DNA of 64,000 nt, from assembly GCA_037445065.1 (NCBI GenBank), contig JBBILD010000007.1:1-64000 (forward strand), given 5' to 3'. Under the pieces are notes generated by a model. The model saw only the letters and a list, made by a program, of their open reading frames with translations, ran no database searches and was not told the DNA's origin. This DNA comes from Myxococcales bacterium. GTDB taxonomy: Bacteria; Desulfobacterota; Binatia; HRBIN30. The translations under genes were made by a program, and so were the position numbers. Within the stretch, counting starts at the first letter, position 1. Each line of letters starts with the position of its first letter. Below are positions 1 through 64,000 of the stretch, piece after piece.

Positions 1-370
1 TGAGCTTGGCCGTCTGGGTCATGTTCGCCCAGCCCGTTCCCGGCTTCACGAACACATACGCCGAACCCTGATCGGTGTTGCTGCCGATGTCATCACGCGG
101 CGCCCCCACCACTACCGTGTCCCCGGAAATCGCAACGGAGGAGCCGAAGTTGTCATTCATGGCCCCATCCGATGCGGTGAGCTTGGCCGTCTGGGTCATG
201 TTCCCCCAGCCCGTCCCCGGCTTCACGAACACATACGCCGAACCCCGACCAAAACTAGGGCCGATACCGATATCATCCTCTGGCGCCCCCACGACTACCG
301 TGTCCCCGGAAATCGCAACGGAGGAGCCGAAGTTGTCAGCGATGGCTCCATCCGAAGCGGTTAGGTTGGC
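1..370 (-). repeat. Intragenic near-identical FG-GAP repeat units (period about 177-183 nt)
   Basis: TGAGCTTGGCCGTCTGGGTCATGTTC at 1 and 178; GTCCCCGGAAATCGCAACGGAGGAGCCGAAGTTGTCA at about 119 and 302. Confidence 0.85.
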
Positions 371-1288
371 TTGCTGCACGAACGGATCGATTACCACCGG
401 ATAGTCCGCGCCCGCCGTCGCGACGTGCAGGCGCAGCCCCTGCCCTTCGCTCACCTCCATCCACGCCTCGAGTTCCCTCCCTTTGCCGTCGTACGCAAAC
501 AGCCCCCCGTAGCGCAGCACTGCCTCGCCGCTGCCCTGTCTCTTCACCACCACACCGCGCTTCCCGGCTTCCACCTCCGTCCCGAGGCTTGCACCTGCCC
601 CCATCGTGCCCAGCTCCACCACCACTTCCTCTGCCCCACTGGCGCCTGCGCAAAGACCCGGCGCCTCCTCCAGCGTAAACCCGTGCTGTAGCCCTACGGG
701 GCCATTCACCGCCCACTCCCGCACGCGTGCTCTGCCAGCCAGCCGCACCCACTCGGCCTGGTTGGCCTCGATGCGCTGGGTCGTTGCACGCCCCACCCTC
801 ATCCAGCGCATCTTTCCATCTCCCGCTGCACGGCACCCGAGCCGCTGCCAGGCAAGCCCCCAGCGCACCCCGCTCTGCCGCATGTGCACCAACAGGCGTT
901 GCCCATCGTTCTCAATACTGAGCCCGTGGGCCGCATTGACAAAACGTACCTGCGGCGCACGGCCTGCACCGGCGCGCCGCTGCTCGCGGGCCGCATACTC
1001 GCCTCGCTCCTGCCCGAGCCGTTTCGAGATCGTAGCCTGCAGCGGCACCGGCAGATCGGCAAAGCGCGCCTCCGGCTTCCCAGACTCGCGCCGGGTGGTG
1101 CTTGCAGAAAACGGCGGCGAACTCTTTACGCGGGTGAGTCCTGCCGCACTCCGGCTACTGCCACTAGCGACAAGAGAAGACGGCTCCGCACTAGCCCAGA
1201 CCGTCTCGCGCGGTACTGCTGCCGCCTGCGCACACACCGGAGCCAATGCAACCATAGCCACCACCACCGACGCGTGCTTCCAACCCAT
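1..1288 (-). CDS. Secreted FG-GAP (integrin alpha beta-propeller) repeat protein, 3' end beyond window edge
   Basis: Not in ORF track (no stop in window). My translation from ATG at 1288 (SD GGAGGA upstream) gives MGWKHASVVVAMVALAPVCAQAA (signal-like), EWAVNGPVGLQHGFTL, YPVVIDP, then repeats LTASDGA.DNFGSSVAISGDTVVVGAP...GSAYVFVKPGTGW.NMTQTAKL. Confidence 0.9.
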   Translation of the reverse strand, partial: MGWKHASVVVAMVALAPVCAQAAAVPRETVWASAEPSSLVASGSSRSAAGLTRVKSSPPFSASTTRRESGKPEARFADLPVPLQATISKRLGQERGEYAAREQRRAGAGRAPQVRFVNAAHGLSIENDGQRLLVHMRQSGVRWGLAWQRLGCRAAGDGKMRWMRVGRATTQRIEANQAEWVRLAGRARVREWAVNGPVGLQHGFTLEEAPGLCAGASGAEEVVVELGTMGAGASLGTEVEAGKRGVVVKRQGSGEAVLRYGGLFAYDGKGRELEAWMEVSEGQGLRLHVATAGADYPVVIDPFVQQANLTASDGAIADNFGSSVAISGDTVVVGAPEDDIGIGPSFGRGSAYVFVKPGTGWGNMTQTAKLTASDGAMNDNFGSSVAISGDTVVVGAPRDDIGSNTDQGSAYVFVKPGTGWANMTQTAKL

Positions 1289-1582
1289 GGTGCTCCTCCC
1301 TTCTCCCAAGCCCGCACTCTACGGGAGAAGTTGCACGCACCAGGGCCACGCATCCCTTGCCCCGATGTCTCGCACAATGCGGCTTGCGAACGCTCAAATC
1401 CACGGAATGGTCCTCCAGTCCACTCGGGACCCGCTTCCAACACACTGCGTTGTGCCTGTCTACTGCGCCCGTACGACATTTGTCAAACCGCTTGGTGTTG
1501 GTTCTCTTCTCCCTCGAGGATACCGGCGCCGGGGCAATGGCGGTGTCGGTGCCGGTGTGGTTGCTCGCCGTGGGCCGGGAAT

Positions 1583-1748
1583 GTAGGGGCAGGCCTTGTG
1601 CCTGCCCCTGTTGCAAACCGAACCCAGTGCCCGAATCGGGCTGTGTGCACCGCGGCGCGCAGCGCAGGCGCCTTGCAGGCACCAAGCCGTGGCACGATGG
1701 AACCATCGTGCCCCCGGCACCGCAGGCGGCCACAAGGGCCGCCCCTAC
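1583..1748. repeat. GTAG-type REP doublet (REPIN-like)
   Basis: GTAG-GGGCAGGC-CTTGT-GCCTGCCC at 1583-1607 and the oppositely oriented GGCGGCCACAAGGGCCGCCCCTAC at 1725-1748; internal hairpin GGCACGATGG-AA-CCATCGTGCC at 1691-1712; intergenic. Confidence 0.75.
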
Positions 1749-1806
1749 ATCCACCATCGAATCACCGCGCCGGCGGTACGCCGATTCGCCATTCGCAATG
1801 CACCGC

Positions 1807-3078
1807 TTAGCGCTTTCCGGCCCCTTCCGGTGTGGCGTTCAGCTTGGCGGGAGTGGGCGTGGCCGGTACGCTGGTGCGCGGAGAGGCCGCGCTCGTCCTT
1901 GGTGTAGCTGGCGTGGCGCCCGCGGTGGGCGCGTGGCTGGAAGACGGAGGTGTCGGAGTGCCACGGTACCCGGGGCTCGGGCTTTGCGTTTTGGCGGGAG
2001 AACGGCCCGGTGTGGCGGGCGAGGCGGGTGGGCTCGGGGTGCCGGCCGGCGTCGCGCTGGTTGCTCGCTCCTCAGCTTCCGGCTGCGTCTCTTCGCTGTG
2101 CGCTTGGGCGCGTGGGATGCGAGCGGTTGTCGGCACGCTTCCGAGATCACTTGCTCTCGCCGACGATGGGCCCCCCGCTTGCGGCCGGTTCGTACTGGGC
2201 AGCTCGTTCCCCCCCGCGGCAGGCGCCGCCAGCCCTGGCATAGCGGCCGGAGCAAAGCCGGCGCCGCTACCGAAGCCCGTGCGCGGTTGGGCGGGGATGA
2301 TGGCGCGCGGCGCCGCACCCGCGTCCACGGCTGACACCGAGGGCTCGACGAACACGCGCAGCACTCCGATCCAATCGCGCGTACCGCTGGGCCCGAAGGT
2401 GTGGCGGCCAACCAGGTCGAAGTTCCAATCGGGATCGAAGCGCTCCTGCGAGAGGAACGAGGCGGCGGTGACGGTCACCCGCTCGACGCCGTCGTCGTAC
2501 ACCAGGTCCGGTTTGCCTTGCACCTCGTTCAGGGAGAGGGTGTAAATGCAATGGGAGCGGTTTTGCGTCACCGGGCTCCCCATGGGGGCAGCGTAACGCT
2601 CGAACAGCGCACTCAGGCCGGGGACGTTTTCGGTGTCTCCGTTGAAGTACAAGTTGATCGCGAAGCGTTCGTACTCGTCGGTGGCGGTCAGCGGGCCAGG
2701 CTCGCCGACCAACGTAAAGGAATTGTCCCCTTCGTTGAGGGGAATCTCGACCAGGAAGTTGCGTGCATTGAGCGGTGGGCCGGAGAGAGACTCCGGAGGC
2801 AGCCCTAGGTACACCGCAAGTCCGTGCCACTTGCCCGCTGCCGCGGTGCGCCACAACTGGGCCTCGATGTTCGAACACGCGTCGTAGGTGGCGTAACCGT
2901 TGGGCGTGCCGAAACCGTCTGCTGCGTACAGCAAGATGCCGCTGATCGAGGCTGCGCGCGCCGACGGCGGAGTGATCGCAGTCGCAACCGCGAACCAGGC
3001 AGTGGAAAAGGCAAGGAGGAGGCGGAAGCGGCGCAAAGCGCAAATCCAGGACCCAATGGCATCCATGAGCGCGCGCAT
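1807..3078 (-). CDS. Hypothetical exported protein with Pro/Thr/Ser/Ala-rich C-terminal tail
   Basis: ORF 1807..3225; likely start ATG 3078 or 3066; signal-like RRFRLLLAFSTAWFAVATAITPPSARA; globular middle; low-complexity PTPATP tail. Confidence 0.7.
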   Translation of the reverse strand: MRALMDAIGSWICALRRFRLLLAFSTAWFAVATAITPPSARAASISGILLYAADGFGTPNGYATYDACSNIEAQLWRTAAAGKWHGLAVYLGLPPESLSGPPLNARNFLVEIPLNEGDNSFTLVGEPGPLTATDEYERFAINLYFNGDTENVPGLSALFERYAAPMGSPVTQNRSHCIYTLSLNEVQGKPDLVYDDGVERVTVTAASFLSQERFDPDWNFDLVGRHTFGPSGTRDWIGVLRVFVEPSVSAVDAGAAPRAIIPAQPRTGFGSGAGFAPAAMPGLAAPAAGGNELPSTNRPQAGGPSSARASDLGSVPTTARIPRAQAHSEETQPEAEERATSATPAGTPSPPASPATPGRSPAKTQSPSPGYRGTPTPPSSSHAPTAGATPATPRTSAASPRTSVPATPTPAKLNATPEGAGKR

Positions 3079-3104
3079 GTTAAACGTCGGCTCCCTGCGC
3101 CACA

Positions 3105-6100
3105 ATGGACGACGCAGCGAGGGCAATGAGAGCGGAGGCCGAGGTGGGGCGTTGGAGCACAGTTCGAGGGCTGGCCCGCGCATGCAGGCGGATGGCGCAG
3201 GCGCGGCCCATTGCCACTTCGGCACTGGCGGTGGCGGCGTTGCTGCTTCTGGCTGGGTGGCGCGACCACGACGCAGAGTGGCAGGCGCGCAGTGTGTGGG
3301 GCAACCTCGAGCCGGTTTTCGAGGCGGTCGCAGCGGGCCGTGCTCTCAGTGCTCGGGCGTTGGCTGACTTCGTGCGCCTGTGCTGGGGCGCAAGCGCGAT
3401 CTTCGCGGCGGTGCTGGTCCTTGCGCTTTGGCGGCGCAGTCTAACCCTCGCTGCGGCCAGCGCGGGTGCGGCTGCCTTGCTGTGGTCCTGGCTGTGGTTT
3501 TACCACGAATTGTTCCTGCACGCGTGGTGGGCCATGGCTGCCGCTGCTGCGGCGCTGGCGATTGCTGGCTGGCGAACGCGCGCGCTCGGCCCCGCAACGC
3601 TGCTCGACCCGCGCAGTAGCGACCTGCCCCCTTTGCTCCTGGTGTGCGGCGTGGCCACCTTGGCGCGGCTGTACGCGCTGACCGAGCTTCCCTCCTTTTT
3701 TATCGGCGAGATGGGCCACTCCATGTTCGCGCCGACGCGCTGGGAGAGCCTGTGGCGCTATGCACCGCAAAGTGTGGAGGCAGTGAGCATCGGCTGCGCG
3801 CATCTGTTTCTGCAGTGGCTGACTTTCCTCCTCTTCGAACCCTCCGTGTTCGCCATTCGTGCCACAGCGGTGATCTTCGGCGTCGCCACGGTTTGGGCGC
3901 TGTACTGGTTCATGCGGCAAAGCGCCGGGCGTGGCGCAGCGCTGGCCGCAGCGTTGCTCGCGGCGGTTGCGCCGGAGCAGTTGTGGTGGTCGAGAAACGA
4001 AAACTCCTACTTCATCGCAACGTGCTTCGCGGGGGTCATGACCGCCTGGCTCGCCTGGCGGGTGCGCTCCGAGCCGAGTCTCGGCCGCATTGCAGTCGTA
4101 TGCCTGTGGATGGCACTCTCGCGCCTCTTTTACCTCGCTTCAGTGGCGCTGTTCCTGATTCCACCGGCGTTGCTCCTGCACGGGGTCCTGTTCGAGCCTT
4201 TGCAACGGCGCCGCTTGCTAAAGGCGCTGCTTTGCGTGTGCGTACTCGGCGGCAGCGGCTGGGCGCTGAGCCCGTCCGTAATTGCCTACCTAGGTACGGG
4301 AACGTGGCGTTTCGTTCACCCGGCGCGCCATGGGGAATTGGTCCGCGAAGGCGCCGAGCAAAGCCTGCCGGAATTGGCTCGCCAGCAGGTGGAGAAAATC
4401 GGGCGGAATGCCGCCCAGGTGGGGCGAGCGCTCGTGGTCGGCGCCGGCTTGGACCACTGGTACCAACGGGCGGACCAGCCCGGGCGCGCTACCTGGATCA
4501 ACCTCGCCGTAGCCGGCTTTGCTGCCTGTGGCCTAATGCTTGCGGTCGGACAAGTTCGCCGCCCGCAAGCAGCGCTCCTCTGGCTTTGGCTCGGGGCGGG
4601 TCTTGCTCCCGCGCTGCTCAGTGAGCACCCAGAGAGCCGCCGCTTGGCGGCTGCTTACCCCGCGTTTTATGCCGCCGCGAGCTACGCTTGGGCTTGGTGG
4701 GCAGCCGCACTGCGCCAGAAGGCAGGCCAGTGGGCCGCTCGCTTTGCGGCGCTGTTGGTTTGGCCAGTGCTGGCAGCCGTGGCATGCGCCTCGGCAGCTT
4801 CCCACTTTGCCTTGCCGATCCGCGAGCTTCCGCTGGTGCGCACGGCACGTGTGGTGGCGCAGGACTTCGCCAGTGCCGATGCGATTTTCTACGAACTCGA
4901 CGAGGCGGCCTTCCCCATCTTTGCGGCCGTGCACGCCAACCGCTGGCTCGAGCGGCGCCCGTGCTTGCAGACGATGGATGCCCATTGGCTCGCTTCCCTT
5001 CTCGGGCAACGTTGCGCCTTCGAGAGCCCGACCATGCGCCTGGCCTATTCCCCGGAAACCCTGAAGCAACTGCGCTCATCGCCCTTCGAACCCCATGTTC
5101 TCGTCTTTTGGGTGGGAGAAGTCCCGCAGCGGCAGTTGAAGCTCGCGCGACTGGCGAGCCTGTATCCCGATGCCAAGCGGGAGTGCCGTCAGAGCGAGGA
5201 CACGAGTTACGCGCTGTGTACCGTGCGCGTACGCGAGCCCGATTTGCGCCGGCTAAGGCGGGTGGAGGCAACCTCGGTGCGGGCCGCCGATGGCCGGTTG
5301 CTTCGCCCCCGCCTCGAGCAGCCGCCGGTGGCCTACAAGGCGGAGCGCATCGCAGCGCACGGTCCCATGCGCGTTGCAGCGGCACTGCCAGTCGGCACCG
5401 AGGGCTGGTTTCAATTTTCCCCCCTGCCTCAGTGCAGCGAGGCACACATCGAAGTGGGCGAAGGGTTGCCGGTGGAGTTCGAACGTCCTGTGCCCCTGCT
5501 TCAGGGGCTGGTTCCCTTCTCCCTCTCGCTGCCGCTGAGTTGTACCGAACCGCTCACCTTGCATTGGAGCCGCGTCGGCGCGGGCAGCGAGCCACTGCTC
5601 TTGCTGGATCCGGCCCTGCTCGACTCGCACTTGCTGCGCTCTGCCCCCATGCGGGTGTTCCCCGGGTTTGCCTTCGAGGGACGCTTTGGCAATGTGCCGG
5701 GGGAGGTCCGACAGGTGCGCCCGACTGCGCACGGCGTGCTGGCGCTCAGCGCCCAGGGCGGGAGCTCCGTTCTCTATTGGCTCGACCAGGAAGGAACCGT
5801 GCGCCGCGAACTGCGCTTGCAGGCGGTGGAGGGCGCGGTCGTGTTCAGCATGGCGGCAAGCCCGGACGAACGTGCCCTGTTGCTCGCCACCTCCAACGGA
5901 ATTCTGTGGCTGGATGGCGACGGGCAGGTACTGGGCCGGTGGGGCACACCCGAACTGCCGACCACCGAGGTGGTTTGGTTGAACGACGAACAGGTGGTGG
6001 CACCGTTACCGGCTGCAGGAGGGCTGGTGATCCTGAACAAGAACGGGGAAAACTTGGCGGTGGTTCGCGGCCTGCGGGGCCGGCGCGAGCCGTTCTTCGA

Positions 6101-6503
6101 GCCGATCGCGGTAGCCCGGAGTGCGGACGGGCAGACGTGGGCCACCGTGCAAACTGATGGGCGTCTGATCGTCTTCCGCGCTCCTGCCGGAATCACGAGC
6201 GCGGAATTCGCCTGGGAGCGGACCCTACCGTTGCGCGTCCCTGGCTCGTGGGCGCGGGGCCTCGTCTTTCGGCGAGATGGCTCCTTGTTGGTCGCCGACC
6301 GCGAATGGCCGCAAGTGTTCGTGTACGACCGGGACGGACACCGTCTCTTGCCTCCCGACCCCGAAAAGGATTGGCCGCAACTTCTCCGCGAACTGGGCAC
6401 CGTGCGCAGCATGGCGCCGCTTGGTGGCCGGATCGTGGTGCTCGCCGGAACCCCGTGGTTGGCCTCCTTCGCGCCGGCAACGGACGGCGGACCCGGATCC
6501 TGA
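3105..6503 (+). CDS. ArnT/PMT_2-like GT-C membrane glycosyltransferase fused to C-terminal beta-propeller (NHL-like)
   Basis: 1132-aa ORF with many TM segments; RLYAL...FAIRA..VIFG.ATVWALY pattern typical of GT39/ArnT-like proteins; C-terminal FFEPIAVA, GLVFRRDGSLLVAD, VFVYDRDG repeats; exact start uncertain. Confidence 0.75.
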   Translation: MDDAARAMRAEAEVGRWSTVRGLARACRRMAQARPIATSALAVAALLLLAGWRDHDAEWQARSVWGNLEPVFEAVAAGRALSARALADFVRLCWGASAIFAAVLVLALWRRSLTLAAASAGAAALLWSWLWFYHELFLHAWWAMAAAAAALAIAGWRTRALGPATLLDPRSSDLPPLLLVCGVATLARLYALTELPSFFIGEMGHSMFAPTRWESLWRYAPQSVEAVSIGCAHLFLQWLTFLLFEPSVFAIRATAVIFGVATVWALYWFMRQSAGRGAALAAALLAAVAPEQLWWSRNENSYFIATCFAGVMTAWLAWRVRSEPSLGRIAVVCLWMALSRLFYLASVALFLIPPALLLHGVLFEPLQRRRLLKALLCVCVLGGSGWALSPSVIAYLGTGTWRFVHPARHGELVREGAEQSLPELARQQVEKIGRNAAQVGRALVVGAGLDHWYQRADQPGRATWINLAVAGFAACGLMLAVGQVRRPQAALLWLWLGAGLAPALLSEHPESRRLAAAYPAFYAAASYAWAWWAAALRQKAGQWAARFAALLVWPVLAAVACASAASHFALPIRELPLVRTARVVAQDFASADAIFYELDEAAFPIFAAVHANRWLERRPCLQTMDAHWLASLLGQRCAFESPTMRLAYSPETLKQLRSSPFEPHVLVFWVGEVPQRQLKLARLASLYPDAKRECRQSEDTSYALCTVRVREPDLRRLRRVEATSVRAADGRLLRPRLEQPPVAYKAERIAAHGPMRVAAALPVGTEGWFQFSPLPQCSEAHIEVGEGLPVEFERPVPLLQGLVPFSLSLPLSCTEPLTLHWSRVGAGSEPLLLLDPALLDSHLLRSAPMRVFPGFAFEGRFGNVPGEVRQVRPTAHGVLALSAQGGSSVLYWLDQEGTVRRELRLQAVEGAVVFSMAASPDERALLLATSNGILWLDGDGQVLGRWGTPELPTTEVVWLNDEQVVAPLPAAGGLVILNKNGENLAVVRGLRGRREPFFEPIAVARSADGQTWATVQTDGRLIVFRAPAGITSAEFAWERTLPLRVPGSWARGLVFRRDGSLLVADREWPQVFVYDRDGHRLLPPDPEKDWPQLLRELGTVRSMAPLGGRIVVLAGTPWLASFAPATDGGPGS

Positions 6504-6587
6504 AGCGGGTGCCCGCGGACCACACGGGCTTCCCGGGCCGCTTCGGCGCGCTCGCTTTTTTTTCTCGGACGGGGTAGGAAGTCGGCG

Positions 6588-7460
6588 ATGCAGGGCGCGG
6601 CAGAGAAGCAGGATCGCCGGGGCGTTTCCGTAGTGGTGCCCGTCTTCAACGCTTGCCGAGAGCTGCCCGAGACGGTGCGGCGGATTCGTGCCGAGCTGGC
6701 GGAACTCGGCGAGCCGCTGGAATTTGTCGTTGTGGATGATGGCTCCACCGACGGGAGCGCCCAGGCGGCTCTGCTCTGCGGAGCGGATGTGCGCTGCTTG
6801 CGTGAAGCGCACAACCGCGGCAAGGGTTGGGCGGTCGTGCGGGGAGTGCTGGCGGCACGTTACGGCACGGTGTGCTTTACCGACGCAGACGGGCCGTTCT
6901 TGCCCGGCAGTTATCGAGCTGTGGTTGCACGCGCCGTGCGCAGCGAGTCGCTGGTGATCGCCTCGCGCCGGTTGGCCGACTCGGAAATGCTGGTCAAGAT
7001 GGACGTGCTCAACTACGCAGCCCGGCGTCACCTGGTCGGCGTTACCTTTAATCGCCTGTTGCGCTTGTTGTTGCGGCTTCCGATTCGCGATACGCAGTGC
7101 GGCCTCAAAGCCTTCTCGCGCGCTTTGGGGCGAGCGCTCGTGCAGCGGGTTCGCTCCTTCGGGTTTTTGTTCGACGTCGAGCTTTTGCTCGCCGCGCGCG
7201 CTCTCGGAGTGGCGGTCGAAGAGGTGGCGGTGAGCGTGGCGTATCGAGAGCGGAAAACCTCGCTGCGCTTACTACGCGAGTCGGTGCAAATGGGCGCGGG
7301 GCTTGTGTGGATCGCATGGCAGGACCGACTAGGCCGCTACGCGCAGCCGAACCCGGCGCTTGGCCTCTCCAGCGAGGCCGCTTCACCGGATGCTGGCGAG
7401 CCCAGCGAGCTTCAACCGATTCGTTCTGGCCGCGCTCCGCTCGGCCCTTCGCGTGGCTGA
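6588..7460 (+). CDS. GT2 polyprenol/dolichol-phosphate glycosyltransferase (DPG/DPM synthase-like)
   Basis: VSVVVPVFN, VVDDGSTDGS, NRGKG.AV..G, FTDADG, DTQCGLKAF, FDVELL motifs. Confidence 0.9.
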   Translation: MQGAAEKQDRRGVSVVVPVFNACRELPETVRRIRAELAELGEPLEFVVVDDGSTDGSAQAALLCGADVRCLREAHNRGKGWAVVRGVLAARYGTVCFTDADGPFLPGSYRAVVARAVRSESLVIASRRLADSEMLVKMDVLNYAARRHLVGVTFNRLLRLLLRLPIRDTQCGLKAFSRALGRALVQRVRSFGFLFDVELLLAARALGVAVEEVAVSVAYRERKTSLRLLRESVQMGAGLVWIAWQDRLGRYAQPNPALGLSSEAASPDAGEPSELQPIRSGRAPLGPSRG

Positions 7461-7890
7461 CGTGGTCCATCGCACAAGACTGCCTCGCGTAAGCACAGCT
7501 ACCAGCGCGGCCTCTGCGAATCCCTCCAGCCGGCGTTTGCGCAACCTCTTCAGCGCCGTCGTCGGTGCGAGCGTGCGTATCCGCAGGAACCACGCATCGC
7601 CCCATGGTCCATCGCGCGGCCCCTCGAGCGTCGCCCGCGGGCAATGGGGAACGTGAGAGGACATTCGCGGCGCAGGGCAAGCCCTTCCGAGTTGCGCGGC
7701 GGGGCTTTGGAGCACCGTCGGTTCCTTGGGTTGGCGCGTAGCGAAAACCCCAGGTTGCATGGTGCAACGCGTGCGGCGTGGTGTGGTGATGGTGGCACTG
7801 GCCACCTATGGCGGTAGCGTGGTCGTGGAACCGCGATCCCGGCAGGCAGCGCGTTGCCGGTGGAGCCTCGCGGACGACCCGAACGGCCTG

Positions 7891-8014
7891 CCCCCGACAC
7901 CGCGGGCAGCCACGAGGGCCGCCCCTGCACCCACGATCGAACCAGCGTGCCCGCGGTACCCCCCATTCGCAATTCGTCCGGCCACCGCTCGCCGCTCGCC
8001 ACTCGCTGCTCGCC
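7891..8014. repeat. Second copy of REP-containing intergenic element plus 4x heptamer array
   Basis: 7891-7960 matches 1711-1780 at 58/70 positions ungapped (hand count); GCTCGCC GCTCGCC ACTCGCT GCTCGCC at 7987-8014. Confidence 0.75.
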
Positions 8015-8068
8015 TTCAGCGGCGACTAGGGCTGCAGGTCGTGGCGCGAATGTGCCAAGGTCGCGAGG

Positions 8069-9718
8069 TTAACGTGGGTGTCCTGTATTCCTGGGATGGC
8101 CGAGGAGCGCTTCGGCCTTGTGCCGCAGGGCGCGCTTGTCGTACTTGCCGCTACCGGTCGAGGGCAACTCCTCGCGCGCCACAAAGAAAAAGTGTCGGGG
8201 CACTTTGTATGCGGCCAGGTGGCTCCGGCAAAACTCCGCGAGAGCCTGTTCGCCCGGGGGTTCGGTGTTTGCCGCCGGGACCACGAACGCAGCCACGTTC
8301 TCACCTCGTTCCGGGTCCGTAACCGGCACCACCACCGCGAGCGCCACTTGTGGATGCGTGCTGAGCACGGCCTCCACTTCGGCCGGTGCAACGTTCACCC
8401 CCGCGGTTTTGATCACCTCGCGGCGGCGGCCGATGAAGTGCAAGTATCCTTCGCCGTCTACCCAGCCCAAGTCTCCGGTGCGAAAGAACCCCCGTTCATC
8501 GAAGCACTCGTGCGGCCGGCGGCGGTAGTAGCTCTCCATCACCGTCGCCCCGCGGATGAGGATCTCGCCAGTTTCCCCACTCGGCAGTGGCTCACCAGTG
8601 TCCGGATCCACGATGCACAGCTCGACACCGGGCAAGGGGCGGCCGTGCGTCTCGGTGCGGCGAGGCACCGGGTCGTCCCAAGCGCTGCAGCAGGCCAGCG
8701 GGCCGGCCTCGGTCATGCCCCAGGAACTCACGGCGTGATGGGGTTCCGCAAAAATGCGTGGCGCCCAAGCCGCTTGCGCGCCCGGACCTTTGCGGATCCC
8801 GAAGCGCGCCGGCTCGAAACGCGGGTGGCGGGCGATGGCTTCTGCCTGGTGCGGCCACGCGAAAAACACCGTGCAGCCGTACTGCTCCATGAGACGTACT
8901 GCACGCTCCGGGTCGAACACCTCCTGCAGCAGGAGAGCCGCGCCGCGGCCCCAACTGGCGAGCGCAAAGGCAATGAGTCCGCCCGCAAAGAAAAACGGCA
9001 GGTATGCCCAAGTTCGATCCTGCGCTGTCAAACCGAGCCGTTCCCCGATGCCCCGTGCCGCAGCCAGGACGCTGGCGTGGGTGTGCACGACTGCCTTGGG
9101 CTCGGCCTCGCTTCCCGAGGTAAAGAAAATGGCTGCTGGCTCGCTCGGGTGGACCTGTTGTTCCATCGCCTGCAGCCACTCGTCGCTCGCCGCCCCTTTC
9201 GGCACCAAGTCCGCCCACGAGAGGGCGCCCGCTGGCGGGTTTTCGCCCCACCACACAACGCGGCGCAAAGCCGGCAAGCGCGGGTGGGGCCGAGCGGAGG
9301 CGCCGGCTTCCAAGCCCAACGCTGTGAGGACCGCAACGTAGTCGTGGCGCAGAAACCGGGTAGCCGAGAGCAGGAATTGGACGTCCGCCAAGCGCAACGC
9401 GCGCTCGAGTTCCGCCGCAGTCCACAATGTGTTGAGCGGCACGAGCACAGCTCCCAGACGCCAAGTTGCCCATGCTGCCACGAGCCAATCCGGGGAGTTG
9501 GGCAGCAGCACGCCGACATGCGTGCCCTTGTTCACCCCCAGTTCGGCGAGCGCCAAGGCGAGACGGCGAGCCTCCCGCGCCAAATCCGCGAACGAGCGGG
9601 CAGCCTCGCCGGTGATCACGGCCGGCTGATTGCGGAAGTGGGCCGCCAGCTCGTCGAGCCAGCGGGCCACAGAAACGCCGCTGCTTGCGGCGGACCGCTC
9701 AGTCGCTCGTTCTGCCAC
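8069..9718 (-). CDS. Acyl-CoA synthetase (class I adenylate-forming enzyme)
   Basis: FTSGSEAEPKAV P-loop, WGMTE, FRTGDLG, GRRREVIKTAGVNV.PAEVE, GKYDK; GTG start at 9718 overlaps the upstream gene end. Confidence 0.92.
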   Translation of the reverse strand: MAERATERSAASSGVSVARWLDELAAHFRNQPAVITGEAARSFADLAREARRLALALAELGVNKGTHVGVLLPNSPDWLVAAWATWRLGAVLVPLNTLWTAAELERALRLADVQFLLSATRFLRHDYVAVLTALGLEAGASARPHPRLPALRRVVWWGENPPAGALSWADLVPKGAASDEWLQAMEQQVHPSEPAAIFFTSGSEAEPKAVVHTHASVLAAARGIGERLGLTAQDRTWAYLPFFFAGGLIAFALASWGRGAALLLQEVFDPERAVRLMEQYGCTVFFAWPHQAEAIARHPRFEPARFGIRKGPGAQAAWAPRIFAEPHHAVSSWGMTEAGPLACCSAWDDPVPRRTETHGRPLPGVELCIVDPDTGEPLPSGETGEILIRGATVMESYYRRRPHECFDERGFFRTGDLGWVDGEGYLHFIGRRREVIKTAGVNVAPAEVEAVLSTHPQVALAVVVPVTDPERGENVAAFVVPAANTEPPGEQALAEFCRSHLAAYKVPRHFFFVAREELPSTGSGKYDKRALRHKAEALLGHPRNTGHPR

Positions 9719-11411
9719 GGCCGTTTCGCAGCACGCGGCCCGGACGCGCGCCGGTGTCTGCCCCGTCCTCCACAATTGCCGTGCCGTTCACGAACACATA
9801 CGGCACGCCGGCGGCGCGCTGCACGAGCCGCTTGGCTCCGCCCGGCAAATCCGCCCACAGCTCGGTGCGCATCGGTCCGACACTGGCCGGATCGAACAGC
9901 ACCAGATCGGCAGCAGCACCAGGCCGAATACACCCGCGATCCTCCAGGCCATACCAGCGCGCCGGCACCGAGGTGAGAAGGCGCACGGCTTCCTCCCAAC
10001 CCAGCACACCCCGCTCGCGCACCCAATGGCCGAGCAGGTGCGTGGCAAAGCCTTGGTCAGCAAGCGTGTCCACATGCGCGCCCGCATCGGAAAGCGCCAG
10101 CAAGCCGGCCGGGTGCCGGAGCAAGGCCGCCACCTCCCGCTCGTCGGTGTTCATGATGGGGATTCCCCATTGGGGCAAAAGGTCTGCCTCCAGCGAGAGG
10201 TCGAGCAGGGTGTCCACTTCGTCCGCGCCACGCTGCTGGGCGATGGCTGCAACCGGAAGATCGAGCCACGCCTGATGCTGCGGCGCCGGCGACCAGCGCA
10301 AGAAGATGTCGTTCCAACTCGGGCCGAGTGCCGCAACCCAGCCGCCGGCCGCCGACATCGAGCGCAACTGCTCACGAAACTGCGCGCTTGCCAGCAGTTG
10401 CTCGCGTTCCGCCCGCGGCTTTTCCAGGATCGGCCGCCAAAACGGATTGTTCCCAGTGGCGATGCCAGCGGCAGCGAAGTTGATGCGCACCTCGAGTGGC
10501 CGGCAACCCACTTGCGGCACCACCGCGATGCCCCGTTTCTGAAAAGTTGCGGCTTCCTCGATCACGCGCAACGACCCCCCGGGCTCGAACGGGTTTTGCA
10601 GCAACGGGGCCCAACTCACCGTTGCCCGGCTCTTGCCTGCCAGTTCGGCATAAAAGGCCTGATCGGCGATCTTGTCGTCGGCCGTGCCCAGCAAGTGCTG
10701 GGGGGCAATTTCGACCACCCGGCCTGGAAATTCCCCCATCGCCTCGGCCAGCATCAGGAATTCTTGCCGGCCAGCGACGCGGCTCGGCACAGCCGTGCCG
10801 TCGGCAAAAAAGTGGGTGGGGGACTCGGAAGACGAGAAACCCCAAGCGCCCGCCGCCATCGCCTGCCTTAGGAGAGCGCGCATGCGCTCGAGTTCGGCCT
10901 CGCTTGCCGGGCGTTCCACGGCCTCCGTACCCATCACGTAAAAACGCAGCGCCGAGTAACCGAGGAACACTCCCACGTTCAGCGCCGGTCGCCAGCGCTC
11001 CAGGGTGTCGAGGTACTCGGGGAACGACTCCCACTCCCAGCGAATCCCGGCCGCCAGCGCTTCGGTGGGCATCCCCTCCACATAGAGCAGCATACGCATG
11101 AGGAGTTCCCGGTGCTCGGCGCGGCAAGGAGCGATGGTGAAGCCGCAGTTGCCCAGGATCACCGTGGTCACCCCGTGCCAGTTGGAAGGGGTCAAAAACG
11201 GATCCCACGACACCTGGCAGTCGTAGTGGGTGTGGACGTCAATGAAGCCCGGCGCCAGCAACAAGCCATCGGCATGGACCGTGCGCCGCGCCGGCTCCTC
11301 CACGCGGCCCACTTCCACCACTCGCCCGTCACGCACCCCCACATCACCGCGAAAGCGCGGGTTGCCCGTTCCGTCGCAAATCTCGGCACCGCGGATCCCT
11401 AGGTCGAGCAT
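9699..11411 (-). CDS. N-acyl-D-amino-acid deacylase family amidohydrolase
   Basis: ICDGTG, PGFIDVHTHYD, HGVTTVILGNCG, SDAGAH, ADLVLFDP. Confidence 0.92.
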   Translation of the reverse strand: MLDLGIRGAEICDGTGNPRFRGDVGVRDGRVVEVGRVEEPARRTVHADGLLLAPGFIDVHTHYDCQVSWDPFLTPSNWHGVTTVILGNCGFTIAPCRAEHRELLMRMLLYVEGMPTEALAAGIRWEWESFPEYLDTLERWRPALNVGVFLGYSALRFYVMGTEAVERPASEAELERMRALLRQAMAAGAWGFSSSESPTHFFADGTAVPSRVAGRQEFLMLAEAMGEFPGRVVEIAPQHLLGTADDKIADQAFYAELAGKSRATVSWAPLLQNPFEPGGSLRVIEEAATFQKRGIAVVPQVGCRPLEVRINFAAAGIATGNNPFWRPILEKPRAEREQLLASAQFREQLRSMSAAGGWVAALGPSWNDIFLRWSPAPQHQAWLDLPVAAIAQQRGADEVDTLLDLSLEADLLPQWGIPIMNTDEREVAALLRHPAGLLALSDAGAHVDTLADQGFATHLLGHWVRERGVLGWEEAVRLLTSVPARWYGLEDRGCIRPGAAADLVLFDPASVGPMRTELWADLPGGAKRLVQRAAGVPYVFVNGTAIVEDGADTGARPGRVLRNGRGRTSD

Positions 11412-11522
11412 GGCCGCTTCTTTATCCGAGGACGGCCGCGCCCGCCAAGAGGGAATCGCTGCCTTGGCGGCTTGCCTCGGGTGCTGTCACTCCGGCATGA
11501 AGGCAGCGAGAAAGGAATCGCG

Positions 11523-13760
11523 ATGGAAAGCAAATTCCGTATTTGCCCGCTGTGCGAGGCCACCTGTGGTTTGCGCATCGAAGTGGAGGGCCGGCAAGTG
11601 GCCCGCATCCGCGGCGATCAAGAGGATGTGTTCAGCCACGGCTTTCTTTGCCCCAAGGCGGCAGCGCTCGCGGAACTGGACGCCGACCCGGACCGCCTGC
11701 GCAGCCCCCTCCTCCGCACCGAGCAAGGTTGGAACGCGGTCGAGTGGAGCGAGGCTTGGCGCCGCATCGAAGCCGGCCTGCTCCCCGTGCTCGAGCGCTA
11801 CGGCGCGGATGCCGTCGGCGTCTACCTCGGCAACCCGACCGTGCACAACCTGTCGCTTTCGCTGTACGCGCGCGTCTTCCTGCGTGCGCTACGCACCCGC
11901 AACCTGTTTTCGGCAAGCACCGTTGACCAAATGCCAAAGCAAGTCGCCGCCGGCCTGATGTTCGGTTCTTGGACCACCATCCCGATTCCCGACATCGAGC
12001 GCACCGATCTGCTGGTGCTGCTCGGAGCCAACCCGTTCGAGTCCAACGGCAGCCTGTGGACGGTGCCGGACTTCCCGGGCCGCTTGCGGCGCTTGCATGC
12101 GCGCGGTGGGCGCTCGATCGTGCTCGACCCGCGCCGCACGCGCACCGCCGCTGCGGCCAGCGAACACATCGCGCTGCGCCCGGGCAGCGATGCCTTCCTG
12201 CTCTTTGCCCTGGTGCACGTGTGGTTTGCCGAGGGGCTCGTGCGCCTCGGTCGCGCCGCTCCGTACGTTTCCGGCGTGGAAGAAGTGGAACGGGCGGCGC
12301 GACCGTTTTCGCCAGAGGCTGTAGCCCAACGGTGCGGCGTCGAGGCGGAGCGTATCCGCGGCTTGGCACGCGAGCTGGCCCGCACGCCGCGGGCAGTCGT
12401 CTACGGGCGCATCGGAACCTGCACCCAGCGCTTCGGCACACTGGCGAGTTGGCTCGTGGACGTATGCAACATCCTCACCGGGCACCTCGATGAGCCGGGC
12501 GGAGCGATGTTTCCTAAGGCACCGGCGTTTGCCGCCAACACCATGGGCTCCCCAGGGCAAGGGAAGGGTGTGCGCTTGGGCCGGCGGAGGAGTCGCGTGC
12601 GCGGGGCGCCAGAGGTAGCGGGGGAGTTTCCGGTCGCTTGCCTCGCCGAGGAGATCGAAACCCCGGGTGAGGGGCAGATCCGCGCCTTGATCACGATTGC
12701 CGGCAATCCAGTCCTCAGCACGCCGAACGGGGCACGGCTCGCGCGCGCTCTGCAGCAGCTCGATTTCATGTTGAGCCTCGATCTTTACCGCAACGAAACC
12801 ACCCGCTTTGCACACGTAATCTTGCCTGGTCTCTCGCCGCTCGAAACGAGCCACTACGACACTGCCTTCCCGCTCTTTGCCTACCGCAACGCCGCCCGGT
12901 ACTCGCCCCGCGTGTTCGCGCCTCCCCCTGGTGCGGAGGAGGAGTGGCGAACGCTGCTGCGCCTCACAGCTTTGGTTTCGGGGCAAGGAATCGAGGCCGA
13001 TCTCGACGCGCTCGACGATTTCGTGGCCCTGCAACTGCTCCAAAACTCGGTGGCCGATTCAGCTTCTCCGGTGTACGGGCAGGACGCCGCTGCGCTGCTT
13101 GCACGCCTGGCACCGCGCCGTGGTCCGGAGCGCCTGCTCGACATTGCACTGCGGGTAGGTCCTTACGGCGACGGCTTCGGCAGCCGGCCAGGGGGATTGT
13201 CGCTCACGGTCCTCGAGCAAAACCCGCATGGGGTGGATCTCGGACCGCTCGAACCCCGCCTGCCCGAGGTGCTGCGCACCCCGTCTGGAAACATCGAGCT
13301 AGTGCCGGCCGAAATCCTCGCCGACGCCGAACGACTGCAGGCGGCGCTCGCCGAAGAGCCCGCACGCTTCGTGCTGGTGGGCCGCCGCCACCTGCGCTCG
13401 AACAACTCCTGGATGCACAACCTGCCCAAGCTCAACGGCGGCCGCTTCCGCTGCACCTTGGAGGTACATCCGGAGGACGCGCGGGCGCTCGGCTTGGCCG
13501 ACGGTGCGATCGCCGAAGTGCGCAGAAACGGGCGCTCCGTGGGCGTGATCGTGGAGCACAACGATGCCTTGCGCCCAGGAGTCGTGAGCCTGCCGCACGG
13601 GTGGGGCCACGAGGGTGAAGGCATTGCCTTGCGGGTGGCGAGCCAGCAGCCAGGGGTCAACTACAACTTGCTTGTGGACGAAAACGAGACCGAGCCGCTT
13701 TCCGGCACGGCCATTCTGAGCGGCTTCGCAGTCGAGCTGCGCGCCGCTCCGAGCGCTTAG
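11523..13760 (+). CDS. Molybdopterin (bis-MGD) oxidoreductase with N-terminal 4Fe-4S motif
   Basis: CPLCEATCG...GFLCPK, GANPFESNGS, AGNPVLSTPN, RRHLRSNNSWMHN, VSLPHGWG; SD AAGGA before ATG 11523; no Tat signal seen. Confidence 0.92.
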   Translation: MESKFRICPLCEATCGLRIEVEGRQVARIRGDQEDVFSHGFLCPKAAALAELDADPDRLRSPLLRTEQGWNAVEWSEAWRRIEAGLLPVLERYGADAVGVYLGNPTVHNLSLSLYARVFLRALRTRNLFSASTVDQMPKQVAAGLMFGSWTTIPIPDIERTDLLVLLGANPFESNGSLWTVPDFPGRLRRLHARGGRSIVLDPRRTRTAAAASEHIALRPGSDAFLLFALVHVWFAEGLVRLGRAAPYVSGVEEVERAARPFSPEAVAQRCGVEAERIRGLARELARTPRAVVYGRIGTCTQRFGTLASWLVDVCNILTGHLDEPGGAMFPKAPAFAANTMGSPGQGKGVRLGRRRSRVRGAPEVAGEFPVACLAEEIETPGEGQIRALITIAGNPVLSTPNGARLARALQQLDFMLSLDLYRNETTRFAHVILPGLSPLETSHYDTAFPLFAYRNAARYSPRVFAPPPGAEEEWRTLLRLTALVSGQGIEADLDALDDFVALQLLQNSVADSASPVYGQDAAALLARLAPRRGPERLLDIALRVGPYGDGFGSRPGGLSLTVLEQNPHGVDLGPLEPRLPEVLRTPSGNIELVPAEILADAERLQAALAEEPARFVLVGRRHLRSNNSWMHNLPKLNGGRFRCTLEVHPEDARALGLADGAIAEVRRNGRSVGVIVEHNDALRPGVVSLPHGWGHEGEGIALRVASQQPGVNYNLLVDENETEPLSGTAILSGFAVELRAAPSA

Positions 13761-13913
13761 TCCACCCGTGCCCTGTGCGGCAAAACGCGCGCGGAGCATG
13801 CCGGCGGGCAGCCAAGAAAAGCGCGGCCCCGCCAGCCAACCCGGGCGAAGGAGGAAAACTGCACGGCAGCCGCTCCGTCGGGCTTCGCCGCAACAACCCT
13901 AGGAGAGTGAACC

Positions 13914-14828
13914 ATGCAAGAGTTTCACACCATCCTCTATCGCGTAGATGGGCCGCTGGCCCGCATTACCTTGAACCGCCCACAACGCCTCAATGCAATC
14001 GATCGCACCATGCCGGGAGAACTCGAGGCAGCAGTGGCGCGCGCGAACCAGGATCCCGCCGTGCGCGTGCTCGTCCTGCGCGGCGCGGGACGGGCGTTTT
14101 GTGCGGGCTACGATCTCGAATGGGCCACGCGGGCGGAGGCCGAAGTACAGCAGGCGAGCGGTGGCATCTGGGATCCTGTGCGCGACTTGCACATGATGAG
14201 CGAAAATGTGCGCGCCTTCATGTCGCTGTGGCGGAGCCCGAAGCCGGTGGTGGCCGCAGTGCACGGCTACTGCGTGGGCGGGGGCACGGACTTGGCCTTG
14301 TGCGCGGATCAGATCGTCGCCGCCGAAGATGCGCGCCTCGGCTACCCACCCGCACGCGTGTGGGGGGTGCCGACCACCGCGCTGTGGCTCTACCGAGTGG
14401 GAATCGAACGGGCCAAGCGCCTGCTGCTCACCGGCGATGCTGTGGACGGCAAAACCGCAGAACAAATCGGCCTCGTGGGTAAAGCGGTGCCGGCCGATCG
14501 GTTGGACGAAGAGGTGGATCGCCTCGCGCGCCGCATCGCGCAGCTTCCCAGCAATCAACTGGCGATGCTCAAGTTGCTGGTCAACCAAACCTTCGAGAAC
14601 ATGGGGCTCGCCACCACCCAGCTCCTCGGCACTCTGTTCGACGGCATCGCCCGCCACACACCCGAGGCGATTGCTTGGCGCGATCTCGCCTTGCAGAAGG
14701 GCTTCCGCCCCGCGGTGCGCGAGCGCGACCGCCCATTCGGCGACTATGGCGAGGAGGACGGGGCCCAGGGCTCGGCGCGCAAGCGCACCGGCACCTCGAA
14801 GCGCCGCAAAGCGCGCTCCTCTCGCTAG
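13914..14828 (+). CDS. Enoyl-CoA hydratase/crotonase family protein
   Basis: ITLNRPQRLNAI, FCAGYDL, VHGYCVGGG; SD AGGAG. Confidence 0.92.
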   Translation: MQEFHTILYRVDGPLARITLNRPQRLNAIDRTMPGELEAAVARANQDPAVRVLVLRGAGRAFCAGYDLEWATRAEAEVQQASGGIWDPVRDLHMMSENVRAFMSLWRSPKPVVAAVHGYCVGGGTDLALCADQIVAAEDARLGYPPARVWGVPTTALWLYRVGIERAKRLLLTGDAVDGKTAEQIGLVGKAVPADRLDEEVDRLARRIAQLPSNQLAMLKLLVNQTFENMGLATTQLLGTLFDGIARHTPEAIAWRDLALQKGFRPAVRERDRPFGDYGEEDGAQGSARKRTGTSKRRKARSSR

Positions 14829-14961
14829 CGGGCCCGCCACCGCAACGGCCCGCGCCAAGAGCCTCCCCGTGGGTGCAGAGCCTTGCCGCACGCACACGGC
14901 GGGCGGGGCCCCCATCGGGGCGCAAATCATCGCAACCGTACTTCCCCAAGGGAGAAGAAAG

Positions 14962-15034
14962 TGAGCCGTGCTGGATTCGAACCAGCGACCCCCTGCTTAA
15001 AAGGCAGGTGCTCTGCCGGCTGAGCTAACGGCTC
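14962..15034 (-). tRNA. tRNA-Lys (UUU), CCA not encoded
   Basis: Reverse complement GAGCCGTTAGCTCAGCCGGCAGAGCACCTGCCTTTTAAGCAGGGGGTCGCTGGTTCGAATCCAGCACGGCTCA: acceptor stem GAGCCGT/ACGGCTC, anticodon loop CTTTTAA, T-loop TTCGAAT. Confidence 0.97.
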
Positions 15035-15095
15035 GTACGAGCAGCGCGGCTGGCTAACATCGCTCTGCCGCCGCTGCAAGCAGCGACGGCAGAGG

Positions 15096-16223
15096 TCAGG
15101 AATGAAGGTCCGCCGGCCGCGGCGGGCTCAGCGCTGCGAACCCATCTACATCGAGCACGTGCTGCACGTGGCGGCGCAGCAAGGTCAAAAAGATCTCGTC
15201 GCTGCGCTCCGTACGCTTCACCAACACCGCCGCGACCACCACCATCGCGACCCCAAAAAAGGAAGCGAGCCGGTAACTCTCCCACAGGGGCGGCAAATAA
15301 ATAAAGTGGCCCAGATAGCTTTCCAGGAAATGGCGGTACATCGCCAACAGGCGGCTCTCCCATTGCTGGCGGATCTGCATCCGCAACCCCCCACCGATCA
15401 AGTAGGCAACATCAATGGCCGGTGGACCCCAATGCGCGGTCTGCCAATCCACCACCCACGCCACCGGCCGGCGGGGCTTGGAGTTGTCGAAGAGCAAATT
15501 GTCCGGCCGGTACTCGCCATGGACCAGTGCGAATGGCGGCTTCTGGAGCGAGACCCACTCCGCGAAGCGAGGGACGAATTCCCTGATCAAGCGGGGGGCG
15601 GGCGGAGTCAAGGCCGACTCGTAACGGGCCAGAAACTCAGCAGCCGCCCCGGCAAAAAACTCCGCTTGTTGTTCTACCCGCTCGCGGCTGGGTTGCGGCA
15701 ATTTTGGAAGCCACTCCTCATTCTCCCGTCCCCACGTTGCAGCATGGATCTCGGCAATCGTCTTCAGGGCGGCCGCGGCCTCGTACAACGATAAGCCGCG
15801 CAACTGGTCACCAGGGTAACACCGCGAAAGTTCTTCCAGGATCAGTACGAAGTCCCCTGACTTGGAATCGAAGTAAGCGAACCAGCAGGCGGGGATTTTC
15901 CACCCTTTGTGTCGATTCTCTAACGCGCGGTAGAAGTTCACCTCGGTGCGGTAGCTGCCGAGCGCGAGCGCGGTGGCGCGGTTGGCGCGGTCGCTTGCTG
16001 GGAACTTGCAGAACAGCGAGAGGGGGCCGCAGGGGCCGTCGTCTTTGTACCCCAGATTCAACCGCACGTTGAGGCCCAGTTGCCCGTCGCCGATTTGTTC
16101 CCATCGGAACGACTGGACCGCAGCGCAATCCGGCTCTTTGCGGCGCACGATGCGGGTGAGCCACGAAGGGGAGATTTTCTCCGGCGCCCGCGGGACCACC
16201 GAGCGCCACCTTGCCAGCCTCAT
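15096..16223 (-). CDS. APH/choline-kinase-like phosphotransferase (ecdysteroid 22-kinase/DUF1679-like)
   Basis: IGDGQLG, YRTEVNFY, LILEEL, HGEYRPDNLLF, VDWQ, DVAYL; ATGA overlap with GH1 stop. Confidence 0.85.
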   Translation of the reverse strand: MRLARWRSVVPRAPEKISPSWLTRIVRRKEPDCAAVQSFRWEQIGDGQLGLNVRLNLGYKDDGPCGPLSLFCKFPASDRANRATALALGSYRTEVNFYRALENRHKGWKIPACWFAYFDSKSGDFVLILEELSRCYPGDQLRGLSLYEAAAALKTIAEIHAATWGRENEEWLPKLPQPSRERVEQQAEFFAGAAAEFLARYESALTPPAPRLIREFVPRFAEWVSLQKPPFALVHGEYRPDNLLFDNSKPRRPVAWVVDWQTAHWGPPAIDVAYLIGGGLRMQIRQQWESRLLAMYRHFLESYLGHFIYLPPLWESYRLASFFGVAMVVVAAVLVKRTERSDEIFLTLLRRHVQHVLDVDGFAALSPPRPADLHS

Positions 16224-17497
16224 CGTGCCCACTCCTCGACCAGCGCCTCATCGAAGGATCGCTGCTGGATTAGGTCGCGAAAGAAATACGCACTCGGGCG
16301 CACCCGCCGTTCGAGCGTAGCGCGGTCCACTTCGATCAGGCCGAATTTGGGGCCGTAACCGAAATTCCACTCGAAGTTGTCCATCGCCGACCAGTAAAAG
16401 TACCCGCGAATCGGCAGCCCGCGCGCCAGCAAGCGCTGCACGACCCGCAAGTGATCGGCAATGAAGCGTACCCGCACGCGGTCATCGTCGTGCGCCATGC
16501 CGTTTTCCGTCACCACCACCGGCAAGCCCGTGGCCGCAGCCCGCTCGAGCAGCGGGCCGAATCCCTCCGGATAGACTTCCCAGCCCATCTGGCTGAGGGT
16601 GCGGTCGAAGTCCGGCATGGCCGGGCCGTTCGAATCAGCATCGTAGCGCACGCGCGAGTAGTACTGGACGCCGACGAACGTGGAGGCGGTCTTGAGGCCC
16701 GGGATTTCCACCGGATCGCGGCCCGGGTACGCAAACACGCCCGTGCGCAGGGCTTCGAACATCACCCCGTTGGTTTCTGCGTCGCGCCGCGCGGCAAAGG
16801 CACGGTCTGCCTCGCTCTCGATGCGCAGCGGCTCGTGCGCCTGCACCGCTAAGGTGATGCCGATTTCGGGCTGCCCGCTCGCGTGCGCGCGCAGAGCTTC
16901 GGCCATCTCGGCGTGCAAGCGGAAGAAGTTGGTGAGCACCTCAGCAGCAAGATCGTCGTCGAGCAAGCGCGGCGGGAAGTAGCCGAAGCGATAGCCGAGT
17001 TCGGCCACCACGTTGGGTTCGTTGATCGTGCACCAGTGGGTAACCAAGTCGGAGAACTCGCGCGCCACGCGCTCGGTATGGCGCGCCAGGGCGCGCGCCG
17101 AGTCCATGCGTGTGAACCCGCCCTGGGCAATGAACCAGCGTGGCGACGTGAAGTGGTGGATCGTCACCCATGGCTCGATGCCGTAATCGCGCAGCGTGCC
17201 CAGCACGCGGCGGTAGTGCTCGATGGCGGTGCGGTCAATCCGCCCTGGCTCCGGCTCGATGCGGCTCCATTCCAGGGAGAGACGGTGCGCCGGGTGTCCT
17301 AAGTCGCGCAACAGCCGGAAGTCCTCCGCGAAGCGGTTGAAGTGATCACAAGCGATTCCCGAGGGTTCCACGGCGTTGGTGCCGGCTGCGTGTTCGTGCT
17401 CCCACCAATCGTTGAGCGTGTTGTTGCCCTCCACTTGGTGGGCGGCGGTGGCAGAGCCGAACACAAAGTCACGCGGAAACTCGATGCGGCTCGGCAT
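16220..17497 (-). CDS. Glycoside hydrolase family 1 (beta-glucosidase-like)
   Basis: ATAAHQVEG, WSRIEP, TINEP (acid/base), VTENG (nucleophile), WSAMDNFEW. Confidence 0.95.
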   Translation of the reverse strand: MPSRIEFPRDFVFGSATAAHQVEGNNTLNDWWEHEHAAGTNAVEPSGIACDHFNRFAEDFRLLRDLGHPAHRLSLEWSRIEPEPGRIDRTAIEHYRRVLGTLRDYGIEPWVTIHHFTSPRWFIAQGGFTRMDSARALARHTERVAREFSDLVTHWCTINEPNVVAELGYRFGYFPPRLLDDDLAAEVLTNFFRLHAEMAEALRAHASGQPEIGITLAVQAHEPLRIESEADRAFAARRDAETNGVMFEALRTGVFAYPGRDPVEIPGLKTASTFVGVQYYSRVRYDADSNGPAMPDFDRTLSQMGWEVYPEGFGPLLERAAATGLPVVVTENGMAHDDDRVRVRFIADHLRVVQRLLARGLPIRGYFYWSAMDNFEWNFGYGPKFGLIEVDRATLERRVRPSAYFFRDLIQQRSFDEALVEEWAR

Positions 17498-17730
17498 GGC
17501 TCTTGGCCCCTTTCTCTTGCAAATGTTCGAGCGTCCTTTCCAGAACTCTCAGGGAAAGCGGTTATGGCCCGATCGGCAAAACAGGTCAATCGCCGAGCTT
17601 GTGCCTGCCCGTGGTGCAATTCGGACCGAATGCCCTAATCGGGCCGCGTGCCCCGCACGGTGTGTGACCACGGCGCGCGTGTCCGCGCAACTCCAGCGCG
17701 GTGGGTGTCCATGCAACGTCCCCATACACC

Positions 17731-17758
17731 GCTCGCCGCTCACTGCTCGCCGCTCGCC
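17731..17758. repeat. 4x heptamer tandem array
   Basis: GCTCGCC GCTCACT GCTCGCC GCTCGCC in a divergent intergenic region. Confidence 0.6.
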
Positions 17759-17850
17759 ATGCAACACGCTTACCGCCGTGAATTAGGCAGTGAGGCCGGC
17801 AGAGACGTTGACTGTGTGAGTTCGCTCTGTGATGAAGGCGCTCTGTTGCC

Positions 17851-20400
17851 ATGGGGACAGAAGGGTCGACTCGCCAGGAACACCGTGTCGAGTGGCTCTC
17901 GGCTAAGGCGCGGTTGTGGCTGATCGCGGTGGGGTTCGCTGTTGCGGGCGCGGGCCGAGTGGCCATCTGGTACGAAACCCGGGTTGCGCTCGCCACCGTG
18001 GCGCTGGTTGCCGGTGCGTTGCTGGCCGCGTGGGCCGCGGGCGCTCCGGCCAATCCCAGCGTGTCCCCGCCAGGACCGTTCGCGGGCTGGGGCCGGCGGG
18101 AATACGCGGGTTTGTTCACCGCCCTCGCGGGTACGGGGCTGTTCGCGTACGCCACCTACACCCTGTTCACCGCCTGGCAGGCGAGCTTCGACTGGGCCGC
18201 CCCGCTGATGGTGCTGGCGGTGGCAATCGCCAGCATCGGACTCGGCTGGCTCGACCATCACTGGCGGCGCCAGCACCGGCGGGAAGCGTGGTCATGGCGC
18301 GAGGTGCTGGCACTCGGCGCGCTCGTGGCGCTGGCTGCGTTCTTACGCTTTTACCGCATCCACTTCTTCCCGCCGACGGATGGCTTTGTGGCCATCGAAG
18401 AGGCCCAGTCGGGGCAGGGTGCGTGGGATATTTACGCGAACGGCGTGCGGCCATGGGAGTTTTTGCTCGACCGCTGGATGCCGGTTCCGTTCTTTCACTG
18501 GCTCGGGGTAGACCTCATTCCGCTGCGCATCCCGTTCATCATTGTGAGCGTGCTCACCGTGCTCGCCACCTACGTTCTGCTCCGACAACTGGTCACTTGG
18601 CCGGCGGCGTTGTTCGCCACCTTCTTGCTCACCGTGGCCCACTGGCACCTGCATTACGCGCGGCTTGCGCACAACATTTTTCCCACCACCCTGCTGAGCG
18701 TGATCGTCTGGACCCTGTGTATCCGCCAGGCGCAAACCGGTGGATTCCGCCTCTACCCGTGGATCGGTTTTTTCTGCGGATACTCTCTCTACGCGTACGC
18801 TGGCTACCGCGGCATCCCGATCATCGTGGCGGTGTTTCTGCTCGCCTTGCTGGTGCGTGCCTTCGTGCAATGGCGCACGGCATCCCCAGAACTCCTCGCC
18901 GCGGCGCGCCGGCAGTTCCTGCTCGCTGCCGGCGGCACCGCACTGGTCGGTGCGTTTTTCCTCGGCCCGGGCATCGTCCTCATTGACCGCTTGCGCCACA
19001 ACCCGATGTACTTTTTCGAGGCCTACATCCGCTCGTACAACAACAAGGAGTACTACACCTCGGACTGGGGCTCGTGGCTCGCCAAACGCTGGGAGCGGCA
19101 GATCCAAACCGCGCGCATCTTTCACCACTGGGGCGACACCGAGCAAGCGTACAACCTCCCCGGCGAGCCCATGCTCGACCCTGCCACCGGTGTCCTGTTT
19201 ACCACCGCATTGTTTTTCTGCGTGCTCTACTGGCGACGCCGTTTCCAAGGCTTTTTTGCTTTTGCCTTCCTGCTTCTCCTTTTCCTCGGCGCCACACTCA
19301 CACAAACACTGGTCGTCGCACGCTTGCAAATCGTGGTGCCACTCGCCTTCGTGCTGATCGGTTTCTTTGCGCACCGGGTGTGGACGCTCGCGCTGGCTGC
19401 CGGCAGTGCCGTGTGGCGCGCCGCGGTGGCCGGGGCGGCACTGGTGATTGCAGGAGCGGCGCTGGCCTACAACTGGGAAGAGTACTTCGGGCGCACGATG
19501 CATAGCCCCGTGGTGCGGGCCGTGTACCGCAACTACTACACGACGGCGATCGTGTACCTGCGCTCGTTGCCGGACCAGGCGTTTTTGTACCTGGTGAGCG
19601 ACATGCACAACTTTTTCTCGCCGAGCGACTATGCGTGGTGGCGCGGCTTTCGGGTGCCCGGCAAGGTGTCGTTCGACTTGTACCCGCTCTTAAGCGGGGC
19701 GCGCGGCCCGTGGAACGGGCGCGAGTTACACGTCCTCATCCAGCGGCCCTTCGAGCAGCCCGAACTGAGTTCCCTGCTGCGCGACTACTTCCCCTCTGCC
19801 GAGTGCCGCTTGATCCAACACCCCGAGGGTTACCCGCACTTGGATCAAACCGCCTGCCGCATCCCCGACCAACTACCGCGCCTGCCGCCACGCTCGCAGT
19901 TGCGCGCGCGCTACTTTGCGCTCGGCCAGGACCCCCCTCTGCTCGAGCGACCCGAGCCAGCGGTGAGCTGGGCTCTGGTTCCCGACGCATGCACGGTATT
20001 CGGCGGGAGCGAGGAAAAACGCTGCAAGGCGGAGTGGGAGGGAACCTTCGTGTTGCCCGCCGGAGGCGAGTGGGAACTCGCCATCGAAGCGCGCAACGCC
20101 AAGGTAGAAGGAAAACTGGATGGGGACGAAATCCGCGCTCGCTCCGGGGTGCCGATCGAGGGGTATCTGCTCGGCGGGATCATGACCGCGGAGCGGCGCA
20201 AGCTGGCCGCAGGCGAGCACCGGCTGCAACTGACCGCCGAGTTCAGCGCCAGTACAGATATCGGCGTGCGGGTGCGGGTGCGCGACGGGCACGGCCCCTG
20301 GCAACTGCTGCGCTTCGACGAGGCCGTAGGTTCCGGCCCGGCACCGGCAAACGCCGAGCAAGCAGCCGCTGCGCCGGTGGGGCCGGCCGCAGCGCGGTGA
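17851..20400 (+). CDS. ArnT/PMT_2-like GT-C membrane glycosyltransferase with C-terminal PA14-like domain
   Basis: Multiple TMs; FLRFYRI..FP...VAIEEA; WHLHYAR; YNLPGEPMLD; C-terminal AEWEGTFVLPAGGEWEL...LAAGEHRLQL resembles PA14. Confidence 0.75.
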   Translation: MGTEGSTRQEHRVEWLSAKARLWLIAVGFAVAGAGRVAIWYETRVALATVALVAGALLAAWAAGAPANPSVSPPGPFAGWGRREYAGLFTALAGTGLFAYATYTLFTAWQASFDWAAPLMVLAVAIASIGLGWLDHHWRRQHRREAWSWREVLALGALVALAAFLRFYRIHFFPPTDGFVAIEEAQSGQGAWDIYANGVRPWEFLLDRWMPVPFFHWLGVDLIPLRIPFIIVSVLTVLATYVLLRQLVTWPAALFATFLLTVAHWHLHYARLAHNIFPTTLLSVIVWTLCIRQAQTGGFRLYPWIGFFCGYSLYAYAGYRGIPIIVAVFLLALLVRAFVQWRTASPELLAAARRQFLLAAGGTALVGAFFLGPGIVLIDRLRHNPMYFFEAYIRSYNNKEYYTSDWGSWLAKRWERQIQTARIFHHWGDTEQAYNLPGEPMLDPATGVLFTTALFFCVLYWRRRFQGFFAFAFLLLLFLGATLTQTLVVARLQIVVPLAFVLIGFFAHRVWTLALAAGSAVWRAAVAGAALVIAGAALAYNWEEYFGRTMHSPVVRAVYRNYYTTAIVYLRSLPDQAFLYLVSDMHNFFSPSDYAWWRGFRVPGKVSFDLYPLLSGARGPWNGRELHVLIQRPFEQPELSSLLRDYFPSAECRLIQHPEGYPHLDQTACRIPDQLPRLPPRSQLRARYFALGQDPPLLERPEPAVSWALVPDACTVFGGSEEKRCKAEWEGTFVLPAGGEWELAIEARNAKVEGKLDGDEIRARSGVPIEGYLLGGIMTAERRKLAAGEHRLQLTAEFSASTDIGVRVRVRDGHGPWQLLRFDEAVGSGPAPANAEQAAAAPVGPAAAR

Positions 20401-20406
20401 GCACCG

Positions 20407-21465
20407 ATGAGCGAGGCGAGCAGCGTGGGTGCGCCCGCGGAAAGCATGCACGAGCGGCTGATTTTCGTCGTCGGTCCGCCCCGCTCGGGAACCACGTTGC
20501 TCATGCGCATGCTCGGCGCACACTCGCAAATTTACACCCGTGCCGAACCGCACCTTTTGCCGCCGCTTGCGCACCTGGGGTTTTACGATACGGTGGACGC
20601 CGCGCCCTTCGACCACCTGCAAGCAGCGCAAGCGGTGCGCGAGTTCGTGGCCGAGCTGCCACGGGGCGAGCAAGACTACCTGGATGCGTGCCGCGCGTAT
20701 TGCGACGTCCTGTACGGCCGCATGCTGGCCGCGCGCGGGCGCGGGAAGCGTTTCTTTCTCGACAAAACCCCGGCCAACGCGCTCATCCTGCCCTTTCTTT
20801 CGCGCTTGTACCCGCGCGCCAAATACATCGTCCTCCTGCGCCACCCGGCGGCGATTTTCAGCTCGTACGCGAACTCCTTTTTCGACGGGGATTACGAAGC
20901 CGCACGGCGTTTCAACCCGATCCTCAACCGCTACGTACCGGCCATGGCGCGCTTCCTGCGCGAGCGACCCGTGCCCATGGTCGTGGTGCGCTACGAAGAA
21001 CTGGTCCAGAACCCAGAAGCGGAGATGCGCAAGGTATTCGAGTTCGTGGGCGTGCCGTTCGAACCAGACACGATCGAGTACGGCAAGCACGAGTTCGAGT
21101 CGCGTGGGCTGGGCGACCCGGTAACTGTCAACCGCCAGGTTCGACCGGTTACCGACTCGGTCGAGCGATGGGCGGAAGAACTGGCGCGCGAACCGGCCAA
21201 GTTGCGGATCGTGGAAGCCATGGTGGAGGCGATCCCCGACGAGGATTTGGACACCTGGGGCTTCCCGCGCAACACCTTCTTTGCTCCGGTCGAAGCCGCG
21301 CGCGCGCGCGGACAACTGCCGCCGCCGCGCCGTCTGCCGCTCGATCGCTTTCGCTTGCAGCGCAAGCTGCTGCGCGTGGCACGGCACTGGGTGCACCGCG
21401 TGCCGTTGCTCGAAAAACTGGTGCGGCAGGTGCGCTTGCTGTGCGACGTCTTGCTACGCGGCTAG
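20407..21465 (+). CDS. PAPS-dependent sulfotransferase (Sulfotransfer_3-like)
   Basis: VGPPRSGTTLL (5'-PSB loop), DKTP, LLRHPAAIFSS, VRYEELV; 6-bp gap after the GT-C gene. Confidence 0.92.
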   Translation: MSEASSVGAPAESMHERLIFVVGPPRSGTTLLMRMLGAHSQIYTRAEPHLLPPLAHLGFYDTVDAAPFDHLQAAQAVREFVAELPRGEQDYLDACRAYCDVLYGRMLAARGRGKRFFLDKTPANALILPFLSRLYPRAKYIVLLRHPAAIFSSYANSFFDGDYEAARRFNPILNRYVPAMARFLRERPVPMVVVRYEELVQNPEAEMRKVFEFVGVPFEPDTIEYGKHEFESRGLGDPVTVNRQVRPVTDSVERWAEELAREPAKLRIVEAMVEAIPDEDLDTWGFPRNTFFAPVEAARARGQLPPPRRLPLDRFRLQRKLLRVARHWVHRVPLLEKLVRQVRLLCDVLLRG

Positions 21466-21601
21466 TGCGGCGGACACGGAGATCCGAGTCGGGGCCCTCC
21501 AGGTGGCGCTGCACCGCACCCGGTTCGAGGGACTCCGCCGGGGGCCATCGGCGCCGGCCGAAACACGCCACTGCTCCGAGCGGCGCTTACCGGCGACTTC
21601 C

Positions 21602-22747
21602 TCAAGCGGCGCTAACGGCTGCCTTCGTTTCGCCCGCGCGCGCTTCCGCGTAAAGCCGCTGGCGCTCGAGGTAGGCTTTGCGCACCAACTCGACGTCGCG
21701 CAAAAACGGCTCGAGTTCGGACAAGAGCAGCGCCTGCGGCCCGTCGCACAACGCTTGCTCGGGGCGGGGGTGAAAGTCCACCAACACCATGTTGGCACCG
21801 GCAATGATGCCCTGCGCGGTCACGTGGGCGATGTCCAGAATCCCGTCCGGCGCCATCGTCTTCTTGCCCACCGAATGCGAGGGATCGATGCACACCGGCA
21901 GGCGCGTCAGGCGCTTGACCACCGGCACGTGTGCAAAGTCCACGAAGTTGCGGTGTGGATCGCCCAAGTGGGTCTTCATCCCGCGCAGGCAAAAGACGAT
22001 GCGGTGATTGCCGCCGGTGGCCAAGTACTCGCACGCATTCAAGGACTCATCGAGCGTGATCCCCATGCCGCGTTTGAACAACACCGGGAAGTCGTTCTGC
22101 GCGCCCACGGCTTTGAGCAGCTCGAAGTTCTGCGCGTTGCGGGTGCCGATCTGCAGCATCACTCCGGTGGGGTTTCCTGCCTCTGCCAACGCTTTGCGAA
22201 TTTCGTCCACGTGCGACTCGTGGGTGACCTCCATGGCAACGATCTTGATTCCGTACTTGCCGGCCAGCTCGAAGACATACGGCAAACAATGCTTGCCGTG
22301 GCCCTGGAAGTCGTAAGGGCTGGTGCGTGGCTTGTAGGCGCCCGCACGGGTGGTGGTGAGGCCGACGTCGCGCAGCGCGCGGAACATCAGCTCCACGTTT
22401 TCGCGCGAATCCACCGCACACAGCCCGGCGAACACGTGAAACGTATCTTGGGTGAAACGGATGCCGTTGTATTCGAAGCCGACCACTTCCGCCTGCCCCT
22501 CGTGACGGCCAATGGCCCGGTATTTTTCCCGGATACGGATCACTTTCTCTACCGCTTCCATTTCCTCGAAGGGCTCGACCGGAACCGAGGTGGTGGGTCC
22601 GAGCAAATAGACTTCGGTCAGCACCCGCGTCGCACCCTGGATTTTACGCACTTCGGCGCGCACTTCCGGGAAGCGCTCGGCAAGCTTGACCACCTCCCGA
22701 ACCTCGGGGGCGTCTGGGTCAATGTCGGCTTTCATGACGATGATCAT
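21602..22747 (-). CDS. aroF: 3-deoxy-7-phosphoheptulonate (DAHP) synthase, type I-beta
   Basis: MIIVMK N-terminal regulatory domain; GAYKPRTSPYDFQG, QIGTRNAQNFELL, DPSH, ALCDGPQ. Confidence 0.88.
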   Translation of the reverse strand: MIIVMKADIDPDAPEVREVVKLAERFPEVRAEVRKIQGATRVLTEVYLLGPTTSVPVEPFEEMEAVEKVIRIREKYRAIGRHEGQAEVVGFEYNGIRFTQDTFHVFAGLCAVDSRENVELMFRALRDVGLTTTRAGAYKPRTSPYDFQGHGKHCLPYVFELAGKYGIKIVAMEVTHESHVDEIRKALAEAGNPTGVMLQIGTRNAQNFELLKAVGAQNDFPVLFKRGMGITLDESLNACEYLATGGNHRIVFCLRGMKTHLGDPHRNFVDFAHVPVVKRLTRLPVCIDPSHSVGKKTMAPDGILDIAHVTAQGIIAGANMVLVDFHPRPEQALCDGPQALLLSELEPFLRDVELVRKAYLERQRLYAEARAGETKAAVSAA

Positions 22748-22884
22748 GGCTGCTCGTGCCCGTGGTTGGCCGGAGTTGATAGCGTCCTTTGCCAGCAAGC
22801 CGCAAGCGCGCGGGTCTCTACCACGGTTTCCAAAGCGTGGGGCCCAGGTGTCGCTGGCTGCAGGACCACTCCCCGAGGGGTGCC

Positions 22885-25461
22885 TCAGGGCATCGGCAGG
22901 CGGCGGATCTCGCCCTCGAGTGTGGTGACCAGAAGTTCCTCGCGCGTGCCGGCGCGCAGGGCGATGCCGAGAGGGGTGCGCGCCGCGTTGCCCTCTTGTA
23001 CCGCCAGGGAGTGCAGCAGTTTGCCCTGTGGGTCGTAGCAGCGGACCTCGTGCCGGAGAGGGACCGTCAGCCACAACCGCCCTTTGCGGTCGAAGGTCAT
23101 CTGCGGTTCCGAAAAAGCCTGGCTGGCCAAGCCCTCCACCGGGAAGGTCCGTACCAACCGCCCCTCAGGGTCGAACACGACGATGCGAGCGTTGCCATTG
23201 TCGGCGACAAACACCGAACCGTCGCGCGCCACGGCGATGCCGATCGGCTCCCGCAACCGCCCGGCCTCGTCACCCGTCTTCCATTCCGCGAGTTCCTTCC
23301 CCTGCGCATCGAACACCAACACACGGTCGTTGCCGGAGTCCGCTACGAACACCCGTCCGTCCGGCCCGATGGCAACGCCGCGTGGCGAGAAGAAGCCCCC
23401 CAGCAGTTGCCGCCGGAAAGCGCCACTGGGCGCCAGCACCTGGATGCGATGGTTCCAAGTATCGGCCACGTACAGCTCTCCGTTGGGGGCCAGAGCCACG
23501 CCGCACGGCTGGCGGAAGCGCAGCGGCTCGGCTCCTGTACCGCCGAGAGAGCGCAGTGGTTTTAGCTCGCGATCGAACCACTCGAGCCGATCTTTCCCGA
23601 AATTGCTCACCACCAGCGAACCATCCGGCAGCACCGCCAAGGCGCGCGGCTCCCGCAGCTCGCCGTCAACCGGCTTTTCCTCCGCCGTCGGCGCGGGCAG
23701 CTCCGCTGCTGGCTGAGGCGCCTTCGCTGGCGCCCCCGGCGGAACCAAAAGCCCGATGGCAAACACTTCTCCTCTTCGAGGCGGGTAGCGCAGTTCGACC
23801 GTTTCGTGCTGCGGATAGCGGCGCGCCAGTTCTTGCAGCACGATGCCGGACACGGGGTTGTTTCCCAACAAAAAGGCAAGACCTTTGTCGCGCGGTTCCG
23901 GCAGTGGCAAGGTGAGCAGCGCCACTACGTCGGGAAGCCACACGAAACGAGGGATGAACGGGTCGCCCCCCTGATACGTGAGGTAAATGAGCGTGTCGTT
24001 CGGGAAGTTGGCGCCGCCCACCCACACCCGGTAGCGCGGCATGATGGAGGCCATGTACTGCCCGAGCACCGTGGTCTCCGGATAAAACCCCCACACCACG
24101 CGCCGGTTGGGCCCGAGGAACTGTGCGTACGTCGCCACCGCGGAGGCCGCCACCACGGCGGCCGCCAACAACCCACCGATCGTTGTTCCGAGGCGCCGCG
24201 GCAGAACGCGGGCGACTTCGCGCACGAAGTAAGTGACCCCCAGGCCGGCAAAGAAAAACACGAACGGCATGGTGCCCACATTGCGGTTCAGGTTGGGGTT
24301 ACTGAGCACCCCGGGCAAAAGCCCTACCGCGAACCCGAGCAGAAGGAACTGCGCGCGCACGTCGCGCAGTTGCACGAGGCACCAAAGCAGCCCAAAGGCG
24401 AAGAACACCGCTGCCCAAAACTCGAGGCCCGGGGTGGTGGTAAAGAAGTCATCGCCGTTGGCCCGCCAATGGAACATCAGGGCAGTCGTGCGCAGTGCGT
24501 TCCACACCGAGTAATTTTCCATCAGGTACTGGGCGCGGGCGTTGAACTTCTGCCAGTTGTTGATCGCGTACCACGCCAGTGGGGCGACGCTCACCAAGCA
24601 GGCTACCGCTCCGGCCAAGTACCCCCGCCCATAGGCTCGCCAGAAGCCCCGCCAGGTCCAACCTTGGAGGGTAAAGAGCGGGATCCACACCAAAAACAGC
24701 AGCGGGAAGGCGCGGGCAGCGTTGTAGGTGTTCAGGGTGGCGGCCATGCCGACGCCGGCCAGGGCAAAGTCCAGCGCACGGCGCGTCTCCATGCCGCGGA
24801 TGAAGAAGCAGCAGGTGATCACGGTGAACAACGGTTGGAAGTCGGAGCGCCAACCACTGCGGCTGAACACCAAGCTCCAGCCGGACACACCGAAGAGCGC
24901 GGTCACCAACAAGGCCGTGCGGGCGCCGAACATGAGGCGTGCCCACCAGTACAAGAAGGGCAAGAGCAAGATGCCGGCGACCACCGAGGGCAGAATGACG
25001 GCAAGCGGTACGTTGCCGAGCCACCACACAGTGAGCGCGCGGAAGTAAAAGGTCAGGGTCTCGCGGCCCCACGCCGCGGAAATGAACGGTGTGTAGGGGG
25101 CGCCGTTCAGGATATGAAGCGCGTACTGCCCCTCCCAAGCGGCATCGTGATTGAGCCCAGGTGGAAACTCGGAAAGCTTGTACACTTTGAAAAACCAGCC
25201 GAGGGCCAGCACCGCGAGCGCCAACGCCCATTCCACCCGCACAGGCAGCGCCTCCTCGCGGGCGCTCGGCAGAGTCGGGGCGCGGCCTCCAACCACCTGC
25301 GCGAGCAGAAACAGCAGCACCGCGCTGCCCCATCCCACAGCCGCACGAAACGGCACGAATTCGATACTCAAGAAGTACTGGCCGGCGAGCGCAGCCGCCA
25401 GCGAGGCGAGAGCGAAGAGCGCGCGCAGAGCGGCCCGTCCCTTACGACCCTTTGGCTCCAT
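22885..25461 (-). CDS. GT-C (ArnT/PMT_2-like) membrane glycosyltransferase fused to NHL repeats
   Basis: FPPGLNHDAA loop after TM, WSLVFSR; NHL repeats PCGVALAPNGELYVADTWNHRIQV, PRGVAIGPDGRVFVADSGNDRV, PIGIAVARDGSVFVADNGNARI. Confidence 0.85.
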   Translation of the reverse strand: MEPKGRKGRAALRALFALASLAAALAGQYFLSIEFVPFRAAVGWGSAVLLFLLAQVVGGRAPTLPSAREEALPVRVEWALALAVLALGWFFKVYKLSEFPPGLNHDAAWEGQYALHILNGAPYTPFISAAWGRETLTFYFRALTVWWLGNVPLAVILPSVVAGILLLPFLYWWARLMFGARTALLVTALFGVSGWSLVFSRSGWRSDFQPLFTVITCCFFIRGMETRRALDFALAGVGMAATLNTYNAARAFPLLFLVWIPLFTLQGWTWRGFWRAYGRGYLAGAVACLVSVAPLAWYAINNWQKFNARAQYLMENYSVWNALRTTALMFHWRANGDDFFTTTPGLEFWAAVFFAFGLLWCLVQLRDVRAQFLLLGFAVGLLPGVLSNPNLNRNVGTMPFVFFFAGLGVTYFVREVARVLPRRLGTTIGGLLAAAVVAASAVATYAQFLGPNRRVVWGFYPETTVLGQYMASIMPRYRVWVGGANFPNDTLIYLTYQGGDPFIPRFVWLPDVVALLTLPLPEPRDKGLAFLLGNNPVSGIVLQELARRYPQHETVELRYPPRRGEVFAIGLLVPPGAPAKAPQPAAELPAPTAEEKPVDGELREPRALAVLPDGSLVVSNFGKDRLEWFDRELKPLRSLGGTGAEPLRFRQPCGVALAPNGELYVADTWNHRIQVLAPSGAFRRQLLGGFFSPRGVAIGPDGRVFVADSGNDRVLVFDAQGKELAEWKTGDEAGRLREPIGIAVARDGSVFVADNGNARIVVFDPEGRLVRTFPVEGLASQAFSEPQMTFDRKGRLWLTVPLRHEVRCYDPQGKLLHSLAVQEGNAARTPLGIALRAGTREELLVTTLEGEIRRLPMP

Positions 25462-28400
25462 GACGAATCCGAACCAAGCGGCCATCCAGATCGCTGATCA
25501 CCAGCTCGCCGCGCGCGGGATCGAAGGCGATACCCATGGGCGTGTCGAACACCACGCCCGCCGAGCCATCGCCGTGGATGGTACGCAGCAGTTTGCCCGC
25601 TGCGTCGTAGCACCGCACTTCCTTTTCTCCCGGTACCGTGAGGCAAAGGTTTCCGGCGCCGTCGAGGGTCAAATGCGGCTCGGAGAACACCTTGCTCTCC
25701 CAGCCGCGGACCGGAAACTGAGTGAGAAACCGGCCATCCGGGCGGAACACCTGCACGCGCCCGTTGCCGTTGTCGGCAACGAAGACGCGGTCTTGAGCAT
25801 CCACCACGATACCCACCGGCTCGAAGAATTGGCCGGGGTCTTCGCCCTTGCCGCCCCATTCCGCCAGCTTTTGCCCTTGTGCCGAGTAGCGCAAGATGCG
25901 GTTGTTCCCGGTATCGGCCACGAACACGGTCCCGTGGCGGTCCACCGCGATGCCGCGCGGGCCGTACAGATTTTCCCCGAATTCGCGCAGGTACTTGCCG
26001 GCCGTATCGAACACTTGCACGCGGCCGTTCCAAGTGTCGGCCACGAAAATCTCGCCGTTGGCAGCGACGGCGACCCCGCACGGCTCTTTGAACTGCCCGG
26101 GCAGCTCACCCTGTCGGCCCCACGTACGTTTGAAGGCCAGGTCGGGTCCGAACACTTGGATGCGGTTGTTTCCGAAGTCGCAAACGATCACCTCCCCTTG
26201 TGGACTCACCGCCACGCCGCGCGGCTGCGAGAGCACGCCCGGGGCATCGGGTATGCGTGGGGGTTCGGGGACCTCGCCTTCGACTCGCTCTACCTCCTCG
26301 ATCGCGGTCACCGGCATCGAGCCGGCAAAGCGGCCGTTTACGGCAAAAATCGTTACCGCTTCGTTTTGGTAAATCGGCGTCAGTACGTCGCGCCACTCGA
26401 GGAAACGCTCCAAGTTGCCACCGGCGTACGTGCGCCGCTCGAGCGGGCCCACGTACACCAAGCTCACGCGGTAACGGTCGAGGATCCGCTGCAAGGTGTC
26501 CTTGCTGTCGGTCGTGTAAGCGATCTGCACGTCGGCCTTGCGCTGGTTGATCTCGTTCCAACTGTGGGCGCGCTGGTAAACGTGGTAGGCCCAACCCAAA
26601 ACCGTGGGCAAGCCGGTGTTCATCGAGACGCGGGTGAACTCCTGGTACGAGTCGCCGTGCGCCTCCAGGACGTAAGGAATGCCGCGCACGTTCCGATTGA
26701 GCCATTGGAAGGCCGCGTACTCGTGCGGAGAACGCAAGCGCAAATACGCCATTCCGTCGAGGGTCGGCTTCGGTGTAGGGACGCGATTCGTTCGCAAAAT
26801 CCCGATCACGTCGGTGACCGCAGTGAACACGCCGACGGCACACAGGGCCACAAAACCGAGCCGCCACACCGGCGTGAACCAGGCAAGCCGCAAGCCGTTT
26901 TCGCCGCGCCATAAGGCGGCTGCAGCAACCGCGCCGGCGAGCGAGTAAAGGAGCCAGCTTTCCAGGTAAAACTTGAAGATGGTGTTCATCCGGTCCCACA
27001 CGTACACGAGGTCGGTGCCCGCCGGGATGGCAAGTGCAAAGCTCGCCAGCGCCAGCGGCAGGCGCCAGGTGCGCGGGATGCGCAGGGAAAGCAACAATTG
27101 CAAAGCGAGCAGGAAGAGCACGATCATCCCCGCGCGGGTGGATGCGGCGAACCCCGCCCCGATGAGGAGCCAAAGCGCAAACCAGGCGAGGCGGCGGGGC
27201 CAGGACAAGACCCCGTCCTCGCTGACGAGGAGCTTACCCCACAACAGCCAAAGCCAGGGAACCAAGGCGAACAAGAAGACCCCGAAAATGGTGAAGAAGT
27301 CCGCCGGCTGAACGAGTTTTTCCGGGCCCAAACGCTCCCAACCAAAGTTCCGTTCCGGGGCGACGAAGGTGGCCCAGTACGGCCAGTACAAGAGGTAGGA
27401 GAGCACCAGCACGGCGATCGCCACCGCCACCACGCGCCACAGGAACCCGCCCACCAGGCTCAGGGTCCCTCGATGGTGGCTCTCGGTAAGCCACACCGTC
27501 CCCAACACGTACAAGAGCAGCAGCACATAGGTCGGCGTGCTCCACGTGTTGGTCACGGTGATGGCGCCCATGGTCAGCGCCATACCGAGGAGCAGGACGA
27601 GGGAGTTGGCGGCCGGCAGCGCCTCGGGTGGGTCCATCAGGCGGCTACGCACCCAACGCACCAAGAAGGCCAAGAAGGTGAGGCTCAGGGGCATCACCAT
27701 CACGTGCGCGTGCAAGTCGGCAAACAAAAAACTCCAGAAGGGAAACTCGTTGATGGTGTCGCGAATCACGCGCGAGGTCGCCCAGTAATAATCGAAGTTG
27801 ATCCGCGGGTGCGGTCCGAGCAGTTCCCGGGGGCCGGCCAAGTTGCCGATCAGTACCGCCAGAAACGAGGCGAGCAAGCCCACGCCCCAGCGATCGCTCA
27901 TCATGGTTGCGGCCGCAAACACGGAGGAAGCAGTGAGGCCCGCGATCAGCGCAATCCCCAAGTTGTAGGCGACGGCCGGATCGAGGTTCAGCGTCTTTCC
28001 CAAAGCCGCCACCAGGAAATATCCGAAGTAACTGTAGTGCAGCGGCGAGCCGGCAAACCACGGCTCCGGAGGGGGCATGAAGGTGGAGCGGTACATGGCG
28101 TTCAGGAAGGAGAAGTCCATCGGCTTCTCGCCCCAGTAAATCTCGGGGTTGAAGGCGCGCACGGCGAGGAAGAAGCCGAAGGCACCCCAAAAGAGTCCCT
28201 CGCTTGCCCACACCTCGCCCCACGACATGGGTACGCGGCCGTGAGCGCGCCAGCCGAGCACGCCCCCTAGCACGAAGGCGGCGAGCAAGGCGGTGAGCGT
28301 GCCGATTTCGAACGGTGCGATTCGAAAGGAGGCGAGCAGCCACGCCAAATAGCCGAAGAGCAGCACCCCGATGGTTTTGCTGAGGCCGAGCGTGCCGGGG

Positions 28401-30229
28401 CGCACGAGCCAGTGTCGGACGAGCGGATAGAGGCACAAGCCGAGGGCCTCGACCAGCAGCACGAACAACACCAACGCTACCAAGCTCGAGCGAATGCGCT
28501 CCATGCCCACCGGCGCCACGGTTCCGGTTTCCGTGGGGCGTGCGAGCAACAAATCGTTGCGGGTAAGTGGCTTCGAGGGCGGCTGGGTGAGAATCCGATC
28601 GCGGATGGTTTCGGCCGGCAAGCGAGCGGTGTTTTGAAAGACGAGGACCTTGGGATGGTCGTACACGGTGATGGATTCGTCGGCCAGTTCGTCCGGGAAC
28701 TCGATCCCGAACAGGGTCGGGCGCGAAGCGAATTCTTGAATCAGCGTGTAGCCCAGGTCGCCAGCAAACAGTTGGTAGAAATAGTTGGTGGTCAACGGGT
28801 AGCGCTCGGGCGCACGCGTCACGGCCCCGTACAAGCGCTTGGTTTGAAAGACGATGTAGTCCGCGGTGGCGAGTTCCTGCGCGATGCGCTGGATTTTGGC
28901 GGGGCTGTCTGGCTCGTAGTACGGCAAGTCCACGATGCGGTAGCGCTGCGGATCGAAACCCGGGCGCGGGAACGGAAAGCCTTCATCCCAGTGCTGGGTC
29001 AGCACTTTGCTGCCGGGAGGGACGTGGCGGTAGAACCACTCCGAGGCGCTGACCACCGTGTGCGGGCGGGTGAAAATCGAGAGGAAAGCGATCACCGCCA
29101 GGAACGTCCCAGTCGCCACCACTGGCAGTGCCAGCCGCCGCCACCACGCTGGCTGCTGGTACTGCCGCACCGCCCACTCTCCCGCCCACAGGCAAAGCAG
29201 CGGGTAGATCGGCAGCAAGTAGCGCGGGAATTTCACTTCGAACCAACCGCTCACGAGAAAAAAGGGTACGACCCAGGAGAGCAGCACCCAGTCCGCACGT
29301 TGCGCGCTGCGCCAGGCGACCAGCGGCCGGCGTACCGCAGCCCACACCGCAGCGATGCCGAGCGGCGGCGCCATCCCCCACAAAACCAGTTGGGTGAGTT
29401 CGTACAGGTACTTCGGCGTGTGCATGTACTGGGTGGTGTACGGGAAGAGTCCGGCGTTCCGCACCATGCGGCTTTGCTCGAGAATGTCGTGCGCGTACTG
29501 GGAGAAATTGAGAATCGCGTAGGGCTGCCCGGCCACAAAGCCGAGCGCCGCACAAACCGACGCGAGCGCCACCTGGGCCACCACGCGCAGCAACCCTTCG
29601 CCGCCCACCCAGCGCAGCAACCCAGCCACTGCCAGCGGCAGAAACAACGGTGCGGCGCTGAACTTGGTGGCCATCGCCAAACCAATGCACAAGCCGCCAA
29701 GTGCGAAGCGGCGGAAGCCCCCACGTTGCGCGGCACCCACGAGCTGCGCCAAGGCGAGCAACACAAAGAAGGTCAACGGCACATCCACGGCGAGAAAGCG
29801 CGAGTTCTGCACGTGCAAGACGGCCGCTGCGAGCAAGAAGCCAGCAACCCACCCGATCGGCGGCCCGTAGAGCCGATTCCCCAAGCGGATCAACAAGAGG
29901 ACGGTGAGTGTTCCGAACAAGGCCGTGAGGCGCCGCCCGTTGATGATGATCCAGTCGTAACTCGTTGCTTGCGGATACACTGCGGACAACAGCTCTGCCT
30001 GCAAGCGGGTGAGGTAAATCGGCAGAGTGCCGTAAGCGAACCAATCCGGGTCGAGCCGCAGTTTGGCAAACGAAATCCGTTGCACGGCGTAGGCGACGGC
30101 TCGCTCATCGGGATGGAAAAAGTGGCGCTGGTCCCACTCGATGTTGGGAAAGCGAACCGCGGCGGCAAAGAGGACGATGAGCAAGGTCCAAAGCCAGCGG
30201 CGGCCCAGCCATCCTGCCCCGCCGCTCAT
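25442..30229 (-). CDS. Triple fusion: PMT_2-like GT-C + DUF2298 (YYY-type) membrane domain + NHL repeats (about 1595 aa)
   Basis: SD AAGGAG before ATG 30229; FHPDERA and QHWDEGFP...YDHPKV in N-terminal module; GEKPMDFSF, LHYSYFGY, TINEFPFWSFLFADLHAH, RMNTIFKFY, TGLPTVLGW in DUF2298 module; several NHL repeats at C-terminus. Confidence 0.88.
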   Translation of the reverse strand: MSGGAGWLGRRWLWTLLIVLFAAAVRFPNIEWDQRHFFHPDERAVAYAVQRISFAKLRLDPDWFAYGTLPIYLTRLQAELLSAVYPQATSYDWIIINGRRLTALFGTLTVLLLIRLGNRLYGPPIGWVAGFLLAAAVLHVQNSRFLAVDVPLTFFVLLALAQLVGAAQRGGFRRFALGGLCIGLAMATKFSAAPLFLPLAVAGLLRWVGGEGLLRVVAQVALASVCAALGFVAGQPYAILNFSQYAHDILEQSRMVRNAGLFPYTTQYMHTPKYLYELTQLVLWGMAPPLGIAAVWAAVRRPLVAWRSAQRADWVLLSWVVPFFLVSGWFEVKFPRYLLPIYPLLCLWAGEWAVRQYQQPAWWRRLALPVVATGTFLAVIAFLSIFTRPHTVVSASEWFYRHVPPGSKVLTQHWDEGFPFPRPGFDPQRYRIVDLPYYEPDSPAKIQRIAQELATADYIVFQTKRLYGAVTRAPERYPLTTNYFYQLFAGDLGYTLIQEFASRPTLFGIEFPDELADESITVYDHPKVLVFQNTARLPAETIRDRILTQPPSKPLTRNDLLLARPTETGTVAPVGMERIRSSLVALVLFVLLVEALGLCLYPLVRHWLVRPGTLGLSKTIGVLLFGYLAWLLASFRIAPFEIGTLTALLAAFVLGGVLGWRAHGRVPMSWGEVWASEGLFWGAFGFFLAVRAFNPEIYWGEKPMDFSFLNAMYRSTFMPPPEPWFAGSPLHYSYFGYFLVAALGKTLNLDPAVAYNLGIALIAGLTASSVFAAATMMSDRWGVGLLASFLAVLIGNLAGPRELLGPHPRINFDYYWATSRVIRDTINEFPFWSFLFADLHAHVMVMPLSLTFLAFLVRWVRSRLMDPPEALPAANSLVLLLGMALTMGAITVTNTWSTPTYVLLLLYVLGTVWLTESHHRGTLSLVGGFLWRVVAVAIAVLVLSYLLYWPYWATFVAPERNFGWERLGPEKLVQPADFFTIFGVFLFALVPWLWLLWGKLLVSEDGVLSWPRRLAWFALWLLIGAGFAASTRAGMIVLFLLALQLLLSLRIPRTWRLPLALASFALAIPAGTDLVYVWDRMNTIFKFYLESWLLYSLAGAVAAAALWRGENGLRLAWFTPVWRLGFVALCAVGVFTAVTDVIGILRTNRVPTPKPTLDGMAYLRLRSPHEYAAFQWLNRNVRGIPYVLEAHGDSYQEFTRVSMNTGLPTVLGWAYHVYQRAHSWNEINQRKADVQIAYTTDSKDTLQRILDRYRVSLVYVGPLERRTYAGGNLERFLEWRDVLTPIYQNEAVTIFAVNGRFAGSMPVTAIEEVERVEGEVPEPPRIPDAPGVLSQPRGVAVSPQGEVIVCDFGNNRIQVFGPDLAFKRTWGRQGELPGQFKEPCGVAVAANGEIFVADTWNGRVQVFDTAGKYLREFGENLYGPRGIAVDRHGTVFVADTGNNRILRYSAQGQKLAEWGGKGEDPGQFFEPVGIVVDAQDRVFVADNGNGRVQVFRPDGRFLTQFPVRGWESKVFSEPHLTLDGAGNLCLTVPGEKEVRCYDAAGKLLRTIHGDGSAGVVFDTPMGIAFDPARGELVISDLDGRLVRIRHGAKGS

Positions 30230-30307
30230 GCGTCCCTCTCCTTTCCCGACCCGGCAACACCCGCGGCCCGGATGATGACGACCCGCCCGCGCCTGCGCCC
30301 TCTGCAC

Positions 30308-31498
30308 TCAACCAGCATGGGGCCCCCCCGTTCCCGCTGTCGGCGAAGGACCGCACAGGCGATCGAACAACTGCTCGTAATCGCGCAAAGACCGCTCCGT
30401 CGAAAACACCGCCCGCACTTCCTCACGACTCCGCACGTAAAACGGCCGGTTGCGTAGCACCCGCACGACGGCCTCTGCCAGCGCCGCACTGTCACGCACC
30501 GGCACGATTTCTCCCATTTCGGTGCGGCGCACGGCCTCGCGCACACCCGGCAAATCCGTGGCCACAACCGGCGTCCCGCACAGCATCGCCTCGGCCTGCA
30601 CCATGCCGAAGGCTTCGGTCGAGTTGAGGCTGGTGACCACCAGCACGTCGCACAGCCGGTAAAAACTGGGCATCGCCTCGTCGGGCAGCAAATCCAAGAA
30701 GGTCAGCCGTTCCCGGTAGCGCTCAATCATCGGCTGCAGCCTCGCCCAGTATGCTTCCTCACCCACCGTGTCGCGGTACGCGCCGGTAAATGCCACGCGC
30801 ACCTCCGGCACCTGCTCGACGATGCGCGGTAGCGCTTGCAGCAAGTACTCGACCCCCTTTTCCTCCGCGAAGCGCGCCGCGTACCCGATACACGGGGAGC
30901 GCAAGTTCCAGCGCCGTTGCAGTTCCTCGGTCCACTCCGGGTGCTCGGCGGCCAGTTCGACAAAGGGTGTGATGGCGGAGACCTTGGGCAAGAAGCGGCG
31001 CAAGAAGCGGGAGTGCAACGCGTAGTCTTCGCTGCTGGCAACGATATGGGTGGCGAGCCGCGCGGCAGCCTCGTTGAGCGGCACCAGTGCCGCATCCACC
31101 ATGCGGTTGAACAGTCCGCGCGGCAGGCGCAAGTCGCACTGATAGGTGAGCAACGCGGGCTTACCACTGGCGCGCGCCAGCGCCGCGAGCAAGGCGGCCT
31201 CGAACTGCGGCATGTGGATGTTCACCACCTCGTTGCGGGCAATGAAGGCCGCCGCGTACAGGGGGAACCACGGCATAATCACCCCCTTGCTCACTTTGGT
31301 GGCCACCGGCACCCGTACCACTTCGACCCCATCCAGCCACTCGCGCGCTTCGAGGCGCGGGTGGTAGCGCGAGGTGAGCACCGTGACCCGATGGCCGCGC
31401 TCAGCCAACCCGCGCGCCAGGCGATGCGCGTAAATGGTCAGTCCACTCACGTGCGGCCGGTAGTACGTGAGGGCGATCAGGACCTTGCGTGAGCTCAT
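30308..31498 (-). CDS. Glycosyltransferase family 4 (GT-B)
   Basis: Start MSSRKVLIALTYY at 31498 (ATGA overlap); ARFAEEKGV, EAFGMVQAEAM (EX7E), PVVATDLPG. Confidence 0.92.
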   Translation of the reverse strand: MSSRKVLIALTYYRPHVSGLTIYAHRLARGLAERGHRVTVLTSRYHPRLEAREWLDGVEVVRVPVATKVSKGVIMPWFPLYAAAFIARNEVVNIHMPQFEAALLAALARASGKPALLTYQCDLRLPRGLFNRMVDAALVPLNEAAARLATHIVASSEDYALHSRFLRRFLPKVSAITPFVELAAEHPEWTEELQRRWNLRSPCIGYAARFAEEKGVEYLLQALPRIVEQVPEVRVAFTGAYRDTVGEEAYWARLQPMIERYRERLTFLDLLPDEAMPSFYRLCDVLVVTSLNSTEAFGMVQAEAMLCGTPVVATDLPGVREAVRRTEMGEIVPVRDSAALAEAVVRVLRNRPFYVRSREEVRAVFSTERSLRDYEQLFDRLCGPSPTAGTGGPHAG

Positions 31499-33618
31499 TG
31501 CGGAACGGCGTAAACCGTCGTTTGCCCGGAGGAGAAGGCAACCGGCAGGGCGGCGAACTTCTCCAGCGCCTCGCGCCGAAAATCCCGCCGTTCGAGTTCG
31601 CCCACCACGATGTACCGCACGCGATACTTGCGTAGCAGCGCTTCGACCTCCGCCAGCGAAGGGGCAGCATAGATGCGGCTGACTTCTTGCCGGCGTTGTT
31701 CGACGGCAGCCTCGTGGCTGCGCCACAGACCCTCGTGGTTGGCCCAGCCCATCACCGTAGGCAGGCCGGTATTGCTCGAAAAGCGAGCGTAGTACGAGTA
31801 GGGGTTTCCGCTCGCTTCGAGAATCACGGGCAAGCCAGGAACGTTCTTGCGCACCCACTCGATGGCGGCAAAGTCGTCGGGGTGATCGCGGCGCAAGTAC
31901 GCATTGCCATCGAGCGTGGGTGCATGGGCGCGGTGTTGCAGGCGGGTGGCAGTGACGCCGAGCGGGTAACAGCCCGTAACCAGCAGCAGGCCACCCGCGA
32001 GCGCGGGCACTGCGCGGCGCAGTCGCGCCGGCACCCACGCATCCGCCAGGAGCTGGGCTACGCACCAGGGGGTGGCGATGGCAAGCAGGAACCAGGACTG
32101 CAGGTAGAGCTTGAAGACCGTGTTCATCCGATAGAGCCGCTCGCCGTACGGATCTTTGATGTACACCACTTCGCATGCCAGCAGCGCCACACTGGCGGCT
32201 AGGATCAGCAGGACCGGTGCGCGCCGCTCGGCGGATTCTTCCGCGTACGCGACGAACAACGCGGCGAGCGCCAACGCTGCCATGAGCACGAGAACCGCCT
32301 TGCCGGCGAGGAGTCCGATCCCCACCGCCAAGCCGGCGAGCGCCAGACACAGTTGGAAGCGCTGGTCCCAGCCCAGCCGGGTTCCCACTCGGCTCCCCAG
32401 GTAGAGTGTCGGGAAGAGCAACAAGGCTCCGAACACGGTCAAAAACTCGGAGAGAGCGGTGGTAGCGAGCTTCACTCCCACTCCTCCTTGCGGGGCCTGG
32501 AAGTGCCAGTAAAAGGGTAAGAAGAACAAATACCCGAGCAGCACCGCTGCCACAGTCATGAGCACCGTGCGTATCCGCTCCCATGCGAACAGCGGGCGCA
32601 GCGGCAGCTCTTGCTGGAGGAGCAAGAAGGTCACCATCATCCCGACCGGCAACTCCCACGGGCTCACCGCAACCATCGCCCCAAACACCCCACAGAGAAG
32701 CAGAAAGCGGATTAGGTCAGCCATGTTGGCAAAGCCCCGGTTAGCAGGGGTGCGCCAACGGGCTGCATCGAGCAACCAAGCCCACAGGAGCAGAGTGACG
32801 GGCATGACCAAGAAATGCGGATGCAAGTCGCCGTGGATGACGGTGAAGTAGGGAAACTCGTTGATCGTCGCATCGCGCCCGACAATGCGGGTAGAGCGGA
32901 AGTAGTCCATAGGTGCGAGCGCCCCATTTTCGAGCACCTGCAAGAAGCCATCCCAATTGCCGAGCAGGACACCCAGGGCGCCGGTGAGCCACGCCGCCCA
33001 ATGGCGCCGGGTGAGTCTCCAACCGATGGCGCAAAGCAGGGCGAAGATGAGCCCGCCCAAGGTCGCCACGCACAGGTTGTAGGCGATCGGCGAGGCAATG
33101 CTGGCCAGCCGCGCCAGGTTCGCGCACGCGAGGTAGCCGAAGTAGTAGTAGTTGAAGGGCAGCCCCGACATCCATGGATCCTGGGGCGGCATGGTGTCGG
33201 TGCGGATCAGGGTGTTGAAGAACGCGAAGTCCATGTACTTCTCCTGATCCACGATGTGCGGGTGCAAGCTGCGCTGCCAGGCGAAGAACAAAAAGGCTGC
33301 GCCCCACCAGAGCTCCACCCAGAGGAGCGCTTTCCAGCCTCCTGAGCGCAACCACTGTACAAGCTCGTGCCGCTGCACGGCAAAAAGAACGAGGCCGAGC
33401 AACAATGCGCCCAAAGCGGCGCACCACAGCGCTGTGCCGTAGGGAACGCCGAGGTTGCCCAGCAGCCACGCGACATAGGTGAGCAAAAGGATGCCCGTGA
33501 TCTTGGCGAAGGCGTAACCGCGCTCGGGAGCAGCCGCAGAGAACATCCAAAAGGCAAGCGGGAACGCGACCGCCCCGATGCCCTCGATCATCACCCACCA
33601 AAGCAGCAGCTCGCCCAT
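31495..33618 (-). CDS. DUF2298 / Chlor_Arch_YYY family integral membrane protein (putative GT-C)
   Basis: QEKYMDFAF, PPQDPW, FNYYYFGY, TINEFP...GDLHPH, RMNTVFKLY, TGLPTVMGWANHE. Confidence 0.88.
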   Translation of the reverse strand: MGELLLWWVMIEGIGAVAFPLAFWMFSAAAPERGYAFAKITGILLLTYVAWLLGNLGVPYGTALWCAALGALLLGLVLFAVQRHELVQWLRSGGWKALLWVELWWGAAFLFFAWQRSLHPHIVDQEKYMDFAFFNTLIRTDTMPPQDPWMSGLPFNYYYFGYLACANLARLASIASPIAYNLCVATLGGLIFALLCAIGWRLTRRHWAAWLTGALGVLLGNWDGFLQVLENGALAPMDYFRSTRIVGRDATINEFPYFTVIHGDLHPHFLVMPVTLLLWAWLLDAARWRTPANRGFANMADLIRFLLLCGVFGAMVAVSPWELPVGMMVTFLLLQQELPLRPLFAWERIRTVLMTVAAVLLGYLFFLPFYWHFQAPQGGVGVKLATTALSEFLTVFGALLLFPTLYLGSRVGTRLGWDQRFQLCLALAGLAVGIGLLAGKAVLVLMAALALAALFVAYAEESAERRAPVLLILAASVALLACEVVYIKDPYGERLYRMNTVFKLYLQSWFLLAIATPWCVAQLLADAWVPARLRRAVPALAGGLLLVTGCYPLGVTATRLQHRAHAPTLDGNAYLRRDHPDDFAAIEWVRKNVPGLPVILEASGNPYSYYARFSSNTGLPTVMGWANHEGLWRSHEAAVEQRRQEVSRIYAAPSLAEVEALLRKYRVRYIVVGELERRDFRREALEKFAALPVAFSSGQTTVYAVPQ

Positions 33619-33765
33619 GGTCCGCCGAAGTAAGAGGCGCACGCTATCCGCTCAGAGCACGAATTGCAATGTGCCAGCACCCGGCACTCCGTCTCGATGT
33701 TGCCCGCGGACGAGCGGCGCCTGCGGCCGCTCTCCTCGCTCCGGCACACTCGCACCCGCGCCAGC

Positions 33766-33817
33766 TTGACAAGCGCGCCGCCGTTCCCGTAGACAAGCCA
33801 CTCAATCAATTGATTGA
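33766..33817 (+). promoter_or_regulatory. Putative sigma70 promoter with TetR-type palindromic operator
   Basis: Consensus -35 TTGACA at 33766-33771, weak -10 TAGACA at 33790; perfect 16-bp palindrome TCAATCAA/TTGATTGA at 33802-33817, 19 bp before the TetR ATG. Confidence 0.7.
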
Positions 33818-33836
33818 AGATCGGAAGAGGAATCGG

Positions 33837-34490
33837 ATGGGTCGCGCCGCGCCACGGATCGGGGAGGAGAGCGCTTCGACAAAAAGCGCCATCCTGGCCG
33901 CTGCCGAGGAAATCTTCGCCACGTACGGGTACGCTGGGGCATCCACGCGTGCCATTGTGCGCCGGGCGGGGGTGAATATCTCGAGCTTGCACTACCACTG
34001 GTCGTCGAAGGAACGCCTGTATTTTGCCGTCTTCGAAGACATTTACGCGCGGATCACCGAAGTGATCCGCGCCACCTTGCAGAAGTGCGCGGAGCGGCGC
34101 GTCGGCCGCCTGGAAACCATGACCGCGGTGATGGCGGCACTGGTGGACTTTTTCCTCGACCACCCCACGGTTCCGCGCTTGCTCGCCCGCCGCCTTTTGG
34201 AGAACGAAGACGAGCACGCCGACATCGAGCAGCGCATCCTCAAGCCGGCATGGCGCACGTTCTCGCAATGGGTACGTTCCTTTGGCGGCGCCGGGATGAC
34301 CGAGCTGGACGCCAACTTGTTCATGTTCACCGTCGAAGGCGCGGTGCTGCTGTTGCTGCTGGATAGCCCGCACGTCACCGCCCTGCTCGGCGGATCGGCT
34401 CGCTCTCCTCGCTTGCGCAACAAACTCCGGCAGTACTTGGTAGACCTAGTGCCGGTGCTTCTGCAGCGGAGTGCTTCCCACAACCCATGA
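33837..34490 (+). CDS. TetR/AcrR family transcriptional regulator
   Basis: ILAAAEEIFATYGYAGASTRAIVRRAGVNISSLHYHWSSKERLY helix-turn-helix. Confidence 0.93.
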   Translation: MGRAAPRIGEESASTKSAILAAAEEIFATYGYAGASTRAIVRRAGVNISSLHYHWSSKERLYFAVFEDIYARITEVIRATLQKCAERRVGRLETMTAVMAALVDFFLDHPTVPRLLARRLLENEDEHADIEQRILKPAWRTFSQWVRSFGGAGMTELDANLFMFTVEGAVLLLLLDSPHVTALLGGSARSPRLRNKLRQYLVDLVPVLLQRSASHNP

Positions 34491-35509
34491 AGGCGCTCAT
34501 TACCGCCTCCTTCGCGCCCGAAGAGCTCGCCCGCCTGCAGCAAACGATGGAGGTCGAGTACCAGGACTGGCGCGTGCAGCGGCGGATTTACTTCGACGGC
34601 CGCGAGTTCGCCGAGCGCATCCGCCAGGCTGGGGCACAGGTGCTGGTGGTGGAGGCGGATTTGGTGCACGACGAAGTGCTCGAACAAACCGACCTGTACC
34701 TGGTAGCTTGCTGCCGCGGCGACCCGATCAACGTCGCCGCCGCGAAAGCCACCGCGCTTGGCATTCCCGTGCTTTTTACCCCGGCGCGCAACGCGCGTGC
34801 GGTAGCGGAACTCACCGTGGCGTACATGCTCGCCCTAGCGCGCAACCTCTACCCGGTGAACTGGCTGCTCAAGACGGGCCAGCTCCGCTTTACTGGCGCG
34901 CAAGACTACCTGGCGGCGTACGAGCGCTACGGGGGCTTCGAACTGGGAGGCGCCAGCGTAGGCATCGTTGGGTTCGGCGCCATTGGCCGCGCCGTCGCCG
35001 AGATGCTGCGCGGCTTTGGCACGCGCGTGTTGGCCTTCGATCCGTTCGTGCCGGCCGAGGAGATATCGGCGCGCGGTGTGGAGCCTCGCTCACTCGGCGA
35101 TCTCCTGCCCGAAGTTGCCTTTCTGACCGTGCACTGCCCGCTCAATCCGTCCACCACCCATCTCATCGGTCGAGCCGAGATCCAACGCATGCGGCGGGGC
35201 GCTTACCTCCTCAATCTCGCACGCGCGCAGATCGTGGACGAAGACGCGCTCTACGACGCGCTCACCAGCGGCCATCTTGGCGGAGCGGCACTGGATGTGT
35301 TTCGCGACGAGCCCGTGCAGCCAGAAAACCGCTTCGTGCAGTTGCCGAATGTGCTCGTCTCCCCGCACTTGGGCGGAGCGACCCGCGACGTGGTGCGCCA
35401 CCAGAGCCGCATGGTGGTGGACGGCATCGAGCGCTGGCTGGCCGGGCAGAAGCCCCTGCACCTGCTCAATCCCGAGGTGTGGGACAAGCGCAAACCGCCG
35501 CCGGCGTGA
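34487..35509 (+). CDS. D-isomer-specific 2-hydroxyacid dehydrogenase
   Basis: NARAVAE, GIVGFGAIG, LNLAR, ALDVFRDEP, SPHLGGAT; ATGA overlap with TetR. Confidence 0.92.
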   Translation: MKALITASFAPEELARLQQTMEVEYQDWRVQRRIYFDGREFAERIRQAGAQVLVVEADLVHDEVLEQTDLYLVACCRGDPINVAAAKATALGIPVLFTPARNARAVAELTVAYMLALARNLYPVNWLLKTGQLRFTGAQDYLAAYERYGGFELGGASVGIVGFGAIGRAVAEMLRGFGTRVLAFDPFVPAEEISARGVEPRSLGDLLPEVAFLTVHCPLNPSTTHLIGRAEIQRMRRGAYLLNLARAQIVDEDALYDALTSGHLGGAALDVFRDEPVQPENRFVQLPNVLVSPHLGGATRDVVRHQSRMVVDGIERWLAGQKPLHLLNPEVWDKRKPPPA

Positions 35510-35537
35510 ACGGACGTGGAGGTCGAGGAAAGAGCCG

Positions 35538-37034
35538 ATGGACCTGTTCGTGGCCCTCGACGCCGGCACCGGTAGCGGCAAAGCGTTTGTGTTCGACGCC
35601 AGCGGGCGCCAGCTCGCCTATGCGGCTGAGCCCTGGTCGTACACCGTTCGCGACGATCCGGAGCTACCGAGCGTGAAGCACTTCTCCTTCGACCCGCAAG
35701 CGTTCTGGGAGGCACTCTGCCGCTGCGTGCAGCGGGCACTGGAGCAATGCGGCCGCAAGCCCGCCGAGGTGGCGGGTGTAGCGGTCACCAGCCAGCGGGA
35801 AGCTTGCGTCTTTCTCGACCGTTCCGGACAGGAGATCTACGCGGGGCCCAACCTCGACGCGCGCGGCTTTCGCGAGGGCCTGGAAGTCCTCAGCGAACTG
35901 GGCGCCGAGTGCCTGTACGCGATTACTGGTCATTCGGCACCGTTTATTTTCCCCCTTGCTCGCTACCTGTGGCAGCGCAAGCAAGGCGGCCCGCAAGTCG
36001 CGCACCTGCTGATGATGAACGACTGGCTCACCTGGCGGCTCAGCGGGGTGCTGGTGAGCGAACCGTCGAACGCAACCGAATCCATGCTGTTCGACTTCCG
36101 TACCCGGCAGTGGTCGGAGACCATTCTCGAGCGCTTCGCCATTCCGCGCCACATCTTGCCCGAAGTGGTCCCCAGCGGAGCGCGTGTGGGAGCCGTGCAG
36201 CGGGAGGCCGCGCAAAGGAGTGGGCTGCGGGAAGGAACCCCAGTGTTTGCCGGTGGGGCAGACACGCAGTGTGCGCTGCTCGGCGCCGGCTGCATCGAGG
36301 AGGGCGACGTCGGCGTGACCCTCGGCACCACCACGCCGCTTCAGTGGGTTGCAGCGCGCCCGACGCTCGATCCGCAGTCGCAACTGTGGGCCGGCTGCCA
36401 CGTGATGCACAACCGCTGGGTGTTGGAAAGCAACGCCGGGGACACGGGAGACGCCTATGCGTGGCTGGTGCGCTTGCTGGCAGGTAGCGACGGCGAGGAA
36501 GCACGGCGGGCCCTCGACGACGAGGCGGAGCGCTGCTCCAAGAGCGACGTGCTCATGTTTATCGGCCCTGCCATTTTCGACCTCAGCCGCATCGCCCTGC
36601 AACGGCCCGGGGGCATCCTGTTTCCGTTTCCCACTCTGCACGTGCGGCCGAGCGCGGCAGAGCTGATGCGAGGCTTTTACGAGAGCCTCGCCTTTGCCCT
36701 GCGCGCCAACCTCGAGCAGTTGGAACGGGTGTGGCAACGCCCGCCTGCGCGCATCGTCGCCAGTGGCGGCATGGCCCGCAACCGGTTGCTCCTGCGCATC
36801 TTGGCATCGGTGCTGGGGCGGCCCGTCGCGGTGTGCAGGCAGGCACAAAGTGCAGCACTCGGCGTCGCTCTGCTCATGATGAGCGAGGGCAAGGACCAAG
36901 CGCTGCAGTCGCTGGCTCGCATCGTCCCGCAGCACGAGCTGTGGGCGCCGGACGAAGAAGGAACCGGCCGCTACGAGGCTCGCTACCACACCTGGCGCCG
37001 ACTGCACGAGCAGCTCTTCGACATGACGATCTGA
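35538..37034 (+). CDS. FGGY family carbohydrate kinase (LsrK/xylulokinase-like)
   Basis: ALDAGTGSGK, VTSQRE, GGADTQCA, TLGTT, SGGMA; SD GAGGA. Confidence 0.9.
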   Translation: MDLFVALDAGTGSGKAFVFDASGRQLAYAAEPWSYTVRDDPELPSVKHFSFDPQAFWEALCRCVQRALEQCGRKPAEVAGVAVTSQREACVFLDRSGQEIYAGPNLDARGFREGLEVLSELGAECLYAITGHSAPFIFPLARYLWQRKQGGPQVAHLLMMNDWLTWRLSGVLVSEPSNATESMLFDFRTRQWSETILERFAIPRHILPEVVPSGARVGAVQREAAQRSGLREGTPVFAGGADTQCALLGAGCIEEGDVGVTLGTTTPLQWVAARPTLDPQSQLWAGCHVMHNRWVLESNAGDTGDAYAWLVRLLAGSDGEEARRALDDEAERCSKSDVLMFIGPAIFDLSRIALQRPGGILFPFPTLHVRPSAAELMRGFYESLAFALRANLEQLERVWQRPPARIVASGGMARNRLLLRILASVLGRPVAVCRQAQSAALGVALLMMSEGKDQALQSLARIVPQHELWAPDEEGTGRYEARYHTWRRLHEQLFDMTI

Positions 37035-37078
37035 GCCGGCTCTGGCTCGAAGCCCGCAGCTTTCGTAGAAACAGCACA

Positions 37079-37741
37079 ATGAACCTCGTGCACGCGGCTT
37101 ACGAACCAGAGGGCTCGGGTCCTCATCCCACCATCCTCGCCTTGCACGGTTGGGGTGCGAATGCGCTCGACTTGCTCGGCCTCGCACCCCACTTGTGCAA
37201 CGGGCGCTGGCTCGTGCTCTGCCCACAGGGGCCGATCGCGGTTCCGCTCGGGGCGATGGGAACCGGCTGGGGCTGGTTTCCGCTCACCCTCGGCCAGCCG
37301 CCGGATCCGGCTGCCTTTCGTGCCGCAGTCGCTGCGGTGCAAGCCTTCCTCGATGCAGCCGAGGAGCGCTACCCGATCCAGAAAAACAAAGTCGTGTTGC
37401 TCGGCTTCAGCCAAGGAGGAGTGGTCGCGTACGCGCTCGCATTGTCCGAGCCAGAGCGCTTCGCCGGACTTGCTGCCCTCAGCTCCTGGCTCCCGGCGGC
37501 GGTGGTTGAGGCGCTTCCCGCGCGCGATCGCTCCCAACTCACCACGTTGGTGCAGCACGGCACCGGCGACGATTTGATCTCGGTGTCGCGGGCCCGCGAG
37601 TCGCTCGAGCGGCTGCGTTCCCTGCGCGTGCCGGTCACCTACCGCGAATACGACATGGGCCACGAAATTACGGGAGAGAGCGTGCGCGACCTCTCGACGT
37701 GGCTCGAACGCAGTGTGCTGTCCCCCATCATCACCTTGTAG
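37079..37741 (+). CDS. Phospholipase/carboxylesterase (alpha/beta hydrolase)
   Basis: LHGWGAN, GFSQGG nucleophile elbow, HGTGDD, MGHEI. Confidence 0.92.
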   Translation: MNLVHAAYEPEGSGPHPTILALHGWGANALDLLGLAPHLCNGRWLVLCPQGPIAVPLGAMGTGWGWFPLTLGQPPDPAAFRAAVAAVQAFLDAAEERYPIQKNKVVLLGFSQGGVVAYALALSEPERFAGLAALSSWLPAAVVEALPARDRSQLTTLVQHGTGDDLISVSRARESLERLRSLRVPVTYREYDMGHEITGESVRDLSTWLERSVLSPIITL

Positions 37742-37811
37742 GGGACGCGATTGCAGCTCGGGGCTGCTCGGCTGCGCCTGCCGCAGCCCCGCGGGGCTGG
37801 TGCGGTGAGGT

Positions 37812-37854
37812 CCAAAACGAGCGGGGCCTTCCTGCGCTCCAGGAAGGCCCCGCT
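37812..37854 (-). terminator. Intrinsic terminator hairpin (minus strand, possibly bidirectional)
   Basis: Perfect 15-bp stem AGCGGGGCCTTCCTG (37820-37834) / CAGGAAGGCCCCGCT (37840-37854), followed on the minus strand by CGTTTTGG; lies between convergent genes. Confidence 0.8.
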
Positions 37855-37927
37855 GTGAGCCGAAGCTCGGGTCTGAGTCGAGGAAAAACCGGAAAACGTA
37901 CCTACGAAAACGACCTCTACGTCGCGG

Positions 37928-38005
37928 TTACTTCTTCTTCTTCGGTGCCGCTTTCTTCTTCGCTGGGGCTTTCTTCTTTGCCTTGCTGCTCTTGGTTGTT
38001 GCCAT
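37928..38005 (-). CDS. 25-aa lysine-rich histone-H1-like microprotein MATTKSSKAKKKAPAKKKAAPKKKK
   Basis: Below ORF-track cutoff; strong SD AAGGAGGT 4 nt before ATG; 12 Lys, no acidic residues; own promoter-like site and terminator. Confidence 0.75.
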   Translation of the reverse strand: MATTKSSKAKKKAPAKKKAAPKKKK

Positions 38006-38108
38006 AGCGACCTCCTTGTCACTCTTGGGAGTGTTGTGGTTGTCCCTCACTCCCTCGACTCAGACCCGTACCGCGACCTCCTCCTCACCTCCACCACTCA
38101 CGCCCGCG

Positions 38109-38171
38109 CTTATATTCAGGTCCTTTGTCAAAAGTCAAGAGGAGAATACCATTTTAGAAAAATTTTTTTAA
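38109..38171 (-). promoter_or_regulatory. Putative sigma70 promoter with AT-rich upstream element for the microprotein transcript
   Basis: Minus strand TTGACT (38138-38133)-N18-TATAAG (38114-38109); AT tract TTTTAGAAAAATTTTTTTAAA at about 38152-38172, unusual for this GC-rich window. Confidence 0.55.
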
Positions 38172-38486
38172 ACCGTTCCGTATCGGAATTTCGATGGGTT
38201 ACGCCGGCATAAAATCGCGTTCCCCGATCTTGAGGCCGATTCTTAGGCGATTGTTTTAGAGGGTTGTCCACAGCCGCGGGGAGGACTACGGACAGGGCTC
38301 GAGGGAGACTGTTGCGGGCGAGCTGTTAAAGTTGCGGATGCATCTGCAACGCTCCGCGTCCGTGGCCTACAGGCGCTTATCTACCCTCGCCGCACAGCCG
38401 TTTGGATCCACCTACACGCAGCGCCCGTACAGTCGGGAAAGACGCTGCTATGCAGGCCGTTTCTTTGCGGGCGGGGGCTCCACCCT

Positions 38487-40169
<1,683 letters not shown>

Positions 40170-40221
40170 TCTCGCCTTTGCCGTTGCGCGTGCGCCGGCA
40201 AGCTTTTACGATCGAGCAACC

Positions 40222-41340
40222 ATGCTCGCCTGGGAACGCTTGCGACAAGTACGCGAGGAACTGTCGCAGTTGTTTGTGGAGCGGGCAGAAGTCATTGACG
40301 GCGCGCTCTGCTGCCTGCTTGCCCGCCAGCACCTCCTGTTGATCGGCCCTCCTGGCACGGCCAAGTCCATGCTCGCCGAGGAGCTGTGCGCGCGCATCGA
40401 AGGGGCGCGCTACTTCTCGTGGCTGCTGACCAAGTTCACCACGCCCGAGGAACTGTTCGGTGCGATCTCGCTGGCGGCACTCGAGCAGGACGAGTACCGG
40501 CGGGTCACCACGCACAAACTACCCGAAGCGCACATTGCGTTTCTCGACGAGGTGTTCAAAGCGAACTCCTCCATCCTGAACGCTTTGCTGGCGGTGATGA
40601 ACGAGCGCCGCTTCCACAACGGCAAGGAAATCCAGAGTGTACCGCTCATGACGCTTTTCGGGGCCAGCAACGAACTGCCGGAAGACGACGAACTGCAAGC
40701 CCTCTACGATCGCTTCCTCGTGCGCTTCGTGGTGGGATACATCGAAGAGGACTTCCATTTCTTGCGCATGTTGCAGGGACGCGCGGCCCCTACCCGCACC
40801 GTGCTGCCCATGGAGCTGCTCCAGGAACTGCAAGCAGCCACCGCGCAAATCGAGATCCCACAGGGGATCTACCGCTCGATCGCCGAACTGCGCCGCGCTC
40901 TGCAGCAAAAGGCCCTGGTTTCCTCCGACCGCCGCTACCGCCAAGCGATGGGGTTGCTGCAGGCACACGCGCTCTTGCGCGGTGCCCGCTGCGTGGAAGA
41001 GGACGATGTATTCTTTCTCGAGCATGTGCTGTGGCGCATCCCAGCGCAGCGGGCCGACGTGCGGGCACTGATTCGCGAACTCTTGCGCGGCTACGAAGAG
41101 GAGGCCAAGGCGCTCCTGTTCCGCAGCCAAGAACTGCACGAATACGCCAGCCGCCCGTGGGACAACGGCGAACAGCGCAGCCGCGCGGTGCTCGAGGCAC
41201 ACACCAAAATCCACCAGATCTTACAGCAACTGGCCCAGCTCATTGCCGAGGCGCGCGAGCGCGGGCGGCCGGTGGAAACCGTCGAAGCGGTGCGCGCGCA
41301 AGTGGAGCAAATCCAGCAACGCATGCTCGAGACCTTGTAG
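40222..41340 (+). CDS. MoxR-family AAA+ ATPase (RavA-like)
   Basis: GPPGTAKS, LLTKFTTPEELFG, FLDEVFKANSSILNALL, ASNELP, ALYDRF, SDRR. Confidence 0.92.
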   Translation: MLAWERLRQVREELSQLFVERAEVIDGALCCLLARQHLLLIGPPGTAKSMLAEELCARIEGARYFSWLLTKFTTPEELFGAISLAALEQDEYRRVTTHKLPEAHIAFLDEVFKANSSILNALLAVMNERRFHNGKEIQSVPLMTLFGASNELPEDDELQALYDRFLVRFVVGYIEEDFHFLRMLQGRAAPTRTVLPMELLQELQAATAQIEIPQGIYRSIAELRRALQQKALVSSDRRYRQAMGLLQAHALLRGARCVEEDDVFFLEHVLWRIPAQRADVRALIRELLRGYEEEAKALLFRSQELHEYASRPWDNGEQRSRAVLEAHTKIHQILQQLAQLIAEARERGRPVETVEAVRAQVEQIQQRMLETL

Positions 41341-41348
41341 GAGACACG

Positions 41349-42929
41349 GTGGCAACCCGGAGCCGGAGCCGCGCGGAGCTGGCGCGCGTCGAGATCAGCC
41401 AAGCGAGCGCAGCGCTCGACCAACGCAGCCCGTCGTGGATCGAGACCGATGCTTTCGACCGGGACGCATTTCGCAAGTGGAGCGAGGCGTCTCCCTCGTT
41501 CCATGACCTTTCCAGCCACGCGGGTCGCCTCTTGCCTCATTTCGACGCCTTCCTGCTCGACTTGTACGCCTTGCTCTACAAGCTTAACGTCTCGTTCCGT
41601 CCTGCCGAAGCGGTGCTGCCCAGTGCAGCGCTCTACGGCCCACTGCTGCGCGCCATTGCCGGCACGCCTGCCCTCGAGTTGCTGCGGCTGCAGACCGCGC
41701 TGGATGAAGCCCGCGCCGCCATTGGCGCGCTCCTCTTGGGAGAAAAGATCCTCGCCGTTCTCAAGGAAGAGTGGCTGCTGAACCGCGGGCAGATGCTCGA
41801 CGCCTGGGGCCTCAAGCAGCAAGAGGAAGAACTCATGCGCCTCTGGCAGCAAGCACGCGCGGTGGCGACGCTGGCCGACGAATCGCCGCGGCCTTCGCTC
41901 GTTCATCTTGCGCGCCGCCTGCACCAAGAAGCAGAACTCGCCGAGCGGCGCCTGTCCCAGCGGCTGGAAGATGTACAGCGGCCAGTGCGGGAAAATATCG
42001 AGCGGCAGACGGCGCGCTTGCAAAGCGAAATTGCGCAAGGCTGCACTGCGCTAGAAGACTTCGAAGCCGCTGCGCACGAATGGGACACGGGTGTGGGGCA
42101 CGAAGCCTACCGCTCGCCTGCCCTACAAGTTGAGTTCGGCAAGCGGCTCGCGCAAAACCCGCGCCTGCGCAAACTCGCCAACCTGGTGGGGCGCATGCGT
42201 GCCCACGCGCGTGCCCTGCGGCAAAAGGCTTTGGAGCGCTGCAACGAGGAGATGTACTCGGTCGGCACCGGCGCCGACTTGGGGCGCATTCTCCCCTGCG
42301 AGCTGGCAGCGTTGCGCCATCCCCTGCGGCGGCGGGACTTTGCCCGCCGCCTGCTGGAGGGAACCCTCCTCCAATACGAACTCCGCGGCCAAGAGGAAGC
42401 CGGCCGCGGCCCTCTGATCGTTTGCCTCGATGTGAGCTCCTCCATGTCGGGGGACAAGGACGTGTGGGCCAAAGCCGTAGCTCTCACCTTGCTCGACATC
42501 GCCCAACGCCAGCGCCGGCTTCTGCACGCGATCTGCTTTGCGGGACCGGACACCCCGCTCTACGAATCGGATCTCAATTACGGGCAGCGTTACAGCAGCG
42601 ACCCGCAGGAAGTTTTGCGTTTGGCCAGTTACTTCCCCGGCGGTGGCACGGATTTTCGCCGTCCGCTCGAAGCGGCCCTGCACCGTTTGCAGCAAAAACC
42701 GCTGCGCAAAAGCGACGTAGTGCTCATTACCGACGGCGAGTGTACCCTCGAACCCGGCTGGACCGAGCAGTTCCTCGAGCACAAAAGACGCCTCGGCTTT
42801 CGCCTGTACTCCGTGCTGATCGATATTGGCAGCGCCACCACTCACTCCTTGCGCCAGATCAGCGACCGCGTCGCCAGCGTGCGCCAGCTCACTTGCGAGG
42901 CAGGGAGCGACTTGTTCTTGGCGCTTTGA
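41349..42929 (+). CDS. VWA-domain protein (ViaA-like partner of the AAA+ ATPase)
   Basis: GTG start after SD AGGAG; LGRILPCEL, GPLIVCLDVSSSM (MIDAS), GGTDF, VLITDGE. Confidence 0.88.
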   Translation: MATRSRSRAELARVEISQASAALDQRSPSWIETDAFDRDAFRKWSEASPSFHDLSSHAGRLLPHFDAFLLDLYALLYKLNVSFRPAEAVLPSAALYGPLLRAIAGTPALELLRLQTALDEARAAIGALLLGEKILAVLKEEWLLNRGQMLDAWGLKQQEEELMRLWQQARAVATLADESPRPSLVHLARRLHQEAELAERRLSQRLEDVQRPVRENIERQTARLQSEIAQGCTALEDFEAAAHEWDTGVGHEAYRSPALQVEFGKRLAQNPRLRKLANLVGRMRAHARALRQKALERCNEEMYSVGTGADLGRILPCELAALRHPLRRRDFARRLLEGTLLQYELRGQEEAGRGPLIVCLDVSSSMSGDKDVWAKAVALTLLDIAQRQRRLLHAICFAGPDTPLYESDLNYGQRYSSDPQEVLRLASYFPGGGTDFRRPLEAALHRLQQKPLRKSDVVLITDGECTLEPGWTEQFLEHKRRLGFRLYSVLIDIGSATTHSLRQISDRVASVRQLTCEAGSDLFLAL

Positions 42930-42951
42930 AGCGGCCAGGCAAGGCGCGCCC

Positions 42952-44508
42952 TCAGCCGCCGCTCGCGCGAAGCGGCGCGGGCACGGGCTCCGGCAATTCA
43001 GGGAGCTCGCGCAAGAGCCGCTCGAGCCGCCGAGAAGTGTCGCGCATGTACTCGTAGAGGTGTTTGTGCAACAGCGCGAAAGTCACCGCGTCCCGAAACG
43101 CCGCCGGACGGCGCAGGAGTGTTTCGATGAGCAACGACAGCGTCATCCACGAGCGGCGCGGCGAGGCCTTGAGCACGCAGTGCCACAGCACCCGAGCGAA
43201 AATGGCGAGGTCCTGCGCCGATGTGACCAGGCGGCGTTCGACCAGTTTGCCGCGGTTCAAGATGAAGTCCATCACCCGCCTCCGGTAGCTGCGGTAGCTG
43301 TACAAGCGCTCGAGCAAGCTGCGATACCCGCGATAGAGGTCTGCCAGGCTCATCCCCGCCGGAACAATGTTGGTGAACACGAACTGATCCCCGACCGATT
43401 CCGCCACCAAACGCCCAGCCCGTTTGAGCCGCTCATAGAGCGGTGTTTTCGGCACCGCGTTCAGCATCCCGGTCATGGACACCGGAATCCGAGCCTGCTG
43501 GATGAATTGGTACTGCTCTTCGAAAATGCTCGGGTCGTCGTGATCGAAACCCACGATCATGCCGGCCATGACTTCGATGCCAGCACGCTGGATGCGGTGC
43601 ACGGCGTCGAGCAGGTTGCCGCGCAGGTTCTGCGTTTTGTGCGTCTCTTGCAGACTGGCCGCGCGCGGCGTCTCGATGCCGATAAAGATGGTGGTGAAAT
43701 TCGCTTGCCGCATGAGATCGAGCAATTCGTCGTCCTGCGCAACGTTGAGACTCACCTCCGTCATCATCTCGATCGGATAGTCGTTCTCCCGCTGCCATGC
43801 CGCGATGGCGCGCAGCAACTCTTTGGCTTCGCGCTTGTTGCCGATGAAGTTGTCGTCCACCACGAAGATGTTCCGCACTCCCAAGCGGTGGATCTCACGG
43901 ACTTCGGCCATGACTTGCTCCACGCTCTTGGTGCGCGGGCGCCGGCCGTACATGACGATGATGTCGCAAAACTCGCAGTTGAAGGGGCAGCCGCGGGCAA
44001 ACTGGATGGTCATGGTGCGGTAGCGATCGATCTTGAGAAGGTCGAAGCGAGGCAGGGGCGAGTCGCGCATGTCCGGCTTCTCCACTTGCCGGTACTCCTC
44101 CTTCCACTCGCCGCGCTGATAGTCGGCCAAAAACTGCGGCCAGGTGTACTCGGCCTCGTCAATGAAAATTACATCCACCTTCCCGCGCAGTTCCTCCGGA
44201 CAAAGCGAGGCAAACGGGCCCCCGACCACCACGAATTTGCCACGACGGCGAAACTCGGCCGCCAATTCGAAGATGCGCTGCTTGTGGACGACGTAGCCAG
44301 TGAGGCCGACAATGTCGGCGTCGGTATCGAAGTCTACCTCCTCTACGTTCTCATCGCACAGCACCACTTCGTGCTCGGGGGGCGTGATGCCGGCAACGGT
44401 GGGCAGGGAGAGATTGGGAAATACGCACTTCTTGCCCAAGGCGGGAAGGATGCGGTCGAAGGTCCAAAACGACTCCGGGTTCTTGGGCGCGATCAGGTAA
44501 ATCTTCAT
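42952..44508 (-). CDS. Cobalamin-binding radical SAM protein (DUF4070/HpnP-related clade)
   Basis: N-terminal B12-binding domain (VVGGPFAS), RGCPFNCEFCDI, VVDDNFIGN, GIETP, IVGFDHD. Confidence 0.9.
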   Translation of the reverse strand: MKIYLIAPKNPESFWTFDRILPALGKKCVFPNLSLPTVAGITPPEHEVVLCDENVEEVDFDTDADIVGLTGYVVHKQRIFELAAEFRRRGKFVVVGGPFASLCPEELRGKVDVIFIDEAEYTWPQFLADYQRGEWKEEYRQVEKPDMRDSPLPRFDLLKIDRYRTMTIQFARGCPFNCEFCDIIVMYGRRPRTKSVEQVMAEVREIHRLGVRNIFVVDDNFIGNKREAKELLRAIAAWQRENDYPIEMMTEVSLNVAQDDELLDLMRQANFTTIFIGIETPRAASLQETHKTQNLRGNLLDAVHRIQRAGIEVMAGMIVGFDHDDPSIFEEQYQFIQQARIPVSMTGMLNAVPKTPLYERLKRAGRLVAESVGDQFVFTNIVPAGMSLADLYRGYRSLLERLYSYRSYRRRVMDFILNRGKLVERRLVTSAQDLAIFARVLWHCVLKASPRRSWMTLSLLIETLLRRPAAFRDAVTFALLHKHLYEYMRDTSRRLERLLRELPELPEPVPAPLRASGG

Positions 44509-44605
44509 ACCCTCGTCTCCTTCGCTGGCGTCCGAAAATGGGCTCCTTTGTACCCTACGGTTGCGAGCACGCCAAGCCGCTCGAAAGGTTTCTCTGCGCG
44601 CAAGC

Positions 44606-45103
44606 TCAGCCTCGCGCCGCACGTGCGATTGCGGCGCGCGCCAGCGCATCGCAACGTTCGTTCTCAGGATGGCCAGCGTGGGCGCGCAGCCAGTGCCAGT
44701 GCACCTCGTGGGTCTGACTCAAGCGGTCGAGCTCGCGCCACAAATCCGCGTTCTTCACAGCCTTGCGCCCCGCGGTGCGCCAGCCGTTGGCTTTCCAGCG
44801 CGGCAGCCACTCTGTCATCCCGCGCCGCAAGTACTCGGAGTCCGTGTACACGTGCACGCGGCACCTTCGCCGCAAGTGGCGCAGGGCTTCCACCGCAGCG
44901 CGCAACTCCATGCGGTTGTTGGTGGTCTCGGCCTCCGCACCGCTGATCTCCTTGCGCCGGTCGCCGTGGATCAAAATCGCTGCCCAACCGCCGGGCCCCG
45001 GGTTCCCGCTACACGCGCCGTCGGTGTATACGGTGACCAAAGGCAGCGCTGCTCCCGAGCCTGCTCGCTGCGCGGCTGCCTCGCTGCCCATGCCTGTACT
45101 CAC
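44606..45103 (-). CDS. rnhA: Ribonuclease HI
   Basis: [45 protein letters not shown]. Confidence 0.96.
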
Positions 45104-46134
45104 TCGAGTCGCACGCGCTGGCGCTCTCCCCGCGGGCAGCGCACGATTTCGCCGACTCGGTAAGCGCCGATCCGCCGCCGCTTGAGCGCCTTCAGCACGG
45201 AAGCAGCATGCGCGGCAGCCACGACCAGCACGAAGCCCAGACCCATGTTGAAGGTGCGGTACATTTCTGCCTCGCTAACCTCGCCTAGCCGCTGCAAGGC
45301 GCGAAAAATCCCCGGCACTGGCCAGCTTCCCGTGCGCAGCACGGCGGCGCACCCAGGCGGCAAAACGCGCGGCAAGTTCTCCACGATGCCGCCGCCGGTA
45401 ATGTGCGCCATGCCTTTGAGCGCCGCACGCGGGAGGGCGCGCACCGCACGCACGTAAATGCGCGTGGGTTCCAACAGTTCCTGCGCGAGCGGGCGGCGCA
45501 ATTCGGGTAAGCGGGCGTCCAGCGGCAACCGGTGGCGCTCGAACAAGATGTGGCGAGCGAGCGAAAAACCGTTGCTGTGCAGGCCGCTAGAGGCAAGCCC
45601 GATCACTACGTCCCCCGGCACGATGCGACGGCCGTCTACGATCTGGTCCGCCTCCACCACACCCACCACGAAGCCGGCGAGATCGTACTCGCCGGGAGCG
45701 AAACAACCCGGGTGCTCCGCAGTCTCGCCGCCCACCAAGGCGCAGCCCGCCCGTTTGCAGCCCCGCGAGATACCGCGCAGCACAGCGCTGGCGACTTCCA
45801 CCTCCAGCCGCTCGGTCACGAAGTAATCCAAAAAGGCTAGTGGCTCAGCCCCCAAAGTGAGAATGTCGTTGGCGTTCATCGCCACCAGGTCAATGCCGAC
45901 CGTGTCGTGGCGGCCTGCCAAGCTGGCCACGTGGAGCTTGGTCCCCACCCCGTCCGTGGCCGCCACCAAGAGCGGGCGGCGATAACCGGCTGGGATGCGA
46001 AACACCGCTCCGAAGCCGCCCACCCCGGCGAGAATCTCGGGCCGCAAGGTCGCCCGTGCCCAGCGCTTGGCGGCCCTCGCGACGGCATCGCCGCGGGCGA
46101 TGCTGACCCCTGCCTGTTCGTATGTGAGCCCCAT
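45100..46134 (-). CDS. purM: Phosphoribosylformylglycinamidine cyclo-ligase (AIR synthetase)
   Basis: [55 protein letters not shown]. Confidence 0.97.
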
Positions 46135-46155
46135 GTGAGCCGCTCGTTCGCCCAA

Positions 46156-47820
46156 TCAGAAAGGCAGACGGTGGTCCTCCCCGGCCCACCGCTGGCACTT
46201 TTCGGGAGCACCGGCCCCCGACATTTCGAGCAGGCGGACGGCTTCAAACAACGTGCACATGACGTGGTCACCAATGGACGGACTGGCGTTAAAAATGGCG
46301 TTGTCGTTCTCGGGCGCCGCGGCGCGCACTTGTTCGTAGCCATCCTCGGGAGCAATGAGGTAGCCGAGCTGGTCGTTGGCGAGGCCGAAAACAAAGTGTT
46401 CCTGAGCCGGTACGCGTTCCACCAACTCGAAGCGGATCGCCGGGTAGCCCTCACCGGGAATGGCCGAAAACAGCAGCTCCCCGACTTGGAGCACCGAGGC
46501 GAAGGTGCCGATCAAATCGTTTTCGAGCCATGGTGGTACCGCGCTGCGGGAAATCAGCTGGCCCAAAACGGAAAGCTCGACCAGCGGGTTGGCAAAGCGC
46601 TCGCGCAAGAAGAGCTGGCGTGCCGCCAGGGTACGCCCCCGCACTGGCTCGAGGGCGCCAAGCGCTGCCCGCGTGCGTTCGAGCACGCGCTCCGAGTACT
46701 CTTGCAGTCGCTCCACATCGGGCAGATCGCCGCGGTCGGCCGGTTGTGTGCGACCAACGTCTCCCACCATCACCACCGCCCCCTGTAAGCCCAGCTCTTG
46801 CTGCAACGCCTCCGCCACCACACTGGGCCACTCGCCCGAAAGCAGCGTATTGCTGGCACCCATGACCGTGGCGTGCGCAGCAAAATTCACCAGCACCGCG
46901 CGCAATCGCTCCGGTTGCCCGGGAGCGGTGGCAACGAGCACGCGCAGGTCGCCGTCCACTCGATCGTTCGGCGGCGAGGAAAACTGGCTCCGCAGCAGCG
47001 GCGTGGCATCGGCCCGACCCACGTACAAGTCGGCAGGCTCGAGAGCGTTCCACGCGTCCACGATCGCTCCGACGGTTTGGTTCATCAGGAAGGCCATGTA
47101 CGCATTCGGCAAGCCGCCCCAAACGCCGGTGGTGTCCGGGCCCGCATGCGTGTGATTCGAGTTGATCACGATCTGGGTGGCAGGGATCGCGCCGCTGGTT
47201 GCTTGCTGGACAGCAAGTCGCGTCTCAGTGAGGCCGAAGGGCCCGCGCTTGTAGGCAGCGAAGGTTCCTTGCGTTTCGTTGGCTGCAAAGGCCACGCTGG
47301 TGTGGCCATCGGATAACACCCAAGCGCGCACGAAAATCGGTGCCAGCACACCGGTGGAGCGGCGCGAGGGGCCGAACCCGTACCCTCCCAAAAACACGCT
47401 CGAATCGGGGGTGATGTCACGCTGGGCCACCCCCACGTACCAACCGCTGCTCGAGGGAGGTAGCGAGGGTGACGGAGAGCCCAGGGGCGACGGAGTGACC
47501 GTGGCCGTGCCCGTCGCGGTGAGGGTCGGGGTCGGAGAGGAAATCACGCTGGGCGACACCGTCGGAGTGGCGGACACGGTTGGCGAGAAGCTCGCCGTGG
47601 TGGTGTGGGTGGGAGACGAGGCACGCGTGGGAGTAAAGCTCGGCTCTGGCGTAGGCGAAGGCACCAGCGGGCTCGCTGTCGGCGACGCTTGCGGCGTCGG
47701 CGTGAGCACAGCGCGGGTCGGCGTCGGAGCCGGTGCACCATCATCGTCCCCACAGCCGATCAGCGTCAAGGCCCACAGCCCGCACACGCCCAGCAACCCT
47801 AGCCGCGCAGCCATTCTCAT
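46156..47820 (-). CDS. Lipoprotein with Pro/Thr/Ser-rich linker and neutral/alkaline ceramidase-like domain
   Basis: Lipobox LIGC; about 100-aa PTPT/SPT linker; GVAQRDITP, SNHTHAGP, NFAAHAT, IPGE, GLANDQLGY. Confidence 0.78.
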   Translation of the reverse strand: MRMAARLGLLGVCGLWALTLIGCGDDDGAPAPTPTRAVLTPTPQASPTASPLVPSPTPEPSFTPTRASSPTHTTTASFSPTVSATPTVSPSVISSPTPTLTATGTATVTPSPLGSPSPSLPPSSSGWYVGVAQRDITPDSSVFLGGYGFGPSRRSTGVLAPIFVRAWVLSDGHTSVAFAANETQGTFAAYKRGPFGLTETRLAVQQATSGAIPATQIVINSNHTHAGPDTTGVWGGLPNAYMAFLMNQTVGAIVDAWNALEPADLYVGRADATPLLRSQFSSPPNDRVDGDLRVLVATAPGQPERLRAVLVNFAAHATVMGASNTLLSGEWPSVVAEALQQELGLQGAVVMVGDVGRTQPADRGDLPDVERLQEYSERVLERTRAALGALEPVRGRTLAARQLFLRERFANPLVELSVLGQLISRSAVPPWLENDLIGTFASVLQVGELLFSAIPGEGYPAIRFELVERVPAQEHFVFGLANDQLGYLIAPEDGYEQVRAAAPENDNAIFNASPSIGDHVMCTLFEAVRLLEMSGAGAPEKCQRWAGEDHRLPF

Positions 47821-47994
47821 GGGTGCCTACCGTTACCAAGCCTACCCGCAAATTCCAACTACGCGAGATGGAACGATTGCGAAGGGTGAACGAGCTCTCC
47901 AACTCGAGATTTCCACACCGCAGCGGCGCCGCTGCCCGCACGCGCGGCACCGCTTACCCCGGGGACAACCCGCTTCGGGTTGCGGTCTGAAAAA

Positions 47995-48143
47995 GTAGGA
48001 GCTCCCGCCGCCCGCCGCTCGCGCGGCGAGGCGCGGCTTTCTCGTTTCGCGCTCGCAACGTGAGCGCCAGGGCGCACCCGTGGCCCGCTTCGGCAGCGTG
48101 CGCTGTTCTCGGCATTGCGAGCAGGTACAAGGCCTACCCCTAC
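47995..48143. repeat. Degenerate GTAG-type REP element(s)
   Basis: 48119-48143 reverse complement GTAGGGGTAGGCCTTGTACCTGCTC versus GTAGGGGCAGGCCTTGTGCCTGCCC at 1583; possible decayed partner GTAGGAGC at 47995. Confidence 0.6.
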
Positions 48144-48374
48144 ACAGCGAAGGCGGCGAGAACGTTCCCACAAAAACAGCTCAACCGCACCGGCGATTGT
48201 CTTTGCCGGTGTTGTCGCGCGCCCGCCTGCTCTGATCCCGGGAAAGGATTTGTCCGCGGAAGCGGCGACCTTTTCCCGTGCGAAACGGCTTCCTGGGGTG
48301 ACTTACGGGCGTGGCGGATCGCGTTGCGCAGCCCACCAATTGCGCAGCCTACGTTCCAGCAATAGCGTACGGGC

Positions 48375-48809
48375 ATGAACGAGGCAGAGGCACAACCCCT
48401 CTCGCAGCCACTCGTGCTGTACGACGGGGAGTGCGCGCTCTGCCACGCAACCGTGCGCTGGCTCCTCGCCCATGACACGCAACGGGTGTTGCGGTTTGCC
48501 CCTTTGCAAGGGAAAACCGCTGCACACTTGCGCGAACAAGGTCTGGCGCTCCCGCAGGGGCTGGACAGCGTGGTTCTCGTTACCCCGTCAGGCGACCGGG
48601 AAGCACGAGTGCTCGTGCGCTCGCGCGCGGTGCTGGCCCTGTGCGACCTCATCGGGTACCGGTCTTTCTCTGTGCGGCTTTTGCGCCTGCTGCCACGCGC
48701 CGCCACGGATGCTGCCTACCGCATAGTGGCAGCGACGCGTTATCGCATCTCCGGGCGCAGGGCGTGCCTTCTTCCCCCGGAGGCCGAGCGCGACCGGTTC
48801 CTTCCCTGA
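48375..48809 (+). CDS. DCC1-like thiol-disulfide oxidoreductase (DUF393/YuxK family)
   Basis: VLYDGECALCH, FAPLQG, DAAYRIVAATRYR, RFLP. Confidence 0.9.
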   Translation: MNEAEAQPLSQPLVLYDGECALCHATVRWLLAHDTQRVLRFAPLQGKTAAHLREQGLALPQGLDSVVLVTPSGDREARVLVRSRAVLALCDLIGYRSFSVRLLRLLPRAATDAAYRIVAATRYRISGRRACLLPPEAERDRFLP

Positions 48810-49069
48810 AGCGGCCCGAATCGGGGACGCCGCCAACGCGGCGAGCTAGGCGGGCAGTTCCTCGAGGGCGACCCGCGCCCCGGGGCAAGCAGCCGGAGGA
48901 TCGCCGAACCCGTTGCGGCTGGGCGGGCGGAAGAGCGGTCTGCCCAGCTTCGATTCCTCGGAGCTTGGTTCGCGCCCACGACGATGCGCGGGCCCGTGTC
49001 GTCGTGCTCGGGCAGCAACCCGTACCCCCAGGTGCAATCAGGCACACCCGCAGGCTGCCAATTCGTTTT

Positions 49070-49924
49070 TCACCCGCCGTTCCGGGGCATTCGGTGACCG
49101 CTCGCTTCCGAGCGGAAGGGCAGCGCGAGCATGCCGGGTAGATCCACGACCGCGCCGGGCTCGCGCAAGTCGGGGAGCCCGATCACCATTCGCTCGTGCC
49201 CGGCAGCGGGACGATCCTTGTAGGTGCCGAACAGGCGGTCCCAGAGCGACAAGTTGAATCCGAAGTTCCGGTTCGTCTCTTGGGCGTCGGTGGAGTGATG
49301 CACACGATGCATATCCGGGGTGACGATGACGCAGCGCAAGATGCGGTCCAGTGCGGGTGGCAGGCGGACGTTGCCGTGATTGAACATGGAAGTGGCGTTG
49401 AGCAAGACCTCGAAGGCGACCACCGCAAGCACCGGCGCCCCCAGGACCACGATGGCCGCTGACTTGATCAGCATGGAGAGAACGATCTCCAGCGGATGGA
49501 AGCGCACTCCTGTGGTCACGTCGAAGTCGAGATCGGCGTGGTGCACTCGGTGCAGCCGCCACAGCGGCGGTATCGAATGAAAGACCCGGTGCTGGAAGTA
49601 GACGATAAAGTCGAGCGCCACGACCGAGCCCGCAACCGCGCACCAGAACGGCAAGGGAACCTGATGCAACAGTCCCCATCCTCGCTGAGCCGCAAACAGC
49701 GCCACGCCTGCCGCTGCTCCCGGAAACAGCAGCCGCACGAGCAGCGTATTCACGAGCGAGATACCGAGGTTGCTCACCCAACGGCGGACCCACCGAATGG
49801 TGCGCTGGCGGCGCGGTGCACGAGTCTCCCAAGCCGCCATGGTGGCGAGCACGCCGAAAAACGCAGCCATCCTGATGAGCGGCTCGCTACTCCATACCAA
49901 CTCTGCCCAAAACGGATTGGTCAT
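49070..49924 (-). CDS. Sterol desaturase / fatty acid hydroxylase family protein
   Basis: His boxes YFQHRVFH, LHRVHHAD, RFHP, FNHGN, HRVHHS; NFGFNLSLWDRLFGTY. Confidence 0.92.
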   Translation of the reverse strand: MTNPFWAELVWSSEPLIRMAAFFGVLATMAAWETRAPRRQRTIRWVRRWVSNLGISLVNTLLVRLLFPGAAAGVALFAAQRGWGLLHQVPLPFWCAVAGSVVALDFIVYFQHRVFHSIPPLWRLHRVHHADLDFDVTTGVRFHPLEIVLSMLIKSAAIVVLGAPVLAVVAFEVLLNATSMFNHGNVRLPPALDRILRCVIVTPDMHRVHHSTDAQETNRNFGFNLSLWDRLFGTYKDRPAAGHERMVIGLPDLREPGAVVDLPGMLALPFRSEASGHRMPRNGG

Positions 49925-50207
49925 GGCCTTGCCCTGGGAGATTCCTTCGGCGCCTCGTTTACTTCACTTGTCGGGCCACAAGCGTAGCAATGGAACACAC
50001 TGGAGCAGAACTCTGTGTTCGCGATCACCACCCCAACCCAAGAGCATTACCAACTGGGTGCACCAGCCCTCGACCCAGTTGGGAGGGCGCCTCGCAGGCT
50101 TCCAACCGGGTGGTCTACGCCCCCGGCGTCCGCCTCAGCGATGGCTTGCGTGAGTCAGCCTTCCCGAGGCTCGCTTGCTGAACAAATCCTCGCTGGTACT
50201 GAGCCCC

Positions 50208-50969
50208 CTAGATTGAATATCGCCGATGTAAGAACCGCGGATGAGCATGAGCCCCTCCCGGATCACCATGTACTCCAGAGACGCGCTCAAAACCTGCCCA
50301 AGGCTCCGTGTACCGGGCTACCAGGAGCCACTGCGGAAAGACAGCGCAGCGAGTCGCGATGCGTTCCAACAATCCACCTCTTCCGAACCGATCGTAGTTG
50401 CCCCCGAAACCATGATCCTCCAGTACCACTGCAAAGGGTGGTGGGTGACCCGCGTCTTGACAGAACAAGGCATCGTAGGCCGCGATCCCATCCGCACCGA
50501 GGAAAACAATGGCGAGGCGGCGCGCGCCGTGGCTGTCGTCGAGTTCGCCGTGCCGTTGAAGAATTTCGAGAAATGCGAACGGCGAGTCCGCTGTGGCGGC
50601 AGCGCGGTATCGTTGCGGCGGCAACTCAGAGGCCCGGGCGTGGGGAATCCATTCTCCGGGGACGAGGTCGCGCGGGCGGAGCTGAATTCGAGCGACACTG
50701 TAATACCCGCGGAAGCCCTCGATCGGGTGTCCGAGTTTTGATTCGATCGTCAGCTGCGGCACGCCAAAATCAGCGTACACGAAGCAATGAGCGCTGTGTG
50801 TCGAACCGAATAGCATCACTGGGTGCCCGTCCGTCCCACAGCCGGGATAGTAGACTACCCGTGATGCAAAGAATTCGCGACGAGGAAATGGCATCCCGCG
50901 CTGAAACTGGTCAAGCCACACAGGAACCGGCTCGCGCATCTCTCGCAAGTACGCTCGCAAAGTCATCAT
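50208..50969 (-). CDS. Hypothetical protein
   Basis: 253-aa ORF with protein-like composition (YYPGCGTDG, FLGADGIAAYDALF, DHGFGGNY); family not recognised. Confidence 0.65.
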   Translation of the reverse strand: MMTLRAYLREMREPVPVWLDQFQRGMPFPRREFFASRVVYYPGCGTDGHPVMLFGSTHSAHCFVYADFGVPQLTIESKLGHPIEGFRGYYSVARIQLRPRDLVPGEWIPHARASELPPQRYRAAATADSPFAFLEILQRHGELDDSHGARRLAIVFLGADGIAAYDALFCQDAGHPPPFAVVLEDHGFGGNYDRFGRGGLLERIATRCAVFPQWLLVARYTEPWAGFERVSGVHGDPGGAHAHPRFLHRRYSI

Positions 50970-51734
50970 ACTCCGAAGCCTCTCCGTGGTGTCACCCGCC
51001 GCCGTTGGGAATGCTTACTCCAACCGGTGTCGCTGTAGCAACACTCACCCAAGCAGCGGCGGCGAAAGGGGAAGTGCCTTTGCGCGAAAAAAAGGGTGAA
51101 GTCTTCACGCTGATGTTTTGTTTCGCTTCCGTGCACTGCGCTTAAGGGCAACTTCCGAAAACAGCCGCGCCTGTGCTCCGGGCAACGCCGGACCCGAATC
51201 AGCCAAACCACCACTTGCCTCACCGCCACGGACTCGGGCTGGGTAAGCTCTTGCCGCGCCAAGTTGGAAGGTCCACGCCAGAGGGCCTCTGCTGGATGCC
51301 AGCCGCACGTGCCCCCTCAAGAGCGTGATGAAAGCCGACGGCGCCACGCAGGCACATGGGACAACGCAAACGGGCTTCCGTGCCAGCTTCGGACGACCGC
51401 GGCGGAAGAAGACCGAGACTCTGCAGCTCTGAAGCCCAGTGCAAAAAGCCCTGATCCCCTTCGCGGGGGCGACGCCGAGGTGCGCCGGCAAGGCGCGGCT
51501 TGGTCTGTAGGCGGCACAACACGCCTGGAGCCGTTTCGCAACGTGGACGGCGATACGGCGCACTTACCGCGCAGTTATCGTGCAACGCAGGGCCTCTCGC
51601 GATCGAATCGTTCGCCAACGCCTCCACAACTCCCCGAACAGGGGTTTCCTAACTCAGGAGAAATGCTTACATAGGCGCCGTTTTTCAGCGTCCAAAGCGA
51701 ACCTGTTCGCGGCGACAAGAAGGAGACATCTCGA

Positions 51735-52250
51735 ATGGGAACGACCAAAGGGTTGATTCGCGCGATGAATAAGAAGGGAACGCGCAAGACCAAGAAGCCA
51801 GCCGTGGCCGTCAAAATGCTTCCACCGCCCGACCCATCCTGCTGCGAGCGTTGCGGGGCGCTGTACACCAAACAAGCCTGGCGGCGGGCTGGGGAGCGTT
51901 CCCATTCCCTGCTGCAGAAAGTGCACTGGACGGTCTGTCCGGCGTGCAAGCAAGCCGAACGAGGCGAGTATTTTGGCCGCGTGGTCGTGCGCGGCCGCTT
52001 TGCCGCCGAACACGAGGATGAAATTCGGCGGCGGATTCGCAACATCGAAGAGCGTGCCCGCTTCACGCAACCCTTGCGCAAAGTGGTGGCAGCCGAGCGC
52101 ACCGGCGATGTGTTCGAGGTGTACACCACCTCCCAGAAGCTTGCGCATCGGATCGTGCACGAACTCAAGAAACTCTACAAAGGCAAAGCCACGTACCGCT
52201 GGTCGCCCGACGACGGCTGCTTGTACGCGACTTGGGAGCGGGACGAATAA
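51735..52250 (+). CDS. BCAM0308 family protein (Zn-binding, NMD3-like)
   Basis: CERCGALY...W...CPACK...GRVVVRG...VYTTSQKLAHRI...KG; SD AAGGAG. Confidence 0.8.
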   Translation: MGTTKGLIRAMNKKGTRKTKKPAVAVKMLPPPDPSCCERCGALYTKQAWRRAGERSHSLLQKVHWTVCPACKQAERGEYFGRVVVRGRFAAEHEDEIRRRIRNIEERARFTQPLRKVVAAERTGDVFEVYTTSQKLAHRIVHELKKLYKGKATYRWSPDDGCLYATWERDE

Positions 52251-52272
52251 AGCCTCCAGGAAGGGGGTTCGT

Positions 52273-52491
52273 ATGGCTGAGGTGATCGACTTGCGCACGC
52301 GCCGCCCGAAAAAACCGGGCAGTGGTGCCCGCTTCGTTCATTGTGCGTACTGCGGGGAGCGACACCCGATCGTGCGCTTGGCCGACGGGACCGACTCGTG
52401 TCCCACTGCGTTCTCGGATGGCGGGCTCTGGTTCTGCCGCAACCGCGGCTGCCGTTCGTCGTACTTCACTCCGCGCCGCCCGCAGAACTGA
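52273..52491 (+). CDS. Small Cys-rich putative zinc-finger protein (72 aa)
   Basis: MAEVIDLRTRR...CAYCG...CPT...WFCRNRGC; SD-like AAGGGGG; fills the gap within the operon. Confidence 0.65.
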   Translation: MAEVIDLRTRRPKKPGSGARFVHCAYCGERHPIVRLADGTDSCPTAFSDGGLWFCRNRGCRSSYFTPRRPQN

Positions 52492-52500
52492 GGGTCAGAG

Positions 52501-53376
52501 GTGAAAAAGCGCGCGATCTTCCCCATGCCCGAGGCGCGCAGCTTTGGGCGCCGCCTCGCCAACAGGGGGCGAATCGCCCTGGGGCGGGTTACGCGGCACG
52601 AGTTTCCCGACGGCGAGAGCTTGGTGCGCGTACCGAGCCCAGCCGCGAATCAAGCCGTGGTCGTGCAGTACTTGCACCAACCGAATGCGAAAGTCCTCGA
52701 CACGTTGCTTGCCGCCGACGCGTTGCGGCAGGCGCGGGCAGAACGAGTGGTACTGGTAGCGCCGTACTTGCCGTACATGCGCCAGGATTCCGTGTTCGAA
52801 CCCGGCCAACCCGTATCGCAAAAGGTGTTCGGCAAACTCTTGCAGGTGGGCTTCGATGCTGTGCTGACGGTCGAGCCCCATTTGCACCGCGTGCAGCGTT
52901 TCGGCGAAGTGGTGCGGGGCCGCGCCGTGTCGGCCGCACCAGCGATCGCGCGCTGGCTCGAGCGAAAGTTCCCCGATGCGTGGATCGTGGGGCCCGATGC
53001 CGAGTCGGAGCGGTGGGTTCGCCCCGTGGCGCGAACGCTGCGCCAACCATGGATGGTCGGCAAGAAACAGCGACTCGACGAGCGCACGGTGCGCATTCAG
53101 TTTCCGCGCATCCCGCGCGGCGCGCGTGTGGTGCTCGTAGATGACATCGTGAGCAGCGGCGCCACGCTCGTTGCCGCGGCCCGTGCCCTGCGCCAGGCAG
53201 GGGCGAGCGAAATCCATGCAGTAATGGTGCACGCGCTCTTCGACCTAGAGACCGCCAAAGCCATGCGCGCAGCTGGAATTCAGCGCATCGCCTCCTGCGA
53301 CACCGTCCCGCATCCGACCAATCGGATCTCTTGCGTGCCCGAAATCCTGCAGGCTTTGCAACGCGTGCTGGCATGA
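52501..53376 (+). CDS. prs: Ribose-phosphate pyrophosphokinase (PRPP synthetase-like)
   Basis: FPDGES, APYLPYMRQD, VGPD, VLVDDIVSSGATL. Confidence 0.88.
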   Translation: MKKRAIFPMPEARSFGRRLANRGRIALGRVTRHEFPDGESLVRVPSPAANQAVVVQYLHQPNAKVLDTLLAADALRQARAERVVLVAPYLPYMRQDSVFEPGQPVSQKVFGKLLQVGFDAVLTVEPHLHRVQRFGEVVRGRAVSAAPAIARWLERKFPDAWIVGPDAESERWVRPVARTLRQPWMVGKKQRLDERTVRIQFPRIPRGARVVLVDDIVSSGATLVAAARALRQAGASEIHAVMVHALFDLETAKAMRAAGIQRIASCDTVPHPTNRISCVPEILQALQRVLA

Positions 53377-54800
53377 AACCGGGCCACGGCGGACCGCCCC
53401 GGCCCGGGGTGCCGATTCTGCGCTTCCTCGGGGCAGCGGGGACCGTAACCGGCAGCCGATTCTTGCTGGACACTCCACGCGCGCGCCTGCTGGTGGACTG
53501 CGGTTTGTTCCAAGGGCTCAAATCACTCCGCCTGCGCAACCGGGAAGGCATGCCCATCCCCCCTGCTTCGATTGACGCAGTGGTTCTATCGCATGCGCAC
53601 CTCGACCACTCTGGTTACTTGCCGGCGCTGGTGCGGGACGGGTTTCGCGGTCCGGTGTACGCAACCCCGGGCACGGTGGAACTCGCAAAAATCCTGCTGC
53701 CCGACAGTGGCCGCGTTCAGGAGGAGGACGCCGCCTACGCCAACCGCAAAGGGTTTTCCAAACACGCCCCGGCGCTGCCGTTGTACACCGAGGAAGACGC
53801 GGTGCGTGCCCTCCCCTCCCTGACGACCGTACCGTTCGGGGAGCTGCGTGAAGTGGCGCCAGAGGTGGGGATGATCTTTCACCGCGCCGGCCACATCCTC
53901 GGCTCAGCGATTGTGGAAATCCGCATCGGGGGCGACCGCCCACGCACCGTGGTCGTCTCCGGAGACCTCGGCCGCCCGCATCACCCAATTCTCTTGCCAC
54001 CGCGCACGCGGCCGCAGTCGGAGATCCTCCTGGTCGAGTCTACGTACGGGGACCGCGAGCACGAGGATGTTGCCTCGCTCGAGCGCTTTTGCCGAGCCAT
54101 CCGCGAGACCGCAGATCGGGGCGGGATGGTCATCATTCCGGCCTTTGCAGTGGATCGCACCGAGGTCGTGCTGTTTCACCTAAAACGCCTCATGCAAGCG
54201 GGCGAAATCCCTCGCTTGCCCGTGTGGGTGGATAGCCCCATGGCTCTGGCCACCCTCAGCGTCTACCGGAAAGCGTTGCGCGACCCCAACCATGAGCTGG
54301 ACCCAGAGCTGGCGAGCTCGCCAGAAGATCCCTTCGATCCAGGAACGTTGATCGAGGCCCATACCCCAGAGCAGTCGCGCGCCATCAACAACGAGAGCGG
54401 ACCGGGGATCATCGTTTCCGCATCCGGTATGGCTACAGGCGGGCGAGTGCTCCACCACCTGCGCCACCGCCTTCCTGAGCCGCGCAATACGGTGGTGCTC
54501 GTAGGGTTTCAGGCAGAAGGGACGCGGGGGCGCGCGCTACTGGAAGGGGCGCGGGCCATCAAACTGTTGGGGCAGTACGTGGCGGTGCGAGCCGCGGTGG
54601 TAGACGTACCGGCCTTCTCGGTGCACGCCGACCGCTCCGAGTTACTGGCGTGGCTGCGCAGCGGTTTGGGGCGACCCGATGTGACCTACGTCGTGCACGG
54701 CGAACCAGCCGCATCCGAAACGTTCCGTAGCGCGATCGAAAGGGAACTTAGCTGGACTGCGGTCGTGCCCCGCTACCTCGAAAACGTTCGCGTGGCTTGA
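53373..54800 (+). CDS. MBL-fold beta-CASP ribonuclease
   Basis: FLGAAGTVTGS, VDCGLFQG, SHAHLDHSG, AGHILGS, ESTYG, SASGM, FSVHAD, VHGE; ATGA overlap. Confidence 0.93.
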   Translation: MKPGHGGPPRPGVPILRFLGAAGTVTGSRFLLDTPRARLLVDCGLFQGLKSLRLRNREGMPIPPASIDAVVLSHAHLDHSGYLPALVRDGFRGPVYATPGTVELAKILLPDSGRVQEEDAAYANRKGFSKHAPALPLYTEEDAVRALPSLTTVPFGELREVAPEVGMIFHRAGHILGSAIVEIRIGGDRPRTVVVSGDLGRPHHPILLPPRTRPQSEILLVESTYGDREHEDVASLERFCRAIRETADRGGMVIIPAFAVDRTEVVLFHLKRLMQAGEIPRLPVWVDSPMALATLSVYRKALRDPNHELDPELASSPEDPFDPGTLIEAHTPEQSRAINNESGPGIIVSASGMATGGRVLHHLRHRLPEPRNTVVLVGFQAEGTRGRALLEGARAIKLLGQYVAVRAAVVDVPAFSVHADRSELLAWLRSGLGRPDVTYVVHGEPAASETFRSAIERELSWTAVVPRYLENVRVA

Positions 54801-55178
54801 AGGCGTGTTATGCAGGGTCGGTGAGCGAGAGCCAAGGCACCGTTTGCCGAGAAGACCGGCTCGGAGTGCGCTCCCACTGGGTCGCCCACCCCGGTGAGCA
54901 TCTGCAATCGCCGTCACGAAGTGGACTGCTCCGATGCCCGCAACGCACGACGGGCTCGCCACGATTGCACCACCTACCCACCGGCAGGACTCCAAATCGT
55001 CTCTCGGCAAGCCACAAGGGCACGGGACAAAGCAGATGGCCGTGCCAGTTCCGTGAGATTTGGCAGCTTCATTTTCCTCGTTCTCGCATTGTGGGGAGTT
55101 CAAGCCCGGTGGTATTGCAGGCTTGTGATCTCAGCGCTGCGCCCGCGCACACATGGGCGCCGCCGCAAGGAGCAGGTA

Positions 55179-56225
55179 ATGAACCAAGCCAAGCTGGAGC
55201 GCTTCCTGGACAAATTGCTGACCGACATGAGCGGCGCAGCCATGTGGGCAACCGTGCTGGTCGGCGAGGAACTCGGGCTGTACCGGGCATTGCGGGGGGC
55301 CGGGTTTCTGAGCCCCGAAGAGCTGGCGGAGCGTGCGCAGTGCCACCCGCGCCTAACACGGGAATGATTGTGCGCGCAGGCAGCGGCAGGGTACATCGAA
55401 ACCAAAAACGGGCGTTTTCGCCTCACCGAGGAACAAGCAATGGCGCTTGCCGACGAAGACTCGCCGGCGTACGTGGCCCCTGCCGCGCAAGTCCTGGCCA
55501 GCATGTTTTTGGACAAAGACAAGCTCGTGCAAGCCATGCGCGGGAGCGGTGGCCTGGGGTGGGGCGACCACCACCCGTGCCTGTTTGTGGTACGGGAACG
55601 GTTTTTCCGCCCCGGCTACCGCGGGCACTTGCTTGCAGAATGGCTGCCAGCATTGGATGGGGTCGTCACGAAGCTCGAACGAGGCGCGACGGTGGCCGAT
55701 GTGGGCTGTGGCCACGGGGTTTCGACGATCCTCATGGCCCAAGCGTATCCGGCCTCTCGTTTCTTTGGCTTCGATTTCCACGCGCCCTCGATCGAGACGG
55801 CCCACGCGCGAGCCCGCGAAAGTGGACTGGGGGATCGGGTCACCTTCGAGCGATACACCGCGAAGGACTACCCGGCGAGAAATTACGACCTCATTTGTTT
55901 CTTCGATTGCCTGCACGACATGGGGGACCCAGTCGGGGCTGCACGACATGCCTGCGAGGCACTGGCGGACGACGGCACAGTGCTTCTCGTCGAACCCTTC
56001 GCGAACGACCGGCTGGAAGACAACCGGAACACTGTGGGGCGCATGTACTACGCGGCCTCTACCTTCGTGTGTACGCCGAGTTCGCTTGCCCAAGAGGTCG
56101 GCCTTGCCCTTGGTGCCCAAGCAGGCGAAGCGCGCTTGCGCGAGGCCCTTGGTGAAGCTGGCTTCCGCCAGGTTCGGCGTGCGGCGCAGACGCCTTTCAA
56201 CATGATCCTCGAAGCAAGCAAGTAA
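55179..56225 (+). pseudogene. SAM-dependent methyltransferase with N-terminal wHTH (Rv2258c-like), interrupted by in-frame TGA at 55365-55367
   Basis: ATG 55179 (SD AAGGAG) is in frame with ORF 55368..56225; junction reads RLTRE*LCAQAAAGY where the family has REWL; DVGCGHG, DCLHDMGDP, LGAQAGE intact. Confidence 0.8.
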
Positions 56226-56344
56226 AACCGGCAGGCCGGTAGGCGGGCGCCGAGAAGCAGCGGACAGCGACGTAAAAACTGCTCGACAAAGCTGGGTGCG
56301 GCTGCCGCGTCTCGCCTGTCCCGGCGCCACGAAGGGCCGGTTCG

Positions 56345-57292
56345 CTAGAACTCGATCGGTCTGCCGTCGATGACAGCGATGGCACCGGATTCTCTCGCTG
56401 CCGCGACGCCCTTGTTCGTCACACCCTCGCCTGCCACCACAGCCAGGGCCCGCTTGCCTGTGAGCTTCTCCAGCAGCTTGGCTCGGCGAACCGCTCGAGC
56501 CACATCTCCTGCACCGATTCCCCCAAACACTTCCACCGCCAAGTAGGTCTCCGCACCGTCCGCGCGCGAAACGCCAGTGACCACGACATCCGTAGCCAAA
56601 AGCTCGCCCCGTCCCTCCGCCGAAATGAGCCCCTCCTCCTCAGCCTCGTCAATCATGCGCGCGAGATCCTCGCTGCTGAGTGCGCGAATGCGTCGCAGCA
56701 AAGGCGCGAAGTACGCCGGCGCTCGCTCCCGGTAGCGCCGTTCCAACTCCGCCCCTTGGAGCCTGCCTACGACAGTCGTGAGCCGAGCAAGCCGCCGCTC
56801 CGTATCCCGCTGCGCCTCGGCCAACTCGGCCATCCGTTGCTCCAAAATACTGACACGCTCCTCCGTCCGCCGCTGCGCTTCGGCCAATTCGGCCATGCGT
56901 TGCTCGAGTACGCCCAGCCGCTCCTCGGTGCGCCGCTGCGCTTCGGCCAGCGCCTCCAGCCGCTCCTCCGTCCGCCGCTGCGCTTCGGCCAACTCGGCCA
57001 TGCGTTGCTCGAGCACGCCCAGCCGCTCCTCGGTGCGCCGCTGCGCTTCTGCCAGTGCCTCCAGCCGCTCCTCCGTCCGCCGCTGCGCTTCGGCCAGCGC
57101 CTCCAGCCGCTCCTCCGTCCGCCGTTGCGCTTCGGCGAGTTCGCCTACAACACGCACCAAGTCTTCCCACGGACCCCGGTCGCCGAACAGAACCTTACGG
57201 AAAGCGGCACGCCACTCAGGATGCTGCTCGAAAAGCGCGAGAAATTGCTCCCAATCTTCGGGGGTGAAAGGCATTGGAAGCTCTCCTAGCAT
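56345..57292 (-). CDS. Heptad-repeat coiled-coil protein with C-terminal PD-(D/E)XK-like domain
   Basis: Seven LAEAQR.TE.R units; C-terminal DVVVTG...LAVEV...DVARAVRRAKLL...VVAG; SD GGAGG. Confidence 0.78.
   Translation of the reverse strand: MLGELPMPFTPEDWEQFLALFEQHPEWRAAFRKVLFGDRGPWEDLVRVVGELAEAQRRTEERLEALAEAQRRTEERLEALAEAQRRTEERLGVLEQRMAELAEAQRRTEERLEALAEAQRRTEERLGVLEQRMAELAEAQRRTEERVSILEQRMAELAEAQRDTERRLARLTTVVGRLQGAELERRYRERAPAYFAPLLRRIRALSSEDLARMIDEAEEEGLISAEGRGELLATDVVVTGVSRADGAETYLAVEVFGGIGAGDVARAVRRAKLLEKLTGKRALAVVAGEGVTNKGVAAARESGAIAVIDGRPIEF
56789..57139 (-). repeat. Intragenic tandem repeats of 42 nt and 63 nt
   Basis: Units LAEAQRRTEERLEA (14 aa) and LAEAQRRTEERLGVLEQRMAE (21 aa), near-identical at DNA level. 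Confidence 0.9.
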
Positions 57293-58154
57293 GTCCCTCC
57301 TGTTTCGGCATACCGAGACGGTTCGATATCACCGGACCCACGCGTACAAATGGGGAATCTCCTTCTTCCCTGGCAACCGCGCTCTAGTTCCGCCGGTTAT
57401 GACGATCTTTCCGGTTGCCTCACCGGAAACTCGAACCACTTTAGCAGCGACGGACTGCCGGCCACCGACGACACCGCGCCTCGAGCATCCGAGCGGGGAT
57501 TCGGCAAGGCTTGGGCTTCGCTGCGAGAGCGGAACAGGCGTCCGCTCCCACACGCCATTCCTGCGCCATAGGCCCGGAGTACGCGCTCCAACGAGGAGCT
57601 GATGTGACTATCGTATGCTGAAGAGCCCGAGCAGTGGAAGCCCGTCCAGTTCAGTCAGCACCGTACACCCCGGTCGCAGAGGCGGTCCCCCCAGCTCAGC
57701 AGCCCGTCTTTGTGCGGGTCCGTCGTCAAGGCACGAAAGAGGTGCCTCCTGTAAGGACCCGTTCCCGCATTCCCGAGCATCGCTCGCGGCAACCTCTTCG
57801 CACCGTGCGGCTCGACCATCGGCCGTCTCGTTCCGCGGACGATCGCTCCCCAAGTTCCTCTTTGCCCTTGTGCCGTCGGCCTCCTAAGAACATCGCCGAG
57901 GATGCTGCCCGCCAGCGCAGGGAGATGCCGCCGTGGTCCTCGTCCAAGTGCGAGTGCCGAATCCGCCGGCTCGCGGCCGCGATTTGCTCGCAGTTCGGGC
58001 TTGCTGCAACTTCCGCTCACAATCTCCGGGCACACAGGTTGGCAGCTGTTGCAAACTCTCCGGCCACGATAGGCGGCGACGGCGCAACTCTCTCAAATTG
58101 GGAAGCGGCCTTGCGCTTGCCGCAAATCGCTCCCGAGCGAGGGCGCAACCGCCA

Positions 58155-60143
58155 TCAGGCTCGCTGTAAAAGCAGATGACCGGGATCCAAGACTCGAGCC
58201 TTCCAACCTGGGGGTAACCAGGTGGTCGCACTCATTTCGACAATGAGCGCGGGCCCTTCTAGCCGGGCTCCGGGTGACAATTGCTCTCGCTCCCAAACCG
58301 AAGCCCGGCGCCAGCGGCCGCCAGTGTAGACCGGGTGGGTCCGCAGCGGTCCGGCTGCAGCCCGTCGGGCTGGCGGCTTTCTCGTCGAGATACGGGGGGC
58401 CGGTGCGGTGACCTGGACGCGGGCATGGACCACTTCCACGGCGCGACCCGGATCGGCGTAGCCGTAGAGCTGGCGATGCCGCCGCTCGAAGTACGCTTTG
58501 TAGTCTGGCACCGCGGGGACCACGATTTCGAACGACTGGCCGCTGTAGCGCACGTCGAGATAGCCGTGCACCCGCTGCCGGCGGCGGGGTATACCCAGGC
58601 TTTCCAACTCGCCGGTGAGTTCCTCCGCCAACCCAGCCAGGATGTCCTGTAAAGTGGGAAAAGCCGGATTCACAGCGTGCACCGAGCGCACGCCATCGCG
58701 CTGCACCGGAGCGGTGGCTGCACCAAAGGCAGAGAGGAGCCCAGGGAAGGCTGGGATCAGCACCTGCGGGATGTCGAGTTCCTCGGCAAGCTCGCAGGCG
58801 TGCTGGCCCGCCGCACCGCCGAAGGCCACCAGGGTAAAACGGCGCAAATCATAACCGCGCTCTACCGAAATCCGGCGGATGGCCCGCTCCATGTTGGCGT
58901 TGGCAACACGCACCACTCCCGCCGCAGCCGCCTCCAAGGATAACCCCAGTTGTGCAGCGAGTTCCGCCAACGCCGTGCGAGCGCGCTCCGGAAACAGGCG
59001 CATCCGCCCGCCCAAAAAACGCTCGGGGACCAGACGGCCGAGCAGCAAGTTGGCGTCCGTTACGGTTGGCTGCCGGCCGCGCCCGTAGCAAGCCGGACCT
59101 GGCTCGGCCCCTGCACTGTGGGGCCCCACTTTGAGCGCTCCGGCCTCGTCACAAAACGCAATCGAGCCACCTCCGGCACCCACCGTATGCACGTCCGTGC
59201 TCAGCACCTTGAGCGGTGAGCCTGCAATGTTCCACTCGGTGGTGAAGCTGATGGCGCGATCGATCAGGCTCACGTCCGTCGAGGTACCACCCATGTCGAA
59301 TGTGATGACCCGCGTGAGCCGCGCCTGGCGCGCAACGCGCGCCGCACCTCTCACCCCGCCGGCTGGTCCAGAAAGGCAAGTGCGCACTGCCTCGCGGGCT
59401 GCGAGCGCCGGAGGGATCGCCCCGCCATTCGACTGCAAGACCCGCCAGCGCACGCCCCGCTCGGCAAAGGCCCGCTCCAAGCGCTGTACGTGCTCGCTCA
59501 TGACTGGCCCGACGTATGCGTTGACCACTGCGGTACTGAAGCGCTCGTATTCCCGGTGCTCGGCAATCAGCGCGTGCGAGGCGGTCACAAACAACCTCGG
59601 AAAGGCCCGGCGCAGAGCCTCCGACATCTTGCGCTCGTGGCGTGGATTCACGTACGAGTGCAGGAAGCACACCGCCACCGCCTCGGGCTTGCGCCGCCCC
59701 AGCAGCTCTACCACCCGGCGGATCTCCCCGGCTCGCAGCGGAACGAGTGCGCGGCCGTCGAAGAGCATACGCTCCTCGACCCCGATCCGGGCGTGGCGCG
59801 GCACCAGCGGCGACACGCGGCTCGGCTCTAACGCGTACAGTTCGCTTCGATTCTGCCGCCCGATCTCGATCACGTCTTCGAAACCGCGCGTGGTCAGCAG
59901 CAGAACACGCGCTCCACGCCGCTCAAGCAGTGCGTTGGTCGCCACCGTGGAACTGTACGTAAGCAGCGCTGGGAGCGCTTCCGGCAAGATCTGCTGCAAG
60001 CCCCGCAGCACGGCCGCGGCCGGATCGCCGGGTGTGGACAGGACCTTCAGTGTGCGCAGCTCTCCGCGAACGACGGCAACCAAGTCGGTGAACGTGCCAC
60101 CCGTGTCAATGCCGATGACCGCCGCGGTCGCTCCCGCCCTCAC
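58155..60143 (-). CDS. Hydantoinase/oxoprolinase A-subunit family protein
   Basis: GIDTGGTFTD, STVATNALLER, SGPAGG, DMGGTSTDV, GAGGGSI, GPHSAGAEPGPACYG, FGGAAGQHA; GTGA overlap. Confidence 0.93.
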   Translation of the reverse strand: MRAGATAAVIGIDTGGTFTDLVAVVRGELRTLKVLSTPGDPAAAVLRGLQQILPEALPALLTYSSTVATNALLERRGARVLLLTTRGFEDVIEIGRQNRSELYALEPSRVSPLVPRHARIGVEERMLFDGRALVPLRAGEIRRVVELLGRRKPEAVAVCFLHSYVNPRHERKMSEALRRAFPRLFVTASHALIAEHREYERFSTAVVNAYVGPVMSEHVQRLERAFAERGVRWRVLQSNGGAIPPALAAREAVRTCLSGPAGGVRGAARVARQARLTRVITFDMGGTSTDVSLIDRAISFTTEWNIAGSPLKVLSTDVHTVGAGGGSIAFCDEAGALKVGPHSAGAEPGPACYGRGRQPTVTDANLLLGRLVPERFLGGRMRLFPERARTALAELAAQLGLSLEAAAAGVVRVANANMERAIRRISVERGYDLRRFTLVAFGGAAGQHACELAEELDIPQVLIPAFPGLLSAFGAATAPVQRDGVRSVHAVNPAFPTLQDILAGLAEELTGELESLGIPRRRQRVHGYLDVRYSGQSFEIVVPAVPDYKAYFERRHRQLYGYADPGRAVEVVHARVQVTAPAPRISTRKPPARRAAAGPLRTHPVYTGGRWRRASVWEREQLSPGARLEGPALIVEMSATTWLPPGWKARVLDPGHLLLQRA

Positions 60144-60376
60144 CACTCGCCCGTGCCGGTCGCACACATACCCCGCTGCGGTGCTCCGCAAGCCCCGCAC
60201 GGCCCGGGTTCAGCGGCCGAAGCCGCTGCTTCGCTCTGTACGGCGAAGGCCGAGAGCAACCGCTCGAGATCCCCGGCCCCGCATTGCCGGCAGGCGCTCG
60301 GGCGATCCTCACGCGACAACTGCAGCTCTTCGAACTGCGCCCCGCAGTTGGTGCAACGGTACTCAAAAATCGGCAT
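60140..60376 (-). CDS. FmdB family zinc-ribbon protein
   Basis: MPIFEYRCTNCGAQFEEL...CRQCG...LERLLS; SD GAGGGA. Confidence 0.9.
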   Translation of the reverse strand: MPIFEYRCTNCGAQFEELQLSREDRPSACRQCGAGDLERLLSAFAVQSEAAASAAEPGPCGACGAPQRGMCATGTGEW

Positions 60377-60436
60377 CGTTCCCTCTTCGCTCCTGCTCGA
60401 ATGTCTTCGCAGTCGCGGGTTTTTGTACCGCACCCC

Positions 60437-62023
60437 TTAGTTCGCGGCAACGGAGGAAGCGTCGCGCTGGTATACGCGGCGTCCAGCGACCCAGGTCTCC
60501 ACCACACGCGGCGGTTGGTACGGGTCGAGCACCCCTTCGATCACCACCAAATCGGCACGCTTGCCGGGTGAGAGCGAGCCGCGCTCACCTTCCTGCTCGC
60601 CGGCAAAGGCCGCTCCCCAGGTGTAGGCACGCAGCCATTCCTCGTAAGGAAGAGCCTCCGCCGCAACATACACAGAGCCCGAGCTCGTGCGGCGCGTCGT
60701 ACCGCACGCAGCTGTGCGCAGCGGCTCGAAAAACGCACACGGATCATCGGAAGAAGCCGCAATCGCCACCCCGGCGCGCGCCATGCTGGCAAACGGCAAC
60801 CAAGAGGCATCCTCAAAGGAGACCCCTTCCACTGCCGCACCCAAATGATGCACGAAGCCGGGTTGCACCACACCCACGACCCCCAGCTCGGCCATGCGCC
60901 GCCACTGTGCGGGACTCAGCAAGCAGGCATGCTCGATGCGCAAGCGGTGTTCGAACGAGGGAAATCGCCTGCGCACCCTGGCAAAGGCTGCGAGCGCTCG
61001 CTCCACCCCAACGTTGCCGATAGCGTGCACAGCAACGCCAAAGCCACGCTCGGCGGCTTGCAGGACTTGCGATGCCAGTTCGGGAAACTCGATCCCAATT
61101 TGCAAACGCGTGCCCGCACTGCACACATCAATGGCCGGGGCGATGCCTCCGTCCGCAAACAGTTTGACCGCACCGACGCGAATCCTCTCGTCGCCTTCGC
61201 CCGTGCGTGGGCCTTCCCAACGCGCTGCATCCATTCCCTGCAGCAAAGCGGCCGCGTGTGGCATGACCAGCACGGATAGCGGCAGCGCTCCCTGACGAGC
61301 CAGGCGGTGGTAGATTTCTTCCGCTTGCGGAGAACACGCCGCGTCGTGCACGCATGTGATCCCCTCGCGCAGGAGCTGGCGGGCGCGCGCGACGAACAGT
61401 TGCTCCCAACGCTCAGGGTCGCGGTAGGCCATCATCGAGCGCGCATGCGCTTCGCCCCATGCCCGCTCGATCAGCAAGCCACTCGGCTCGCCGTTCCAGT
61501 CACGCGCAATGAGTCCACCCGGAGGATCAGGCGTGTGGCGGCCGATCCCTAACTCGTCGAGTGCGCGCGAGTTCACCACCCCTTGATGCAGCGTGTAATG
61601 GGCGACGATCACAGGCCGATCGAATCCCATTTCATCCAACATCCGCCGATCCGGGATGAAGCCGGTTGCCACTTCGTTCCAATTGGCACCCCGAATCCAG
61701 GGTGCCTCCGGTTCCCGTTCCGATTGCTCCTTGAGAGCCGCATAGAGGTCGGCGGCGGTACGCGCCGCCGAGAGATCCGCCCACAACGGGTGGAGCGCGG
61801 CAATGGAGAGATGGTTGTGGGCGTCAATGAACCCGGGCAGGAGGGTGCGGCCCTGTAAATCTACAACCTGTGCTCCTGGGAAGGCACGGGCAAGCTCGCG
61901 CTCTCCCGCGGCCGCGATGCGGGCACCCTCGACGACCAGCACCTCTGGCTCACCCAGCCAGGGGTCCATGGTCAGGATCCGCCCATTGCAAAAGAACCAG
62001 CGATGCGGTTCTTGGCCACCCAT
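60437..62023 (-). CDS. Amidohydrolase 3 family protein (YtcJ-like)
   Basis: NGRILTMD, PGFIDAHNH, VKLFADG, HAIGN, RIEHA, SSDDP, GKRADLVV. Confidence 0.92.
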   Translation of the reverse strand: MGGQEPHRWFFCNGRILTMDPWLGEPEVLVVEGARIAAAGERELARAFPGAQVVDLQGRTLLPGFIDAHNHLSIAALHPLWADLSAARTAADLYAALKEQSEREPEAPWIRGANWNEVATGFIPDRRMLDEMGFDRPVIVAHYTLHQGVVNSRALDELGIGRHTPDPPGGLIARDWNGEPSGLLIERAWGEAHARSMMAYRDPERWEQLFVARARQLLREGITCVHDAACSPQAEEIYHRLARQGALPLSVLVMPHAAALLQGMDAARWEGPRTGEGDERIRVGAVKLFADGGIAPAIDVCSAGTRLQIGIEFPELASQVLQAAERGFGVAVHAIGNVGVERALAAFARVRRRFPSFEHRLRIEHACLLSPAQWRRMAELGVVGVVQPGFVHHLGAAVEGVSFEDASWLPFASMARAGVAIAASSDDPCAFFEPLRTAACGTTRRTSSGSVYVAAEALPYEEWLRAYTWGAAFAGEQEGERGSLSPGKRADLVVIEGVLDPYQPPRVVETWVAGRRVYQRDASSVAAN

Positions 62024-62116
62024 CGCAGCCTCCCTTCACGAACTGCGCCCCATCACCTCTGGCCGCTCCGCGCGGCCTGTACAAGCGTGCCGCCTGGGCA
62101 AACGCACGGGCCAAAC

Positions 62117-62872
62117 CTACGCTTCGAGCACCCCCTGCTCAGCACGAGAAAACTTGCGCCAGCTTCCGTCCACCAGCCGTTCGTGCGGGAGAAACCGGGC
62201 CTTGTACGCCATGGTCTCACAACCCTCCACGTACAGGCCGAGATAGAGGTAGCGGAGACCCCACTCGCGGCACAGTTCGAGTTGCTTCAGAATGGAAAAC
62301 GTGCCGAGGCTCAACTGGCGCAAACTGGGCTCGTAGTAGCAGTACACGGCGGACAGAGCGTCAGCGGCGCGGTCGGTAATCGCCACGCCCACCAACGCTC
62401 CCTCCAACCAGTAACTCAGCTCGAACGTCTCTGTACACGAGTCGACCAAAAACTCTTCGTACAATTCCGGATCAATGAGGCCATCGCCGGACAACAAGCG
62501 CCGCTGCACCTTGTGGCGGTTGTAGAGGCGGACGCGCTCGGCGCTCACCTCCGGCGAACCCAAGCGCACCTCCAAGAGGCGGTTGCCGCGCTTCCAAATG
62601 CGGCGCTGCGTCCGATTCGGGCGGAACTCCTCGACATTCAGCCGGATGGCCTGGCACGCCTGGCAGCCCGGACAGCGGGGCCGATACAAGAGCACGCCTT
62701 GCCGGCGATCGCCCTCACGCAGCCGCTCCGCCAGTTCGGCAGGGCCGAGCGGATGAATGGGCAAGCGCAGCGGTAAGCGCGCGATTTGTCCGGGCAGATA
62801 CGGGCAGGCGGTGTATTCGTCGTACACCAGCCATTCCCGCGCTGCACCTAAAGACCGACGTTGTTTTTCCAT
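62117..62872 (-). CDS. ate: Bacterial aminoacyl-tRNA--protein transferase (ATE/Bpt family, N-degron pathway)
   Basis: CPYLPG, GDRRQG..YRPRCPGCQAC, LSAVYCYYEP, SLGTFSIL, YLGLYV...MAYKARFLPHE. Confidence 0.9.
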   Translation of the reverse strand: MEKQRRSLGAAREWLVYDEYTACPYLPGQIARLPLRLPIHPLGPAELAERLREGDRRQGVLLYRPRCPGCQACQAIRLNVEEFRPNRTQRRIWKRGNRLLEVRLGSPEVSAERVRLYNRHKVQRRLLSGDGLIDPELYEEFLVDSCTETFELSYWLEGALVGVAITDRAADALSAVYCYYEPSLRQLSLGTFSILKQLELCREWGLRYLYLGLYVEGCETMAYKARFLPHERLVDGSWRKFSRAEQGVLEA

Positions 62873-63009
62873 GCGTGCCCCAACCCGAACGACCGATTGC
62901 AGTTTGCTTGCTTTCGCCTGGGGACGCAAGCCGAAAACCACGCGCCCGGGCAGCGTCGGCCGCACCCCCTCGCCACCGTTCCTTAGGCGCGTTAGGAAAA
63001 GACGACGCG

Positions 63010-63780
63010 ATGGTTCTAACGGCGCAAGAAACGCCGCTGATTCGGCTGCGCGAGGTGAGCCGCTCCTACCAGCGCGGCGTGGACCGCGTGCACGCTCTCG
63101 AACGGGTGAGCCTCGACATTCCCGCCGCCCGTTTCGTGGCCTTCATGGGGCCCTCAGGGTCGGGAAAGTCTACCCTGTTGAACTTGGTTTCTGGGATAGA
63201 CCGGCCGACCAGCGGCGAAGTGTGGGTTGCCGGGCAGCGACTCAACGACCTCGACGAAGACCAACTGGCGCAGTGGCGCGCGCGTCATGTCGGCTTGATC
63301 TTTCAGTTTTTCAACCTGATGCCGGTACTCACGGCGCTCGACAATGTGGCCCTGCCTCTGCTGCTGACCCAACTCGACAAGCGCGAGCGGGCGCGGCGGG
63401 CCGAACTGGCGTTGCGGATCGTCGGGCTGGGCCACCGCCTGCACCACTACCCGCGAACCCTTTCTGGTGGGGAGCAGCAGCGGGTTGCCATCGCGCGGGC
63501 TCTGGTGACGGATCCCGACCTGATCGTGGCAGACGAGCCTACGGGGGACCTGGACGCACGCAACGCCGAAGCCGTGCTGGCCCTGCTTCGCCAGCTCACG
63601 CACGGGTTCGGGAAGACCATCGTCATGGTCACCCACGACCCGCGCGCACTGCGTTTCGTGGATCAGGCATTCCATCTCGACAAGGGCCGCTTGCTCGAGG
63701 GAAACGACGCAGAGCGGGCCCACGAAGCGATTCTCCTCGCTGCCGGCGGCGGGGGCGCGGCGGCCGCCGTCTTGCCATGA
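63010..63780 (+). CDS. ABC transporter ATP-binding protein (LolD/MacB-like)
   Basis: [38 protein letters not shown]. Confidence 0.95.
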
Positions 63781-64000
63781 TCAGTTGGTTCGGTTTGGTG
63801 CTCGCCAATCTCGGCCGCAACCGGCTGCGCACCGCACTCACGTTCGGTGCAGTCGCGCTTGCCGTGATGCTGGTCGTCTTTCTGCTCACGATGCCCGCCG
63901 GGCTCGATGCGCTGCTCAACAGCATTGCCAGCAACACGCGCATTTCGGTGCATAACAAAGCCGGGATCGTGTACTCCATGCCGTACTCGTACGCGCGCAA
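63777..64000 (+). CDS. ABC transporter permease (MacB/FtsX-like), truncated by window edge
   Basis: ATGA overlap; [32 protein letters not shown] is a typical MacB-like permease N-terminus. Confidence 0.85.
   Translation, partial: MISWFGLVLANLGRNRLRTALTFGAVALAVMLVVFLLTMPAGLDALLNSIASNTRISVHNKAGIVYSMPYSYAR

Follow-up and report, generated by a model that had tools for sequence, protein, structure and literature searches.

We tentatively propose, as a reading that is possible rather than probable, that a short minus-strand unit in the 64,000-nt stretch of DNA analysed here (the window) encodes a polycationic micro-peptide in an mRNA whose two ends are clamped together to control access by ribonucleases. 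The clamp would be a perfect helix between the leader and the trailer of the message. This helix dominates the predicted fold of the unit, whose sequence features are as follows:

38149-38172, minus strand: A/T-rich tract TTTAAAAAAATTTTTCTAAAATGG, upstream of the -35 hexamer
38109-38138, minus strand: promoter-like site, with -35 hexamer TTGACT (38138-38133), 18-nt spacer and -10 hexamer TATAAG (38114-38109)
37812-38102, minus strand: whole unit from its putative start, about 290 nt, self-contained and read as monocistronic
38070-38102, minus strand: 5′ end of the leader, G-rich and C-poor (19 G and 3 C in 33 nt)
38053-38068, minus strand: 5′ arm of the inverted repeat, CGGGUCUGAGUCGAGG as RNA, 100% complementary to the 3′ arm
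38054-38048 / 38033-38027, minus strand: leader hairpin of 7 bp (GGGAGUG/CACUCCC) with a 14-nt loop, AGGGACAACCACAA
38006-38022, minus strand: ribosome-binding region, with AAGGAGG (38017-38011) and five bases before the ATG at 38005
37928-38005, minus strand: small ORF of 78 nt (25 codons plus TAA), product MATTKSSKAKKKAPAKKKAAPKKKK
37884-37927, minus strand: trailer with U-rich tracts GUUUUCG and GUUUUCCGGUUUUU
37868-37883, minus strand: 3′ arm, CCUCGACUCAGACCCG, beginning 44 nt past the stop codon
37857-37868, minus strand: GAGC-UUCG-GCUC hairpin (cUUCGg tetraloop), sharing one G with the 3′ arm
37812-37854, minus strand: intrinsic terminator, with a perfect 15-bp stem (37854-37840/37834-37820), loop GAGCG, then CGUUUUGG
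37076-37741, plus strand: convergent esterase gene, the next gene beyond the terminator

The order and strand of these signals are consistent, running on the minus strand from promoter-like hexamers through SD-N5-ATG and stop codon to the terminator. The sequence-only reading had described just such a unit of about 290 nt, and its anatomy holds from the hexamers through a 97-nt leader, SD, ORF and trailer to the terminator. The promoter-like site is absent from a consensus scan because that scan demands a T at the last -10 position; TATAAG lacks this usually invariant final T. The A/T-rich tract, around which local GC is 0.48-0.50 vs 0.65 for the window, may be UP-element-like. We infer that transcription starts near 38102, a position followed by the GC-rich stretch GCGCGGGCG. 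At the other end, a U tract follows the terminator stem on the minus strand only. A scan for terminator-like sites on this strand lists none in 37500-38600; it passes over the terminator of the unit because it asks for a tail with 5 T or more, and this one has 4. Downstream of the terminator the minus strand is gene-free for several kb. An enolase gene lies upstream of the unit. Because a clear terminator between enolase and the unit was not found, the real 5′ end of the unit is uncertain. The enolase-to-unit side (38290-38490) has a fold z-score of -0.8.

At the centre of the proposal are the two arms, which are separated by 169 nt (37868-37883 / 38053-38068) and exactly complementary over 16 nt, as had been claimed. 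Folding the minus-strand unit, the check proposed along with that claim, predicts the helix as near-certain. Fourteen of its pairs have probabilities of 0.94-1.0, and the last two are weaker (0.45 and 0.31) because the 7-bp leader hairpin shares two G with the long helix. This hairpin, described beforehand as abutting the helix, does adjoin the 5′ arm, and competes with the helix for these 2 nt. The helix consists of Watson-Crick pairs throughout (16/16, with no G-U). A helix of this kind would also be expected from a recent DNA-level event. Its 5′ arm lies 48 nt from the start codon and its 3′ arm 44 nt from the stop codon, the latter arm ending 13 nt ahead of the terminator stem. The duplex of the arms alone is worth -33.0 kcal/mol, and inclusion of the flanking pairs (16+3+5 bp in all, interrupted by two 1-nt internal loops) brings it to -42.9 kcal/mol. 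Within the whole unit the helix contributes about 24 kcal/mol, as barring the 3′ arm from pairing raises the minimum free energy (MFE) from -124.8 to -100.4 kcal/mol.

The fold around the helix is unusually stable. The MFE structure holds 89 pairs, 8 of them G-U, and folding of the minus strand is favoured over that of the plus strand by 10-13 kcal/mol. The fold z-score is -3.1 for the 247-nt unit without terminator and -5.0 with it. The interior forms a five-branch multiloop, in which the second half of the ORF, rich in AAG, is paired with the U-rich tracts of the trailer. GUGAGU, at the very start of the transcript, is paired with a GCUCAC that immediately precedes the terminator. A canonical cUUCGg hairpin had been expected directly 3′ of the helix: its sequence is indeed there, and as a formed structure it is missing from the MFE fold. 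It is an alternative to the pairing of its own 3′ half with the 5′ end of the transcript, and enforcing it costs 4.8 kcal/mol (-120.0 vs -124.8).

The ribosome-binding site lies outside the clamp. A small hairpin displays AAGGAGG in its 6-nt loop, where AAGGAG has a predicted unpaired probability of 0.75-1.0. The clamp thus looks compatible with translation, since the SD is unpaired in a loop and 44-48 nt separate the ORF from the arms. Sites of the form AGGAGG-N4-9-ATG/GTG are rare, with 6 occurrences on both strands of the window (128 kb), 4 of them followed by ORFs of 158-785 aa, enolase included. The leader also carries GUGAGGAGGAGGUCGC (38088-38073), a direct repeat that matches the true ribosome-binding region, GUGACAAGGAGGUCGC at 38022-38007, at 88%.

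The small ORF would encode a cationic, non-hydrophobic peptide, as previously noted. Lysine makes up 12 of its 25 residues, and after Met1 there is no acidic or large hydrophobic residue; the computed pI is about 11, GRAVY is -1.61, and a hydrophobic stretch is absent. An in-frame 18-nt tandem duplication gives rise to APAKKK / AAPKKK. Lysine codons are mostly AAG (10, against 2 AAA), and GC3 is 0.72 vs 0.81 in three neighbouring genes. Searches with extended readings of the ORF returned nothing comparable: the 30-aa reading had no match in 1.84 billion protein representatives at E of 0.001 or better, in libraries that rarely contain ORFs below 30 aa, and the 40-aa GTG-extended reading had 49 word-sharing candidates, none at E of 10 or better. 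The peptide had no match in Pfam and NCBIfam at E of 10 or better or among PDB sequences, and none of 7 overlapping (shadow) ORFs is present in the protein collection. Comparison with the ESM Atlas gave unnamed 22-32-aa clusters at 0.92 and the Hc2 family at 0.82, similarities that are compositional and serve as a lead only. A literature search on lysine-rich ribosome-associated small proteins returned nothing relevant, judged by title or start of abstract, among the matches listed. The charge of the peptide suggests binding to nucleic acid, the ribosome or the nucleoid, a guess made from composition.

Relatives of the unit were sought in 80 Binatia loci (881,925 bases) found via the convergent esterase at 51-67% identity; the closest relatives of the esterase protein are 77-82% identical and come from metagenome assemblies. 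A lysine-rich small ORF was found in none of the 80 loci, nor was enolase, and blastn found no similarity to 37742-38486 below E = 0.5. An upstream kinase neighbour is common to only 2 of the 80 (L001 and L032), which carry unrelated DNA downstream. No blastn match came from the plasmid or phage collections. Rfam, including its 6S, tmRNA, Csr/Rsm and toxin-mRNA families, gave no match at E of 10 or better, in agreement with the earlier remark that the architecture was not recognised as a named family. A literature search found nothing on small RNA in Binatia, and a six-term one on long-range UTR interaction likewise came back empty. Three familiar identities were tried and rejected. For tmRNA, ARAGORN finds none in 37500-38500, in keeping with the Rfam result. 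For 6S RNA, which likewise lacks an Rfam match, the five-branch multiloop differs from a rod with a central bubble. A leader-peptide attenuator does not fit the setting either: beyond the terminator lies the esterase, convergent on the plus strand, and no same-strand gene follows for several kb.

The architecture itself had been called unrecognised, a description that no longer stands because two precedents, hbs and icaR, have been published (PMC5737220, PMC3868564). The closer is the Bacillus subtilis hbs mRNA. Fully complementary 14-nt segments of its 5′ and 3′ UTRs pair at -19 kcal/mol, one just downstream of a leader hairpin and the other just upstream of the terminator; compensatory mutations prove that the pairing forms in vivo and that it limits RNase Y cleavage (Braun, Durand & Condon 2017; PMC5737220). 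Both hbs and the unit are monocistronic, with a small basic product, a structured leader and a strong SD outside the pairing, and both place the complementary segment (14 nt in hbs, 16 nt in the unit) beside a leader hairpin and upstream of a terminator. The unit thus shares with hbs full complementarity (16/16), placement and a predicted free SD, a likeness of functional kind rather than of homology family. The two have no sequence relationship, and hbs encodes an HU-type protein whereas the unit encodes a 25-residue lysine-rich peptide. The helix of the unit is stronger (-33 vs -19 kcal/mol) and extendable to about 24 bp, but the pairing is proven by compensatory mutants in hbs and is a thermodynamic prediction in the unit. 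In Staphylococcus aureus icaR, initiation is blocked by a 3′ UTR motif that pairs with the SD region (PMC3868564; Ruiz de los Mozos et al. 2013). The SD of the unit differs in lying outside the helix, predicted free.

In the proposed reading, the promoter-like site would drive a monocistronic message of about 290 nt, probably strongly expressed, and the ORF would be translated into the 25-residue polycationic peptide. The UTRs would pair over 14-16 perfect bp, extendable to about 24, closing the message as a panhandle. The ribosome-binding site would stay exposed and the arms would lie too far out for an initiating or terminating ribosome to reach; the likely job of the clamp would therefore be control of ribonuclease access. 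During translation it may govern such access to both ends, so that the message is stabilised, or the position of its trimming is fixed, as with hbs mRNA.

The inverted repeat could instead have arisen at the DNA level, with no selected RNA function, whether as palindromic or MITE-like ends, as a recent inverted duplication, by chance, or as an invertible segment that acts as a phase switch, turning SD and ORF around with respect to the promoter. The arms match perfectly, without mismatch or G-U, and the 201-bp size and lower GC of the segment (0.50-0.57 vs 0.65 for the window) fit small mobile elements. The window holds 1 perfect inverted repeat of 16 bp or more whose gap is 20-400 nt, where 200 first-order Markov simulations of the window average 0.025, and none of 1500 dinucleotide shuffles of the 247-nt unit without terminator reaches 16 bp (the largest is 13). 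Even 0.025 per 64-kb window would yield one or two by chance in a genome of 4-5 Mb. Moreover, random sequence is too generous a null, because Binatia DNA is rich in long perfect repeats: the 881,925 bases of related DNA hold 9 regions in which perfect repeats reach 16 bp or more across gaps of 100-400 nt, a density of about 0.65 per 64 kb, and these resemble repetitive palindromic elements or arrays. It is to such elements that we attribute the roughly 25-fold excess over random sequence. At a threshold of at least 14 bp, the same 882 kb give 44 rows of perfect repeats, among them units of 165-255 bp whose arms measure 22-50 bp; several of these units lie immediately downstream of the same esterase gene. 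This richness of Binatia intergenic DNA in long palindromic elements makes a DNA-level origin possible. On the other side, the arm repeat is confined to one locus in the 64-kb window (a single extra match at 3 mismatches is within chance), the 882 kb from relatives contain no copy of the arm 16-mer even when 2 mismatches are allowed, and nhmmer found no member of a 5-copy hairpin-element family from those relatives in the window. A target-site duplication is absent, the flanks being ...GGTA | arm ... arm | AGCT..., and no recombinase or transposase families occur among the 13 neighbouring genes scanned (30.3-47.8 kb). The interior is a multiloop with a well-formed SD and ORF, unlike the continuing hairpin of repeat elements, and the arms sit neatly between the promoter-like site and the terminator. 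On balance, we regard a DNA-level origin as unlikely.

The remaining readings accept the RNA and differ over what it does. RNase III needs double-stranded RNA of about two helical turns, and the near-continuous 16+3+5-bp helix (-42.9 kcal/mol), stacked on the 7-bp leader hairpin, offers roughly that. Cut on both strands, it could serve as a processing stalk that excises the core message of the small ORF and removes leader and terminator, from either its own primary transcript or enolase read-through, the cut maturing or destroying the mRNA. As there is no convincing terminator between enolase and the unit (by the scan of 37500-38600 and the z-score above), a stalk could define the unit inside a longer transcript, and 5′/3′-UTR pairing in icaR makes an RNase III substrate (PMC3868564). 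However, the cUUCGg hairpin and the pairing at the 5′ end compete with extension of the helix, and we hold this reading to be rather unlikely. Ribosomal RNAs are likewise flanked by processing stalks that are RNase III substrates. The unit resembles them in that its flanks pair over about two helical turns, and in its A/T-rich upstream tract, promoter-like site and GC-rich stretch at the putative start, but it encloses a 78-nt ORF instead of a structural RNA, and its cleavage is hypothetical. Carried to its end, this likeness gives a very improbable picture of a lineage-specific conserved micro-gene with an rRNA-like start region, whose RNase III-excised, possibly end-joined transcript is a very stable, ends-paired polylysine-peptide mRNA with a ribosome- or nucleoid-bound product akin to bTHX, bS22 or bL37. 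If true, it would link rRNA-style processing to a protein-coding unit. The transcript might instead be non-coding or of dual function, its ORF incidental or secondary, for example titrating an RNA-binding protein through the GGA-rich, G-rich leader and the AAG/ARN-rich tract; these motifs may resemble those bound by CsrA and Hfq. The 291-nt unit contains eight GGA motifs, and hairpin loops display two of these, AGGGACA in the leader and ACAAGGAG at the SD. In addition, G is very abundant and C scarce at the 5′ end, and the fold is highly stable for its composition. Yet the SD-N5-ATG arrangement, the preference for AAG codons and the 18-nt duplication, which is in frame, are in line with translation, and the Rfam and ARAGORN results and the lack of a 6S-type rod with central bubble also count against this reading, which we judge improbable. 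Finally, hok/Sok is a type I toxin mRNA system with fold-back control, and the sequence-only reading had drawn an analogy to such mRNAs. In a similar toxin mRNA, 5′-3′ pairing would keep the full-length message inert until 3′ processing activates it. The unit shares with hok/Sok and aapA1/IsoA1 a tiny ORF on a stand-alone, highly folded transcript whose ends interact. Their hydrophobic toxin, hidden SD and opposing antisense RNA, however, have no counterpart that we found in the unit. The full-length fold of aapA1 impedes translation, and its SD is sequestered (PMC5416894), whereas the SD of the unit is predicted free in a hairpin loop. The peptide is polycationic and lacks a membrane-spanning stretch, and no Rfam toxin-mRNA family matches. 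A consensus scan, which could miss non-canonical promoters, found no plus-strand promoter-like site overlapping the transcript; the sole one nearby (38125-38152) points away from it. The analogy is not supported, and a toxin mRNA is the least probable of the readings considered.

Should the repeat prove to be a DNA-level element, the finding would be ordinary. If the proposed mRNA with its ribonuclease-controlling clamp is real, it would represent a clean, minimal 5′/3′-UTR clamp on a bacterial mRNA beyond the Firmicutes, in an uncultured Candidatus Binatia lineage, and surround one of the shortest and most cationic ORFs that could be expected to be expressed. It would flag a class of peptides that gene callers overlook because they are encoded by fewer than 30 codons. 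It would also extend the principle known from hbs and icaR, providing a test object of about 290 nt for the interplay of end-pairing, ribosome loading and RNases.

The unit lies on the minus strand between an enolase gene (38487-39773, minus strand), upstream on the same strand, and a convergent Abhydrolase_2 esterase gene (37076-37741) downstream. When the minus strand of 37600-38400 was read, every feature of the sequence-only reading was found where it had been placed (read from the sequence unless noted):

38138-38133, minus strand: promoter-like -35 hexamer, TTGACT
38114-38109, minus strand: promoter-like -10 hexamer, TATAAG, 18 nt after TTGACT
minus strand: leader, about 97 nt
37868-37883 and 38053-38068: arms of the long helix, 16 nt, 100% complementary, 169 nt between them (repeat finder)
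38017-38011, minus strand: Shine-Dalgarno (SD) AAGGAGG, 5 bases before the ATG (38005)
38005-37928, minus strand: small ORF of 25 codons ending in TAA, translating to MATTKSSKAKKKAPAKKKAAPKKKK
minus strand: U-rich trailer, 44 nt
37868-37857, minus strand: GAGC-UUCG-GCUC, a cUUCGg hairpin
37854-37820, minus strand: terminator hairpin, 15 bp, perfect, then CGUUUUGG (sequence and repeat finder)

The promoter-like site is flanked on the minus strand by an A/T-rich tract upstream and GCGCGGGCG downstream. A consensus scan listed neither the unit's promoter nor its terminator; its rules call for a final T in the -10 hexamer and a terminator tail with five T or more, which makes both signals good but imperfect matches.

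The transcript between its inferred start at 38102 and position 37812 folds with a minimum free energy (MFE) of -124.8 kcal/mol, and the plus strand folds 10-13 kcal/mol worse. Fourteen pairs of the long helix have probabilities of 0.94-1.0. The 7-bp leader hairpin, which is indeed predicted to stack on the helix, competes with the last two pairs (0.45 and 0.31). The arms by themselves contribute -33.0 kcal/mol; adding the flanking pairs (16+3+5 bp, two 1-nt internal loops) brings this to -42.9 kcal/mol, and the fold loses 24.4 kcal/mol when the 3′ arm is kept unpaired. The MFE structure does not include the cUUCGg hairpin, although the sequence contains it, and enforcing it costs 4.8 kcal/mol because its 3′ half prefers pairing with the transcript's first bases. 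AAGGAG is displayed in a small hairpin's 6-nt loop (unpaired probability 0.75-1.0). The 5′ arm is separated from the AUG by 48 nt, and the 3′ arm from the stop by 44 nt. The predicted clamp leaves the ribosome-binding site unhidden, and translating ribosomes would not need to open it.

The window holds one perfect inverted repeat of at least 16 bp with arms 20-400 nt apart, where 200 Markov simulations of it averaged 0.025, although at that rate per 64 kb a few-Mb genome would be expected to carry one or two by chance. None of 1500 dinucleotide shuffles of the 247-nt unit without terminator reached 16 bp (largest 13); its fold z-score is -3.1, or -5.0 with the terminator. Binatia DNA is not random, and these shuffle and Markov figures call for caution: 881,925 bases of related Binatia loci contain 44 rows of perfect repeats 14 bp or longer, along with nine regions whose arms reach 16 bp or more across gaps of 100-400 nt; they appear to belong to repetitive palindromic elements and arrays. 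The interest of the long helix is its position, between a promoter-like site and a terminator and around a well-signalled small ORF, not its length.

Several such elements were seen in the related loci (L numbers denote Binatia loci found through the convergent esterase). Five long-hairpin elements in Binatia MAGs, of 165-187 nt with a conserved core of about 110 nt, match one another by nhmmer at E 1e-46 to 1e-51:

L071:1839-2024, long-hairpin element
L071:5738-5904, long-hairpin element
L079:6663-6849, long-hairpin element
L064:2915-3079, long-hairpin element
L066:4803-4967, long-hairpin element

Their outer arms (24-33 bp, starting CTAGTG or TAAGTG) are wholly different between copies, yet still perfectly complementary, and a conserved core with variable paired arms is the opposite of a typical MITE. 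This family, which may merit separate study, has no member in the window by nhmmer and no Rfam family. Palindromes whose perfect arms measure as much as 50-52 bp (GCGCCCTTCGACTTCGC...CTCAGGACGAACGG) recur across several Binatia genomes, two of them directly 3′ of the esterase stop codon:

L057:6677-6931, palindrome enclosing short tandem repeats (CCAACCGGTGAAGAC-like)
L057:10926-11045, palindrome
L057:925-1041, palindrome
L066:6673-6792, palindrome
L067:1022-1112, palindrome

In a tandem array at L003:7768-8870, perfect inverted repeats of 14-16 bp (TCGCCCCGGAGGGGCG, TGTAGCCCCGGGTG) return about every 428 bp. Two further hairpins recur, AAAGAGTAAACGTGCC in L009, L010 (twice), L022 and L043, and CGTCATTCCCGCGAAAGCGGGAATCCAGG in L055, L059 (twice) and L065.

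Comparison covered 80 loci, named Candidatus Binatia in their records and anchored on the esterase at 51-67% identity; nearer relatives (77-82%) lie outside this set. None of the 80 has a lysine-rich small ORF, a nearby enolase, the arm 16-mer at two or fewer mismatches, or a blastn match to the intergenic region with E under 0.5. The upstream kinase is retained only in L001 and L032, and the DNA after their esterase is unrelated. Synteny is lost at this distance, which has no bearing on conservation of the unit. Fourteen of the 80 loci share, on the minus strand at about 10.2-11.8 kb (e.g. L005:11819, L012:11673, L043:11600), a TTG-started ORF of 13-18 codons with GGAGG in front of it (LKATRLPLSKRPRWR and variants), most probably an alternative reading frame within a conserved gene. 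Plasmid and phage collections gave no match to the unit, and the case for its biological reality comes from signals inside one sequence only.

With both strands counted, the window contains AGGAGG with an ATG or GTG 4-9 nt further on only six times, four of them before ORFs of 158-785 aa, enolase among them. The lysine-rich ORF contains an in-frame 18-nt tandem duplication (APAKKK / AAPKKK), uses AAG ten times and AAA twice for lysine, and has a GC3 of 0.72 against 0.81 in three neighbouring genes. Its peptide has no family or relative in Pfam, NCBIfam or PDB sequences, no match among 1.84 billion representatives, and none of 49 candidates from a word-indexed protein search at an E of 10 or better; the protein collection lacks all seven overlapping ORFs. 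Because gene callers seldom report ORFs of fewer than 30 codons, absence of peptide relatives says little. ESM Atlas returned only unnamed 22-32-aa clusters (0.92) and the chlamydial Hc2 family (0.82), matches that mirror composition. Opposite the ORF, 37983-38171 (plus strand) can be read as a very hydrophobic 62-aa frame with a TTG start (MLLLVVAIATSLSLLGVLWLSL...), the expected mirror of AAG-rich coding; lacking an SD and any Pfam or collection record, it was treated as an artefact.

Near its 5′ end the leader repeats the true ribosome-binding region at 88% identity, found as a direct repeat. This copy falls within the opening stretch of about 33 nt of the inferred transcript (38070-38102, minus strand), which contains 19 G and only 3 C, with GG runs 1-3 nt apart (GGUGGAGGUGAGGAGGAGG), and might fold into a two-tier G-quadruplex or serve as an SD-like site for 30S landing or stabilisation. 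The copy could hold a 30S subunit there, as 5′ stabiliser SD elements would suggest by analogy. The loops of two minus-strand hairpins, separated by 31 nt, also display GGA, as ACAAGGAG around the SD (38014-38020) and as AGGGACA in the leader hairpin (38041-38047), which we take to resemble paired CsrA-type binding sites.

The 350-nt gap between enolase and unit (38140-38490, minus strand) is structurally unremarkable (z = -0.8) and lacks terminator-like sites, the sole candidate being a weak imperfect palindrome at 38331-38350 (minus strand). With no convincing terminator, enolase transcripts may read into the unit. Farther neighbours are ordinary genes: an FGGY kinase, a 2-hydroxyacid dehydrogenase, TetR, DivIC, glycosyltransferases and, at 39910-42929 (plus strand), a bpMoxR AAA+ ATPase (PF20030, E = 2e-62) followed by an 847-aa vWA-domain protein, a pair typical of MoxR-vWA ternary systems. 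The 706-aa ORF that follows (42826-44946) has no Pfam family. The listed neighbours include no RNA-processing protein, recombinase or transposase.

Searches for tmRNA, 6S and other Rfam families gave no match to the unit even at an E of 10 or better, the sequence-only reading likewise having recognised no named family, and a leader-peptide attenuator was set aside, there being nothing downstream to regulate. The proposed likeness to hok and aapA was the part of the earlier interpretation that found no support: three features define such toxin mRNAs, a hydrophobic peptide, an antisense gene and, in aapA1, a hidden SD (PMC5416894), whereas the unit's peptide is not hydrophobic, its SD is predicted to be exposed, and the consensus scan listed no antisense promoter-like site over the transcript. 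The anatomy stands and the interpretation is supported in part, without that locking. A DNA-level origin, as a MITE-like element, invertible segment or recent inverted duplication, would account for a flawless repeat bounding a GC-poor segment of 201 bp in a lineage where such elements abound, but we consider it unlikely: no second copy was seen in the window or in the 80 related loci, nor any target-site duplication at the arms or recombinase among the neighbouring genes scanned, and the interior is not hairpin-like.

The anatomy best fits a translatable mRNA with tied ends; among published cases, the Bacillus subtilis hbs mRNA comes nearest. In that message a 14-nt segment immediately 3′ of a leader hairpin has its full complement immediately 5′ of the terminator (-19 kcal/mol). 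Compensatory mutants established that the two segments pair in vivo and that this limits cleavage of the leader by RNase Y, and a strong SD loads protective ribosomes (PMC5737220). The unit repeats this layout with a stronger predicted helix and a far smaller ORF, and is a further instance of a known arrangement rather than the unrecognised architecture first supposed. In a sub-variant, which we regard as quite improbable here, the helix of about 24 bp would serve as a stalk for processing by RNase III; icaR shows that this enzyme can act on a duplex of this sort (PMC3868564). For the tied-end mRNA itself, we tentatively suggest, at somewhat less than even confidence, that the clamp controls RNase access to the message.
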